Positions 1-64,000 of a DNA stretch of 64,000 nt are shown here, in pieces (positions within the stretch are counted from its first letter, which is position 1; the number at the start of each line of letters is the position of its first letter). The DNA lies in contig CAVRZA010000008.1 in NCBI GenBank assembly GCA_963725665.1, forward strand, positions 197,330 to 261,329, in the 5' to 3' direction. The stretch comes from an uncultured Actinomycetes bacterium. GTDB taxonomy: Bacteria > Actinomycetota > Thermoleophilia > UBA2241. Made by a program: the position numbers and the translations under genes. The notes below the pieces were generated by a model. The model ran no database searches. It was not told the origin of the DNA and saw only the letters and a list, made by a program, of their open reading frames with translations.

Positions 1-695
1 GCGTAGGCATCCACCTCGTGGTCGCCACCCAGCGTCCATCGGTCGACGTGATCACGGGCCTTATCAAGACCAACATCCCCTCGCGCATCGCCTTCGCCGT
101 GTCGTCGCAGACCGACTCACGCGTGATCCTCGACACCGGCGGCGCCGAGAGCCTGCTCGGCGACGGCGACATGCTCTTCCACCCCTTCGGCAGCTCGCGC
201 ATGCTGCGCGTGCAGGGCGCCTTCGTCACGCCCGAGGAGATGAAGCTGATCACCGAACACTGGAGGGTCCAGGCCGCGCCCGAGTTCCGCGAGGATCTGC
301 TCGAGGTACCTGGCGACGGCATCGGCGAGGGTGGTCCGGCGGGCAGCGGCGAGGACGAGCTGCTGAGCGAGGCGATCACGACCGTGGTCAACACCGGTGC
401 GGCGTCGGTGGCACTTCTGCAGCGGCGGCTGCGTGTGGGCTATGCCCGCGCGGGACGACTCATCGATGTCATGGAGAGCCGCGGCATCATCTCGGGCTAC
501 GACGGCAGCAAGGCGCGCAACGTGCTGATCAGCGAAGACGAGCTGCCGCGCGTGCTCGCCGCGCTGCGTGGTGAGCCCCTGAGAGCCGAACCCGTCGCGA
601 CGCCGCCGGGCGGCGGCGGTCCGCCGGTCGCGGACGAGCCCGAGCTTGCTGAGGGCGACCAGGAGGTCGACTCCCACCGGGTCCCGCCCGTCTGA
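1..695 (+). CDS. ftsK: DNA translocase FtsK, 3' part (5'-truncated by window)
   Basis: GIHLVVATQRPSVDVITG, RIAFAVSS, GAESLLGDGDML motifs and gamma domain LQRRLRVGYARAGRLID. Confidence 0.96.
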   Translation, partial: VGIHLVVATQRPSVDVITGLIKTNIPSRIAFAVSSQTDSRVILDTGGAESLLGDGDMLFHPFGSSRMLRVQGAFVTPEEMKLITEHWRVQAAPEFREDLLEVPGDGIGEGGPAGSGEDELLSEAITTVVNTGAASVALLQRRLRVGYARAGRLIDVMESRGIISGYDGSKARNVLISEDELPRVLAALRGEPLRAEPVATPPGGGGPPVADEPELAEGDQEVDSHRVPPV

Positions 696-833
696 GAGCC
701 GGGGCGCTTGCTCCTGCCGAAATTGTCTTTGTCGCGGGCGGCCTCTAGACTCTAGGGTTGCGCGTCGGACCGCTTACCGGCCGGCGCGACGGCCCGGTGG
801 GGATCCTAGACGCTCCGGGGGACCAGACCCGAG

Positions 834-1571
834 ATGTTCGAGATCGGCTCGACACTGCGCGAGGCACGCGTGCGCCGCAAGCTCACGCTGCAGCAGGTCG
901 AAGAAGACACCAAGATCCGCGTCAAGTACGTACAGGCGATGGAGAACGAGGACTTCGACGTCATCCCCTCGCCGACGTACGTCAAGGGCTTCCTGCGCAC
1001 CTACACCGAGTACCTCGGCCTAGACCCGCGCATGATCCTCGACGAGTACCACAGCCGTTTCATGCCCAACGAGGAGATCGAACCCTTCTCCGGTTCGTCG
1101 GCCCTCGGGCGGCCGCGGCGTCAGCGGCGGCGATCCAACCTGGCCTTCGTCGCCGTGGCGGCGCTGCTCGTGCTGGCGCTCGTCTGGATCCTCGGGCGTA
1201 CAAGCGGGGAGGAGGGGTCGGGCGCTCCGCCACCCGTCGCCGTCGTGACATCGACGCCGTCACGGTCGGCCAGCCCCAGCGTGCTGCCGACGAAGTCGGT
1301 CGTCCCTTACGAGGGAGCCCAACTCGTCGTCCTCACAGAGAACCCCTGCTGGCTCGAGGTACGCCGCCGAGACGCCACCGGTACAGTGGTCTACCTGGCC
1401 ACACTCCCCGGCGGCGCCAGCAGGCGCTTCCGCGACCGGCAAGCGCTCTACGTGCGCTTCGGCGATCCCGTCGGGGTGCGGGTCAGGGTGAATGGCGGAG
1501 CCGCCAAGGGACTCGACGCGACGGTGGCCGCGAGCTACCTGGTCACCAGAGAGGGGATGACGAGGCTCTGA
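834..1571 (+). CDS. rodZ: RodZ-like HTH membrane protein (HTH + TM + DUF4115-like)
   Basis: IGSTLREAR..TKIRVKYVQAMEN..YVKGFLRTY, one TM segment, position after ftsK. Confidence 0.88.
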   Translation: MFEIGSTLREARVRRKLTLQQVEEDTKIRVKYVQAMENEDFDVIPSPTYVKGFLRTYTEYLGLDPRMILDEYHSRFMPNEEIEPFSGSSALGRPRRQRRRSNLAFVAVAALLVLALVWILGRTSGEEGSGAPPPVAVVTSTPSRSASPSVLPTKSVVPYEGAQLVVLTENPCWLEVRRRDATGTVVYLATLPGGASRRFRDRQALYVRFGDPVGVRVRVNGGAAKGLDATVAASYLVTREGMTRL

Positions 1572-2062
1572 TGGCCAAAGAAAGCTCCTTCGACATCGTC
1601 TCGCAGGTCGACATGAACGAGGTGCGCAACGCCGTGAACCTGGCGCAGAAGGAGCTGCGTCAACGCTACGACTTCAAGGGTAGCGTGAGCTCGGTGGCGC
1701 TCGACGACGAGACACTGGTGCTGGTCTCCGACAACGAGGGCAAGCTGCGCTCCGTCGTCGAGCTCCTGCAAGAGAAGCTCGTGCGTCGCAAGGTGCCGCT
1801 CAAGGCGCTGCAGTACGGCAAGATCGAGGCGGCATTGGGGGGCACCGTGCGCCAGCGCGTGGCCGTGAACCGCGGCATCTCCGACGAGAAGGCGCGCGCC
1901 ATCACCAAGCTCCTGCGGCAGCGCTTCAAGAAGCTCAAGGTGAGCGTGCAGGGCGACGCCGTGCGCGTGTTCTCGTCGAGCAAGGACGAATTGCAGGCTG
2001 TCATCCAGACGCTGCGTGACGAGGACTTCGGTATCCCCCTACAGTTCATCAACTACCGCTAG
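1571..2062 (+). CDS. yajQ: YajQ family nucleotide/c-di-GMP-binding protein
   Basis: ATG overlaps rodZ stop; SFDIVSQVDMNEVRNAVN...IPLQFINYR signature. Confidence 0.93.
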   Translation: MAKESSFDIVSQVDMNEVRNAVNLAQKELRQRYDFKGSVSSVALDDETLVLVSDNEGKLRSVVELLQEKLVRRKVPLKALQYGKIEAALGGTVRQRVAVNRGISDEKARAITKLLRQRFKKLKVSVQGDAVRVFSSSKDELQAVIQTLRDEDFGIPLQFINYR

Positions 2063-2086
2063 GGCGCCGGGGACACGTCTTCGCTC

Positions 2087-3541
2087 GTGGTCCCATCGCG
2101 CGCCAGCCCGCCGCCACCGTCGCGTCCCGCTGGGTTCGCCGTCGTGACGCTCGGTTGTCCGAAGAACGAGGCCGACTCCGACAGCCTCGCCCGCCGACTT
2201 GTGGCGGCCGGCCACCGCGTCGCGCCGCTGGAGCGCGCCGAGGTCGTGGTCGTCAACACCTGCGGCTTCATCGACGCCGCCAAGGAAGAGTCGATAGGGT
2301 CCATCCTCGGAGTCTGCGCAGCCGCCCACGCGCGCGGCGCGCGGGTCGCCGCCGTCGGCTGCCTCGTGGAGCGCCACCGTGCCGAGCTGACCCGCGAGCT
2401 GCCGGAGGTCGACCTCTGGTGCGGTTTCGAGTGGGACCCGCTCGCGCGCCTCCTCGACGAGGTGGCGCGCGAGCGGGTCGCCGACCCTGCACCGCGTAGG
2501 CTACGAACAAGACTCCCGGCCGACTCCGCCAGCGGTGGCGGTGGAGTGCTGCCGGATCCAGTGGAGAGCCTGCAGGAGCCTGCCGGCGGACGTCGCGAGC
2601 CGCGGCCGGTGTCGGCCTACGTAAAGGTCTCCGACGGCTGTGACCGGCGCTGCAGCTTCTGCGCCATCCCGCTGATCAAGGGACGCTACGAGCTGGTGCC
2701 GCCGGCCGCAGTGGTCGCCGCGGCGCGCGCCGCGCTCTCGCGCGGCGCGCGCGAGCTCGTGCTCGTCGGCCAGGACACCTCGCGCTACAGCGTCGCGGGC
2801 TGGGGCGGGCTCGAGCGCCTGCTCGCCGCGCTCGCCGCGCTCGAGCCCGCCCCAGCCTGGCTGCGTCTGCTCTACCTGCAGCCGGAGAACGTCGACGAGC
2901 GTCTGCTCGGCTCGCTCGCGGCGCACGCCGTGCCCTACCTCGACGTCCCCTTCCAGCACGCCTCGAGACGCATCCTGAAGGCGATGGGACGCCAGGGCGA
3001 CGGAGAAGCGCACCTCGCGCTTCTGGAGCGCGCGCGGCTGATCCTGCCGGGTGTCGCCGTGCGCTCGACCTTCATCGCCGGGTTCCCCGGTGAGACCGAG
3101 GCCGACTTCGATGAGCTGCTCGCCTTCGTGCGCGAGGCGGGCCTTGCAGTGGGCGGCGTCTTCGTGTTCGACCCGCAGGAGGGGACGCCCGCCGCCACGC
3201 TGCCCGGGCGGCCGCCGGCTGAGGTGGCGGCCGGCCGCGCCGCCGCCCTGGCCGCGGCGATCGAGCGTGCCGCGGCGCCCTTCTGGGAGGCCCAGGTGGG
3301 CCGCCGCGTCGAGGTGCTCGTCGAGCGCGGCTGCCGCGCCGGGGGAGAGGCGCTGGGGCGCGTCGCGGCGCAGGCGCCCGACATCGACGGGCGTACATAT
3401 GTGAGCGGCGGTCGCATGCGCCGCGGGGACCTCGTCGAAGCCATGGTCACGCAGACGCTCGGCTTCGATCTCGCCGCCGCGGCAGCGCCCCGGGCGACTG
3501 CCGGCGTGGCCGCGGTCCGGCGACTCAAGGAGAGCCGGTGA
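2087..3541 (+). CDS. rimO: Ribosomal protein S12 methylthiotransferase RimO
   Basis: LGCPKNEADS, VNTCGFIDAAKEESI, CDRRCSFC radical SAM motif, APDIDG TRAM region. Confidence 0.92.
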   Translation: MVPSRASPPPPSRPAGFAVVTLGCPKNEADSDSLARRLVAAGHRVAPLERAEVVVVNTCGFIDAAKEESIGSILGVCAAAHARGARVAAVGCLVERHRAELTRELPEVDLWCGFEWDPLARLLDEVARERVADPAPRRLRTRLPADSASGGGGVLPDPVESLQEPAGGRREPRPVSAYVKVSDGCDRRCSFCAIPLIKGRYELVPPAAVVAAARAALSRGARELVLVGQDTSRYSVAGWGGLERLLAALAALEPAPAWLRLLYLQPENVDERLLGSLAAHAVPYLDVPFQHASRRILKAMGRQGDGEAHLALLERARLILPGVAVRSTFIAGFPGETEADFDELLAFVREAGLAVGGVFVFDPQEGTPAATLPGRPPAEVAAGRAAALAAAIERAAAPFWEAQVGRRVEVLVERGCRAGGEALGRVAAQAPDIDGRTYVSGGRMRRGDLVEAMVTQTLGFDLAAAAAPRATAGVAAVRRLKESR

Positions 3542-3870
3542 AGCGCGCGCGCCTGCGCCGCGAGAAGAAGACCATCGCCGCGATGGTCGCGATCTACTGC
3601 GAGGACCACCACGGCGGGACGCCGTATTGCGACGACTGCCGTGAGCTCCTCGACTTCGCCCTAGCGCGCCTCGACCGTTGCCGTTTCGGCGAAGACAAGC
3701 CCGTCTGCGCGCAGTGCACGGTGCACTGCTACAAACCGGCGATGCGCGAGCGGGTGCGCGAGGTGATGCGCTACGCCGGTCCGCGCATGACGCTACGCCA
3801 CCCGGTGCTCGCGGCGGCGCACCTGGTAGAGAGCCGCAAGGGCCGCGCCCAGGGCCCGGGCTCCGGGTAA
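3538..3870 (+). CDS. YgbA / nitrous-oxide-stimulated promoter family Cys-rich protein
   Basis: REKKTIAAMVAIYC..C..C..KPVCAQCTVHCYKP..VMRYAGPRM..HP. Confidence 0.85.
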   Translation: MKRARLRREKKTIAAMVAIYCEDHHGGTPYCDDCRELLDFALARLDRCRFGEDKPVCAQCTVHCYKPAMRERVREVMRYAGPRMTLRHPVLAAAHLVESRKGRAQGPGSG

Positions 3871-3886
3871 GGGTAGAATCCCTTCC

Positions 3887-4444
3887 GTGATCAACGCCGC
3901 CAACACCATCACCCTCGCGCGCATCCTCCTCGTGCCCGTCTTCGTGGTGCTCCTCTTCGTGAACATCCCGCACGGGGACATCCTCGCCATCGCCGTCTTC
4001 TCGTTGGCGGCGGCCACAGACAAGCTCGACGGCTACTTGGCTCGCTCGCGCAACTCCGTGACCGTGTTTGGACAGTTCCTCGACCCGCTGGCCGACAAGC
4101 TGCTGATCTCGGCGGCGCTCATCTCCCTTGTCGCCCTCGACCGCCTGCCAGCTTGGGTGGCCATGGTGATCATCGCCCGCGAGATGGCCGTCAGCGGCCT
4201 GCGTATCGCCGCCATCGCCCAAGGCGTGAGCATCCCCGCCGACACGCTGGGCAAGTGGAAGACGACGGCGCAGATCGTCATGGTCCTCGTGCTGCTCTTC
4301 CCGCAGCTGAGCGACCAGCCCGGCCGCAGCGTGCTCGAGAGCGTGCTCATCTGGGTCGCCGTCATCCTCACCGTCGTCTCCGGGGTGCAGTACTTCGCCA
4401 ACGCGCGCAACCGGTTGCACGTCCCCTGGAGCCAGCCACGCTAG
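3887..4444 (+). CDS. pgsA: CDP-diacylglycerol--glycerol-3-phosphate 3-phosphatidyltransferase
   Basis: DKLDGYLAR..FGQFLDPLADK motif; GKWKTTAQ. Confidence 0.93.
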   Translation: MINAANTITLARILLVPVFVVLLFVNIPHGDILAIAVFSLAAATDKLDGYLARSRNSVTVFGQFLDPLADKLLISAALISLVALDRLPAWVAMVIIAREMAVSGLRIAAIAQGVSIPADTLGKWKTTAQIVMVLVLLFPQLSDQPGRSVLESVLIWVAVILTVVSGVQYFANARNRLHVPWSQPR

Positions 4445-5684
4445 CGCGCCCTCTGGCAGCCATCCTCCTCAGCGGCAGCGAGCTGCTCGACGGGCGCCTG
4501 CGCGACCGCAACGGGCCCTATTTCGCCGCCTCGCTGGCCGCGCGCGGGGCGCGCGTCTCGCACCTTCTGGCGGCTCCTGACGACCTCGACACCCTCGTCG
4601 ACGACCTGCGTTTTCTGCTCGCCGGCGAGCCCGACGTGCTCGTCGTGAGCGGCGGTTTGGGCACGACGCACGATGACCTCACGAGCGAGGCAGTGGCACG
4701 CGCGCTGGGCCGAGACCTCGTCGAGGACCCCGACGCGCGCAGTATGGTCGAGGACCGCCTCGCCGACGTCGCCCGCCGCCGTGGCATCGACTCGCGGCCG
4801 CTGCTCGAGCAGGCTCTCAAGCAGGCGCGGCTGCCCGAGGGCAGCCGCGCCCTGGCGCCGGGCGGCGTGGCGCCCGGTTTCGCCCTACGCGAGGGCGCCA
4901 CGCGCCTCTTCGCGCTGCCCGGGCCGCCCACCGAGCTCGAGCTCATGTGGCCGCCGGTCCTCGACGAGCTCGAGGCCGAGGGGCTCTTTCCGTCCGTCGT
5001 GGCGCGTATCGTGCGCATCTACGGCTTCAGCGAGATGCAGCTCGTGCCGCTCCTCGAGAGCCGTCTGCACGAGCTGCTCGAAGTCGCCGTGACGGCGAGC
5101 GACGGCGAGCTCACCGTGGTGCTGCGCTACGAGTTCTCCGCGGCGAGGCAGACACAGGCCGATGCGCTCGTGCTGGCTCTCGAAGCGGGGGCTCCGGTCT
5201 TCTCGACCGACGGCCGCACCGTCGACGAGCTCGTCGCCGACGAGCTGCGCGCCGCACGAGCGACGGTGAGCGTCGCCGAGTCGTGCACGGGGGGCTGCTC
5301 GGCGGCCGTCTCACCGAGCGGCCGGGCAGCTCCGACTATGTGCAGGGAGGCGTGATCAGCTACGCGAACCAAGTCAAGGAGGGGGTCCTGGGTGTACCGG
5401 CGACGCTGCTGCGCGACGTGGGCGCGGTCTGTCCCGAGGTGGCGCGTGCGATGGCCGACGGCGTCAAGCGGCTCATAGGCAGTACCTACGCGCTCGCCGT
5501 CACCGGGGTCGCCGGACCGGCCGGCGGCTCTCCCGACAAGCCGGTCGGGCTCGTCTATCACGCCTGTGCCGGCCCGCAGGGCACGTCCGTGCGCCGCGAG
5601 CTCTTCCTGGGCAATCGCGAGGCGGTGCGGCGACGAGCCGTCGTCGCTGCGCTACACCATCTCCGGGAGGCGCTCGAGGCATGA
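4441..5684 (+). CDS. cinA: CinA / NMN deamidase-related protein; frameshift in G run ~5290, start codon unclear
   Basis: [26 protein letters not shown], continuing in another frame [21 protein letters not shown]. Confidence 0.88.
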
Positions 5685-6235
5685 CCCGGCCGGTAGCTGA
5701 ACCGCTGGTGCGGCTCTTCGTGGCCGCCGACCTGCCGCCCGAGGTCCTCGAGGCTATCGCAGAGTGGCAGCGAGCCCAGATCGGCTCGCACGCAGAGCTT
5801 CGCCTCACGCGTACGCTGCATCTCACCCTCTGCTTCCTCGGCAGCGTCCCGGCGTCGCGCAGCGACGACATCGTCGCGGCACTCGGTGCTGTGCAGCTGC
5901 CGCCGCTGCCGACGGGGCTGGGTGAGGTGCTCTTCCTTCCCGAACGAGGCCGAAAGCGCGTCGTAGCACTGCGTCTTCACGACCTCGGCGAGGCCATCGT
6001 CGCCACGCAACGCGAGCTTTCGCAGGCGCTGACCGCGATCAAGGTCTACAAGCCCGAGAGGCGAGCCTACCTGCCGCACGTGACGGTCGCCCGCTATCGC
6101 CGGCCGGGATTCGAACTCTCCCTGCAAAACGTCAACTTCCTGGAGTTTGGACTGCCCCAGGTAACGCTGTATGATTCGGTCCTGGCGAGGGGCGGAGCGG
6201 TGCACACTCCTCTCGCCTCGTTCCCCGCCGGTTAG
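5681..6235 (+). CDS. thpR: RNA 2',3'-cyclic phosphodiesterase (2H family)
   Basis: RLFVA, HLTL and PHVT (two HxT motifs); between cinA and recA. Confidence 0.9.
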
Positions 6236-6252
6236 CCAGAGAGGAGTCCTCG

Positions 6253-7398
6253 GTGGACAAAGAGAAGGCTCTCGACGCCGCCGTCACCCAGATCGAACGC
6301 CACTTCGGCAAAGGCAGCATCATGCGCATGGGCGACCATCCCAGCGGGGTCGACGTGGGCGTGGTCCCCACAGGCTCGCTGGCGCTCGACATCGCCCTCG
6401 GGGTGGGTGGTATCCCACGCGGCCGCATCGTCGAGATCTACGGGCCGGAGGCGTCGGGCAAGACGACCCTCGTCTATCACATCATCGCCGAAGCCCAGAA
6501 GCTTGGCGGCCAGTGTGCCTTCATCGACGCCGAGCACTCGATGGACCCGATCTACGCCAAGGCGATCGGGGTCGATGTCGACGACCTGCTGGTCTCGCAG
6601 CCAGACTACGGCGAGCAGGCGCTCGAGATCGCCGAGATGCTGGTTCGCAGCGGCGCCCTCGACGTGGTGGCCATCGACTCGGTCGCGGCGCTCACCCCGC
6701 GCGCCGAGATCGAGGGCGAGATGGGCGACAGCTTCGTCGGTCTGCAGGCGCGCCTCATGAGCCAGGCTCTGCGCAAGCTCGCCGGCACGCTCAGCAAGTC
6801 GGGCACTATCGCCGTGTTCACCAACCAGCTGCGCGAGAAGATCGGCGTCATGTTCGGCAATCCCGAGACGACCACCGGCGGCAAGGCGCTCAAGTTCTAC
6901 GCCACCATCAGGCTCGACATCCGCCGTATCGAGACCCTCAAGGACGGCGCCGAGGCGATCGGCAACCGCGTGCGCGTCAAGGTGGTCAAGAACAAGGTCG
7001 CGCCGCCGTTCAAGCAAGCCGAGTTCGACATCATGTACGGCGAGGGAACCTCGCGTGAGGGGACCCTCCTCGACCTCGGCGTGACCAGCGAGGTCGTGCA
7101 GAAGAGCGGCGCCTTCTTCAGCTTCAACGACGAGCGCCTGGGGCAGGGGCGCAACAACGCCCGCCAGTTCCTCAAGGAGAACCGCGACATCGCCGACGCC
7201 ATCGAGGTCCGTATCCGCGAGAAGGCAGGACTCGCGCCGGTCCCCGAGCGCGCAGGGTCGTCGCCCAGCGGGGCCGCTGCTGCCGCCGGTCGCGGCAAAG
7301 CCGCGACCGGCGGCGACTCGCCGGCAGCGGCTGCGGTGGGCCGTGAGGCGGGCGTCACCGCAAACGCCACCGACGACGCGAGCGCCGACGACCGCTAG
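6253..7398 (+). CDS. recA: Recombinase RecA with Ala-rich C-terminal tail
   Basis: [26 protein letters not shown]-type motif, KNKVAPPFK. Confidence 0.99.
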
Positions 7399-7456
7399 CC
7401 GGCCGCGCGCGCCAGCACGAACGCCGGCCCGCGGCCGAGGCGGGGAGGAGGCCGAA

Positions 7457-8179
7457 GTGCCGTCGGTGACCGCGCTGCGAGCGACGAAGCGCGGGCGCAT
7501 CGCGCTTCACATCGACGGCGAGTTTGCGTGCACCGTCACCGAAGCGCTGGTCGCGCGCCACCACCTCTTCGCCGGCAAGGAGCTCAGCGCGACCGAGGTC
7601 GAGGCGCTGCGCGCCGAGGCCTCGGTCGCGCGCGCGCTCGCCGACGCGTACCGCCTCTTGGGTCATCGCCCGCGCTCCCAGGCCGAGCTGCGCCGCCGCC
7701 TGCTCGACAAGGGCCACAGCGAGCGCGAGGTCGCGCAGGCCCTCGATCGCCTGGCTACGGACGGGTTCCTCGACGACGCCGCCTTCGCGCGCGCCTTCGC
7801 CGCCGACAAGCGCCGCCTTTCAGGCTGGGGCAGCGAGCGCATCGCGCGCGCCCTGGCTGAGGCCGGGGTCGCCGCCGAGGCCGTCCGGGTGGCGCTTGCA
7901 GCGACGGCGGCCGAGGGCGCAGTAGGCGCGACCGCCGGCGGCGGCGCGCAAGGCAGCGACCGCGGTGAACACCACGACGACGAACCCGACCCCGACGAAG
8001 CCGAGCTGGCGCGGGCCCTGGCCGCTCTCGGGCGGCGCGGCAGAGCCGCGCCGCCGCTCGACGCTGCCCGGGCCCGCGCCTTTCAGTTCTTGCGCCGCCG
8101 CGGCTACGCCACCCACGTAGCCTACGAGGCCGTGCGCCGCTGGTCGGCGAACGTCTCCGAGCCCGAGCGCGACGACTGA
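7457..8179 (+). CDS. recX: Regulatory protein RecX
   Basis: GGAGGAG RBS + GTG; RPRSQAELRRRL, GFLDDAAFAR, FLRRRGY; follows recA. Confidence 0.88.
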   Translation: MPSVTALRATKRGRIALHIDGEFACTVTEALVARHHLFAGKELSATEVEALRAEASVARALADAYRLLGHRPRSQAELRRRLLDKGHSEREVAQALDRLATDGFLDDAAFARAFAADKRRLSGWGSERIARALAEAGVAAEAVRVALAATAAEGAVGATAGGGAQGSDRGEHHDDEPDPDEAELARALAALGRRGRAAPPLDAARARAFQFLRRRGYATHVAYEAVRRWSANVSEPERDD

Positions 8180-8258
8180 CCGCATCGGCGACGCGCCACC
8201 GCCGGGGCAGGCCTGACCATGCGGGCACGGCGCGCCGGCCGTTGCGCCGTGTCGCCGT

Positions 8259-8288
8259 TTGACACTCCGTCTCGGGCGTCACTACAAT
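8259..8288 (+). promoter_or_regulatory. Near-consensus sigma70-type promoter
   Basis: TTGACA-N18-TACAAT upstream of rny leader. Confidence 0.8.
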
Positions 8289-8508
8289 GAATCCTGAGCA
8301 ACTCGCTCCTGGATTTGTGACTCAAGTCATTGGCACTTGCAGGGTGATGCACTCCGGCGCCGCAGTTGAGCGCCGGTCTGTCGAAACGGTGAGCACGACG
8401 GCCATCTCGAGCTAGCAGGCAACGACCTTCGCGACACCCCTACGGGGCGACCCTCGCGTCGCCTAACGACAGAAGCAGAGACCTCGCAGGCGGCCGTACG
8501 TGGCACAG

Positions 8509-8538
8509 AGCCGGGCAGTTGCCCGGCTTTTCTCATTT
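8509..8538 (+). terminator. Intrinsic terminator-like hairpin within the rny leader
   Basis: AGCCGGGC-AGTT-GCCCGGCT followed by TTTCTCATTT. Confidence 0.6.
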
Positions 8539-8554
8539 CGGGCAAGGGGAAGAA

Positions 8555-10087
8555 ATGACGACAGTACTGTTGATCGTGGTGACGATCGTCGCCGTCGTCC
8601 TGGCCGCTCTGCTGGTCCGCCGTTACCTCGGCGACGCCAAATCAGCCGCGGCGCACCAGGAGGCGGAGAGGGTCGTCGGCGACGCGCGCCGGGAGGCCGA
8701 CGCGATCCTCAAGGAGGCCAACCTCGAGGCCAAGGAGCAGGTTCATCGCGTCCGCCAGGAGGTCGAGGAGGAGCTTGCCGACCGGCGCAACGAGGTCGCC
8801 AAGTCCGAGCAGCGCATCACGCAGCGCGAGGAGCTCATCGAGCAGCGCGCCGCCGAGCTGGAGCGGCGCGAGCAATCGCTGGTCGACCGCGAGGCCGACA
8901 ACCTGAGGCTCAACGAAGAGTTGAAGGACGTCGTCGCCGAGCAGCGCGCGACCCTGGAGCGCATCGCCGGTATCACGGCCGTGCAGGCCAAGGAGATGCT
9001 CCTCAAGCAGGCCGAGGACGAGTCCCGCCACGAGATGGCGAAGATGGTGCGTCAGATCGAGGAGGAGACACGGCGCGAGGCCGACCGGCGGGCGCGCAAC
9101 ATACTCTCGCTGTCGATCCAGCGCACCGCGGCCAACCACGTCGCCGAGACGACCGTCTCGGTCGTCAACCTGCCCTCGGACGACATGAAGGGGCGCATCA
9201 TCGGCCGCGAGGGGCGTAACATCCGCGCCCTCGAGGGCCTGACCGGCATCGATTTCATCATCGACGACACGCCCGAGGCCGTCGTGCTGTCGGGCTTTGA
9301 CGGCGTGCGTCGCGAGACGGCCCGGCTGACGCTCACCAAGCTGCTCGCCGACGGCCGCATCCACCCGGCGCGCATCGAGGAGATGTACGGGCAGGCGAGA
9401 GCTGAGGTCGAGGCCACCATCGAGGAGGCGGGCGAGCAGGCCTGCTTCGATACCGACGTGCACGGCTTGGCGCCTGAGCTGGTCAAGCTCCTCGGGCGGC
9501 TCAAGTTCCGGACCAGCTACGGCCAGAACGTGCTCAACCACTCCATCGAGGTGGCCCACCTCGCCGGCATCATGGCCTCCGAGCTGGGCGCCAACCCGAA
9601 GATCGCCCGCCGCGCCGGCCTGCTGCACGACCTCGGCAAGGCAGTCGACCACGAGGTCGATGGCTCGCATGGGCAGATCTCCGCGCAGCTCGCCAAGAAG
9701 TACCGCGAGTCGCAGAGCGTCATTCACGCCATCGAGGCCCACCACCAGGACGTCGAGCCGCAGACGATCGAGGCGGTGCTGGTGCAGGCCGCCGACGCCA
9801 TCTCCGCGGCGCGCCCGGGAGCCCGGCGCGAGACACTCGAGAACTACATCAAGCGGCTCGAGTCGCTCGAGAAGATCGCCGAGGGCAAGAAGGGCGTCGA
9901 GAAGTGCTACGCCATGCAGGCGGGACGCGAGGTGCGCGTCATGGTCAAGCCGGCCGAGATCGACGACGACGAGGCCGTGCTGCTCTCCAAGGAGATCGCC
10001 AGGGAGATCGAGGACCAGCTCGATTACCCGGGCCAGATCAGGGTGACGGTGATCCGCGAGAGCCGCGCCGTGGAGTACGCCAAGTAG
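8555..10087 (+). CDS. rny: Ribonuclease Y
   Basis: N-terminal TM, coiled coil, KH ([13 protein letters not shown]), HD (LLHDLGK), [12 protein letters not shown] end. Confidence 0.98.
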
Positions 10088-10192
10088 GATGAATACGCCC
10101 CTGGCGGCGGGCGGTGCCGCTCGTCCGGCGCCGCCCGCCACCGAGGATCCCCGCGACCGCTTGGCGCCGCTGCCGGCGGTCGCGAGACGACC

Positions 10193-11542
10193 GTGAGCGA
10201 GCGAACAGTCACAGAGCAGCGCGACGATCCCGCCGGGCGCCTTCGGACCTACTACCTGCGCACCTTCGGCTGCCAGATGAATGAGCACGACTCGGAACGC
10301 ATCCGGGCCACGCTCGAGAGCGAGGGCCTGCGCCGCGTCGCGAATCCCGACGAAGCCGCCGTGCTGGTCTACAACACCTGCACGGTACGGCAGAGCGCCG
10401 ACGAGCGCCTGGCCGGTCACCTAGGCACCGCCGCCCGGCTCAAGCGCGACGACCCCGGGCGCCTCGTCGTGGTGACCGGCTGCCTACCGCAGGCCGAGCA
10501 GGCCGCCTTCTTCTCGCGCTATCCGTTCGTCGACGTGGCCCTCGGCCCCCAGAGTCTCGATCACCTGCGCGAGGCTCTGCGCGGCGACCGCCTCGAGCCG
10601 CGTGGCTTCTTCGCCGACGAGCCCTTGCTGAGCGGGCGGCTCCCCGGCCGCCGCGAGCGACCCTTTCAGGCCTGGCTGCAGGTCATGGCCGGCTGCACCA
10701 ACTTCTGCTCCTACTGCGTCGTGCCCTTCGTGCGCGGCCCCGAACGCAGCCGGCCGCTACCCGAGGTCGTCGCCGAGGCGCGGGCGCTGGTGGCCGACGG
10801 GGTGCTCGAGCTCACGCTCCTCGGGCAGAACGTCAACGCCTACGGGGCCGACCTCTCGCACAGCGGCGATGGGCCGACCTTCGCGGGGCTGCTCGCCGCC
10901 CTCGACGGCATCGAGGGCCTCGCGCGGCAGCGTTTCATGACTTCGCACCCCAAAGACCTCTCCGACGAGCTCATCGCGGCGATCGCCGAGCTGCCGACCG
11001 TGTGCGAGCACGTGCACCTCCCGGCCCAGTCGGGCTCCGACCGCGTGCTGGCGGCGATGAACCGGGGCTACACACGCGGGCGCTACCTTGAGCGCGTGCG
11101 GGCTCTGCGGGCGGCGGTCCCCGACGCTTCGCTGACCACCGACCTCATCGCCGGCTTCCCCGGCGAGACCGACGGGGACTTCGAGGAGACCCTCTCGCTG
11201 GTCGGGGAGGCGCAGTTCGACGCCGCCTTCACGTTCGTGTACTCACCGCGTCCGGGGACCGCCGCGGCGGCGCTGCCGGAGCAGGTCCCCGAGGAGGCGC
11301 GACGAGCGCGCGTCGAGCGCCTTGTCGCGGCTACGCAGGCGCAGGCGCGCGCTCGTCGCCGACGCCTGATCGGGCGCACGGTCGAGGTGCTGGTCGAGGG
11401 GCGAAGCCGTCACGGGCAAACGCTCCGCGGCCGCACGCGGCAGCATGTCACGGTAAACTTCACGGGAAGGGCCCAGCCGGGCGAGCTCGTCGCCGTGACG
11501 GTCACGGGGGCGACCTCGACCACACTGTCGGGTAGAACCTGA
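10193..11542 (+). CDS. miaB: tRNA-2-methylthio-i6A37 synthase MiaB
   Basis: TFGCQMNEHDSE, NTCTVR, CTNFCSYCVVP, TRAM domain. Confidence 0.95.
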   Translation: MSERTVTEQRDDPAGRLRTYYLRTFGCQMNEHDSERIRATLESEGLRRVANPDEAAVLVYNTCTVRQSADERLAGHLGTAARLKRDDPGRLVVVTGCLPQAEQAAFFSRYPFVDVALGPQSLDHLREALRGDRLEPRGFFADEPLLSGRLPGRRERPFQAWLQVMAGCTNFCSYCVVPFVRGPERSRPLPEVVAEARALVADGVLELTLLGQNVNAYGADLSHSGDGPTFAGLLAALDGIEGLARQRFMTSHPKDLSDELIAAIAELPTVCEHVHLPAQSGSDRVLAAMNRGYTRGRYLERVRALRAAVPDASLTTDLIAGFPGETDGDFEETLSLVGEAQFDAAFTFVYSPRPGTAAAALPEQVPEEARRARVERLVAATQAQARARRRRLIGRTVEVLVEGRSRHGQTLRGRTRQHVTVNFTGRAQPGELVAVTVTGATSTTLSGRT

Positions 11543-11556
11543 CGCAGGGAGGGGTC

Positions 11557-12339
11557 ATGGCAGCCGTCGGGTGCGTGTGTCCTCATCCACCGCTTCTCGT
11601 GCCCGCGATCGGACGCAGCCACCGTGAGCCGGTACGACGTACCATCACAGCCATGGAGGCGCTCGCCGCGGCGGCCGGCGAACCGGAGACGATCGTCGTC
11701 ATCTCGCCGCACACCGACGGTTCGGCCTCGCGTTTCTTCGTGAAGCGCCCGGCGACCCTGTGGGGCGACTTCTCGGCCTTCAACTGTCCGCAGGTCGCCA
11801 TCGAGATGGAGAACGATCGCGAGCTCGTCGACTGCCTCCTTGCGGCGGCCGCCGACGACCCTGAGGTGACCATGGTGCCGGCCGACGACGACTACCTCGA
11901 CCACGGCGTCCTGGTCCCGCTGGGCTTCCTACGCGGCCGCCACCTCGTGTCGCTCTCGATCGTCGCCGACTATCAGGTCCACCGCGCGCTCGGCCGCCTC
12001 GTGCGCCGCTGCGCCGAGGAGCTCGAGCGCGACGTGCTCTTCCTGGCCTCGGGCGACCTCTCCCACCGGCTCACGCGCGACGCGCCGGCAGGCTACGACC
12101 CCAAGGGGGCCGTGTTCGACGCCGAGGTCACGACCCGGCTGGGCGAGGGACGGTTCGCCGAGCTCGGCGACCTCGACTCGGGTCTCGTGCGCGCCGCGGG
12201 TGAGTGCGGTCTGCGTTCGTTGTTCGCGCTCGGCGGCTTCCTCGGCGCTGAGGCGGCGAGCAAGCCGAAGCTCCTGAGCTACGAAGGTCCCTTCGGCGTC
12301 GGCTACGCCGTGGCCTCGTACGGCCTCGACGTGTCATGA
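11557..12339 (+). CDS. Memo/LigB-like extradiol dioxygenase fold protein (AmmeMemoRadiSam protein B-like)
   Basis: PHPPLLVP, ISPH, LDHG, ASGDLSHRL, AGECGLRS, YEGPFGVGY. Confidence 0.88.
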   Translation: MAAVGCVCPHPPLLVPAIGRSHREPVRRTITAMEALAAAAGEPETIVVISPHTDGSASRFFVKRPATLWGDFSAFNCPQVAIEMENDRELVDCLLAAAADDPEVTMVPADDDYLDHGVLVPLGFLRGRHLVSLSIVADYQVHRALGRLVRRCAEELERDVLFLASGDLSHRLTRDAPAGYDPKGAVFDAEVTTRLGEGRFAELGDLDSGLVRAAGECGLRSLFALGGFLGAEAASKPKLLSYEGPFGVGYAVASYGLDVS

Positions 12340-13025
12340 GCTCGCCCCCCGTCTCGCCGGCCGCCTACGCTCGCTCCTGCGTCGAGGCGCTCGTCGGCGG
12401 CCGGCCGGCTCCGCGGCCGCCTGTCGACGAGGCTTACGAGGTCGCGGCCGCGTGCTTCGTCTCCATCAAGACCCAGGGGGGAGACCTGCGCGGCTGCATC
12501 GGCACGCTCACGCCGTGCGAGCCCTGTCTCGGCGACGAGATCGCCCGCAACGCCTACGCGGCCGCCTTCTCCGACCCTCGGTTCTACCCGATACGTCCCG
12601 CAGAGCTCGGCGATCTCGTCTACTCGGTCGACGTGCTCAGCGACAGCGAACCGACGACGCTGGACGGTCTCGACCCGGCACGGTTCGGGGTGATCGTGAG
12701 TCGCGAGCACCGCCGCGGCGTGTTGCTGCCCGACCTGCCGACGGTCACGACGGCAGGCCGGCAGGTGGCCATCGCCCTGCAGAAGGCCGGCATCTCGGCG
12801 AACGAGGACTACGAGCTCGCGCGCTTCACCGTGCGGCGCTATCGCGAGACCGAGGGCGCCGAGGTCGGCGTCTGCTGGACCGACGAGCGCACAGCGGAGG
12901 GCGAGGTGACCTGCGCACCCGAAAGCGAGGCGCAGGAGCTCGCGACCGACGGTCAGGTTGCAGACCGTGCGACCGAGACTCTCGCAGCGACAGGCGAGGC
13001 GCTGCCGCCGGAGCCCGAGGGGTAG
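12336..13025 (+). CDS. AMMECR1 domain protein (AmmeMemoRadiSam protein A-like)
   Basis: CFVSIK..LRGCIGT, DPRF, GVLLPDL, LQKAGI. Confidence 0.9.
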   Translation: MSSPPVSPAAYARSCVEALVGGRPAPRPPVDEAYEVAAACFVSIKTQGGDLRGCIGTLTPCEPCLGDEIARNAYAAAFSDPRFYPIRPAELGDLVYSVDVLSDSEPTTLDGLDPARFGVIVSREHRRGVLLPDLPTVTTAGRQVAIALQKAGISANEDYELARFTVRRYRETEGAEVGVCWTDERTAEGEVTCAPESEAQELATDGQVADRATETLAATGEALPPEPEG

Positions 13026-14002
13026 CGCGCACGAAGGCGCAGCCGCCGGTCATCGCCGTCTTCGGGCCCACCGGTCTCGGCAAGACCGAGGTCGCGCTCG
13101 CCCTTGCCCGGCGACTCGAGGGCGAGATCGTGTCGGCCGACTCCATGCAGGTCTACAGGCGTCTGCCTATCCTCACGAACCAGCCGACTGAGGAGCAGCT
13201 CGCCGCGGTCGCCCACCACCTGGTGGCGATCGTCGAGCCCGACGTCGAGTTCTCAGCAGCCCAGTATGCGCAGCTCGCCGCGCGCGCGCTCGATGCGCTC
13301 GCCACGCGCCGGCGGACGGCCATCATCGAGGGCGGCAGCGGCCTGTACCTGCGCGCAGCGCTGGGCGGCCTCGCCTTCGGGCCGCCGCCCAGCGCCGCGC
13401 GCGCCGAGCTCGAGGCGCTCGCGGCGCGCGACGCGCAGGCGCTCGTCGCGCGCCTCGAGCGCCTCGACCCGGACGCGGCGGCAAGCATCGACCTGGAGAA
13501 CCCGCGGCGTCTTGTCAGAGCGGTCGAGAGAGCCCTCCAGAAGGCGCCTGACGGCGCTGGGCGGGGTTCCGAGGGGGAGGATTCCATGACTGCAGCGGGC
13601 ACGGCTCCTGCGGCGCCCTCCGGCTCGCTGCTCTGGGCCTCGGGCGAGCGCGACGCGCGCGTGGTCGCGCTCGAGCCCGACCGCGAGCGCCTGCGCGAGC
13701 GCGTCGACGCGCGCGTCGACGAGATGTTCGCCCGCGGGCTCGTCGACGAGGTGCGCACGGTGCGCGACAGCTTCACGCTCTCGCGCACCGTGCGTCAGGC
13801 CATCGGCGTGCGCGAGATCTGCGCCTTGCTCGATGGGGAGCTCAGCCTGGAGGACGCGAGACGGCGCATGCAGGCGCGCACGCGCGCCTACGTGCGCCGT
13901 CAGCTCACCTGGATGAGAAAGCTCCCCGATACTGCTAGAATCCCTGTCTCCGCACGCTCGGCCGATGAGGTGGCCGACGAGATCGTCCGACGCCTGTCGT
14001 AG
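13022..14002 (+). CDS. miaA: tRNA dimethylallyltransferase MiaA (no canonical start codon near 5' end)
   Basis: GPTGLGKT, SADSMQVY, GGSGLY, NPRRLVRA, YVRRQLTW. Confidence 0.93.
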   Translation, partial: VARTKAQPPVIAVFGPTGLGKTEVALALARRLEGEIVSADSMQVYRRLPILTNQPTEEQLAAVAHHLVAIVEPDVEFSAAQYAQLAARALDALATRRRTAIIEGGSGLYLRAALGGLAFGPPPSAARAELEALAARDAQALVARLERLDPDAAASIDLENPRRLVRAVERALQKAPDGAGRGSEGEDSMTAAGTAPAAPSGSLLWASGERDARVVALEPDRERLRERVDARVDEMFARGLVDEVRTVRDSFTLSRTVRQAIGVREICALLDGELSLEDARRRMQARTRAYVRRQLTWMRKLPDTARIPVSARSADEVADEIVRRLS

Positions 14003-14016
14003 AAGGAGGGACCCCA

Positions 14017-14916
<900 letters not shown>

Positions 14917-14926
14917 CGTCGCACCA

Positions 14927-16093
14927 GTGAAACGCCTCTCACAGCGCGTCGAGAGCCTGCCGCCGTACCTGTTCGCCGAGATCGAGCGCAAGGTCGCCGC
15001 CAAGAGGGCGGCCGGCGTCGACATCATCAGCCTCGGCATCGGCGATCCCGACACGCCGACGCCGGCGCACATCATCGCGGCCCTGGTCGAGGCCGCCCGG
15101 GACCCCGCCACGCACCAGTACCCGTCGAACCAAGGCTCGCAGATCTTCCGCGAGGCGGTCGCGGGCTACTATCGGCGGCGTTTCGGCGTCTCTCTCGACC
15201 CCGAGCGCGAGATCATGGCTGCCCTCGGTGCCAAGGAGGCCATCGCCCACATCTGCCTCTGCCTGCTCGACCAGTCCGACGTCTGCCTTGCCTCCGACCC
15301 CGGCTATCCGGTCTATGTCGCGGGCCCGCTGCTCGCCGACGGGCACGCCGTGCGCCTGCCGCTGCTGCCCGAGCTCGGCTTCCAGCCCGACCTCGAGGCC
15401 GTCGGGCCGGCGGCACTCGCGAGGGCCAAGATGGTATTCGTGGGCTATCCCAACAACCCCACCGGCGCCGTGATCGAGGACGACTTCTTCGCGCGCCTGG
15501 TGGCTTTCGCCAGGGAGCACGACCTGGTGGTCGTGCACGACAACGCCTACGCCGACATCACCTACGACGGCTACGTAGCGCCCAGCTTCCTCGAGACGCT
15601 GGGCGCGAAGGACGTCGGCATCGAGGTCTTCTCGCTCTCCAAGACCTACAACATGACCGGCTGGCGCACGGGCGCCATCGTCGGCAACCCGGAGCTCATC
15701 GAAGCCTTCTGGCGTCTCAAGACGAACATGGACTCGGGCATGTTCGAGGCTGTGCAACGCGCCAGTGCGGCGGCGCTGGAGGGCCCGCAGGACGGCGTCG
15801 CCGCGCTGCGGGCTCTCTACCAGCGCCGCCGCGACCTGCTCGTCGCCGCGCTGCGCACCATCGGCCTCGAGGCCTCACCGCCCAAGGGCACCATCTACCT
15901 GTGGGTGCCTGTCCCCGAGGGACACACATCGGCGAGCCTCTCGAACCAGATCCTCGAGCAGGCGGACGTGATCGTCTCGCCTGGGGCCGCCTACGGGCCC
16001 AGTGGCGAGGGCTACGTCCGCTTCTCTCTCACGCTCCCCGACGAACGCCTGCAGGAGGCGGTCCGGCGCATCGAGGAGCGGGTACAACTCTAG
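14927..16093 (+). CDS. dapL: LL-diaminopimelate aminotransferase (class I PLP)
   Basis: LPPYLFAEI, GIGDPD, YPNNPTG, SLSKTYNMTGWR, KTNMDSG; adjacent to dapF. Confidence 0.85.
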   Translation: MKRLSQRVESLPPYLFAEIERKVAAKRAAGVDIISLGIGDPDTPTPAHIIAALVEAARDPATHQYPSNQGSQIFREAVAGYYRRRFGVSLDPEREIMAALGAKEAIAHICLCLLDQSDVCLASDPGYPVYVAGPLLADGHAVRLPLLPELGFQPDLEAVGPAALARAKMVFVGYPNNPTGAVIEDDFFARLVAFAREHDLVVVHDNAYADITYDGYVAPSFLETLGAKDVGIEVFSLSKTYNMTGWRTGAIVGNPELIEAFWRLKTNMDSGMFEAVQRASAAALEGPQDGVAALRALYQRRRDLLVAALRTIGLEASPPKGTIYLWVPVPEGHTSASLSNQILEQADVIVSPGAAYGPSGEGYVRFSLTLPDERLQEAVRRIEERVQL

Positions 16094-16100
16094 TCAGCGC

Positions 16101-17408
16101 ATGCCCACCATGGAGACATCCGTCGACCGGCCGCTGGCCGTCCTCTTCGCCGTGCTGCCCGGCGGCAGCAAGGCCGAGGACCAACGCGGCGAGGCCCTCA
16201 CCGAGATCCGCGAGCTCCTCGAGTCGGCCGAGATCGGCTTCGCCGCCGAGGTCGTGCAGCACAAGGCACATCCCGATCCGCACTCGTACCTCGGCCCCGG
16301 GAAGCTGCAGGAGCTCAAGGCGACCGTGAAGCAGACCAAGGCCACGGTCGCGGTCTGCGAGGACAACCTCTCGCCCGCGCAGGTGGCCGCCGTCCTCGAC
16401 GCGGTCGCCGCCGACGTGCTCGATCGCACGGAGCTGATCCTCACTGTCTTCTCCAAGCACGCGCACTCGCTCGAAGGCACCCTCCAGGTCCACCTGGCCC
16501 AGCTGGAGTACGAGCTCACCCGCGTGCGCGGCAAGGGCCTGGTGCTGTCGCGGCTCGGCGCCGGCGTCGACATGCGCGGCCCCGGAGAGACGAAGCTCGA
16601 GGTCGACCGGCGCGTCATCCGCCAGCGCATCCAGGTGCTGCGACGGCGCATCGAGCGCATGGCGCAGACGCGGCGTACGCAGCGCCAGCGCCGGCTGAGG
16701 GCGGAGGCGCCGCTCCTGGCGCTCGCCGGGTACACCAACGCCGGCAAGTCGACCCTGCTCAACAGCCTGACCGCCGCCGACGTGTCGGTGCGCGACCGCC
16801 TCTTCGAGACCCTCGATCCGACGACGCGCAGCTTCCGTTACCGCGACCGCGACTACGTGATCACCGACACCGTCGGCTTCATCCGCAAGCTGCCCCACCA
16901 GCTCGTCGACGCCTTCGCCTCGACGCTCGAGGAGACGCGGGTCGCCGACCTCGTGCTCGTCGTCGCCGACGCCGGTCTCGACGCCGGTGAGATCGAGGCG
17001 CGGCAGCAGACAGTCGCCGAGGTGCTCGACATGATCGGCTCCGATGTGCCGCGCCTCACGGTCTTCAACAAGATCGACCTCGTCGAGGATGCCGCCCTGA
17101 GGCGACTCGAGGCCAGGTACCCGCAGGCCGCGTTCATCTCGGCGCGCGACGGGGAGGGCCTCGGCGACCTGCAAGACCGCATCGCACGTTTCTGCGCCCG
17201 TCACCTCGTGTCGGTGAGCCTGCTGGTGCCCTACGATCAGGGCCGTCTCGTCCACCGCCTGCGCGGAGTCGCCTCGGACATCGAGCAAGAGAACACGCCC
17301 GAAGGCGTTCTGCTCAGGGCGCGGGTGCCCGCGGCCGAGGCGGCACGGTATCGCGAGTTCCGCGTCGACGGCGACGTTCACCACAGCGAGGAGCCCGCGG
17401 TCGAGTGA
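16101..17408 (+). CDS. hflX: GTPase HflX
   Basis: RGPGETKLE, GYTNAGKST, LFETLDPT, DTVGFI, NKID. Confidence 0.96.
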   Translation: MPTMETSVDRPLAVLFAVLPGGSKAEDQRGEALTEIRELLESAEIGFAAEVVQHKAHPDPHSYLGPGKLQELKATVKQTKATVAVCEDNLSPAQVAAVLDAVAADVLDRTELILTVFSKHAHSLEGTLQVHLAQLEYELTRVRGKGLVLSRLGAGVDMRGPGETKLEVDRRVIRQRIQVLRRRIERMAQTRRTQRQRRLRAEAPLLALAGYTNAGKSTLLNSLTAADVSVRDRLFETLDPTTRSFRYRDRDYVITDTVGFIRKLPHQLVDAFASTLEETRVADLVLVVADAGLDAGEIEARQQTVAEVLDMIGSDVPRLTVFNKIDLVEDAALRRLEARYPQAAFISARDGEGLGDLQDRIARFCARHLVSVSLLVPYDQGRLVHRLRGVASDIEQENTPEGVLLRARVPAAEAARYREFRVDGDVHHSEEPAVE

Positions 17409-17860
17409 CGGGCGAGCCCCTCAAGATACCGGTGATGCTCCTCGCCCCCGGCGCGCGTCTGCCCCAGCGTGCCTACGAGCACGATGCCGCCTTCGACCTG
17501 TTCGCCGTCGAGAACGCGATCGTGGCGCCGCAGCAGCGCCACGTGGTCGGCACCGGCGTGGCGCTCGGCCTGCCGCCCGGGATCGCGGCCTTGACGCTGC
17601 CGCGCTCGGGGCTCGCGGCCGAGTACGGCGTAGCCCTGGTCAACGCGCCGGGGCTCATCGATCCCGGCTATCGCGGCGAGGTGCGCATCATCCTGCTCAA
17701 CACCGACCGCCACCATCCCTTTCACGTCCATGCCGGCGACCGTATCGCGCAGCTGCTCATCGTCAACCTGACTGCCGTGAGCTTCTTCGAGACCGTGCGG
17801 CTCGACGAGACCGACCGGGGCGAACGCGGGTTCGGCTCGAGCGGCATGGCGGCTCCCTGA
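17405..17860 (+). CDS. dut: dUTP diphosphatase
   Basis: PRSGLA, PGLIDPGYRGE, GDRIAQ, RGERGFGSSG. Confidence 0.95.
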   Translation: MTGEPLKIPVMLLAPGARLPQRAYEHDAAFDLFAVENAIVAPQQRHVVGTGVALGLPPGIAALTLPRSGLAAEYGVALVNAPGLIDPGYRGEVRIILLNTDRHHPFHVHAGDRIAQLLIVNLTAVSFFETVRLDETDRGERGFGSSGMAAP

Positions 17861-17873
17861 AGGAAGGTTAGGA

Positions 17874-18449
17874 GTGACTGGAGACACTAAACGCGCACGC
17901 GAACTGGGGGAGGGGGAGGGGGCCGCGCGCATGGTCTACGGGAGCGCCGACGCGCGCCCGACGGTGCGCGTCGGCGCCGTCACCGTCATCGACGGGCGCT
18001 TGTTGCTCGTGCGCCAGGCCCGCGGTCGCGAGAGCTACTGGCTGCTGCCCGGCGGCGGCGTACGCTTCGGCGAGACGTTCGCCGAGGCGCTCGGGCGCGA
18101 GTTGCGCGAGGAGCTGGGCGCGGATGCGACGCACATGCGGCCGATCGCCTTCATCGAGTCGATCTCACCCGACATGGAGGCCTACGCGAAGCACGTCGTG
18201 CACGTGCTGCTCTGGACCGAGCTCGCCAACGCGGACGCTCTGCGCGACCGCCTGCTGCTGCACGACGTCTCGCCCGAGGCGTCCGTTCTCCGCGAGGAGC
18301 GACTCGCCGACCCGGCTGTGCTCGATGCAGCGCTTGTCGCGGCAGACGATCTCGCGCACATCCACTTGCGTCCGCCGATCAACGACTTCGTTCTCGACTG
18401 CCTGGAGAAGGCGCCGGGCGGCGTGGCTTTTCTCGGCCGGCGCTGGTAG
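17874..18449 (+). CDS. NUDIX hydrolase (start may be 17931)
   Basis: Nudix box LPGGGVRFGETFAEALGRELREELG. Confidence 0.85.
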   Translation: MTGDTKRARELGEGEGAARMVYGSADARPTVRVGAVTVIDGRLLLVRQARGRESYWLLPGGGVRFGETFAEALGRELREELGADATHMRPIAFIESISPDMEAYAKHVVHVLLWTELANADALRDRLLLHDVSPEASVLREERLADPAVLDAALVAADDLAHIHLRPPINDFVLDCLEKAPGGVAFLGRRW

Positions 18450-18520
18450 GCGCTCGACCGTCTGGATGACCGTGGTCGGTCTGGCGGACTGCTGGGGAGG
18501 CTCGTCGAGCCTCGTGTGTA

Positions 18521-18548
18521 ACGCGCGATAATCTACGTTATGTAAAGT
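18521..18548 (+). other. dif site (XerC/XerD chromosome dimer resolution site)
   Basis: ACGCGCGATAA-TCTACG-TTATGTAAAGT fits the 11-6-11 dif architecture with a canonical XerD arm; AT-rich, intergenic, core gene orientation flips here. Confidence 0.88.
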
Positions 18549-18999
18549 AAGATCAGACGAGGCCCTTTTGAGCGCTGCCGCCGGCCCCACCGGCGTCCCG
18601 GATTCGGCATCCCCCACCGCTGTCACTTTGGTGACTGTCGGCCGGCATCAGACGAAGGGTGGCGTCACGCGGTAGTCGCCGGCGTGCGATCATCCGTCCG
18701 CTCGTTATCGACGCCATCGCCGTGTTGCTCTGTGCGCAGCTGCTCATGAGTGCGGCGGAGATCCGATTCCTGAGGTCGTGTGCGTTCGGCGTCCTTCGTT
18801 CGCCGCTCCGTCAGCGACGGCCCCACCCAACGTCGGCCTCACCTACGATACTGATCGCGAGGCTGAGCCCGGGTACTGGGTCTCGGCGCGGTACGCACGG
18901 AGGGCAAAGCTGGCGCCTGGATCGCCGCTGGCCATGTCGCGGCATCGGACATCGTTCGGAGCCGGGCGTTGCGGGAGGGCGCAAACACGCCACGGTACA

Positions 19000-19013
19000 C
19001 GAACATATGTTCG
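19000..19013. promoter_or_regulatory. LexA (SOS) box, Gram-positive type
   Basis: Perfect palindrome CGAAC-ATAT-GTTCG. Confidence 0.7.
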
Positions 19014-19073
19014 CTACCGGCCAAGGGCGGCGCGGAAGTCCGCCGCGGAGGTGCTCTCGCAGGGACGAAGGCC

Positions 19074-20554
19074 TAGACGCTATGGCGGTTCTTTGACCGC
19101 CGAGCTTGCTGACGAAGGCCGGACCCTGTTCGCATATCTCGGGGGTTTGTCTGGCCGGAGACGAGCTCCGGCTGACCCCATACGAAGGGAGGGTCCGACC
19201 ATGACCACGTTGACATGGGTTGGGTTGGATGTCCACGCCCGCTCCGTCGAAGCCGCTGCTCTGGACGCCCTGACGGGCGAGATCAGGCGAGCTCGCTTTG
19301 GTGGCAGTGCGGAGCCGGTCGTTGAGTGGCTTGCCAGGCTGCCCGCTCCGGTGCACGCTTGCTACGAGGCGGGACCGACGGGCTACGGCCTCTACCGAGC
19401 CGCTCAGCGGGCCGGTATTGAGGTCGATGTCGTCGCCCCCAGCAAGACGCCCCGGGCCAGTGGCGACCGCGTCAAGAGCGACCGCAAGGACGCCCAGCTG
19501 CTCGTGCGCCTGCTCTCTGCCGGCGCGCTCACCGTTGTCAGCGTGCCGCCGCCCACCTTGGAGGCCGCCCGCGACCTGGCGCGGGCTCGCGAGCAGCTGC
19601 GCGGCGACCTCATGCGCGCCCGCCACCGCGTCTCCAAGCTGCTTCTGCGTCACGGCCGCCTCTATGAGCGCCAGAGCAGCACCTGGACGCAGGCGCACCA
19701 TCGCTGGCTTGCCGCCCAGCGCTTCGATGAGCCGGCGACCGAGCTCGCCTACCTCGACTCCCTGGCCGCCGTGGACGGCCTTATCGCGCGCAAGGCGGCC
19801 CTCGAGGAGCGCCTCTCGCAGCTGGCCGTGGCGCCCGAGATCTGGCCCACGGTGGCCCGCCTGCGCGCCTTCCGCGGCATCGACACCCTCTCGGCCCTGG
19901 TGCTGCACCTGGAGGTGTGCGACTGGGGGCGCTTCGCGCGCGCCCCGCAGCTGGCCGCCTGGCTGGGCCTGGTGCCCTCGCTGTGCCAATCGGGCGAGAG
20001 CGCCACACAGGGGGCGATCACCAAGACCGGCTCGCGCTACGCCCGCCGCATCCTGGTCGAGGCCGCCTGGCACTACGCCCGCCCACCGCGCATCGGCGCC
20101 ACCCTGACCAATCGCCAGCAGGGCCAGCCCGACCACGTGCTGCAGATCGCCTGGCGGGCCCAGCTCCGCCTGTGGCACCTGCAGCGGCGCCTTGCGCAGC
20201 GCGGCAAACCGGCCAACGTGGTGACGGTCGCCCTGGCACGCGAGCTGGCCTGCTTCTTGTGGGCGGCAGCCGTGGCCCCCTAAGGGCGGCTGATCGACCC
20301 CCCGTTCGGAGGGCAGGCGTCGGGCCGGCAGTCTGCCGGCATGCGCGACCGTACTATGGGCAGCCGCAAGGCAGCACCCGTTCCTAGAGAAGCGCCAAGC
20401 CGGTGACGAAGTAGCGCACCGGGGTAGCCAACCCCCGCATATCAGATTGACCGACCGTCGTATCCGCGCCCGGCGCCTGCCATCCGAACTCCTCGCTACC
20501 CGCGTCGAACGGGAGGTTCAGCCCTGCCTGCTTGACAGGATGAGCGCCATATCA
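19074..20554 (+). mobile_element. IS110-family element, IS1111-like (ends approximate)
   Basis: Transposase, sub-terminal inverted repeat TATGGCG (19081) / CGCCATA (20545-20551), ~270 bp 3' non-coding region, outward TTGACA at 20532. Confidence 0.8.
19201..20283 (+). CDS. IS110-family DEDD recombinase/transposase
   Basis: VGLDVH, YEAGPTG, KSDRKDA, LGLVPSLCQSG, GAITKTG; GGGAGG RBS. Confidence 0.95.
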   Translation: MTTLTWVGLDVHARSVEAAALDALTGEIRRARFGGSAEPVVEWLARLPAPVHACYEAGPTGYGLYRAAQRAGIEVDVVAPSKTPRASGDRVKSDRKDAQLLVRLLSAGALTVVSVPPPTLEAARDLARAREQLRGDLMRARHRVSKLLLRHGRLYERQSSTWTQAHHRWLAAQRFDEPATELAYLDSLAAVDGLIARKAALEERLSQLAVAPEIWPTVARLRAFRGIDTLSALVLHLEVCDWGRFARAPQLAAWLGLVPSLCQSGESATQGAITKTGSRYARRILVEAAWHYARPPRIGATLTNRQQGQPDHVLQIAWRAQLRLWHLQRRLAQRGKPANVVTVALARELACFLWAAAVAP

Positions 20555-21082
20555 GTACTGCACCAAGCTCAGCAGGTCGTACCCAGGAAGCTTGTCGCGG
20601 CCGCGCAGGTCGACGAGCTCGACGATGAAGGCGAGCCCCACGACCACGCCGCCGAGGCGCTCGACCAGCTCGCACTTGGCCTTGGCCGTCCCCCCCGTCG
20701 CCAGCAGGTCGTCGTGGACCAGCACGCGCATGCCGGGCTTGATCGCGTCTTCGTGCATCTCGAGACTGTCGGTGCCGTACTCGAGGGCGTACTCGGCGGA
20801 GATCGTCTTCCACGGGAGCTTGCCGGGCTTGCGCGCCGGCGCGAAGCCGATGCCGAGCTTGTAGGCCATCGCGGCGCCGAGTATGAAGCCCCGCGACTCG
20901 GCGCCGACGATCAGCTCGGCGTCCTTGCTCTGCGCGTAGTCGGCGAGCTTGTCGACGGCGAAGCGCAGCGCCTCGGCGTCGAGGAGCAGAGGCGTGATGT
21001 CCCGGAAGAGGATCCCCTCCTTGGGGAAGTCGGGGATGGCCCGAATCTTGCCCGCGATGTCTACTGCAGCCCTCTGCTCCAT
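20552..21082 (-). CDS. apt: Adenine phosphoribosyltransferase
   Basis: IPDFPKEGILFRDI, ESRGF, RKPGKLP, DDLLATGGT. Confidence 0.97.
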   Translation of the reverse strand: MEQRAAVDIAGKIRAIPDFPKEGILFRDITPLLLDAEALRFAVDKLADYAQSKDAELIVGAESRGFILGAAMAYKLGIGFAPARKPGKLPWKTISAEYALEYGTDSLEMHEDAIKPGMRVLVHDDLLATGGTAKAKCELVERLGGVVVGLAFIVELVDLRGRDKLPGYDLLSLVQY

Positions 21083-21101
21083 GCCTTTGTCGCCCTCCGC
21101 C

Positions 21102-21830
21102 TCAGTGCCCCTGGGTGCCCACCGTGCGACGTATGTTCTTCGTCAGCAGCAGCTGCTGCAGCTGCGAGGTCGCCTGCACGATCTCCTCGAGTGAGTCGAG
21201 CGCCTCGCGACGGCGCTCCGGCCGCCGCGAGCGCAGCGCGGGCAGAAGAAGCTGCTCGATCAGGCCCCACTCCCTGTCGATCGAGCTCTTGAGGGCGCGC
21301 AGGTTCTTCGGTCGCAGACCCGCCGCGGCGAGCTGCTGCGCCGTCGCGATGATGGCGGCGTCGGTCTCGGCGTAGCGCTTCACGCCGCCGACCTGACGCG
21401 TGCTCACGAGCTCGTAGTCCTCGAGCTCGTCGAGAAGCCCGCCGTCGGCGCCGGTCATCTCGCGGATCTCCTCGGAGGAGTACTCGCGCTCCTCGCCGGA
21501 GGGCACGAAATCGGCCTTGCGCAGACCGGTGCGCGCCGGAGTCGGAACGGCCGCTGCGGGTCGCTCCAGCTCGCGCCGGATCACCTTCAGCGGCAGGTAC
21601 TCGTCGCGCTGCAGTGAGAGCACGCGCACCAGCCGCCGGTAGTCCTCGGGCGAGAAGAGGCGATAGCCTCCTTTGGTGCGCCGCGGCGAGATGAGGCGCT
21701 GCTCCTCGAGATAGCGCAGCTTGCTGACCGTCACGTCGGGGAACTCGTCCCTCAGGCGGTCGACGACAGCGCCGATCGTCATCAACCTGTCGTCGCCGAT
21801 ATCGAACAGGAGCTCGGTCTTCTCGCTCAC
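21102..21830 (-). CDS. MerR-family regulator (FtsR/Rv1828-like)
   Basis: MTIGAVVDRLRDEFPDVTVSKLRYLE..RTKGGYRLF..YLPLKVIR; follows FHA gene. Confidence 0.88.
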   Translation of the reverse strand: MSEKTELLFDIGDDRLMTIGAVVDRLRDEFPDVTVSKLRYLEEQRLISPRRTKGGYRLFSPEDYRRLVRVLSLQRDEYLPLKVIRRELERPAAAVPTPARTGLRKADFVPSGEEREYSSEEIREMTGADGGLLDELEDYELVSTRQVGGVKRYAETDAAIIATAQQLAAAGLRPKNLRALKSSIDREWGLIEQLLLPALRSRRPERRREALDSLEEIVQATSQLQQLLLTKNIRRTVGTQGH

Positions 21831-22279
21831 GGGGTGATGAAGGTGAACTTGTACTTGCCGATCTGCACGTCGTCGCCGTCGAGAAGCGAGTGGCGGTCCG
21901 CTCGCCGCCGGTTCACGTAGGTGCCGTTGAGACTGCCCTCGTCGGTGAGCACGTAGTCGCCGTCGGTCACCGTCACGACGGCGTGGTTGCGTGAGACGGT
22001 GACGTCGTCGAGGAAGATGTCGGAGTCGGGGTGGCGACCGATGGTAGTGCGCGGCTTGACCAGCGCGTAGGTTTCGCCCGCCCTGCCGCCACCGCTCCTT
22101 ATGACAAGGGTCGGGCGCTCGAGCACGAGCTCGCTCAGCGACTGCGCCTCGTGCTCCTCGTCACCGAGTGAGAAGCTGGCGGTGGTCTGCCCCTCCTCCT
22201 CCGTGAGAAGCCGGGTGCCGCAGCGAGCGCAGTAGTTCACGCCCTCCGAGTTCTTGAAGCCGCAGTTCGGGCAGAACAT
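21827..22279 (-). CDS. Zinc-ribbon + FHA domain protein (GarA/OdhI-like)
   Basis: CPNCG..CARCG; IGRHPDSDIFLDDVTVSRNHA, GSLNGTYVN. Confidence 0.92.
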   Translation of the reverse strand: MFCPNCGFKNSEGVNYCARCGTRLLTEEEGQTTASFSLGDEEHEAQSLSELVLERPTLVIRSGGGRAGETYALVKPRTTIGRHPDSDIFLDDVTVSRNHAVVTVTDGDYVLTDEGSLNGTYVNRRRADRHSLLDGDDVQIGKYKFTFITP

Positions 22280-22293
22280 GCGCGCCGGCGCCT

Positions 22294-22581
22294 TCAGTCC
22301 TTGGGCTCGGAATCGGACTCGCCGGTCTCGGGCTCGCCCCCGAAGGGCCCCTTGCCAGCGAGGATCTCGGAGAGGCGCTCCAGATCGTCCCCGGAGATGA
22401 TGGACTTGCCTTCCCCGTGCTGGCGCTGCAGCCGAAGCACGAGCTCCGCGCGGAGGATGTCGATCTTGCCCTGCAGGATGCGTCGCCGCTGGGAGATCTC
22501 GCGCTCCTCCGCGACGAGCTCGTTGATCATGGTCTTGAGCTCGCCGTCTGAGAGCGAGACGAGGTCGACGATGTCGTCCAT
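22294..22581 (-). CDS. rsiG: Single-motif RsiG-like c-di-GMP-binding anti-sigma factor
   Basis: EREISQRRRILQGKID = exact E-X3-S-X2-R-X3-Q-X3-D motif followed by ILRAEL; one copy only. Confidence 0.85.
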   Translation of the reverse strand: MDDIVDLVSLSDGELKTMINELVAEEREISQRRRILQGKIDILRAELVLRLQRQHGEGKSIISGDDLERLSEILAGKGPFGGEPETGESDSEPKD

Positions 22582-22615
22582 CGGGGTTGCCTCCCGGTCG
22601 GTCGAAGAGGACATA

Positions 22616-22656
22616 GACTACCGGACCCAGAGTCAACCTTCAAGTTGACCTTGAGG
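22616..22656 (-). promoter_or_regulatory. Promoter with overlapping dyad (possible MerR-type operator)
   Basis: Minus strand TTGAAG-N17-TAGTCT; dyad GTCAAC-CTTCAA-GTTGAC at 22632-22649. Confidence 0.55.
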
Positions 22657-22745
22657 CCGCGCGGAGTGACCGCCCAAGTGACCGTCGCGGCCGTCCTCGG
22701 CCTACGGGCGTTCGGTCGCCCAGGGCGGTCGCTGCGACACTCGTC

Positions 22746-23349
22746 CTACGGTGGCTCGGTCGCCGCGGGCGGACCCGTCGGCGGCAGCGGAGGCTGCCCC
22801 GTTTCGGCTTCGCGTGCGGCGACGCGCACCACGCCGCGCTCCACGAGTCGCAAGAGCGCGCGCAGCGCGTCGTACTCGTCGGCCAGACCCTCGAGCAGCA
22901 TGCCGGCGACGATGTCGCCGACATCGCGCGCTCCGGGCCCGAGGTAGCCCAGAATCCTCTTCTCGACCGCGTCGTCGGACTCGCCGCCGATGAACGTGGC
23001 GCGGCTCGTCGCCGGCAGCGCGTCGCGCAGCCTGAACACTTCGTCGACACGCCGCATGCCCTCCATGAGCAGGGACGCCGGTGGGCAGGTCGAGCGTCTC
23101 CTCCCCGGGGTCGGCCTCGGTGTCGAAGGAGAACGAGCCCTCACGAAAGGCGAGCACGGCGTAGAAGGCTCGCTCGCCCCGCAGCGCGCCGGCGCTGGCG
23201 TTGATGAGCCGTCCGGCCTTGAACGAGAGCGTCGCGGCCGCCTCTCCGTCGCCGCCGATGATCTGGAGCCGGCCGGACTTGCCGCCCAGCGAGATGACCT
23301 CTATGAGATCCGAGAGCGCCAGCTCCGACAACGTGCCTTTGAGACTCAA
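22746..23349 (-). CDS. DUF4388 (PATAN-like) domain protein, frameshift ~23080
   Basis: LKGTLSELALSDLIEVI..KSGRL..EGSFSF then SLLMEGMRRVDE in the adjacent frame. Confidence 0.8.
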
Positions 23350-23557
23350 GGGGCCAGCCTTCCTCCCGAGGGCGTCGAGTCGCGTGGGATGGTATCACAC
23401 GACCCCGCGCACAGTTGGTCTCCCACTCGCGCTTGCGAGCAGGGCTAATGGTGGCCGCACCGACGGTCGATACAAGCTAGGCAGGGCGCTGCCCGGCCGG
23501 GCAACGCCGTAGTGTATACTCCCGCGTGGTGCGGGCGCGGCAATACGAGGAGTCGGC

Positions 23558-24070
23558 GTGGCCAAGCGCAAGGGTCTCGTCATCAACGATCGTCAACTCG
23601 ACCTCTGCGACGACCTCCTGCGCAAGCTCAAGGAGGTCTCCGGATCGACTTTCCTCGCCCTCATCTCGACCTCCGGACAGCCCATCACGACGGCCTCCGA
23701 CGACTACCATCCCGAGACGCTCTCGCTGGCCTCGCTCGCGGCCGGCTCCTTCGCCGCGACGCAGCAGCTCGCCAGCATCCTCGACGAGAAGGAGTTCACG
23801 CTCCTCTTCCACGAGGGCAAGAACTCGAACCTGCACGTGTCGCAGGTCTCCGACCAGGTGCTGCTCATCGTCACCTTCGGGCGCGACACGCAAGTGGGCA
23901 AGGTCCGCCTCTACACGCAGCGGGCGGTCGACATCCTCAGGCCGATCTTCGAGAACCCCGACGAAGAGAACGATTCGCTGCACGTTGACGAGGACTACGA
24001 AGCCTCAGCCGGCAAGATGATCGACGACCTCTTCGCTGACGTAGAAGGGGAGGCGGATGCCGCTCATTAA
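23558..24070 (+). CDS. mglB: Roadblock/LC7 protein MglB
   Basis: LASLAAGSFAATQQLA..EFTLLFHEG; directly upstream of mglA. Confidence 0.88.
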   Translation: MAKRKGLVINDRQLDLCDDLLRKLKEVSGSTFLALISTSGQPITTASDDYHPETLSLASLAAGSFAATQQLASILDEKEFTLLFHEGKNSNLHVSQVSDQVLLIVTFGRDTQVGKVRLYTQRAVDILRPIFENPDEENDSLHVDEDYEASAGKMIDDLFADVEGEADAAH

Positions 24071-24635
24071 CTTCGCCGCCCGCGAGATCAACTACAAGAT
24101 CGTCTACTACGGTTGCGGGCTCTGCGGCAAGACCACCAACATCCAGTACATCCACCGCAAGATCAACCCGCAGGCGCGCGGCAAGCTGGTCTCGATCGCC
24201 ACTGAGGAAGAGCGCACCCTGTACTTCGACTTTCTGCCCTTGAGCCTCGGCACCGTCAAAGGCATGCAGACGCGCTTCCACCTCTACACCGTGCCCGGAC
24301 AGAGCTACTACAACGCCAGCCGCAAGCTGGTGCTGCAGGGCGTCGACGGCATCATCTTCGTCGCCGACTCGCAGATCACCCGCCTCGACGAGAACGTCGA
24401 GAGCTACCTCAACCTCTGGGACAACCTGCTCGCCCAGGGCGACGATCTGACGAAGCTCGGCTTCGTCGTCCAGATGAACAAACGCGACCTCTCCGACGTG
24501 TTCTCGATCGAGGACCTCAACGAGCTCCTCAACCACACGGGCTCCGCCGTGACCGAGGCTTGCGCGGTCAGCGGCTTGGGCGTTTTCGAGACGCTCAAGA
24601 TCGTCTGCAAGCAGGTCATCGCCAAGACGGCCTAG
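24057..24635 (+). CDS. mglA: MglA small GTPase (Myxococcus-type)
   Basis: KIVYYGCGLCGKTTN, ERTLYFDFLP, YTVPGQ, VADSQ, NKRD. Confidence 0.95.
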   Translation: MPLINFAAREINYKIVYYGCGLCGKTTNIQYIHRKINPQARGKLVSIATEEERTLYFDFLPLSLGTVKGMQTRFHLYTVPGQSYYNASRKLVLQGVDGIIFVADSQITRLDENVESYLNLWDNLLAQGDDLTKLGFVVQMNKRDLSDVFSIEDLNELLNHTGSAVTEACAVSGLGVFETLKIVCKQVIAKTA

Positions 24636-24675
24636 CTCGCGGTAGCCCGGCCGTCTGGCTGTCTCACTGAGCACG

Positions 24676-26040
24676 GTGGGTAGCCTGAAGAGCCTCATAC
24701 CTCCGGCATCCCCACGCGCATGGACGGTGCTCGCGGGCGACGCGATCGCGCACGCGGGCTTCGGGCTGGTCTTTCCCTTCCTCGTCATCTACCCGAGCCA
24801 GGGTCGCGGTCTGAGTCTCTCACTGGCCGGACTCTGCCTGGGCGTGCTGGCGCTGGGAGACTTCGCCGCAGGGCCGGTCGCCGGCGCCATCGCCGATCGC
24901 GTCGGGGCGCGACGCGTCCTGATCGCCAGCGTGGTCCTCACGGGGTGTCGACGGCCGCGCTCTCCCTCGTGGGGGCCGCTTGGCAGGCGCTCGTCGTAAG
25001 CCTCCTCATCGGACTGGGCGCAGCCGGCATCCACCCCTCCATGAACGCCGTGCTGGCGACCTCGGTGACGGCGGCGCGTCGCTCCAACGTCTTCGCCCTC
25101 GAGCACGCTGTCGGTAACGCGGGGTTCGGCGCGGGGGCGATCATCGGCGGCCTCGCCGGCGACGTCTCGCACCCGCGCAGCTTCGTGGTCCTGTTCGTCG
25201 GCGCCGGCCTGGCGCTGGGCGTGTGGGCGTTGCTCTTGGTGAGGATGGGGGGGCGAGCCCGCCACAGCTGCGCCCGATCACGAGCCGGGCATGAGCCCTG
25301 CCGGTATTGGCGCTGACGCTGCGGCGAGCGAGCGGTCGGCTGCGACGGCGCCGCGGCCCGTCGTCAAGACGGGCTACCGCGCCGTCGTAGCCGACCGCGT
25401 CCTCGTGCGCGTGTTGGCGATCGTGGCCCTGCTGGTCGCCGTCTCCGGCGCGCAGCTCGACGCGGCCTTCCCGATGTACGCGACGACGAGCGCCGGCGTC
25501 GGTACGCGGGTCATCGGCATCGCCTTCGCCGCGAACACGCTTACCGTCGTCCTCTTGCAGCTGGTCGTGCTGCACAAGCTGCGCGGCCGACGCCGCACAC
25601 GCGCTCTGATGATCACCTGCCTGCTGTCGGCCGTCTGTTGGCTCCTCACGCTGCTGGCCGGACACGTGGGCGGTGGCGCTCCGGCCGCCGCCGCGCTCAT
25701 CCTGGCACTCGTCGTGGTCGGTATCGGCGAGACGTTCTGGTCGCCGAGCACGCCGGGCATCGTGAACGACCTCGCGCCGGACCGGCTGCGGGCACGCTAC
25801 AACGCGATGTTGGGCTTCGCCGACGCCGGCGGCGCCCTCATCGGACCCCCGCTTGCCGGCCTGGTCATCGGCGCCGGCGTCGGCGGGCCATTCCTAATCG
25901 CCATCGCCGTGGCCTGCGTGCTCACCGTCCTGGCCGTGCGGAACCTCGAGCGTGTGTTGCCCCACGCCGCGAACATCGTCGGAGGCGAGGAGGCGGTACG
26001 GGCGACCGCCGTTGCTGAGCCGCTCTCCCCCACGCTCTAA
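24676..26040 (+). CDS. MFS transporter, two frameshifts (~24945, ~25260)
   Basis: GAIADRVGARR motif A; TM-rich segments split over three ORFs. Confidence 0.8.
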
Positions 26041-26143
26041 GGATCACGCGCGCTCGCGAGCGGCCGCCCTCATCGTCCGTGTGCGGCCACTCCGACGGCC
26101 ACGCGCGCGGGCCACTGACGACACGCTCCCGTGTCGCTGTCGC

Positions 26144-26695
26144 TCAGCGGAGAAACTTCGACACGAAGGGCGAGGTCTCGCCGCGACGCAGGTAGTGACC
26201 CGAGGGCCCCTCGCCGAGGAACTCCGAGAACCAGGACTCGTGCTCGATCTCCTCGTGCAGGATCGAGAGTGACAGGTCGTAGGTTCGGTGATCCTTGCCG
26301 GCGGTCAGGTTGCAGATCTGCGTGTAGCCTTTGACGGCGCAGCGCTCGGCGTTGACCAACACTGTCAGCATCGCCGTGATGTCGGTGGGATCTTCGGGCA
26401 GCGCTGCCGGCGGGCAGGCCGACTGGTCGTGGAACTCGTTCATGTGGCCCGGCAACGCACCGCCCAGCTCGTAGATGCGCGGCACCAGCGCCTCGAAGTG
26501 GTTGCGATCTTCGATGCGAGCCGTCTCGGCGATCTCCTTGATGCCCTCGCCCTCGAGACCGATGAGGTTCACCCTGAGGATGGTGTAGTAGTAGAAGGTA
26601 GTGAGCTCCGCACCGGCGTTCGCGACCAGCAGCCTGACCACATGATCGACGTCGACTCCGGCCTTCTCCACCATCTCGCGCGCGACCTTGGCCAT
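26144..26695 (-). CDS. DPS-like (DPSL) ferritin-family protein
   Basis: AELTTFYYY, EDRNHFE, ERCA, EEIEHE diiron ligands plus Cys pair. Confidence 0.88.
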   Translation of the reverse strand: MAKVAREMVEKAGVDVDHVVRLLVANAGAELTTFYYYTILRVNLIGLEGEGIKEIAETARIEDRNHFEALVPRIYELGGALPGHMNEFHDQSACPPAALPEDPTDITAMLTVLVNAERCAVKGYTQICNLTAGKDHRTYDLSLSILHEEIEHESWFSEFLGEGPSGHYLRRGETSPFVSKFLR

Positions 26696-26961
26696 CGTGG
26701 GCCTCCTTTCGTAGTCATGGTTTCTCCCGTGTTATGCCCGGAGCGCCAGTCGCGCACCCGCCCACCTCGACCGCGCTCGTCGCGTCCCGGCGCCCGTGGG
26801 CGACGCGTGTCGTTGCCATCTGCGACGAACGAGTCATCGTCAACGGCCGCTGAGCAGCGAGATCCAGCCGCCCGCTGGCCTGCCATCGTTACTCCGACAG
26901 GCGAGCAGTGCAGTGCGACGCGCGCGACGCGCAGCGACGCGGCCCTCAACGTGCAGAGCCG

Positions 26962-28692
26962 TCAGCGCGTGCCGACGCGCTTGATCCAGTCCTTGGGAGC
27001 GTAGGTCGAGGCGAACGTGTCCTTGAAGAGCGTGCGGCTGCCCTCGGAGACTGTGCGCGTGACCCGCACCGAGCGACCCGGAGCGCCCCGCTCCCAGGTG
27101 ATGATGCCGCGCGAGAGCTGGTCGTCGTAGATCACGCGCGGCGAGGTCTTGCTGCTCGCCGGAGGGCGCAGGTCGTAGAACGCGCTCGTCTTGTAGGTGA
27201 CGGTGCGGTGAGCGTTGCCGACGATGACCACCGTGAGCTCTCCGTGCCTGGCCCAGGAGCGCACCATGAGGGCGCTGCCGGTGTCGTTGCGGAACTTGAG
27301 GTCGTTGGCGCCCCAGGCGACCGTCGCGTCGCGCCCGATGGGATAGTGGTCGATGTAGAGCGCGTGCGGATGGCGCTCGCTGACCGGCAGGCCGTAGAAG
27401 AAGACGGCGTTGAAAAGCGTGGTGGCGAACTGGCAGATCCCACCGCCGACACCCTGGCGGTAGACGCCTCCCGAGATGATCGGGGCGTAGTCGAAGCCGC
27501 GGTTGGTGGTTCGCGGGCCCAGGGTCGCGTTGAGCGAGAACTCCTCACCGGCCTTCACGATCGTGCCGTCGACGATCTTGGCGGCCAGGGCGATGTTCTG
27601 CGCGCGGTTGTGGTTGTCGGGATCGAAGTAGGTCGAGAAACGCGAGCCGACGGCGTCGAGGCCGTCCATCAGCAGAAGGTCGGTGCTGACGCGCGGCTGC
27701 ACAGGGCCAAGAGCCACGACGACGGTGCGCAGGCCGTCCTGCGTCGCGGCGTCGTCCATATCGGAGAGGAGCCGCTGCATATCGAGCATGAAGCCGTCCC
27801 TGCTGCGTGTGACGCGCGCCTCCTCGCCCTTGAAGACGATGTGCGCGTCGACCGGCGGTGTCTCGGCGAAGGCGAAGAGGCGATGGAGCTCGCGGCGGGC
27901 CGCCGCGTTGTCGAAGGTAAGCGGGTACTCGACGGCGTCGTCGCCGCTGTTGACGCTCAGCATGCCGGCGAGGCGGCCCGGCGCGAGCTCGATGCGCCGC
28001 CCCCGGTAGCGCAGGACGATGGACCGGCTCAGGTAGGTGTCGGCCTGCTCGGCTGCGAGCCGCGCCTGTTCGGTCGTCACCGCCGGCTGAGCCGCCGCCA
28101 GCGGCACCGGCCCGTTGTATTGGCGCAACCTGAGCAAGGAGTCGCTGAGCAGGCGCGCGAAGGCTTGGCGGTCTATCGTCGCACCTTCACGCGCCGCTCG
28201 CACGCGCACCCGCTCCCCGTCGAGCACGAGCGCGGCGTTGCGCGGCGGCGTGTCGACGAGCGGCCGCAGCTTCGCGACGGCCGCTCCGAACACCGCCGCG
28301 TCGAAACGCACGACCGGCTCGACCTGCGGTGTCCGCAGAACGTACAGTCTCAGCCCGAGCACGTTGAGCCGGCCGCCGTCGACGGCTGCGTCGACGGTGG
28401 CCGGCACGTCGACCTTCAGCCCGAGGTCGGAGAGCTTCATCTTGACCACGCCCTTGCGCGTGACGAGCGTCGCCGTTGCGGTGCCCATGAGCTCCTGCGC
28501 GCGCGCCAGCCGGCGTGCGGCCTCGGTGCGCGACGCCCCCGAGACGCAGAAGCCGGCGACCTTCGCGCCGTAGGCGACGCGGTCGTGCATCACGACCTGC
28601 AGCCAGCCGAAGAGGCCGACGCAGACCAGGATGACGACCACCGAGACGAGGATCCTCCACCCACGCCAGGTGGACGGCAGTCGCAGACGCAC
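26962..28692 (-). CDS. VanW family protein with peptidoglycan-binding repeats
   Basis: N-terminal TM; FSLNATLG, GVGGGICQFATTLFNA, ERHPH, GRDATV, DLKFRN. Confidence 0.88.
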   Translation of the reverse strand: MRLRLPSTWRGWRILVSVVVILVCVGLFGWLQVVMHDRVAYGAKVAGFCVSGASRTEAARRLARAQELMGTATATLVTRKGVVKMKLSDLGLKVDVPATVDAAVDGGRLNVLGLRLYVLRTPQVEPVVRFDAAVFGAAVAKLRPLVDTPPRNAALVLDGERVRVRAAREGATIDRQAFARLLSDSLLRLRQYNGPVPLAAAQPAVTTEQARLAAEQADTYLSRSIVLRYRGRRIELAPGRLAGMLSVNSGDDAVEYPLTFDNAAARRELHRLFAFAETPPVDAHIVFKGEEARVTRSRDGFMLDMQRLLSDMDDAATQDGLRTVVVALGPVQPRVSTDLLLMDGLDAVGSRFSTYFDPDNHNRAQNIALAAKIVDGTIVKAGEEFSLNATLGPRTTNRGFDYAPIISGGVYRQGVGGGICQFATTLFNAVFFYGLPVSERHPHALYIDHYPIGRDATVAWGANDLKFRNDTGSALMVRSWARHGELTVVIVGNAHRTVTYKTSAFYDLRPPASSKTSPRVIYDDQLSRGIITWERGAPGRSVRVTRTVSEGSRTLFKDTFASTYAPKDWIKRVGTR

Positions 28693-28882
28693 CGGGCAAG
28701 CTCCCTGCAGAGGCTTTCCGCACGCGCGGCCGCGCGGCCGCGGGCGGCGGTCGAAGACGTTATCGGCGCGGACAACGGGCCGCTTTACAGGGGCCGACGC
28801 CCTCCGTCCTCAGCAGAGACGATTCGCGGGAGTGATGTCCTCCTGGCGGCTATCCCTCCGCAGCCAACGCCCGGCGGTGGTC

Positions 28883-31409
28883 CTACTCCCGGTTCTCCTC
28901 GATCACGCGGCGTACCTGACGCACGAAACGGTCGGCCATCTTCTCGCTCTCGAGCGGGTCGTTGCCCTCGGCGTAGATGTGGAAGACGGCCTCGTCGGCG
29001 TCGGGCAGGATCTGGGCCCAGCTACCGTTCTGGAACACCTTGATGCCGTCGAGCAGGCTGATCTTGCCCTTGCCGTCCTTCTGCACCTTCTGCAGACGCT
29101 CGGTCACGGTGCGCATCACGGTGCCCTTCAGCGACCAGGGACAGCCCACCGTCTTGTGCACCAGCGTGCTCGTCGGCAGCTCGGCGATCTGCTCCGAGAG
29201 CGTCTGCGCGTGCGGCGCCAGCAGCTCGAGGAGCTTGCCGAAGCTCATGATGGCGTCGAAGCCGGGCAGGAACTTGGGAAAGATGTAGCCGCCGCTCATC
29301 GTGCCGGCGAAGATCACGCCGCGCGCCGTCGAGGCGTCCATGAGGGCCGGCAGCGAGACCTTGGTGCGTTCGATCGCGACGCCGAACGGCGTCGCGATCT
29401 CCTCCGCCAGCCTCGTGACCGTGAGCGGCAGGGCGATCTTCTGTCCCTTCTTCGCCTCCTGCGAGACCAGCTTCACGAACAGCAGCAGCGCCTTCTCGAG
29501 CGGTATCTCCTCGCCCCTCTCGTCTACGATGTACATGCGCTCCGCGCCGGGTTCCAGGATGACTCCGAGATCGGCGCCCATGACCTTCACCAGGCGGCGC
29601 ACGCCCATGATGTTGCCGCCCAGCTCCTGCGAGCCCACCGCCGTGCGCATCTCGTCGGTGAAGGCGTGCAGCGAGAGCACCTCGGCGTTGAGCTTGCCGA
29701 GGACGTTGGGCAGGATCAGCGCCGCCGGCGAGTACGAGTAGTCGATGACGAGGCGATAGGCGCGGTTGCGGATGCGCTCCACGTCCCACGAGCTCGTCAG
29801 CCCACCGCACGTACAGCTCGCTCGAGCGCGAGGGGAACTGGATCTCCCCCACCTCGGTGTAGAAGGCGCGCCGGTAGTCCTGGCGGCCGTAGTACTTCTC
29901 GATGTCCTTCTGCGTCTTCTCGGTGATGGGGATGCCGGGAGGCTCGAAGAGCTGGATCTGCAGGATCTCAGGATCCCAGGACGAGACGCGCACGTGGATG
30001 CCCCCCTGCGCGTTGCCGCTCTTGATCTCGAAGCGGTTGACGGCCGCGGAGCTGACGCGCAGATCGCGCACGTTGACGCCGGTCGCGTTGAGGCCGCTGA
30101 TCATGGCTCGCTTGGTGATCCGCGAGGCCGGGTGCGGGTCGCGGCTGGTGACCACCTTGGCGCCTTTCGGGAGTGCCGTGCCGTACGCCTGCGCCACCTT
30201 CAGGGCCAGCTCGGGTGTGATGTCGACGTTGATGAGACCGACCACCCCGTCCTTGCCGAAGAGGCGCGACGTGCCGCGCGACTCCCAGATGATGCTGGAG
30301 TGGATCTGCGCTCCCGACTCCACCGTCTTGAAGGGATAGATCTTGACGTCGGGCGAGATGACGGCCTGCTCGCCGATCACGCACTCGTCACCGATCGCCG
30401 CGCCCTCGCTGATGGTGACCCCGGCGTTGATGTCGCAGTTCTTGCCGATGATTGCGCCGTAGATCTTCGTACCATTACCGATATAGACATTGGAGTCGAT
30501 CACCGAGAAGCGCGTCTCGGCGTGGCCCTTCACAACGACGTTGCTGCCCAGCACCGAGTAGGGCGCGATGCGCGCGTCGCGGTCGATCTTGGCGTAGTTG
30601 CCGATCAGCGCCGGCCCCGTCACGTTGTCGAGCGAGTCGACGTTGACGTTCTCGCCGATCCAGACGTTCTCGCCGAGGCGGATGCCGGGGATGTTGGCCT
30701 CGACCTTGCCGTCGAGCACGTCGCGGTTGGCGGCCAGATACTGCTGCAGGTTACCGATGTCCTGCCAGTAGCCGTCGACGACGGAGCCGTAGAGCGGCTT
30801 GCCGAGCTCGAGGAGCTTGGGGAAGAGCTCCTGGCTGAAGTCGTACTGCTGCCCCGCCGGGATGTACTTGAAGATCTCGGGCTCGAGCACGTAGACGCCG
30901 GTGTTGACCGTGTCGGAGAAGACCTGCCCCCACGTCGGCTTCTCGAGGAAGCGCTCGATGCGCCCCTCGTCGTCGATGACGACCACCCCGAAGTCGAGCG
31001 GGTTCTCGACGCGTTTGAGGGCGATGGTCACCATGGCGCCACGACGCTTGTGCTCGTTGACGATGGCGCTGAGGTCGAAGTCGGTGAGGGCGTCGCCCGA
31101 GATGACGATGAACGTCTCCCCCAGCTCGGCTTCGGCGTTCTTGACGCTCCCCGCCGTGCCCAGCGGCTGCTGCTCGACCGAGTAGCTCAGGTTGACACCC
31201 AGCGTCTCGCCGTCGCCGAAGTAGCCGCGGATGATCTTGGGTAGGAAGGCCACGGTGACGACGACGTCGTCGATGCCGTGGCGCTTGAGGAGCTCGATGA
31301 TGTGCTCCATGCAGGGCTTGTTGCAGACGGGCACCATCGGCTTGGGCTGGTTGCTCGTGAGCGGACGCAGGCGCGTCCCCTCTCCCCCGGCCATGACTAC
31401 GGCTCGCAT
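28883..31409 (-). CDS. Mannose-1-phosphate guanylyltransferase / phosphomannomutase-like fusion, frameshift ~29800
   Basis: [18 protein letters not shown], hexapeptide repeats, LFGKDG PMM-like region continuing in ORF 28883-29782. Confidence 0.9.
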
Positions 31410-31670
31410 ACGCCTCACCTTCGTCGCGACGGGCTGACTCGCCGGCTTCGAGCTCCCCACCACGCTGGAGCTCACTCGCCGGCGCCGATGGCCGTCGTCG
31501 CGCGACGACCGCGTACTATCGTCGCAGCGCCCGTCGGCCGTGTCGGCGAATGGCCACAGACGACATGGTTCTGACGAACTGTGGCCTGTCCCAAACAATA
31601 CCAGAAAGGGAACAGCGGCCGACCGCCGCCAAAGGAGTTCGCGGTTGTCGATTCGCGTTTCGGCGGAGGC

Positions 31671-32291
31671 CTAGGGGTGTGCGCTCCCGGGGCTCGCGCC
31701 CACGCCTCCCGACGGGCCCCCGCCCCGGCGCGCGCGCGTCTCGCGCACGCCACGCGCGAAATAGGCCGCACCGGTGGCCAAGTAGAGCGCGGCGCCGACG
31801 CAGAAGGTGACCCAGCCGACCAGGCGTAGGTCGAGGATGAACCACTCGATGGCACAGATGAGGACGAAGTTGGCGAGCTTGCCGAGCCGCTCGATCTCGA
31901 GCGGCGGCTCGCCCTTCTGGTGCCAGATCACCGCCGCCCCGATGAGGAGCAGGGCGTCGCGGACGATGAGCGGTACGACAGCCCACCAGGGCAGTGTCCC
32001 CGTCAACAACAGCGTGCTCAGGATGACGATGTAGAAGGTGCGATCGACGAGCGGATCGACGATCCGTCCGAAGCGGCTCGTGGCGCCGAAGCGGCGTGCG
32101 AGCCAGCCGTCGGCGACGTCGGACAGGGCCGCGATCAGAACAACGATCGCGGCCCCCCACGCCGCCCCGGGCGTCTCCGTCACGAAGAGCACCACGAAGA
32201 GCGGCAGCGAGGCCATGCGGCCCAGCGTGACGACGTTGGGCAGCAGGCGCACCACTCCTTGGAGGCTCGAAGAGGGGGCCGCTACGGACAT
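31671..32291 (-). CDS. CDP-alcohol phosphatidyltransferase
   Basis: PNVVTLGR, DVADGWLAR..FGRIVDPLVD. Confidence 0.9.
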   Translation of the reverse strand: MSVAAPSSSLQGVVRLLPNVVTLGRMASLPLFVVLFVTETPGAAWGAAIVVLIAALSDVADGWLARRFGATSRFGRIVDPLVDRTFYIVILSTLLLTGTLPWWAVVPLIVRDALLLIGAAVIWHQKGEPPLEIERLGKLANFVLICAIEWFILDLRLVGWVTFCVGAALYLATGAAYFARGVRETRARRGGGPSGGVGASPGSAHP

Positions 32292-32399
32292 GAAGGAAGT
32301 CTACCAGGAAGGCTCGCCGAGGCCTTTCGGCCCGCGGCCCGCGAAGCCGGCGCACCGGAGCCGGTCGGCGCGCAGCGCGTGCTACAATAGCGCTCCGGT

Positions 32400-32477
32400 C
32401 GGCGTGTGGCGCAGCCTGGTTAGCGCACTAGTCTGGGGGACTAGGGGTCGCCAGTTCAAATCTGGCCACGCCGACCA
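32400..32477 (+). tRNA. tRNA-Pro(GGG)
   Basis: Acceptor CGGCGTG/CACGCCG + ACCA, anticodon arm CTAGT-CTGGGGG-ACTAG, GTTCAAATC T loop; TACAAT -10 at 32383. Confidence 0.97.
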
Positions 32478-32540
32478 TTCTTTCCCCTGCAAAGCGCCTC
32501 TTTCCGCAAATGCCCCCCGACCCCTCGCAAGGCCGTTTTG

Positions 32541-33420
32541 CTAACGTTTTGCCAACGCCAGTTTCGCGACCCGCCCGACGGCCTCGGTCTGGAGGCCCGG
32601 CACGGCGTGCGAATAGATGTCCAACGTGACCGAGATGTTCGCGTGGCCCAGCTGGTCGGCGACCGTCTTCGGGTGCTGCTTCTCCTGAAAGGCGAGCGTC
32701 GCCCACGTATGTCGCAGATCGTGCAGGCGGATCGCCGGCAGCCCCACCTCAGCGACGAGGGCGCGAAAGGCGCTGCCCATCCAGTCGGGCCGAACCGGCA
32801 CACCGAAGCGCGTCTCCCCCTGGGCGTAGGCCGCTTCGTGCGTGAACACGTAGCCGTCGCGATCGCTCCATTCCTTGCCACGCTCGAGCTTCTGCGCCGC
32901 CTGCACCTTCTTCCAGCGATGCAGTTGCGCCACGGTGCCGTCGTCGAGAGCGACGACGCGCCGGCCGCGGGCCGTCTTCGGGGGCGATACGGCCACCTCT
33001 CCCCCAACGATCACCCTGGCCCGTTGCACCGAGGCCGTGCCCGCTTTTAGGTCGAGGTCGCTCCAGCGCAAGCCGCAGACCTCGCCTCGCCGCATCCCGG
33101 TGAGCGCCGCCGTGTACCAGAGGGCGACTTGCATAGGGTCGGCCGGCCGCGTGCGTGTGTAGGAGTACGCCTTGCCCTTGCGCTGGCGCTCCTCGCGCGT
33201 CTACGCTCGCACGCGAGCCCCTCGGCCGCTTCTAGGAAGCGACCAAGCTCGTCCGCGCTCCAGGTGCGCATCTCGGGCCGCTCCGCGTCCAGAGAGGGCG
33301 GGTCGGCATCGTCGGCGACGTTGCGGTAGACGAGGTGCCATCGTGTCGCGTCGCGCAAGGCCCGGTGGATGAGAGCGTGAACGTGGCGCGAGGCGTAGGC
33401 GCCGAGCGGGCCGTTCCCGG
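32541..33420 (-). pseudogene. Tyrosine integrase, N-terminus missing and frameshifted ~33170
   Basis: TGMRRGE, PPKT, LHDLRH, LGHAN, IYSH catalytic set; upstream frame HALIHRALRDA..RNVA..TWSADELGRFL. Confidence 0.9.
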
Positions 33421-33422
33421 CT

Positions 33423-33504
33423 AGAGCCTCCCATACGTAGAGCTGCCTTCTCAGGAGTCTCGTATCACCATGCTTCTACGCCTGTTGTGGCGGTTGTTCA
33501 AGCG
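33423..33504. repeat. 82-bp repeat, copy 1 (copy 2 at 37918-37999)
   Basis: Ungapped alignment, 13 mismatches by manual count, 24-bp identical core CTGCCTTCTCAGGAGTCTCGTATC. Confidence 0.9.
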
Positions 33505-33574
33505 TTGGGCGTGTAGGCAAGGGAGCCTGCGTGCGCTGCTGGTGGCCCGAAGGTAGGTTCAGGCGGAGTTGCGT

Positions 33575-34093
33575 TCAGCCTCGAAACGCCCAGGCGAGCA
33601 CCAGGACGAGGCCGGTCACACCGGCGAGCCGCAACGCGACTCTAGTCAGGACGAGGCCCGCTTGGAGTCGAGCCCGGTTCCGGTCCCACGGATTCTGTGT
33701 CCAGTCGCACGCGCCCTGTGCCGCCGCCCTGTGAGCTGGCAGACCCGCGGCGGTCGGCATGGGGGCAGCCTGGCCCCTCTGGCGGGCGTCGGCCTGCCGC
33801 AGGAACGCTCTCCATGCGGCGTTCGCAGCCTCCGCTGGCGGCCCGCCGGTGTCCGACCTCCCGGTAGAGGTCGCCGACGTCTCTTCCTCTCTCCGGACTG
33901 CCTCTTCTAGCTCGCCGATGTAGCCCGCCAGCCGTACGCGGCAGCGGGCGATGCCTGCTTCTCTGGTGGCTCTCCAGGCGGCGTCCTCGTCGGGGGCGGC
34001 GAGGGAGAGGTGGTTGATCTGTGTCTTCTCGTGGGCGATGAGGCGCTCCAGGCGGGCCTCTTGTCGCTCCTGCGCTGTCGGCATCGCCGGCAT
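33575..34093 (-). CDS. Hypothetical protein divergent from excisionase
   Basis: GAGGGAG RBS before ATG; helical N-terminal half; C-terminal half doubtful. Confidence 0.4.
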   Translation of the reverse strand: MPAMPTAQERQEARLERLIAHEKTQINHLSLAAPDEDAAWRATREAGIARCRVRLAGYIGELEEAVRREEETSATSTGRSDTGGPPAEAANAAWRAFLRQADARQRGQAAPMPTAAGLPAHRAAAQGACDWTQNPWDRNRARLQAGLVLTRVALRLAGVTGLVLVLAWAFRG

Positions 34094-34249
34094 GGTGTCT
34101 CCCTCATTGGCTACGCAAAACTGATGAAAACTAGCGTACCCGACGGTACGCTTGGGCAAGCCCATCATACTACCCACGTCCACTGTTGAGCCGAGGAGAA
34201 GCAAGACCAGAAGAGAGGGCGGGAATCACCGCCGCTAGAGGAGCTTGAG

Positions 34250-34429
34250 TTGGCCGAAGGCGATACCCTGCTGACACCGGAAGAGGTGGCCGAGCGGCTG
34301 TCTATTTCCGTCTACACGGTCAAGGACTGGCTACGCGCCGGGCGGATAAAGGGGGTCAAGGTCTCGCCGCGTCTGTGGCGCATCAAGGAGACCGACCTAC
34401 AGGCGTTCATCGACTCCTTGGACGACTAG
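34250..34429 (+). CDS. Excisionase-type HTH protein (59 aa, absent from ORF track)
   Basis: GAGGAG RBS, TTG start; LLTPEEVAERLSISVYTVKDWLRAGRIKGVKV..WRIKETDLQAFI. Confidence 0.9.
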   Translation: MAEGDTLLTPEEVAERLSISVYTVKDWLRAGRIKGVKVSPRLWRIKETDLQAFIDSLDD

Positions 34430-34448
34430 GAGATGAGACGGCTCATGC

Positions 34449-34511
34449 CGCTAGGGAGTGACACCGGGGGCCGATTGCGCTGGCGCTGACGAGCCGGTGG
34501 TCAGTCGCGCC
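34449..34511 (-). repeat. Dispersed ~45-60 bp repeat, inverted copy
   Basis: Reverse complement matches GGCGCGAYTGTCTACCCGCTCGTCAGCGCCRGCGTAGCCGGCCC family. Confidence 0.75.
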
Positions 34512-34776
34512 TTTGCTCCCTCAGGGGAGCCGGCGCGGTGGAGTGGTCAGCAGCCAGGCCGCGCCGGCCGACTGCACCGTAACGGCCGTGCGGCGCGTCG
34601 TGAAGACCGCTGGGGCGTCAGTCGGGTTGACGTTGGGAAGGAGCCGCGTCGTCTACCTGTCGTCGTCGTCTCAGTCGCATTCGCATTGTCGCTCGTTGGC
34701 TGCGGCACGAGGCAGAGCAACGCCGAGCCGATAGTGCCAGTGCAGGGGAACACCGAGCCAGCTTCGGCAGCGCCGG

Positions 34777-35238
34777 TTAAAGGTCCTTAGGGTCGGGAAG
34801 CGCCTCCGTGAGAACCGCCAGGAGGACGCCCGCAGAGTCGTTGTGGTCATCTTCCCGCGCGATCTCCACCGAACACTCCAGCGGCTCCTTGCGGCGACGA
34901 AGCGCCGCCGAGTACCGCGCTGCGTCCTTCTTGCGGAGGTAGCCGATCCGCTCGCCGCTCACCCAGACCCCGACGGCGTTCTTGTCGTAGGGGTTGTCGG
35001 GCTGCGGGATTAACCATGCCCTCCGCTGCCCGGTGCCGACGCGCTTGAGGGCGTCCTGGCAGTACACCTCACCGGTGATGGCGGTCCTCCTGTCGGTGAG
35101 CTGGTTCCACCGCTTGTCTGACCGAGGCGTCTCCTCGGCTATCTCGAGAATCAGACGTCGATGGCCCTCGATGGCAGCGTCTGGATTGTAGACGGGTAGG
35201 GAGAGCGGCAGCTCGCGCCTACGCGAAAACAGTCCCAC
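34777..35238 (-). CDS. HIRAN domain protein
   Basis: LIPQPDNPYDKNAVGVWVSGERIGYL; GGAGGGG RBS before GTG. Confidence 0.82.
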   Translation of the reverse strand: MGLFSRRRELPLSLPVYNPDAAIEGHRRLILEIAEETPRSDKRWNQLTDRRTAITGEVYCQDALKRVGTGQRRAWLIPQPDNPYDKNAVGVWVSGERIGYLRKKDAARYSAALRRRKEPLECSVEIAREDDHNDSAGVLLAVLTEALPDPKDL

Positions 35239-35499
35239 GATCCCCCTCCGGTTGGCGGGGACCGACGATTGATGGGACGTTGAGTGCCCTCCCACGTGTC
35301 CGAGATTCGCGTTGTGACAGGCCCCCGCCTCGTACGAGTCTGCGCTCAGAGGAGTGGTCCGACAAGGCAGTCTGGAGGGGAAGGGTAGCCTGCAGTGTCA
35401 ACGGGCGGTCAGTTCAAGGCTGGCAGCACGGCAAGGCTGCGTCTGCGAGGTCTGCGAGAGGCGAGGTCGACGAGGAGTAGGACGAGGGAGTGAGGTATC

Positions 35500-35543
35500 G
35501 GCGCGACTGTCTACCCGCTCGTCAGCGCCAGCGTAGCCGGCCC
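35500..35543 (+). repeat. Dispersed ~45-60 bp repeat
   Basis: Nearly identical to 42093-42136. Confidence 0.85.
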
Positions 35544-35684
35544 TCGCGGTAACGGGCCTCTGTGCGAGGCGAACGGCCCGGACCGGCCACCGGGTGTCCG
35601 GGCCGCTGCTCCTGACGCGGTCGCGGGTGTGGATGGGGCAACAGGCGGCGGCATGTGTCCGCCGCCCCTGAGGCCGCACCTCCG

Positions 35685-36704
35685 TTAGTAGACGATGAGC
35701 GTGTTGGAGCCCGGCGTGACCTGATTGTTGCCGGCTCTGTCCTTGGCGTAGACGAAGAAGCGATAGGTCGCCTTTGGCAGCGTGCAGTGGAAGTAGCACT
35801 GGTGGGGCCCGACCAAATTCACAAAGTACCGGTACGACTTGACTACGACTTTGGTCTTCCAGAACGCGAGGGTTCTGACCTCGATCTGCACGTTGCCACT
35901 TTCGCCGTTGGGCACGGCGTGCCGCCCCCGCTATCGGGACGGGGGCGGCGCTGCGAGGGGTATCCCAGGATGCGAGCCTTGTCTCTGTCAGTCAGGCCTC
36001 CCAAGGTCGAGGCCAACGGGCGCATGGCCCGAGTAGCGCAACCACGTACCCACGACGAGCGCGGCCAGTGCGACCAGGATCAGCCTGCGTCTCGTCGCCG
36101 CGGTCATCGGATCAGTACGGGATGGTCGTCACGTGGATGGTCCCGGCTACGCTCTTGCCGGCGACACTTTGCGGAGCCGCCTCATCGAGGTAGAAGCTCA
36201 GCCGGACGACCGCCACACTGTCGGGGATAGAACGGCGCCCCGTTGCTGGCACCGGTCGTGATGAAGTCCTGTAGTGAGCCGCTGTTGTCGAACGTGCTGC
36301 CGCTGGACGGGAAGTGGTTCATCACCCAGGACATCGGGTTGTCGGGCGCGCTTCATGAGATGCGGTACTTGACGTTGCTCAGGACGTCGGCGTCCGGGGT
36401 GCCTGTCGGCACTAACTTCACACTCATCTTCACGGGCGCCGTCGTGCCCGCCGGTGCCGTCAGCTTCACCCAGTTGTTGGCCGGCCAGGCGAACTCCCAC
36501 TCGCCACTGTCACCGGGGTTGGGTGGGTTGACCGCAACGGGCATGAGATTGTCGCAGGTGATGGACGTGTGGAATGAGATTGTCGCAGGTGATGGACGTG
36601 TGGCCCGTCTGATAGGTGACTACCAGAGAGGCAGGCGCTTGCGCCGTAGAACCCTGGAAGGGCAACGGCACGTCGCCCAACCAGGCGACTTCATCCAGCT
36701 TCAC
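35685..36704 (-). pseudogene. Fragments of secreted/surface protein gene(s)
   Basis: C-terminal beta domain YRFFVYAKDRAGNNQ..SNTLIV; upstream beta-rich frame broken by a stop and a tandem duplication. Confidence 0.5.
36543..36603. repeat. Tandem duplication, 31-bp period
   Basis: ATGAGATTGTCGCAGGTGATGGACGTGTGG twice, separated by 1 nt. Confidence 0.95.
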
Positions 36705-36831
36705 TAGTTGGCGCCCGACCGCCTCAATACACCCAGGCCGGACTCGCAGGGCGTCTCACAGACCTGATGCTCAGCAGACACGTCGACCATCTGCTGGTTT
36801 CTTCGTTTGACAGTATTCGGTGGGCGACAGA

Positions 36832-37790
36832 CTACCGCACGAATCTCACGTACGACTCCAACTGCGAGTTCTTTGCAGCAATCGTCGATGAGTCCGGCGA
36901 GAGCGTCCTTGTCGTATTCGACTCGGAGTTAACCAGACTGCTCTTCACGTCGAAGTAAGCTTCAAGAAACTCCCTCAGTCGGTCTTTGTAGGGGCAACAG
37001 GCCGTCGGGCTAGTCGTGGGGAGCCCGCGAACTCGCATATTCACGCACCCGCCATCGCATACGGGAAGAAAAAAGCACTCCCTGCATTCCGCGCGCTCGA
37101 ACGGGTCCGAATCCATCATGTATCGCATGAACAATCCGCGATTCCAGGGTCTGTCGTCCGCCAAACTGCCAATAACCATGCCCGAGTCGCTTGCATCCTG
37201 CAGGCACTTGTAGAGCTCGCCTTCGGGGCCGACAACCCAACTGCTGTTTTGCGTGGCCATGCAGCCAAGCGTCAGGCCAGGATACGTGAGTCCGTCAGCA
37301 ATGCCATAGTCGCGAAAGAGGCCAAGATGAAAGTCGCAACACTCGAGCCTGCTGAGCTGAGCCTCGGTCTCTGACGATCCCTGAGGTGGGAGCACCATGC
37401 CAGTGCTCACCACGAGCCGCTCTTCCCCGAAGCTTCGCTTGAGTTCGCTGTGGAGAGCTGGATACGCATCAGCGTTGGTTGCGTCGATGTTGACCCGCAC
37501 GTGAACAGTTCCATGCCAATGCTCAAACAGGTGGCCGATGTTGGCCATAATGACTGCGAATGTGCCGCCACCACACCTGAGCCTCCTGCGCTTGTCGTGT
37601 ACCTCCTGTGGACCATCGATTGTGACTTGGACAGCGACCACGCCCAATTGCTCCAGCTCGCGGCTCACTCGTTCACTAAGCAAGTAGCCGTTTGTTGTGA
37701 GGGTGGCACGTAGCGGCAGTCCAAGGTTCTTCAGCTTCTGGGTCAGCCTTCTCATTGTCGCGAAGCGGATCAGCGGCTCGCCGCCGAAAG
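36832..37790 (-). pseudogene. Radical SAM/SPASM protein lacking N-terminal CxxxCxxC
   Basis: FGGEPL, TTNGYLL, VTIDG..HDKRR, GELYKC, CRECFFLPVCDGGC; lower GC. Confidence 0.85.
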
Positions 37791-37917
37791 TCGCTCTCTG
37801 TCCTCCGCGTGTCTCCCGAGGCGGTCGGCCCCAGTAAGCACGAAGACCGGCCTGCGGGCCGGTCTCACCAGTGGCTCCCCGCCGGTATTGGTGGCCGCAA
37901 CGTGCCGCCGGCGGATC

Positions 37918-37999
37918 AGAGCCTCCCGTACGAAGCACTGCCTTCTCAGGAGTCTCGTATCTCCTTGCTTGTACGCCGGAGGGGGCGTTAGTTCAAGCG
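37918..37999. repeat. 82-bp repeat, copy 2
   Basis: Matches 33423-33504. Confidence 0.9.
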
Positions 38000-38324
38000 G
38001 TTGGAGGAGCGGGACGGGGACGCACCGAGCTGGTCGATGCGGTCGGCGCGGCCCGAGCCGTTGTCCACGTTGGCGACGCCAATATCGAGACCGCAGCGCT
38101 CCTCGTCGGCAAACGCTTGACGACTTAGTGGAGACGGGTGTAGACCGCCTGCGGGCCGAGCCGGCCACTAGACTCTAGCGTCCCGTCAGCGCGTGCAGGA
38201 AGGCCGTAGGAGCTCACGACTGCGGGACACGGAGGAGGTGTCTCGCATGTTCTACTGCAGCGGTTCCAGCCGCAGTGCGTTACCAGGACCGCACCTTCGG
38301 CCCCAAGCCGACTCCTCCTCCACC

Positions 38325-39933
38325 ATGAGACGTCTGAGCCCTCTCGCGCTCCTCCTCGCGCTGGTCCTGCTCGTCTTCCTGGCGGCGGCCGACGCCGCCC
38401 TGGCGCTGCCCGGCTGGTCTGTCATGGCCGCCCCCCTGGGGAAGAGCGTACGCCCGAACGCGACCGGGGCTTTCGGCGACAGCGGCGTCGTCGTGGCCGG
38501 TCAAGGAGGGACTGTCGCCGTGAGCAGCGACGGTGGCAGGACCTGGACCGACATCTCGGCCGCAGCGCTCACCTCGTCGGCCCTCAGGGGCGTCGCGTTC
38601 AGCGACGCCAAGCACGGCGTGGTCGTGGGCGACAAGACGACGATCCTCATCGGCGCCCCAGACGACCGGGGCGTGTTCGGCTGGACGGCCCCCGCCCTTC
38701 GCGACGAGGTGACGGCCGACCTGCGCGACGTGGCCCTGCAAGGCACGGTGGGCTACGCCGTCGGCACGGGAGGGCTGGTGCTGCAGACGGTCGACGGCGG
38801 CAAGACGTGGCGGCGCGAGCGCGTTGCGAGCCGGGCCAACCTGAACGCAGTCGCCATGTCGGCCGACGGCCAGATCGTGGCCGTCGTCGGAGATCAGGGC
38901 ACGGTGCTGACCAAGGAGGAGGGGAGCTGGAAGGCTGCCGAGACGAGCACCTCAGCCGATCTCCTCGACGTCGCCCTTCCCGCCGACTCGGCCCTCAACG
39001 TCGTCTATTGCTGCTCGAGCAAACGCGTCTTCTCCCTGCGGGGGGCAGGACCTCTCAAGCTTCTCGCCGTGCAACCGTCCCTCCGCGCAGGCGGCGCCAT
39101 CCACGCCCTTGCCCTGGTCGAGAGCCCCCGCAAGACCAGGCTCGTCGTCGGCGGCACGGGCGGCTGGCTCGCCGGTCTTGTCACCGGGGGGTCCGCCTGG
39201 GCAAAGCAGACGGGTGGCGCCGCGTCGACCGTGACCTCGTTGGTGGCTGCGGGCAATGGGGTCGGCTACGCCACCACCGCTGGCGGCCGCATCGAACGGA
39301 CCCTGAGCGGCGGGGCCAGGTTCACGCTGGCCCTGAAGACAAAGCCGAGCGTGAAGAACGCTGACTACAAGGCCATCATCACGACCGGCGCGAGCGTCGC
39401 ACTGAGCGGCAGCACGACGATCCTGGCTTCCGGAGTGCTGCTCCTCCAGGCACTGCCTGTCGGAGAGACGGCGTGGCAGACCGTCGCGTACGGCGACGCG
39501 GGAGCGACGACGCTGAGGGACAGTGAAACTCCCGGCAGGAACACCTCCTACCGCTTGCGCTTCACCTTCGCTGGCGCGACGGCGGCGACCGCGACCAAGG
39601 TGGCCGGTCGGCGTAAGGCACAAGGTCTCCGTCTCCACCACCAGCTATCGTCTCCCTCTGCACGGGGTCTTCAGAGTGAGGGGGTCCGTGGCGCCGACCG
39701 CACCGGCAGGGCGCTCCGTCGAGGTGTGGACCGACCGCGTCGGCGAGCGCAGGCTCGGCGCCTGGCACCGCATCCACGTCGGCTGGCGGGTGCTCCTCAC
39801 CGATGGACGCACCTTCGTCACGCGCACGTTCGGTACGCCCGTGCGCGAGACCTACCACCTCAAGATCCGCATGGCCGGCGACGGCCAACACCTGGTGGGC
39901 TGGAGCCCCCGGATCACGGTAACGGTGCGCTAG
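38325..39933 (+). CDS. Secreted YCF48/BNR-like beta-propeller protein, frameshift ~39600
   Basis: Signal peptide; SDGGRTW and TVDGGKTW Asp-box repeats; C-terminal beta domain in ORF 39523-39933. Confidence 0.75.
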
Positions 39934-40158
39934 AAGTACGTCCGACCGCCTCGCCAGCAGCGACCCGCGATACTGCTGGCTCGTCGCCTGCCGAGACGGG
40001 GCAGCAAGAACGTGCGGCGGTCCTTAGGACGACAAATGGCGGCAGGCAGTGGACCACGCAGCTCTCGCAAGCTCCCGGCACTCTCGGCGGTGTCGCCGCA
40101 GAACGACACCGCCCGGTCTTGACCACCGCCTACGTGCGGCGGCCGTCTCTGCTCTTGT

Positions 40159-40722
40159 TCAGGTAGCGCTGCACAGCGGGTCTTCGGGGTGCTGTGCGCA
40201 GTAGGTCGCCGACGCGAGCGCGCCGGGCCGCCGGCGACGGCGAGCCAGTGCCCACGCGGCGATGACGACGATGAGCGCGGCCGCGGCCGAGCCGGCAACG
40301 ATCCAGGTGGTCGTGGAAGACGTGCCCGACGAGGCAGGGGCCTGCGCGGCCGCAATCGTGCCGCTCCCTGCGACGGTGTTCGACACGTTGTTGAAGTGGT
40401 GCCGGTGCAGGATCAGGGCCTGCGCGGCCGCCTCGCGTAACGCGGTCGCCACGCTCGTGGACGACCCGCCGGGGACGTAGTTGGCGCCCCAGGCCCACCC
40501 GGTCGGCAGCTGCGCGGTCGCCACACGGGGCGCGTACGGCCCGATGCCCTGATGCTGTTGGACCTGAGCCAGCGTCGGCAGCTGCAGGGTGTTGAACGTG
40601 CTCGTGCCCGACCCCGTCCCCTGTGCAGCCTGCGCGGCCTGGACGCCCAGCGAGACCACGAGCAGCGACAACAGGAGCACGCCCGAAAAACGCACGAGCC
40701 GTTTCTGTGCTGAAGTGTGCAT
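40159..40722 (-). CDS. Secreted, C-terminally anchored hypothetical protein
   Basis: RBS GGAGG; signal peptide AQA; C-terminal TM + RRRRR. Confidence 0.7.
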   Translation of the reverse strand: MHTSAQKRLVRFSGVLLLSLLVVSLGVQAAQAAQGTGSGTSTFNTLQLPTLAQVQQHQGIGPYAPRVATAQLPTGWAWGANYVPGGSSTSVATALREAAAQALILHRHHFNNVSNTVAGSGTIAAAQAPASSGTSSTTTWIVAGSAAAALIVVIAAWALARRRRRPGALASATYCAQHPEDPLCSAT

Positions 40723-41009
40723 ATCCTCACCTCCCGGAAGCCGACGCTGCCGTCGCGGCAGGGCCAGCGACCCCTTTGAGACGGGAAACCCGACCAACAG
40801 GGGTTTCTGGCCCCCGATAGGCCCCAGATAAACCCTATCTCCGCAGGGTTAACATTTCGGTGACCGACCTCGCCCGTGCCAACTCATCGTCAGCCCTTGC
40901 AGCTTGACCGGGGCGTGCCCTACGGTCGCACCTGACCGGACGATCTGTGCGTGTGGGCGAAGTCTCGGCTCAGCACTCAGCATGGCCGGCGGGCGTGGAG
41001 GCAGCAGGC

Positions 41010-41054
41010 GCGCGACTGTCTACCCCAGCGTCCTCGCCGGCGTAGCCGGCCCCC
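41010..41054 (+). repeat. Dispersed ~45-60 bp repeat, diverged copy
   Basis: GCGCGACTGTCTACCC...CGCCGGCGTAGCCGGCCCC. Confidence 0.75.
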
Positions 41055-41230
41055 ATCGGGTAGCGTGAGCCGACGCGCTGGCGGGTTTCGGGGTGACAAT
41101 GCGTCTGCCAACATTCTGCCAACGTACCGTTGGCAATCAGGCGGTTTCGGCTGGACTGCCGTTTCGCAACTTGCCTGCAAATCGGCACCTACTGAAATCA
41201 GCTAGCACCGCTTCGGCGCCTTGTCCTGGC

Positions 41231-41277
41231 CTGGGGGACTAGGGGTCGCCAGTTCAAATCTGGCCACGCCGACCATT
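41231..41277 (+). repeat. att copy 1 (tRNA-Pro 3' half, exact)
   Basis: Identical to 32433-32479. Confidence 0.95.
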
Positions 41278-41417
41278 TCTTACCTGCAAAACGCCCCCTA
41301 TTCGCAGTCTGACGTTTCGGCCTGAGAGGGCGCTGGAAGCAACGCAGGCGGTTCGCGGTTGACGTTGCGGGGCAATAGTGACGCCGAGGGTTGCCAGCCA
41401 CTGCCAAGGAAGGACCG

Positions 41418-41603
41418 GTGCACCTCGCCTGGTTCTACTGGATCTTGATCCTCATTCTCGCGCTGGTGTTCGCGTGGATCTGCGCCGCGATAGCCGACAG
41501 CAAGAAGCGCAGCGGCCTGGGCTTGGGCATCTTGGGCTTCTTCGCCTTCATCATCATCTTCATCATCACATTCAACGTCATCCTTGCCCTGCCCACGAAC
41601 TGA
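41418..41603 (+). CDS. Small two-TM membrane protein
   Basis: AGGA RBS, GTG; hydrophobic..AIADSKKRSG..hydrophobic. Confidence 0.65.
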   Translation: MHLAWFYWILILILALVFAWICAAIADSKKRSGLGLGILGFFAFIIIFIITFNVILALPTN

Positions 41604-41762
41604 GGGTCACGGCCGGCGCGGTGGAGTCTTCAGCGACAAGGCCCGGCCGTAGCCTAGCGCCCCGCCAGCGCCCGCAAAAGGCCATCAGAGGACGCTGCGG
41701 GTTGACGTTGCCAGAACCGTATACTAGGTTATCGCGGTCAGGCCCTTGGTACGGGAGCCATC

Positions 41763-42053
41763 GTGGATTCGACGTGGATGAGCCTTCTGCTCCCCATCCT
41801 CATCATCGTGGATCTGCTCCTGTTCGCCCTCGTCGTTCTGCTCCGGTATAGGGCTGCCGTTCGCCGCTACGACCGACGCCCGACGGTGAGCGCCGTCCCT
41901 TTGCCGCCAGCCGAGGGGCGGGACGACAAGACGGCTGCCGGGCAGTGGTCCTGGAGTGACGCCTCCCGCGCTTCGCAGGCCTACTGGAGACAAGGCCTCC
42001 CGCGCCGCCACCGGTCCCGACTCTTCCGCCGACACCGCCACCGGGCGGCCTAA
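41763..42053 (+). CDS. Small single-TM protein
   Basis: GGGAG RBS; N-terminal hydrophobic helix. Confidence 0.5.
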   Translation: MDSTWMSLLLPILIIVDLLLFALVVLLRYRAAVRRYDRRPTVSAVPLPPAEGRDDKTAAGQWSWSDASRASQAYWRQGLPRRHRSRLFRRHRHRAA

Positions 42054-42092
42054 CCGGTCCCCGTCTCCTCGCCACGAAACGGCGGGTACGGG

Positions 42093-42151
42093 GGCGCGAT
42101 TGTCTACCCGCTCGTCAGCGCCGGCGTAGCCGGCCCCGTCTCACCCTAGCG
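42093..42151 (+). repeat. Dispersed ~45-60 bp repeat
   Basis: Matches 35500, 41010 and (inverted) 34449 copies. Confidence 0.85.
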
Positions 42152-42379
42152 CCCGCCAACGCTTGCAGGAAGCCGCTGGAGGGCTGGCGCGGTTGACGTT
42201 GGCACCATCCCTCGAGGCGCCCCTCAAGTGCGGAAGAATCTGCGGAAGACGAGGGGACACTGAGGGCCGACAGACGGCGGCGGCGCGCGTCAGTATCCGA
42301 ACGAATAGCCTGCGTACAGCACGTTTCTATGTGGACGGGGTAACACGGGGCAACACACGGCGTCACGCCTAACCAGTTA

Positions 42380-42427
42380 TCTGGGGGACAAGGGGTCGCC
42401 AGTTCAAATTCGGCCACGCCGACCATT
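42380..42427 (+). repeat. att copy 2 (tRNA-Pro 3' half, 3 substitutions)
   Basis: TCTGGGGGACaAGGGGTCGCCAGTTCAAATtcGGCCACGCCGACCATT. Confidence 0.92.
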
Positions 42428-42772
42428 TCCATTTCTCACAGCACGTCACTGATGCCGCATGCGTGACGGAGTCGCTGGCCGGCGGCGGGACACGGCTCTG
42501 CGGGCGTATCAGCGTCTTAGTTGTCCCTGCAGTGCGTCTGCTCGCAGCGCCGCAGAACGTACTTCCGGTAGCCTTCCAGGACGCTCCCCACCCGCCGATG
42601 CGCGCGGGAGACATCCACTTCACGGTCCGCGCGCGGCTCCGGTTCCACATCCAGCTCCACAAACCCTGACGAACAGGCTGGCCGCGCTCTGCGCCGGGTG
42701 CCCAGGCGGCTGCTCGGCCCGTTCTTGGGAGGTCCCGCAGAAGCCTCAGCTACCGCCGAAGCGGTCGGCCGA

Positions 42773-44635
42773 CTACGCCTCCGTTTCCTCACCCGGGCGC
42801 ATCCGCGCGCGCCGTGCCACGAGCACCACCGCGCCCACGGCGACGACGACGCCGGCGATTGCGAGTCCGTCCCACCGCGTCCCGGGCTGCGCTGGAGCAG
42901 AGGCCGTGCGAGGCCGCGCAAACAGGTAGCTGTCGATGATCGGATGCACTCCTACCGCCGCGCCAACACCGGCCGGCGCACGGACCCAGCCCTCCCACTT
43001 CGCCACGTTCCACGCGTTGATGCGTGACGGCTCGGCGAGGAAGATCATTGGCGTCTGTTCGTACATCAACTGCTGCATGCGGTCGATGATCTGCTTGCGC
43101 TTCTCGGGGTCGATCGTCGACTGCTGCTCTGTGAAGAGGCGGTCGTACTCCTCGTTCGACCAGTTCGTGTCGCTCCAGCTCCCGATCTCGCTCGTGGTGA
43201 ACACCGAGAGCGTGAAGTTGGGATCGAGCTCGCTGTTCCAGCCCCACAGGAAGAGATCGTAGTCGGGCGCGAACTGCTTGCCTTTCTTGTCCCACATGCG
43301 ATCCATGAGGACGCCGGTGTCGAGGACCTCGTACTTCACCTTGAGCCCGACCTGGTGCAACCAGCCGGTTATCAGCTTGCCCGCAGTCTGCTCATTCGGT
43401 TCTGTGGCGATGGCCCAGAGACGCAGGGTGATCGGCTCGCCCTTGAACTCGCGCAGCCCGTCGCCGTTCGTGTCTCGGTAGCCCGCAGCATCGAGCTCGG
43501 CTTTCGCCTTCTCGAGGTCGAAGGGGTAGCGCTCGCCGGCGGGCGGAGTCCAGTGCCAGTCCGGGTCGACCCAGTACTGCGAGACGAGTGTCGTCTCGCC
43601 GGGTCGGGCCAGACCGAAGTAAGCCACGCGGCAGATCTGCTCCTTGTCGATGGCGTAGTTCAAAGCCCGGCGGAAGGCGGGATCGAGCAGCACCGGATTC
43701 CCTTGCGAAGCAGGGCCGGTGTAGCAGTTGAACCCCAGGTCGTGCACCACCAGCTGCGGGTTCTGCGTCGACAGGTCCAGATCTCTGTCGTTTCTCAGCG
43801 TCCGAAGCTGCGCCAGAGGCAGCTTGGTCGCCGCCTGGAGCGCGCCCGAGCGCAGGTCCATCTGCATGCTATCTGGGCTCTGGTACATCTGCAGGATGAG
43901 CTCGTCGACTTTGGGAGCGCCGCGCCAGTACTGCTTGTTGGCCACCAGCCGGACGTACTTGTTCGGTCGATACTCGACGACCTGGAAAGGACCCGTACCG
44001 ATCACGGGCGGCTCGTTGCGGTAGGTGTCGGCCGCCGCCTTCGGGTCGATGTGCGACCAGATGTGCTCGGGAAGGATCGGTACACCGAGCTCGAGCATGT
44101 TGGCTTTGGGGCGCGAGCAGACGAACCGCACGGTGTAGGGATCGACTGCCACCACACGCTCGATGAACGTCGTGTAGCCGGTGAAGCCCCCCATCTTGTT
44201 CTTGATGACATAGTCGAACGTGAACGCGACGTCCTTGGAGGAGAACGGTCGCCCGTCCTGCCACGTTACGCCGCGCCGCAGCGTGAAGGTCCACGTCTTG
44301 CCGTCAGGTGAGTGGCTCCAGGTGGCGGCGAGGCCCGGTTTCGACGTCAGAGTCTCCGCGTCGTACCTGGTCAGGAAGTCGTAGTTGAGCGCGTAGATCT
44401 CGAGCGCCGTGCCCATCTGTCCGACGAAGGGGTTGAGGCTCTCCGGGTCGTCCGTCCAGCCAACGCGCAGCACGGTCGCGGTACCCGGTGCTACCGTGGG
44501 AGAGGTCGCGAGAGCGGTCGTGAGCGCCCAGCCGAGCATGATCGCCAGGCAGCCGACGAGGATCAGCGCGGCATGGCGAGCTAGTCTGGTTGTGGCGCCG
44601 ACGATGCCGCCGGTTCCCCCCGGGGTGTTCGTCAT
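42773..44635 (-). CDS. ABC transporter substrate-binding protein family 5 with C-terminal TM anchor
   Basis: PGLAATWSHSPDGKTWTFTLR..WQDG..DVAFTF, IGTGPF, FRRALNYAIDK. Confidence 0.92.
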   Translation of the reverse strand: MTNTPGGTGGIVGATTRLARHAALILVGCLAIMLGWALTTALATSPTVAPGTATVLRVGWTDDPESLNPFVGQMGTALEIYALNYDFLTRYDAETLTSKPGLAATWSHSPDGKTWTFTLRRGVTWQDGRPFSSKDVAFTFDYVIKNKMGGFTGYTTFIERVVAVDPYTVRFVCSRPKANMLELGVPILPEHIWSHIDPKAAADTYRNEPPVIGTGPFQVVEYRPNKYVRLVANKQYWRGAPKVDELILQMYQSPDSMQMDLRSGALQAATKLPLAQLRTLRNDRDLDLSTQNPQLVVHDLGFNCYTGPASQGNPVLLDPAFRRALNYAIDKEQICRVAYFGLARPGETTLVSQYWVDPDWHWTPPAGERYPFDLEKAKAELDAAGYRDTNGDGLREFKGEPITLRLWAIATEPNEQTAGKLITGWLHQVGLKVKYEVLDTGVLMDRMWDKKGKQFAPDYDLFLWGWNSELDPNFTLSVFTTSEIGSWSDTNWSNEEYDRLFTEQQSTIDPEKRKQIIDRMQQLMYEQTPMIFLAEPSRINAWNVAKWEGWVRAPAGVGAAVGVHPIIDSYLFARPRTASAPAQPGTRWDGLAIAGVVVAVGAVVLVARRARMRPGEETEA

Positions 44636-44881
44636 CGGAACGGACCCCCTCCGCCGCATCAACGTCACGATACTAGAGCCGCAACAGGAGCGACACAATC
44701 AACCGACGCCGCCTCTTGTGGCAACGGAGGCAGCCGACTCGCTGAGACAGCCCAGGCCAGAAGCCGACTGGACTCGCCCGGGCGCTGCGTCTCCTCAGGG
44801 AGCAACGGACCGCCGGGAGGAATAGAGCCGAGGCCGTCGTAGAATGGCCTATCCGCTTCGGACAGCCATTGGAGGCGGGCC

Positions 44882-45208
44882 GTGGGCGACCGGACAGTCG
44901 ACTCCTGGGGGGAGCCGACCAAGCTTAGAAAGAGCAAGGACCTCACCCTGTTCGAGGTGAAAGCCCTCGGCCGCAATGCACGGTGGCGCAGCGGCACGGG
45001 CGAGTGCTACTGCTACTTTCGCCACGAGGGAGGAGAACCGTCCGGTTTCTGGTTCTTCAGCATCCATACAGACGGGTGGCGGCGGGTCATGGATGAGCGG
45101 GAGTTGCCGGAGTTCCCCTGGCGGCACGATCCCCTGTGCGACTGCGGGCAGTGCACGGAGCACCAAAAAGTCGAGCAGAACCGCGCACCTGCACCGAGAG
45201 GTAGGTAG
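44882..45208 (+). CDS. Hypothetical protein
   Basis: GGAGG RBS; C-terminal CDCGQC. Confidence 0.45.
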   Translation: MGDRTVDSWGEPTKLRKSKDLTLFEVKALGRNARWRSGTGECYCYFRHEGGEPSGFWFFSIHTDGWRRVMDERELPEFPWRHDPLCDCGQCTEHQKVEQNRAPAPRGR

Positions 45209-45339
45209 CAACAGGCTCGCTGTCGCCTCCGCAACGGTCTCCGCTCCGCTCGTGCCCGAGGCCGTTGGTCGTCTGTGCAAGACGCCTGACGAGCGAGTCT
45301 CTCTGTTGCGGCAGCGCCCCCTGGAGGGTCGTTGCCCCT

Positions 45340-45371
45340 GTGCAACGGTACTGACGACTTCACTACAATGA
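45340..45371 (+). promoter_or_regulatory. Duplicated promoter-like 32-mer (second copy 53685-53716)
   Basis: GTGCAA-N18-TACAAT; 31/32 identical between copies. Confidence 0.65.
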
Positions 45372-45478
45372 GGCCACCGACTTCGACCGACGACGCTGGG
45401 CCACTGGGCTGAACCTGCAGCTCATTTCGGGCCGTCGCGTCGGCAGGCATGCGAGCGCTTGACACTCGGAGGTGCCTC

Positions 45479-46240
45479 GTGCAAGCCGACCAGTACGTGA
45501 ACGGAGCGTACCTTAAGAAGAACCCCGACTGGCACGAAGGCGACGCCCCATGGAAAGCCGCTCACGTCTTTCGAATGATCACTCGCCACGGCCTCGAGTT
45601 CGACACAGTCTGCGATGTGGGCTGTGGCTCGGGCGGTGTGCTTGCCGAGCTTCAGAAGCTGATGGACAGTCGCACGCGCTTCATTGGCTTCGATATCTCA
45701 CCGCAAGCGATCGCACTGGCCAAGCCGAGAGAGAACGACAGGCTCGTCTTCCGGACCACCGATCCCGCAACGATCGAGCCGGCGTCACACGGACTGCTCC
45801 TGCTTTTGGACGTGTTCGAACACGTCGAGGACTACATTGGGTTTCTCAGGAGCATGAGGAGCAGCGCTCCTTGGGTGATTCTGCATATTCCACTGGACAT
45901 GAACGTGAAGGCCATTCTTCGCAGGTCCTGGTGGCCGCTCTACATGCGTCGCCAGTACGGTCACCTGCACTACTTCACCAAAGAGACGGCAGTAGCCACC
46001 TTGGCCGACGTCGGCTACGACGTTGTTGATTGGTTCTACACCGACGACAAGTCGATACCTGGGGCACAAGCCCCCCGGAGACTCCGTCCGAGGATGGCAT
46101 ATGAGGCACGAAGGCATCTGTATCGGGTTCATCGCGACTTGGCCGTATCGCTGTTCGAATCCTTCAATCTACTGGTGCTGGCGCGAGCCGAAGGGGCGAG
46201 CGCTCCTGCGGGCGACAGCGCGGTCTTGAGAAGTTCGTGA
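45479..46240 (+). CDS. Class I SAM-dependent methyltransferase
   Basis: VCDVGCGSG, GFDIS, DVFEHV, YGHLHYF. Confidence 0.88.
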   Translation: MQADQYVNGAYLKKNPDWHEGDAPWKAAHVFRMITRHGLEFDTVCDVGCGSGGVLAELQKLMDSRTRFIGFDISPQAIALAKPRENDRLVFRTTDPATIEPASHGLLLLLDVFEHVEDYIGFLRSMRSSAPWVILHIPLDMNVKAILRRSWWPLYMRRQYGHLHYFTKETAVATLADVGYDVVDWFYTDDKSIPGAQAPRRLRPRMAYEARRHLYRVHRDLAVSLFESFNLLVLARAEGASAPAGDSAVLRSS

Positions 46241-46611
46241 GTCGGCGTAGGAATCCACCGCCCGGCCAATCATCTCGTTGAGGTCGACCACGCTCATCTC
46301 GATCGTGTCGGGGTCGATGCAGTGCAGGTTGGCCGACTCGAGAATCTCGCGGATGGCGTCGGAGAGCACCGCTCCAGCAAGCGCGGCCGCACGACGTCGG
46401 CGCTACCAGGCTCTCAAACCCGCGCGCCAGCTTGCCGATAAGCCCGCACAGGGGTTTGCGTTGTGTCGCGGAATCGCGGACGGCACGCGCATCGGAGCGG
46501 GAGGAGAGGCAAGGACGTGGAGCACGTTCGGTTCGGTGATTCCCACGTGTGCCCTGCCACCGTCGTGCCTGTGGATGTGCGGCGCCGCTCGCTGCGACGT
46601 GAACTGAGATC

Positions 46612-47799
46612 GTGATCGTGCCGCATCCCACCTGGGGTATCAGCGAGTTCCGCGGTCGGGCAGGGCTCGAGCAGCTGGAAGCCGACTGGCGACGACTCTA
46701 CGCTCAGATTCCGCTACGCACGAGCTTCCTCGCCTACGAAACGTGCCTCGCCCACGTCGACCATGTCATGACGGCGCCTGATCAGCTCAGGTACCTCGCG
46801 CTCACGGACGGCCGGCAGGTACGGGCCATCTGCGTGCTCGAGCCTCGGACAAAGCGGGTGCTCGGACACCGGATCGCTGTCTGGGGGGTGCTTCGGTACC
46901 ACCACGCGCCGCGGGCAGATGTCCTCTGCCCCGACGACGAAGCGCGGCGCGAGCTCGTTCCGGCCCTCGTGGCCCATCTGCGGCGCAAGCCCGAAGGACG
47001 ACGGCTGATGGTCCTGGGGCCGGCGCCGACGAGCTCGTCTCTGTGGGACGGGCTGCGACGGTTGGGTCGTGGCGGGTACTGCGTGGACTCCGCAGACAGC
47101 GTGTGCGTTCTGGACTGCAGCATGCCGTTCGACGAGCTCCGGGCGTCGCTCCCAGCGAAGTTCCGCACCGACCTGAACAATAGACAGCACAAGCTCGCCA
47201 AGCTTCGCGACGTGCGGTTCGTGACAGTCAGAGCTGCGCATGACTTCGACGCCGAGTTTGCGACGTTCCTCGACGTAGAGGCCTCTGGATGGAAAGGCGA
47301 CGACGGTACACGAACCGCGATCCGCTTCCGCAGGCAGCTACTCGCCTTCTTCTACGATCTCGCTACGAACTTGCGTGGGGATGCCGACTACTGTGAGATA
47401 GTCGCCCTCTACGCCGAGGGGCACTGCCTTGCGTCGCAGTTCTGTATACGGACGGGCGCGACCTATTCATTGCTCAAGATCGGCTACAACGAAGCCTACG
47501 GCCGAGTGTCGCCTGGAAAGCTGGTGGTCGCAAAGATCGTGGAACGCTGCTGCCAGGATCCCGGCATCGAGCAGCTAGATATGATGAGTGACGCCCCTTG
47601 GCTGCGCAGTTGGCGCCCCGACACGGTCCCTCTGCAGGTCGCCTACGTGGCTGTCGCCCCCTGGCCGGGACGTCTGATTGTCGCCCTTCTGCAGTTCCAT
47701 CTTGCGTATGCGCGTCGATTTGTGCGCTGGCTGCGCGGCAAACGCGCAGCCAGCGGGAGAGAGGACGTCAGCCGAGACTCGGCACGGTCGGCTGGGTGA
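46612..47799 (+). CDS. GNAT acetyltransferase (CelD/BcsL-like), paralog 1
   Basis: FLDVEASGWKG, LKIGYNEAYGRVSPGKL. Confidence 0.85.
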   Translation: MIVPHPTWGISEFRGRAGLEQLEADWRRLYAQIPLRTSFLAYETCLAHVDHVMTAPDQLRYLALTDGRQVRAICVLEPRTKRVLGHRIAVWGVLRYHHAPRADVLCPDDEARRELVPALVAHLRRKPEGRRLMVLGPAPTSSSLWDGLRRLGRGGYCVDSADSVCVLDCSMPFDELRASLPAKFRTDLNNRQHKLAKLRDVRFVTVRAAHDFDAEFATFLDVEASGWKGDDGTRTAIRFRRQLLAFFYDLATNLRGDADYCEIVALYAEGHCLASQFCIRTGATYSLLKIGYNEAYGRVSPGKLVVAKIVERCCQDPGIEQLDMMSDAPWLRSWRPDTVPLQVAYVAVAPWPGRLIVALLQFHLAYARRFVRWLRGKRAASGREDVSRDSARSAG

Positions 47800-47922
47800 A
47801 CGGGCGACGGCAAGGCTCGGACGTGATCCGTGGTGGCAGGGTGGGCACTGCGAAACAGGCTCGCCGCTGCCCGGGCCCATTTGTTCGCGAGGTGGACGGG
47901 AAACACAACAGCCGCTGCAACC

Positions 47923-50319
47923 TCACTGAGGGTCGTGACTTCTTGTCGTTCCGGGCGCATCAAGCTTCCTAATCCGGCGACGCGTCACGTACTGCGCCAG
48001 CTCTTCGCCACCGGGATACCGTCTCACCCTCTGGCCGAGGGCATGCCGCGCCCGACGATAGGAGCCCCTGCAGCGGTGGAACGCGAGTCTCGACACCTCG
48101 TCGAGCGAACGCAGGCGGCTTGACTGGGAGCGGAAGACCGACAGGCGCGTCGCGCGCGCAGGCCGCGCTCCGAGCACCGCCTTTGACTCCACGGTACCAT
48201 CCAGCGCGTCCAGACGTGTTGCACCCGCTTCAACGGCGCTGCACACGAGCCAATAGAATGTCAGGAACCCGAGGGAGAACTCGTCGAACTGCGGATCATT
48301 TGCGCTCTCGAAGGCGTAGGCCGTCTGACCGACACGGAAGCAGATGTCGATTGCCGCCTCCTTCCCCGAGATGTATGTGATGCGCGCCTCGCCGCATCGT
48401 TCGAGGAGATCAGAGGCCCGCTCGGCGAGCGTTGGGTTGGTCTCCCAGTAGGTGATCCGTCCCTTCAGGCGAAAGCGCTGGATCTTCCATTGGACCAGGC
48501 GGTCGACCAACTCTCGGCTGCGCTCACCCGGCTTGACTGTCTCCGTCTTCACGTCGGGAAATGCGCGACGCAGCCGGTTCTGATACCAGCGGACGTTGCG
48601 GCGCGTTTTCTTCCCCAGCGAGTGGTAGTACTCGTCGACCGCGTCGGGCAGGTCGATGACCATGCGGTCGAGCCGCCCGAGGACCATCCTGGGGAAGGCC
48701 AGTTCGCGTGGTGGAAACATCACATCGAGATGGATGCGATGAACGCCGGGCAGGGCGCGCAAGAGGGCGCGGCAGATGCGGTTCGCCTCCTCGGGCTCGC
48801 ATGCGAAAGCCTTGTTCAGGATGTCGACGGTGCCACCCTCATGGTGGAACAGGATGACGTGGCGAGGCTCTTCCAGGACGCAGGCGCCGTTCGGCGGCGT
48901 GCGGTCCTGAGCGAGGAAGTAGTCGAGAGTCGAGAACAGACTGCTGTAGAGCCCCGGGAGCTCGTCGGCCAGCCCCTCGGGCACGCAGCCAAGATGGACC
49001 GTGGCGCCCAGGTCCGAGTAGTGCAGGCTTGTGGGCGTCGCGAGCACCCCTTGCGTGGCGAGCGCTTCCTCGGCTACCGTCACCCCGGTCACACTCCTCA
49101 TCGCATCCGTTTGCCGCGGTCGCGGTCCGAGGCGGCGCCGGATGTGGCTCTTCACGATGTGCCGCGCCTCCAGCAGGCCGGGCAGCGGGTCGCGTGCCGA
49201 CAGGAAGCAGTCGACCCGGAGGCCGCGCAGCGAGCCCAGCCACTCCGCCGGCCTCAACTCTCCGCGGCGCAGCTCTTTGAGGCTGTCCGGTCCGTCCATG
49301 AGCATGTCGGTCCACCGCACACCGTCGATCTGCCTGGGCGTCGGGCAGGGCTTCCCGATCGCGTCGCGGTAGGCGATGTACGCGAGGTTCACGCCCGCGG
49401 CCCTCGCCAGGGGGCTCCAGAGGCCCTGTCGCGCGTTGACCTCCATCAACTTGAGGCGGCCGTCTCGAGCGTCTCGCTTGAACTCTACATCGCTGAGGCC
49501 GTAGTAGGGCACGGCCGCCAGGAACTTGAGCGTGACGTCGGCCAACTCGTCAGACCACAGGCTCTCGCCGGCGCGTGTGTTGCCGAACCCTCTGGGATGT
49601 TGGCGCAGCTTGCGGCCCGTGAACACCGCCTGTGGACGCGAGTCGGCGTCGTGGTACGTGCCCGAAATGAGGATGGCGTCGTCCGGCCCGGGGATCACCT
49701 CCTGCAGCAGCACCGAGCCGCAGAAGCTGATGCTCTCGTAGGCCTTCGCCAGCTGGTCCCTGGTACCGACGGGGATGACCTTGAGGCCCGTGCGGGAGCG
49801 CAGCGACTTGTACTCGCTGGGCTTGAGGATGGCCGGGAACGAGACCGCCTTGGCGGCGCCGGCGAGGTCATCCGGCCCGGAGATGGCCGCCGTCACCGGG
49901 GTCTCCACACCGGCCTCCCACGCCAGCTTCAGCTGCTGCCCCTTGTCGACCAGCAGACGCATGCGTTCCCAGCTCAGCATGGGGACGATGAAGTGCTCCT
50001 CGAGCGATGCCTTGTTGCGGGAGATCACCTCGAGGTAGTCGTCCTCTGCTGCGAAGAGCACCGCTTTGCGCGGGATCCTGGCGCCGACCGAGGCGAGGTC
50101 CGCCAGGACCCGCTCTTCGTGCACGACGGGGGCGCATCTCTCCGGCACACAGTAGCGCGAGCGCAGTGCGGAATCGCCCGCAAGCGGGCTCACGGCCACG
50201 ACCGGTACTCCCTCGCGGCCGAGGTCACGGATGATCCCGAGCGCGACCCCGCTCGCGGCGCCCACCACCACGGCAGGCGTCGTCGACGAACACCGTCGCA
50301 TGAACACGCTGTCCTTCAC
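47923..50319 (-). CDS. ATP-grasp carboxylate-amine ligase (D-aspartate ligase-like) fused to GNAT-like domain
   Basis: FPAILKP, LLQEVIPG, RKLRQHP, DVEFKRDARDG..MEVNAR; C-terminal LGKKTRRN..FSLG GNAT-like. Confidence 0.82.
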   Translation of the reverse strand: MKDSVFMRRCSSTTPAVVVGAASGVALGIIRDLGREGVPVVAVSPLAGDSALRSRYCVPERCAPVVHEERVLADLASVGARIPRKAVLFAAEDDYLEVISRNKASLEEHFIVPMLSWERMRLLVDKGQQLKLAWEAGVETPVTAAISGPDDLAGAAKAVSFPAILKPSEYKSLRSRTGLKVIPVGTRDQLAKAYESISFCGSVLLQEVIPGPDDAILISGTYHDADSRPQAVFTGRKLRQHPRGFGNTRAGESLWSDELADVTLKFLAAVPYYGLSDVEFKRDARDGRLKLMEVNARQGLWSPLARAAGVNLAYIAYRDAIGKPCPTPRQIDGVRWTDMLMDGPDSLKELRRGELRPAEWLGSLRGLRVDCFLSARDPLPGLLEARHIVKSHIRRRLGPRPRQTDAMRSVTGVTVAEEALATQGVLATPTSLHYSDLGATVHLGCVPEGLADELPGLYSSLFSTLDYFLAQDRTPPNGACVLEEPRHVILFHHEGGTVDILNKAFACEPEEANRICRALLRALPGVHRIHLDVMFPPRELAFPRMVLGRLDRMVIDLPDAVDEYYHSLGKKTRRNVRWYQNRLRRAFPDVKTETVKPGERSRELVDRLVQWKIQRFRLKGRITYWETNPTLAERASDLLERCGEARITYISGKEAAIDICFRVGQTAYAFESANDPQFDEFSLGFLTFYWLVCSAVEAGATRLDALDGTVESKAVLGARPARATRLSVFRSQSSRLRSLDEVSRLAFHRCRGSYRRARHALGQRVRRYPGGEELAQYVTRRRIRKLDAPGTTRSHDPQ

Positions 50320-50677
50320 GATCGCCCTCCCGACGCATCATGCCGCCTGCGTATGGTACGAGACGAGTGCACCCTTCGCCATCGCGCCACGTGGCCGACC
50401 CGAGGCAACGCCGCTCGGTACGCGACGAGCCAAGCTCCACGGGCAGAGCCCGCGTGCAGGCCGCCACAGTTGCTGCCCGCCCGCCGTGGGTCCACAATCG
50501 GGCCGAGGGGGGTCCGCTCGAGGCGGCGCCGATGATGGTCACGGTAACGCCGGCCAGTCGCCGACGTCGAGGTGTTCGGCTGCGCCTGACCTTCTAGACA
50601 GCGTCTGAGGCTGCCGATAGGCTCGGAGGCGGGTTCTCGTCTTGCGACGTCGGGGCCGGGGGACGTAGAAGGAGGTC

Positions 50678-51902
50678 GTGACCGTGGCGACTCCTGACTG
50701 GAGCATCATCGAGTCCCGCGGTCAGGCCGGGGCTCGAGAGGCTGGAGGCCGACTGGCGGCGACTCTACGCTGCGATGCCGCTGCGCACGAGCTTCCTCGC
50801 CTACGAAGCATGCCTCGCCCACGTCGACCATTTCATGACGGCGCCCGATCAGCTCAGGTGCTTGGCGCTGACGGACGGACGGCAGGTCAGGGCGATCTGC
50901 CTGCTCGAGCCCGACACCACTGGCGCGCTCGGAAAAGCTCGCGTGCCGGCAGACGTCAGCGGGTATGGGGAGTGCTGTGGCAGTGGCACGCGCGGCAGGC
51001 CAACGTCCTCTGCCCCGATGACGAAGCGCAGCGAGAGCTCGTGCCAGCCCTGGTGGCCCACCTGCGGCGAAAGCCCGAAGGGCGACAGCTCCTGATCCTG
51101 GGGCCGGCGCCGGCAAGCTCGACCCTGTGGGACGGGCTGCGACGGCTCGGTCGCGGTGGGTACCACGTGGACCTCAGAGAGAGCTGTGCACCTCCTGGAC
51201 TGCAGCATGCCGTTCGACGAGCTGCGGGCGTCGCTCGACAGCGAAGTTCCGCCGCAATCTGAACAACGCCGCGCACCGGCTCGCGAAGCTCGACCACGTG
51301 CGCTTTGTGACCGCCACCGAAACAGGGGATCTGGACGCCGAGTTCGCGACCTTCCTCGAGGTCGAGGCCTCGGGCTGGAAGGGCGAGGGCGGCACAAGGA
51401 TCCGCGATCCGCTGCAGCGCGGCGATGTCTGGCCTTCTTCCACGACCTCGCCGCGAACCTGCGCGGCGATGCCGACTACTGTGAGATAGTCGCCCTCTAC
51501 GCCGAGGGGCACTGCCTTGCGTCGCAGTTCGCACGCGCACCGGTGCGACCTACTCCGACGCTCAAGATTGGCCACGACGAAGCCTACCGTCGCGTGTCGC
51601 CGGGGCAACTGCTGGTCGAGAAGATGGTGGAACGCTGCTGCCAGGACCCGGGCATCGAGCGGTTTGACATGGTGAGCGATGCCCCTTGGATCCGTGGCTG
51701 GCGCCCCAACCAAGTCCGGCTGCAGGTCGCCTACGTGGTCGTCGGCCGCTGGCCGGCGTACCCGATCATCGCCGCCCTCCTGCAGTTGCGCTTTGGACCC
51801 GGGCGCCGGTTCGCGCGCTGGCTGCGCAGCATGCGCGCAGGTCGGTCGCGCGGTCGCGAGCAGAGTGGGCCAAGCGACGGAGGGCGTCAGACAGTCTCGT
51901 GA
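50678..51902 (+). pseudogene. GNAT paralog 2, multiple frameshifts
   Basis: Same motifs as 46612 spread over several frames. Confidence 0.75.
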
Positions 51903-52400
51903 TACCGCCGGCCTGCTCGGCGTCATCGACTTCCAGCCGACGTCGGCTGGTCGATGTCCGGCAGGGCTCATTTCGTCGAATGAAGTGAGCGGTTGCCGTC
52001 GGGACCCGAGGTGAGGCCTTGGGGGGAGGCGGTGCCGCTCTTGGTCGAAGGAGCTGGGGGCTGCGGTCGAGCATCATGACGCCTGAACCGCACCCGCCCG
52101 CGACGCCGTATTGTCGGTCCCCCCTCGTCGTGGTTTGAGTCCCATCCGAAGAAACTGGAGGATGACAAACGCTCGAACAAGCAACCCGTCAGGCGCACGA
52201 GCCTTGGGCACCTGGCGCACAACCCAATCGCCCGCCCAAGGCGCGGCGAGACCTGGACGAGACTCCGCGGGGCCGAGCAAGACCGGGCGACGGCCCGGCA
52301 GCGACCGGTCGTCTTCTTAAGGCAGCGTCTGAGGCTGCCGATAGGCTCGGAGGCGGGTTCCGTCTTGCGACGTTGAGACCGGGGGACGTAGAAAGAGGTC

Positions 52401-53601
52401 GTGACCGTGGCGACTCCTGACTGGAGCATCATCGAGTCGCGCGGTCGGCCGGGGCTCGAGAGGCTGGAGGCCGACTGGCGACGACTCTACGCGGCGATGC
52501 CGCTGCGCACGAGCTTCCTCGCCTACGAAGCCTGCCTGGCGCACGTCGACCATGTCATGGGGGCGCCCGATCGGCTCAGGTGCTTGGCGCTGACGGACGG
52601 CCGGCAGGTCAGGGCGATCTGCCTGCTTGAGCCCCGCACCGCCCGCGTGCTCGGCAGACGTCAGCGGGTATGGGGAGTGCTGCGCCTGCTTGGACGCGGG
52701 GCAGGCCAACGTCCTCTGCCCCGATGACGAAGCGCAGCGGGAGCTCGTGCCCGCCCTGGTGGCCCACCTGCGGCGCAAGCCCGAAGGGCGACAGCTCCTG
52801 ATCCTGGGGCCGACGCCGGCAAGCTCGACCCTGTGGGAGGGGCTGCGACGGCTCGGTCGCTGTGGGTACCACGTGGACCTCAGGGAGAGCGTGCACCTCC
52901 TGGACTGCAGCATGCCGTTCGACGAGCTGCGGGCGTCGCTCCCAGGGAAGTTCCGCCACCATCTGAACACGGCACAGCACAAGCTCGCCGAGCTTCGCGA
53001 CGTGCGGTTCGTGACAGTCGTAGCTGCGAACGGCTTCGATGCCGAGTTTGCGACCTTCCTCGAGGTCGAAGCCTCGGGCTGGAAGGGCGAGAGCGGCACA
53101 AGGACCGCGATCCGCTGCCATGAGCCGTGGCTGGCCTACTTTCGCGACCTCGCCGCAAACCTGCGCGAGGACGCAGACTACTGTGAGATAGGCGCCCTCT
53201 ACGCCGAGGGGCGCTGCCTTGCCTCGGTGTTCGCCACTCGCACCGGTGCGACCTACTCGGTCCTCAAGATCGGTCACGACGAGGCCTACCGTAGTGTGTC
53301 GCCGGGGCAGCTGCTGGTCGAGAGGTTGGTGGAACGCTGCTGCCAGGACCCGGGCATCGAGCGGCTGAACATGGTGAGCGATGCCCCTTGGCTCCGTGGC
53401 TGGCGCCCCAACCAAGTCCGGCTGCAGGTCGCCTACGTGGTCGTGTGCCGCTGGCCGGCGTACCCGATCATCGCCGCCCTCCTGCAGTTCCGCTTTGGAC
53501 CCGGGCGCCGGTTCGCGCGCCGGGTACGCAGCATGCGCGCAAATCGGTCGCGCGGTGGCGAGCAGAGTGGGCCGGGCAACGGAGGGCATCAGACGGTCTA
53601 G
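52401..53601 (+). CDS. GNAT paralog 3, one frameshift ~52700
   Basis: EASGWKG, KIGHDEAY..SPGQLL; upstream ~85 bp also duplicated from ~50591. Confidence 0.8.
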
Positions 53602-53707
53602 CGCAGCGTTTCCAGTCGTTTGTCGAGGTCGTCCGTCTCAAGGTCACGCGACCGTCCCGGTGATGCCGGCCAGGGACCCGCGCAGTGCAACGGTACTCAC
53701 GACTTCA

Positions 53708-54100
53708 CTACAATGATGCAACCGCTTTGCCGCTGCCTGGATCGCGCCTGAGCGCAGGTCCATCTGCATGGCGTCGGAGCCCTGGTAGATCTGGAAGATG
53801 AGCTCGTCGACCTTCGGCGCGCCGCGCCAATACTGCTTGTTTCGCCACGAGACGCACCAACTGGTCCGGTTGGTACTCGACCACGTGGAAGGGACCTGTG
53901 CCTATGACCGGTGGCCCGTTGCGGTAGGTGCCGGCGGCCAGCACCTGCTTGATGAACGTGGTGCAGCCCGTGAAGGCGCCCGTTTGGTTCTCGATGACGT
54001 AGTCGAAGGTGAAGACCACGTCCTCCGATGCAAACGGGCGCCCAGTCCTGCCAGTTCACGCCTCGCCGCAAGGAGAAGGTCCATGTGCTCTCGGCCGGGT
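53708..54100 (-). pseudogene. Internally deleted remnant of family 5 substrate-binding protein
   Basis: FTFDYVIEN..FTG..YRNGPPVIGTGPF matches 42773-44635. Confidence 0.8.
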
Positions 54101-54204
54101 CTGACCGGTTTCAGCCGAGGACACACATTTGGATCTCTCGCGCCACCCTTGGTGGTAGTGTTAACCTTCACGCACTCAACGACGGAGTGCGCAGGAACGG
54201 AGGA

Positions 54205-55269
54205 ATGTCGAAGATGGGGGCAAGCGCGGACATCGAGATAGCGCTCTATGAGCCGTGGATGCTTGATCCGCTGGCAAGCCTGCGTGGTAGGCACAACGGC
54301 CTGACGCTCGAGCAGAACAGGAAGATGATCGAGCGTAGGTTCTTCCACCCGTTCGCGAGAGAGCGCTCGTTCATCGTGGTCGCTCGACAGGGTGAGAACG
54401 TGGTCGGGATGCAGTCGTACATGTACTGGCCGTACTCCTATGGGAGCGAGACCTTCTATTCCGTTCAGTCGGGCATGACGTTGGTCGACGGCCACTACCG
54501 TGGTAGGGGAGTGTTCTCGAGAATGCTCGCGGTCGGCAACCAAGTACTCAAGAACGCCGGCGTCGCTTTCGTCATGGGGTTTCCCGGACAGATGAGCTTT
54601 CAGGGCTTTCTCAAGGACGAGTGGTCTCATGTGGCGACACACGTATCGATGGTCAGGCCCCTGAGGCCTTTCAAGACGCTCGCCTCGAGGATCGGCCTTG
54701 CCGAGGGTTCGGGTACGGGCGGCCTCATTGACGAAGAGTCAGGGCTTCGCAGGGTCGACCAGCCGTCCTTTGCCGCACTGGCCATGAGAAGGGCCTGCTC
54801 CGAGAACCTGCTACACCTTGAAGCCAGCCCGGCGTTTGTCGACTACCGCTACCCGGACGACAGCGAAGACTACTTCGTTTACCGCTACTCCGAGGGGCAG
54901 ACAGAGATCCTCTTCGTATGCCTGGCGCCCCGTGATGCCCGCCCGCGCGTCCTTTACCTGGGCGACATCCTGGCCGAGCGCGAATCGGATCGGTCCCTGC
55001 GTCGGGCCGTTCGTCGGTTCGCCGAAGAAGCCAGACACACGACCAACATGAACGCAGTGGTCGTCCACATCGGCATAGGCAGGCGCCGCTTGTTCAGGGC
55101 CTTGATTGAAAGCGGGTTCCTGCCGTACGGGTCTGGCCGCAAGCTGGTCGTGAAGCCGATATCGGTCGGATCGACCGAGGCTGACTTGATAAGGGATAAC
55201 TCGAGCTGGAGCACGATGTGCGCGGACAGAGACGACTGGTACAGCAGCATCTCGGTGTTGTCGGCGTGA
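54205..55269 (+). CDS. GNAT-family acetyltransferase
   Basis: TLVDGHYRGRGVFSRM acetyl-CoA motif, MGFPG. Confidence 0.75.
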   Translation: MSKMGASADIEIALYEPWMLDPLASLRGRHNGLTLEQNRKMIERRFFHPFARERSFIVVARQGENVVGMQSYMYWPYSYGSETFYSVQSGMTLVDGHYRGRGVFSRMLAVGNQVLKNAGVAFVMGFPGQMSFQGFLKDEWSHVATHVSMVRPLRPFKTLASRIGLAEGSGTGGLIDEESGLRRVDQPSFAALAMRRACSENLLHLEASPAFVDYRYPDDSEDYFVYRYSEGQTEILFVCLAPRDARPRVLYLGDILAERESDRSLRRAVRRFAEEARHTTNMNAVVVHIGIGRRRLFRALIESGFLPYGSGRKLVVKPISVGSTEADLIRDNSSWSTMCADRDDWYSSISVLSA

Positions 55270-55410
55270 TCGCGTGCGGCTGCGGCCAGGTCGAGGGACC
55301 CGTCTGTTCATGATCGGCCATGGCGATGAAGAACGTGGTGGCGTAGGGGATCACTGAGGGAAGCCATCCTCGGTCTCGGAGACAGGGTTCCCCTTGCCCT
55401 CACAGTCGCG

Positions 55411-56431
55411 TTGACAGGCCGGGACCTGCTTGTGCCGCTCTTTCACCTGGTCAGCAACGAGAGCGTGCCTCACATCAAGCATCTCCACGAGTACAAGAAC
55501 GAGAGGCAGTTTACGAATGATCTCGATGCACTTCTGAGGCAGTACTCGCCCGTCACGGTCGGGGAGCTGAAGAAGGCGATCAGAGATGGGAACGAGCTCA
55601 GGGGCAGGAAGCACATCCTGTTGACCTTCGATGACGGGCTGAGGGAGGACCATGACGTCATTGCCCCCATACTCAAGAGCAAAGGGGTCCCGGCCGTCTT
55701 CTTCCTGATCACAGGGTGCATCGACAACCGGCGTTTGATGTATCGACACGAGGCGAGCTTGCTCGTCGATAGGCTGAGGAGCTTCGGCGGCAAGCGACGC
55801 CGCCGGAGACCTCGCCAAGAAGATGCTCAGTGGCCACGGGATCGCCGTTGGCGACAGCCTGGAGGCAGCCGTCATGCTGGTCGACTACGGCAAGAGGGCG
55901 GTCCTTGACGAGCTTGCCGGCGTGCTCGGGATCGATCTCGCCGGGTACCTGGCGGAGGAGAAGCCATACCTGACCAGCCAACAGGTCAAGTCCCTGCTGG
56001 ACGATAGTTTCGACATCGGCGCCCATAGCCTTGACCACCCGCGCTACGCAACGATCCCCTTTGACGACCAAGTCCGTCAAACGCTGTCCAGTGTGCGACA
56101 GCTGAGGAGCGAGTTCGGGCTGAGCGGGGCGTACTTTGCGTTTCCCTTCAACGACGAAGGTGTCTCGAGGCGGCTGTTCGAACGGATCGCCGATGATATC
56201 GATTTGTGCTTCGCCACCGAAGGCCCCGCCGTGGATGAATTCAGCTGGAACATACAGAGGTTCCCGATGGATTCTGAGCAAACGGCGGGAGCGTTGTTGT
56301 GGCGCCCCGCTCTTCTCCGTCGCTATTCGGCGCTACGAAGGGCAGTGCGCTCAGGTCGTCGCCCGGTCTGGACGAACCGTCGGGTCCATCCCGTCGACGC
56401 CCAGGCAAGCTCGCCGGTCGTTCAGCAGTAG
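55411..56431 (+). CDS. Polysaccharide deacetylase, frameshift ~55800
   Basis: LTFDDG, PAVFF, IGAHSLDHP, FAFPF. Confidence 0.85.
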
Positions 56432-57923
56432 CCCGGGAGAGGATGGTGCTGGTGACGAGCTCTTCGACGGCTCGGCGGCGCCCTCTAGTCGCTTCGGGGT
56501 CCCGCCCGGCGCCGTCGACGCCCCCCGACACCGGGCATCGCGAGCCTGGTCTCTGCGTCGCAACAGCGACTCGATCGGCCAGAGCGTCAAGTAGGCGTAG
56601 TAGGCCTCCGTGCGCTTGTTGGCGAGACCTTGCGTGCGTGCCCACTGCGTGGCGCGACGCAAGCCGCGAACCCCCTTCGTGTACTCGAGCCCCTCCGACC
56701 AGAGACCTCTCCAGCCCACGTTCCTGTTGGCCCAGCGCACGTACTCCGGACGGACGACCTCGCTCAACAGCACCTCATCGAGGGGCCGCAGCGGCACCCG
56801 TCGCAGCGCGTGGTAATTGATCCAGTAGCGGCTGTTCCCTCCGGCCTCCTGGAGGCTCAGGTCCTGAGAGGCGAAGAAATCGGCCACCCAGTAGCGGTCG
56901 TGGCGGCGCTCTTGCGGCAGGGCGACCATCGCCGTCGCCGAACTCGATGTCGTGGCCCGGGCAGTAGGTGGGCAGGCCGAGTTGCGTCGGCAGCCGTTTC
57001 AGGTAATGCAGCCAGGGGCTCATGAACCTGCACTCCTCGATCGTGCGCATGCCTCGCGAGGCGAGGACATCCCGCTTCTGCTCGAAGTACGCCTCGCGAG
57101 CGTCATGCCTCTGCGGAAGCGACTCCACGAAGAGTCGGCGTGAGAGAGCCGACGCCAGATGAGTGACTCGACGTCGCTGGGGCTCTTCACCTCGGATTCG
57201 TGCGCTTGTCCTTGCCGGCGAGCGTGTCTATATACGACCCACTGAGCACCGGACGCCCACTGCCGACCCTGGCAAGGACTCGTAGCCAGAACTCGAGCTG
57301 GTACATGCCGTGTGCGATGCATGCACGCGCCGAACAAGCGGTCCCACTCGTCGAGGTAGCGGTGGAAGTAGCCGATGGGCACCTGCTCCCAGCGCGTGCC
57401 GAGGCGTTGCGGAGAGCAGGCGCGCCCTGGTGACCTCGGTCGAGTCCCATTGTCGCTCCGAGACACCGAAGGTGAACGAGCGCACGCGCGATTTGTCGCC
57501 GATCATGAGGTTGAGCAGGCGCGAGTCGTAACCGCCGCTCGTCGGGATGACGATGTCGCCCTCCACCGAGCTCTCCCAGCGCTGCACGAGGGCGCGCAGC
57601 ATCTCGAGGACCTCGGACTCGCTGCTGCGGTCTTCGACGCGGTCGGCCAGCTGCTGGTCGTCGAGGGTGGACTCGATCGTCAGCCGGCCGTCGTCCGGCC
57701 CGATGAGCCGCGACGAGGGAGGCAGGAACTTGACGTGCCTGACGGGCGTCAGCCCGAAGGCCGAGTAGCCGCGGTCGAGGAAGCCGTTGAAGCCCTCCGG
57801 GTCGAACTCGAGGTTGGCGAAGTCGATGACGTCGTTGACGTTGGTGCTCACCGCCCCGGTGGCCTCGTTGTAGTAGACCGGGTCGGTGTTCAGCCAGTCG
57901 GTCTCGAAGACTGCTCGTGACAC
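56351..57923 (-). pseudogene. Asparagine-synthase-like PP-loop protein, paralog 1, several frameshifts
   Basis: IVIPTSGGYDSRLL; collinear with 58873-60280. Confidence 0.75.
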
Positions 57924-58182
57924 CCCTGTCCTCCCCACGTCACACGCGTCGTATTCCGACGGTTACCGCCGACGACACAGCCCCCTCCCGCAACTCGCTC
58001 CGCGTCAGTATAGACGCGATCGAGCGCGGTCACTTAAGTGCTAGTAGCGGAAGGTCCTTGTCGGCAGCGCGAGGCGCTGCATCTTCTAAGGTGCTCGGTG
58101 ACCCCCCATGCCGTCACGTCGCCCGGGTGTGAGCGCTGCGAAGATCCGGGCGCAGAGAAGGCGACCGGCGGTAATCTACCGT

Positions 58183-58416
58183 TTAGGTGCGACCAAGCTC
58201 CCTGAGAGCCGTTCGGCCGCGCTGCCTCAGGACTCGCACCCGTATCGACTCGACGCTCCGCCCGTCTCGCTCGTCGCTGAGGATCCGCGCGACGCGCGCA
58301 CCCTGACGACGTCGAACGCTTGCGGCACCCGACAAGAAGGCGACGACCAGTAGCGCAAGACCCGCCCAGCCTACGAAGATGCCGACCACAAGGCCCCACT
58401 CGCCAAGATCGACCAT
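58183..58416 (-). CDS. Small single-TM protein, paralog 1
   Basis: MVDLGEWGLVVGIFVGWAGLALL..GAASVRRRQG; similar to 61942-62181. Confidence 0.65.
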   Translation of the reverse strand: MVDLGEWGLVVGIFVGWAGLALLVVAFLSGAASVRRRQGARVARILSDERDGRSVESIRVRVLRQRGRTALRELGRT

Positions 58417-58872
58417 CGCTCCAAAGACCTCCTCGGCAGCCCCGAGTCGCTGACGCCTGTTCTGGCACGCGATTCTGGCCCTTATTTGTGAAGTTGGGGT
58501 TAAGAAGCGCGAAGTGGGGATGAAGAGGTCACCCCTGGGACACATTGTCCACGGCTATGTGGCGCGCCAGCGCGAATGGCGAAGCTGCACTCCCCGCGCG
58601 AGTGCCTCGGCTCTGAGAGGCGGGCTCACGAGACGCCCAGTGAGTCGAAGAAGGTGACAAGGCGGGGTCCCGCGTCACGCACCTTGCAACACCGAATGGC
58701 CGTCTGTCGCCCCGCACGCCCTACCGCTGCAGCTCTCTCTGCATCGGATAGCGCTTCCCGCAGCCTCATTCGCGAACGACTCAACGGTGCAGTCGTGCAC
58801 CAGGAATGCATCGACGTCGTCCTCCCGCGGCAAGGCGAAGGCCCCCGCGGTCCGCATCTCGTCCAATAGCCT

Positions 58873-60280
58873 CTACGCCCCCTGACGCCGGGCATCGCGA
58901 GCCTGGTCTCTGCGTCGCAACAACGACTCGATGGGCCACAGGGTCAGGTACGCGAAGTAGGCCTTCCCGCGCGTCTTGTCGAGACCTCGAGCACGGACCC
59001 ACTCAGTGGCGCGGCGCAGGCCGCGCACCCGTCGCACGTATTCGAGGCCCTCGGACCAGAGGCCCAGCCAGCCCACGTTCCTGTTTATCCAGCGGACGTA
59101 CTCCGGCTTGACCACCTCTGAGAGCAGCCTCTCGTTCAGGGGGCGCAGAGGCACCGTCCTCAGCGCGTGGTAGTATGAGCCAGTAGAGATCCGTTCCTCC
59201 GGCCTCCTCGAGGCCAAGGCCCTGGGAGTCAAAGAACTCGGCCACCCACTGGCGCTCGCTGCGGCGCTCGAGGGGCAGGGCGACCAGCGCCGTGCCGAGG
59301 TCGAGGTCGTGGCCCGGGCAGTACGTCGGCATGCCGAGCAGCGTCGGCAGCCGCTGCACGTAGTGGAGGAGGACGTCCGTGCATCTCAGGCACTCGATCG
59401 TGCGCATGCGGCGCGAGGCGAGGATCTCGCGCTTCTCCTCGAAGTAGGCGTCGCGCGCGTCGTACGTGGGTGCGAAGCGGCTCCACGAAGAGTCGGCGTG
59501 AGAGAGCTTGCGCCAGACGAGTGCCTCGAGGTCACTGGGGCTCGTGATCTCAGGGTCGAGTTCCCAGTCCATCCCGGAGAGTGTGTCTATGTTCAATCCA
59601 CTGAGCACCGGACGCCCACTGCCGACCCTGGCTATGACCCGTAGCCAGAACTCCAGATGGTACATGCCGTGTGCGAACATGCACGGGCCGAACAAGCGGT
59701 CCCACTCATCCAGGTAGAGGTGGAAGTAGCCGATGGGCACCTGCTCCCAGCGCGTGCCGAGGCGTTGCGAGAGGAGGCGCGCCCTGGTGACCTCGGTCGA
59801 GTCCCACTGGCGCTCGGAGACACCGAAGGTGAAGGAGCGCACGCGCGATTTGTCGCCGATCATGAGGTTGAGCAGGCGCGAGTCGTAGCCGCCGCTCGTC
59901 GGGATGACGATGTCGCCCTCCACCGAGCTCTCCCAGCGCTGCACGAGGGCGCGCAGCATCTCCAGGACCTCGGACTCGCGCGTGCGTCTTTCGACGCGGT
60001 CGGCCAGGCTCTGGTCGTCGAGGGTCGACTCGATCGAGAAGCGGCCGCCGTCGGCCACGACGAGCCGCGACGAGGGAGGCAGGAACTTGACGTGCCGGAC
60101 GGGCGTCAGCCCGAAGGCCGAGTAGCCGCGGTCGAGGAAGCCGTTGAAGCCCTCCGGGTCGAACTCGAGGTTGGCGAAATCGATGACGTCGTTGAGGCTA
60201 GTGCTCACCGCCCCGGTGGCCTCGTTGTAGTAGACCGGGTCGGTGTTCAACCAGTCGGTCTCGAAGACCGCTCCGGACAC
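58873..60280 (-). CDS. Asparagine-synthase-like PP-loop protein, paralog 2, frameshift ~59180
   Basis: FETDWLNTDPVYYN, PTSGGYDSRLL; GGAGG RBS. Confidence 0.8.
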
Positions 60281-60327
60281 CCTCGTCCTCCTCCCTCCGC
60301 GCTCACGACCCACGCCAGGGCCTCGCG

Positions 60328-61600
60328 CTACAGACGACGCAGACCCTCCAGGGAGTACCGCAGGCTGGCCCTGATCCCGTTGAACTCACGGCGCAGGCGG
60401 CGGTTGCGTGAGCGGATCACGCGGCCTGGGACCTTGCCGGTCATGAGCGAGGCGTCGGTACCGGGGCGGTCGGTGTAGTCGTAGACGGCGACGTCGTCGA
60501 AGCGCGCGGCGCGCAGGAGCGCCACGGTGTCCTGGAAATCCGCCTCCGTCTCGCTGGGAAAGCCGACAAGGACGTGCGTCGTCAGAACGACACGGGGCAG
60601 CGCGGCGCGCAGGTCGCACAGCGCTCGCTTGGCATCGCCGCCGCTGTGACCCCTCCTCATGAGCTCCAGGATCCGGTCGCTCCCCGACTGCAGGGGAATG
60701 GCCAGACGGGCTATTCGTTTCGCGTTCGCCGCCAGCAGCGGCCTCAGCTCATCGCCGTACTCGATGACCCAACGCGTGTCGAAGTCGACCAACTCCAGCC
60801 GATAGTCGCCTTCGCGCGCAAGGAGGGCACGCAGAGGCCGACCACATCGCCCCCGATGTCCTGCCCGTAGCAGCCCAGATCCTGTGCGACCAGCTTGTAC
60901 CTCGTGTGCCCGGCAGCCAGCCCCGCGTCGAACTCGCGCACCACCTCATCGAGCGGCTTTGACTGAAGCGGACCACAGGCGAAGCGGATGGCGCAGAAGC
61001 TGCAGGTGCCGGCGCATCCCGTTGCGACGCGGATGGAGAACAGACCGTCGTCTTGCTGGAGGTAGCGAGACTCACGCTTGAATCCCAATCCCACCATGCG
61101 GTCCCTCATGCCACTCTTATGCAGCAGCCGTCTCAATTGAGAGGTCATGGGGCCGTCGTCGGCGTGCCGCTCGAAGGTGTCGTAGCAGCGAGCGGCACGC
61201 GATCTGTAGGCGTCGAGCAGGTGCGGCTCTTTGACCTCGCTGAGCGGGACCTTCGCCTGGATGAGCTTGTCGAGCTCCGTGACCGAGTGGGGCGGCACCA
61301 GGACGGCGTCGAATGACGACTCGAGGCGTTCGCGGCTGATCTCGGCGATGCATCCCCCGATGAACAGCCTCGAGCCCTCCTTGCGCCGCCGATCGGCCAC
61401 TTCGAGCAGGCGGACGCTGTAGTCCTCCTTCTCCATGTTGAAGCCACAACCCGTCGCCACCACGAGATCGGCCTCTTCGATAGACGTCGGTGATAGTCCA
61501 GTCGTTGGCCGCGAAGTAGTCGTACAGCCACGCCATCTGCACGACCGCCCGCGAGCAGCCGTGGGCGAGAGGAAGGCAGACCTTCTTGCCCTCAGGCGGC
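60328..61600 (-). CDS. MiaB/RimO-like methylthiotransferase-family radical SAM, frameshifted, no TRAM; start approximate
   Basis: HGCSR, EEADLVVATGCGF, IGGC, CAGTCSFC, PLQSGSDRILELMRR, VGFPSETEADF, RPGTDA. Confidence 0.8.
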
Positions 61601-61941
61601 GTCGATCACGCTCGCATCGGCCGCGTCGTCGCGCGGTGCGACACCGACGGGTCCAGCGGGCATAGAAGTCCCCCTTGTGGCTGGCTCGCCGTGAGTATAT
61701 GAGGCGGTCGTACGTCCCGTCACCACATTGGGCTAAGTCGCGTGATCGCCAGCGGCAACGCGGCCGGTTTGAGCTCCCCCCGCGTCCTCGGCGACTCCAT
61801 GCGGCGCGGCACCATCGGGGCACCCATCGAGGGACCACCTCAGCACGACGGCGTCCGCGACCCTCTTCCCGGTCTGATGGAAGTGCGGCGCAGGGCCGCG
61901 CGCCGTCTTCGGCGTCGTTTCGTACGGCAAGTGCCGGAAGC

Positions 61942-62181
61942 CTAGCGCCTGGGTGCGGCCAAGCTCCTCACAGGAGCGCGGCCGCGCTGGCCCGAGACTC
62001 GCACCGGCGTCGGCTCGAACCCCGGCCCTTCTCGCTCGTCGCCGAGGGTCCGCCTCAGGCCCGTACCTTGGCGACGCCGCGCGCTCGCCGCGCCCGCCAA
62101 GAAGCCGATCAGCAGGAGCGCCAGACTCGCCCACCCTATGATGATGCCGACAAGAACTCCCCAGTCGAGGAAGTCGACCAT
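61942..62181 (-). CDS. Small single-TM protein, paralog 2
   Basis: AGGAGG RBS; MVDFLDWGVLVGIIIGWASLALL..GAASARRRQG. Confidence 0.7.
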   Translation of the reverse strand: MVDFLDWGVLVGIIIGWASLALLLIGFLAGAASARRRQGTGLRRTLGDEREGPGFEPTPVRVSGQRGRAPVRSLAAPRR

Positions 62182-62672
62182 CGCCGCGATCGCCTCCTTG
62201 GCAGCCCCGGTTCGCTGATGACCTTCTGGCTGACCATTCTCACCGTCGTTTATGAAGCTGAGGTCAAGAAGCGGGAAGGCGGGGTGAAGAGGTCAACCGC
62301 GGAACGCATCGTCCACTGGTTTGCGCCGCGCGCTCGTTGATTCAAAGCCCCTCTTCCCCGCAGTTTCCGTCCTTGTCTGCACGCCAGCGCTCCGGGCGAG
62401 GCGGCCGCGCCAAGCCGCATCAGGCTCGCTCTGCCGCTCATCGTCAGGCTGACGCTGTCGTCCATGTTGGCGACGGCAAGGACCTCATTCTCCTAATGTC
62501 CCCGGCGACCCGTCCGACCTTTTGGAGACAGAGCCAAGGGTCGGCATGGCGAGCCAGAACCCATTGAAGCGAATCGCGGGCAGTCCCGCACCATGCGTGC
62601 CGATCGGCACGCCTCTCCCCCTCGCCCTGACCCCAACGAAGCACCGTAAGCGAGCAGGAGGAGGCAAAGGTA

Positions 62673-64000
62673 ATGAGCCCACGAAAGGCGAAGACCCGAA
62701 GCCGACGCTACGTTACGGCGGTAGTGTGCGTCCCAGTGCTGGCCGTTGCCGTTCTCGTCGGCGTCGTTCCGGGCGCCGCATGGGGCCAACTGTGGTCCGC
62801 GGCGGCCGGTGGTTCGCATCAGGCCTCGGTCGCGAAGGCGACTGGGCCGTGCACGGCGGAGGGAGGCGACTGGTCGAAGAGCCTGGGCAGACCCATGACG
62901 AGCCTGCTGAGCTCCGCGGCGGGATCCGCTCAAGCTCAGACCACCTGGTCGGTATCGCAGTCTCGGCCCCTGCGATTGCGTCCTGTCGTGCGCTCCAACG
63001 GGTCGGTCGTGACCGTCAGGCTCGGTCAGACGGCCAAGATGAGCGGAACCGCGACCAGTGGCAGTGGCAGCGTGCGCAAGGTCGAGGCAAACCACGGCAG
63101 AGTGGTGAGCTACGCGAACGGTGTCTGGCAGTGGCAGGACAAGCCGTCCGCCGTCGGCCGCTACACCGTTGAAGTCACGGCCATAGCCTCGACCGGCCGG
63201 TCCTCTCGCGCGTCGTTCGCGGTGGTCGTCAAGTCGGCTTCCGAGCAGCAGCCGACGAACACACCCACGACTCCAACGACGCCGACCACCCCGTCGACGC
63301 CGACCACCCCGTCGACGCCGACCACACCGTCGACGCCGACCACCCCGTCGACGCCGACGACCCCGTTGACGCCGACAACCCCGTCGACGCCGACAACCCC
63401 GTCGACGCCGACGATCTCCGTCGACGCCGACCACCCCGTCGTCGACCGTCAACGGCAGCTTCAGCTTCGGCTCGAACCAGGTCTACAACAACGTGACCAT
63501 CAGGGGCGGGCTGTCCAACGCGGCGGGTGCCCACGACACCACGTTCATCAACTGCCGCATCCTGGGCGGGGCTCCAGACGAGACATGTAGTCTGGGCGAC
63601 GTCAACGGGGGTTGCTACGACATCAAGTTCGTCGACTGCACGTTCGCGCGCCCCGAACGGCGGACTGGCAACCTTGAGCCACGCATGAAGCCGCGTGGTG
63701 ACCAGACGCCCGCGCGGGCCAACGGCCTGCACGACATCACCTTCGAACGGCTGCCACTTCGGCGTCGCCAACACGGGGCAAGACGGGTGCCACCGGCATG
63801 CTCATGGAGATCCAGGACTACACAGCGAGCCGCCGCCACTCACGGCTTCTCCAACATCAACTTCATCAGCTGCACCTTCGAGGCGGGCAACTGCGCCACA
63901 CTCGACTTCGCCGGGACGCACAGCGAGGCTACGCGGGCGGCACCATCCTCGACGGCGGCAACTCGCTCGTCAAGGACTGCCTCTTCAAGGGCTACTGCAG
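62673..64000 (+). CDS. Secreted protein with Pro/Thr linker and probable beta-helix C-terminal region (frameshifted, runs off window)
   Basis: RBS GGAGG, signal peptide, (PTTPST)n linker, then YNNVTI / TFINC / IKFVDCTF / INFISCTF repeats in shifting frames. Confidence 0.65.
63262..63435 (+). repeat. 18-bp coding tandem repeat (PTTPST)
   Basis: CCGACCACCCCGTCGACG units, about 8-9 copies. Confidence 0.9.

Follow-up and report, generated by a model that had tools for sequence, protein, structure and literature searches.

The window, a 64,000-nt stretch of bacterial DNA, raises the question of what is marked by a short word that recurs among unrelated small genes. The 11-mer GGTTGACGTTG occurs exactly four times on the plus strand of the window, at 34625, 41357, 41700 and 42191. 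A preliminary description took these copies for the ends of sites, some able to fold as bulged hairpins, in a possible undescribed cassette system, with promoters or integrase arm sites as alternatives. The four co-oriented copies are real: with one mismatch allowed, which adds 17758 (-), 41573 (-) and 57833 (+), the window holds seven matches against 0.76 +/- 0.71 expected, and none of 100 shuffles reaches seven. The whole 3.73-Mb genome contains nine exact copies (7 forward, 2 reverse), and the reversed-word control gives 0 + 1. Two copies outside the window, at C2:148119 and C2:538105 on a second contig, share upstream sequence with those in the window. The remaining three of the nine show no upstream similarity; two of them sit within long high-GC3 ORFs, and the third was not confirmed by the ORF filter. 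The features of the region are given below by position, strand and content.

32400..32477, +, tRNA-Pro(GGG), whose 3' ~50 nt (32428-32477) form the left att repeat (ARAGORN; Rfam tRNA 60.8 bits)
32541..33434, -, tyrosine integrase stump (PF00589, E 1.3e-20 on a 197-aa ORF)
34250..34429, +, HTH_17 excisionase-like gene (PF12728, E 1.4e-14)
34465..34517, -, D2 repeat, reversed, directly 5' of module copy 1 (nhmmer D2 profile, E 8e-6; blastn)
34529..34635, +, module copy 1, type B: 11-bp GC hairpin (34529-34570), tail, 11-mer (34625-34635)
34647..34790, +, remnant of an ORF with a lipoprotein signal (RRLPVVVVSVAFALSLVGC...), starting 12 nt past the 11-mer (hydropathy)
38169..38215, +, tail-like copy without 11-mer, 5' of a 657-aa secreted BNR-repeat ORF (profile matches)
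41003..41101, +, worn type-A module: D2, shortened tail, GGGGTGACAATG at 41090-41101 (D2 profile, E 1.3e-12)
41226..41275, +, second copy of the tRNA-Pro 3' end, the boundary at which island 1 ends on the right and island 2 begins on the left (92% to 32433-32498)
41310..41367, +, partial site TGACGTTT (41310-41317), short tail, 11-mer copy 2 (41357-41367)
41418..41603, +, ORF1: 61 aa, two hydrophobic helices, GGAAGGA ribosome-binding site (GC3 0.87; hydropathy)
41604..41710, +, module copy 3, type B: hairpin, tail, 11-mer (41700-41710)
41763..42053, +, ORF2: 96 aa, one N-terminal hydrophobic helix, GGGAG ribosome-binding site (GC3 0.81; hydropathy)
42087..42201, +, module copy 4, type A: D2, tail, 11-mer (42191-42201; 83% to C2:148018-148131)
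42376..42425, +, third tRNA-Pro 3'-end copy, which closes island 2 on the right (94% to 32432-32479)

The 11-mer is not a free-standing site; it marks the 3' limit of a non-coding module, 60-130 nt long, that recurs in the genome. The module begins with either an ~50-nt D2 repeat (type A; 42191 and C2:148119) or a GC hairpin of 11-12 bp (type B; 34625, 41700 and C2:538105), continues with a tail of ~60 nt and closes with the 11-mer. Six full copies exist in the genome, all with the tail, accompanied by at least four worn ones. The tails are ~51% identical on average (best pair, 83%), and the upstream likenesses reported earlier are indeed present in both members of each pair: CCTAGCGCCC..GCCA at 41700 and 42191, and GAAG.CCGCTGG at 34625 and 42191. 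Invariance of the 11-mer is partly a matter of ascertainment, since the six tail-bearing copies were chosen by exact match; worn copies carry GGTTGACGGTT, GGTTGAGGTTG, GGGGTGACAATG or no 11-mer, and related strains in two metagenome runs have T>A at 41709. Among the imperfect copies, the tail-like segment at 38169..38215 is 91% identical over 35 nt to C2:148074-148108 in a blastn-type comparison within the genome, and the worn module at 41003..41101 can be aligned to a duplicate on contig C1. The hairpin of module copy 3 begins 9 nt past the ORF1 stop and, aligned with the C2 copy, shows a 9-nt gap in the 3' arm. Bulged hairpins can be drawn as proposed, but the six modules fold no better than their dinucleotide shuffles (z -0.45 to +1.52).

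The six tail-bearing exact copies are confined to three small regions, downstream of tRNA-Pro in the window and of tRNA-Met and tRNA-Leu on C2, and all six full copies point away from their tRNA. Two of these regions are bounded by repeated tRNA 3' ends: that of tRNA-Pro and that of tRNA-Met (tRNA at C2:536755, repeat at C2:538276-538321). No such repeat was found in the region of tRNA-Leu (C2:145623). The proposed tie to tRNA-integrating elements is thereby borne out. The integrase gene of island 1 is frameshifted: its catalytic domain and the segment before it lie in different frames (three-frame translation), and it has no recognisable N-terminal arm-binding part. Island 2 is a 1.1-kb islet without an integrase.

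From 41357 to 42191 the arrangement is, as described before, site, membrane-protein ORF, site, membrane-protein ORF, site. ORF1 and ORF2 start 50 and 52 nt past the 11-mers at 41357 and 41700. Relatives of ORF1 comprise a paralog on C2, four database homologues and homologues in 21 of 88 related genomes. Neither a tRNA nor a module accompanies the seven ORF1-family loci inspected in relatives or the third copy in this genome, so the island copies of ORF1 are genes recruited to a place behind the module. Family searches gave no match for ORF2 or for the lipoprotein remnant at 34647..34790. The latter is truncated, as had been noticed: ahead of its RRLPVVVVSVAFALSLVGC signal there is no in-frame ATG, GTG or TTG save a TTG that leaves five residues before the Cys, hence no usable start codon. 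On C2, a small membrane ORF at 147317 precedes the module at 148119.

Comparison of the islands with one another places the limits of their similarity. Window 41310-41710 is 86% identical to C2:537707-538115, and 42091-42203 is 83% identical to C2:148018-148131. In two clear pairs of paralogous islands, homology stops no more than 2 nt from where the 11-mer ends; in a third pair it stops roughly there, and one breakpoint falls inside the partial site at 41310. Within this genome, variable cargo thus does meet a fixed breakpoint, with unrelated sequence following GTTG. Other breaks in the same islands, at 40964, 35612 and ~38211, lie away from any site. The block common to two islands includes its internal site in the same order, with no shuffling seen, and metagenomic contigs from related strains span the sites at 41700 and 42191 with unchanged cargo.

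From these observations we infer, with a probability of about 0.45, that the module is a portable terminator and promoter/operator spacer that also acts as a homology patch for ordinary recombination. The islands are short, decayed leftovers of tyrosine-integrase elements inserted successively into tRNA genes, and the module separates co-oriented small genes for envelope proteins within them. Its 5' part, whether GC hairpin or D2 repeat, may close the upstream transcription unit, while the tail and 11-mer would provide a putative promoter and/or operator for a gene starting ~50 nt downstream. Because the module is almost the only sequence common to otherwise unrelated islands, it could serve as a patch at which ordinary recombination swaps the sequence downstream. 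Such swapping would produce the sharp end of similarity after GTTG without a dedicated cassette recombinase.

In favour of the spacer reading, the 11-mers at 41357 and 41700 stand shortly before starts with good ribosome-binding sites, a tail-like copy also precedes the gene of the secreted 657-aa protein, and the genome holds no integron-type parts while the local integrase is broken. Against it, the module hairpins have no T-run, and no ORF lies between the site and the att repeat at 42191 (174 nt) or C2:538105 (160 nt). Eleven invariant bases are more than a sigma factor would require, and a recombination site or transposon end would account just as well for breaks at the module end and within the partial site at 41310. 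The suggestion that TTGACG is a plain σ70 -35 element fails, the consensus scan finding no promoter at any site and TANNNT lying at 16-18 nt in only one of six copies (by eye). A candidate ECF-type pair, GGAA-N19/20-GTT, would place the transcription start near the module end. The distance from GGAA to the GTT that follows it in the 11-mer is 19 or 20 nt in 4/6 exact and 2/2 one-mismatch copies (6/8); the -35-like motif has the form GGAAG, and two of the six exact copies are without it. The one ZAS-linked ECF gene found in the genome has no such GGAA/GTT motif upstream.

It is unlikely that the modules are non-autonomous mobile elements (MITE-like or one-ended) that end 3' in the 11-mer and were inserted between genes by a transposase acting in trans and possibly now lost. 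The 3' boundary of the module is sharp and identical while its 5' parts vary, D2 occurs in 14 dispersed copies (one inverted), type-B copies have a subterminal GC hairpin, and a lipoprotein gene is severed directly after module copy 1. However, terminal inverted repeats are absent from the module (no more than 10 of 25 positions match) and no target duplication around it is convincing by eye. The search for a transposase covered serine recombinases and Y1/HUH enzymes, and the genome contains neither. All nine exact copies are accounted for and no autonomous element shares the same end; full modules are found in the three tRNA-adjacent regions only, not genome-wide.

It is improbable that these are cassettes of a true site-specific system, in which a trans-acting recombinase, presumably a tyrosine recombinase, would cross over at the 11-mer. 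The exchangeable unit would then consist of a 5' leader, a small ORF, the variable module and the 11-mer, like an integron cassette with its attC. The succession of an ORF and a variable element of 60-130 nt that ends 3' in a fixed word does parallel cassette plus attC, and CGYCARC upstream can pair with GTTGACG in four modules. The cargo genes are mutually unrelated, 18 tyrosine-recombinase matches occur in the genome, several of them intact, and in two pairs of islands located at different tRNAs homology stops at the 11-mer or no more than 2 nt from it, and begins in the partial site at 41310. Yet no recombinase gene lies beside any array, the local one being a stump, and no integron integrase in the genome passes the cut-off (best 85.9 against 265 bits). 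The attC consensus is GTTRRRY, which the 11-mer does not fit. The chance-level folds, the preserved site and gene order, the unchanged cargo in related strains and the breaks away from sites also count against cassettes, and no module copies were found in the 88 relatives or three public collections. The 11-mer is not a discrete recombination site but the last 11 nt of a longer module, and no evidence of a new gene-capture machinery came to light.

Equally hard to credit is an arm-type integrase site or HTH_17 excisionase site left in the arms of successive elements: 11 conserved bp are typical of such sites, 41357 lies 82 nt after an att repeat, 42191 and C2:538105 lie 174 and 160 nt before one, and 34625 is ~200 nt past the excisionase gene, but 343 and 491 nt separate neighbouring sites, too far for a single intasome, one copy is 2.1 kb from any att repeat, similarity reaches 60-110 nt upstream, no exact copy is near the intact integrase genes of the genome, sequences from last site to attR are unrelated in two islands (score -2 against a shuffle mean of -4.2 +/- 4.6), and islands at three different tRNA genes imply different integrases.

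Set beside known systems, the spacer modules share with integron arrays the co-oriented small ORFs, behind each of which comes a variable element of 60-130 nt; its 3' word is conserved, and homology breaks there. They differ in having no IntI, GTTRRRY fit, fold signal, attI or Pc context, and in lying within tRNA-flanked islets.

The optimum reported for SigH of Mycobacterium tuberculosis is GGAAYR-N17-18-GTT, a distance of 19 bp between GGAA and GTT (PMC4803200), and the ECF rule is also given as GGAA(T/C) with GTT (PMC6338062). The modules resemble SigH/SigR-type promoters in their 19-20-nt spacing and in the envelope proteins encoded downstream. The fifth base here is G rather than C or T, and the -35 element is missing from two of six exact copies. 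The SigH rule is actinobacterial and may not be the host's; no WhiB was found in this genome.

Putative mobile promoters, as described by Nijveen, Matus-Garcia and van Passel (2012; PMC3575422), are homologous upstream sequences reused before unrelated genes, some with other regulatory motifs; their mode of movement is given there as unknown. The modules are likewise homologous non-coding sequences upstream of non-homologous genes. That screen required at least 46 of 50 identical bases, far from the average and best-pair identities of the present tails, whose promoter role is itself putative.

In the tycheposon islands of Prochlorococcus, partial copies follow a full tRNA; older elements are displaced outward by newer arrivals, and broken integrases and decayed remnants stay behind (bioRxiv 10.1101/2020.12.28.424599). 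The passages of that preprint consulted do not describe islands punctuated by a repeated spacer whose terminal word is fixed. The tandem accretion itself is the same here: tRNA-Pro, two further copies of its 3' end, a broken integrase and an integrase-less islet of 1.1 kb.

As the preliminary description had it, the + strand carries four exact copies of the 11-mer GGTTGACGTTG, at 34625, 41357, 41700 and 42191. Together with three copies carrying one mismatch, this gives seven matches in the window against 0.76 +/- 0.71 expected, a number reached in 0 of 100 shuffles. Across the genome (3.73 Mb in 12 contigs, denoted C1, C2 and so on; 97.5% complete; the window is C8:197330-261329), the word is found exactly nine times and the reversed word, used as a control, once. 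Of the five exact copies outside the window, those at C2:148119 and C2:538105 resemble the window copies over a long upstream stretch. The remaining three do not; two of these lie inside long, high-GC3 open reading frames (ORFs), with the third unconfirmed by that filter. The lineage is present in wetland, peat and soil metagenomes; in Logan contigs from related strains, two metagenome runs carry T>A at 41709, within the word.

Every 11-mer of the set with upstream similarity is the end of a longer non-coding repeat of 60-130 nt, here called the module, which comes in two kinds. Type A (42191 and C2:148119) comprises a repeat of ∼50 nt (D2), a tail of ∼60 nt and the 11-mer, and in type B (34625, 41700 and C2:538105) a GC hairpin of 11-12 bp replaces D2; the copy at 41357 has a short tail only. 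Among the six exact copies, the tail has a mean identity of 51% with 8/68 columns invariant, versus 11/11 for the site, a contrast that is inflated because the copies were picked by the exact word. At E < 0.01 the genome has 14 copies of D2 alone, of which that at 34465-34517 is inverted and many are near tRNA genes; D2 has no Rfam match. Coding of a peptide tail by D2 was considered and rejected, since the upstream frames differ among copies. The D2 copies of the window, and worn copies of the module recovered by profile searches, are as follows:

34465-34517, minus strand: D2 repeat
35494-35549: D2 repeat
41003-41058: D2 repeat
42087-42142: D2 repeat
41003-41101: worn module, ending GGGGTGACAATG
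38169-38215: worn module without the word
C2:537704: worn module, GGTTGACGGTT
C2:537754: worn module, GGTTGAGGTTG
C2:146943: worn module without the word

Hairpins can be drawn in the modules, but when folded as RNA the six modules do no better than shuffled sequences (z = -0.45 to +1.52, 200 shuffles each), and the earlier claim of bulged hairpins is not confirmed. A search of 31000-44000 with the Rfam 15 covariance models (threshold E = 1) finds nothing besides the tRNA and a c-di-GMP-II-GAG riboswitch, and nothing on the modules.

The six full copies are confined to three regions, each downstream of a tRNA gene (tRNA-Pro in the window, tRNA-Met at C2:536755 and tRNA-Leu at C2:145623), and all point away from that gene; the suspected tie to tRNA-integrating elements is thereby confirmed. 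The 3′ end of tRNA-Pro (32428-32477, ∼50 nt) is repeated at 41226-41275 (92%) and 42376-42425 (94%), so that two islands stand in tandem, and a 46-nt repeat of the tRNA-Met 3′ end lies at C2:538276-538321. With its flanking tRNA 3′-end repeats, an integrase beside the tRNA and an excisionase, the region in the window is a tRNA-integrated genomic island. Its main features are:

32400-32477: tRNA-Pro(GGG)
32478-41225: island 1, opening with a tyrosine-integrase gene
32541-33134, minus strand: integrase stump, the only integrase in the region (PF00589, E 1.3e-20, frameshifted)
34250-34429: HTH_17 excisionase-like gene (E 1.4e-14)
36832-37938: N-terminally truncated radical-SAM/SPASM (peptide) maturase of island 1, behind the c-di-GMP-II-GAG riboswitch
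41276-42375: island 2
41418-41603, plus strand: ORF1, 61 aa, two helices
41763-42053, plus strand: ORF2, 96 aa, one helix

In the integrase of island 1, the catalytic part and the preceding segment are in different frames and the normal N-terminal part is missing. The island also encodes a HIRAN-domain ORF and a 657-aa BNR-repeat protein. Island 2 is 1.1 kb long and without an integrase, and contains three of the four sites and both small membrane ORFs. The riboswitch that fronts the maturase (37848-37935, minus strand; 66.2 bits, E 1.1e-11) lies in a region with a 90% identical copy at C8:61658-61792, on the contig that holds the window. An 87-nt repeat (83%) at 33423-33509 and 37918-38004, upstream of the integrase stump and of the riboswitch and maturase, suggests that one 5′ region was reused or recombined. 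A 31-nt tandem pair (97%) occupies 36540-36601, in or beside a 154-aa ORF. Elsewhere in the genome, the 3′ 46 nt of tRNA-Phe (C2:578775-578850) recur at 100% on another contig (C3:35244-35289), so a large integrated element could extend across a contig break.

In two cases, similarity between islands ends at or next to a site. The segment 41310-41710 is 86% identical to C2:537707-538115; this block starts within a partial site (TGACGTTT versus GGT-TGACGGTT), covers the 41357 site and ORF1, and stops at the final G of the 41700 site, beyond which the sequences are unrelated. The segment 42091-42203 matches C2:148018-148131 at 83%, with similarity ending 2 nt past the word. Cargo that varies beyond a fixed breakpoint, proposed earlier as a test of the cassette-like array, is thus seen within this genome, where two pairs have the same module but different cargo downstream of it. 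A weaker case is a 1-kb duplicate, 40086-41086 and C1:58823-59895 (99.8% and 96.7%), whose alignment is lost in a worn tail, with TGACAATG common to both and divergence after it. This duplication is recent. The duplicated block carries a 212-aa ORF without a family match and replaces the final ∼27 codons of the 657-aa ORF; it also occurs at about 80% in C6:438519-439401, inside a 1.34-kb islet bounded by a 47-nt repeat of tRNA-Met. Other breaks of homology in the same islands, at 40964, 35612 and ∼38211, are away from any site, and three metagenome runs likewise show a loose end at 40964. A module with a fixed 3′ word, after which the cargo changes, is real.

ORF1 is present twice more in the genome, once on C2 and, in a more distant form, at C6:9927. 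Its homologues number only 4 among 5.8 billion proteins and are absent from viral contigs; a profile search finds them in 21 of 88 relatives. At the eight loci examined (seven in relatives and the C6:9927 copy), there is neither a tRNA nor a module nearby, and the island copies therefore look like genes recruited behind the module. Between ORF1 and its paralogue on C2, dN/dS comes to 0.66, but the 16 differences behind this value are too few for inference. Neither ORF2 nor the lipoprotein remnant has a family match.

A 941-nt DNA query gave weak matches in 2 of 40 relatives, a 61-nt D2-like piece (78%) and a 55-nt piece; the former belongs to a relative of another genus (L002). The pattern GCAGGAAG-N16-20-11-mer occurs in at least 116 stretches of species-representative genomes, which we attribute to chance because 0 of the 116 listed stretches reach E <= 1e-3 with either profile, that of the tail or that of D2. 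Viral contigs hold no stretch with the D2-plus-site pattern and three with the tail pattern (0/3 with a profile match), and JGI metagenome contigs hold one pattern stretch, in a coding-like context and without a profile match. A covariance model of tail and site, built from sequence only and run over 88 relatives, matched 18 at E <= 0.01 (best 4.7e-5). Among 11 of these loci that were examined, four are one conserved coding region, two look like chance, and four are one orthologous non-coding element that covers the tail's first two-thirds only. The locus in L136 has GGGTGACGTTG within a divergent intergenic region, and a tRNA is found at 0/11. Four genomes of a related genus (L139-L142) have a conserved non-coding element without the 11-mer at one orthologous locus, sharing CCTAGCG..CGCCAGCGC..GCA.GGG with the tail's first two-thirds. 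No convincing copy of the module was found outside this genome in 40 and then 88 relatives, in species-representative genomes, or in viral or JGI metagenome contigs. So far, the family has been found in a single uncultured genome, which limits its reach and testability; the local integrase is dead, and the analysis turned up no machinery.

The most economical reading, to which we assign a probability of roughly 45%, is that the module is a portable regulatory spacer combining a terminator with a promoter or operator. Being the only sequence common to otherwise unrelated islets, it would also be the place at which ordinary recombination re-joins them. The type-B hairpin starts 9 nt past the ORF1 stop, and ORF1 and ORF2 start 50 and 52 nt past the word, respectively, with good ribosome-binding sites. 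GGAA stands 19 or 20 nt ahead of the word's GTT in four of six exact copies and in both one-mismatch copies. This pair resembles the SigH rule (GGAAYR-N17-18-GTT in PMC4803200; GGAA(T/C) with GTT in PMC6338062), although the -35 of the modules reads GGAAG and is absent in two copies. Judged by its spacing, the pair would set the start of transcription at about the module end, and this would account for the loss of conservation beyond that point. Counting against the promoter reading, WhiB is absent from the genome, GGAA..GTT is missing upstream of the one ZAS-linked ECF gene found (C11:395599), and in two full copies no ORF lies between the site and the att repeat. GGAA[GC]-N17-19-GGTTGA shows no enrichment outside the modules. 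The proposal that TTGACG acts as a repeated promoter fails: as a σ70 -35 element it was rejected by a consensus scan (no site in either 41200-42500 or 34300-34900), and by eye a -10-like TANNNT lies at the proper distance from the 41700 copy only (TAGGTT, 17 nt downstream).

The word might instead mark the end of a non-autonomous transposon, which we think unlikely. Terminal inverted repeats are absent, the first 25 nt of five modules agreeing with the reverse complement of the last 25 at 8-10/25 positions, and with all nine exact 11-mers accounted for, a transposase-sized ORF stands beside 0/9. Searches of the genome for two families, Y1/HUH transposases (Y1_Tnp) and serine recombinases (Resolvase), found neither.

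It is improbable, in our view, that an undescribed form of cassette exchange, independent of integrons, uses the 11-mer as its crossover site. Here a tyrosine recombinase acting in trans, from elsewhere in the genome or from a visiting element, would let integrase-less tRNA islets swap single small envelope-protein genes, each with its own 60-130-nt recombination element. Tyrosine recombinases are the only recombinases found among the families searched (18 matches, of which many are fragments and none lies beside an array); intact integrase paralogues exist, for example at C2:582078-583211. The best match to the integron integrase (TIGR02249) in the whole genome scores 85.9 bits, where the cut-off is 265, and the matches lie on contig C3. 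The core of attC reads GTTRRRY (R′), with RYYYAAC as the inverse core; after GTT, the four window copies read GGGA, GCGG, GCCA and GGCA, and 0/4 fit RRRY. The block common to two islands retains its internal site and order, so no shuffling is seen. Related strains in four metagenome runs, represented by short Logan contigs only, span 41679-42009 and 42023-42648 with unchanged cargo; in these contigs no joints are reported at the sites, and the loose ends listed include none at 41367, 41710 or 42201. Use of the word as an arm-type or regulator binding site is similarly hard to credit.

Were a dedicated recombinase to fix the break, an uncultured soil/wetland lineage would have a gene-cassette system that does not belong to the integron family. 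If the modules are regulatory spacers only, they provide an ordinary, tidy case of how decaying remnants of mobile elements next to tRNA genes keep a mosaic make-up: unrelated cargo would re-join at short, conserved patches of non-coding sequence, perhaps re-wired to one regulator. Islands 1 and 2 match the pattern described in bioRxiv 10.1101/2020.12.28.424599, in which successive integrations at one tRNA leave degraded older remnants. The portable spacer, in turn, would be akin to the “putative mobile promoters” described in PMC3575422.
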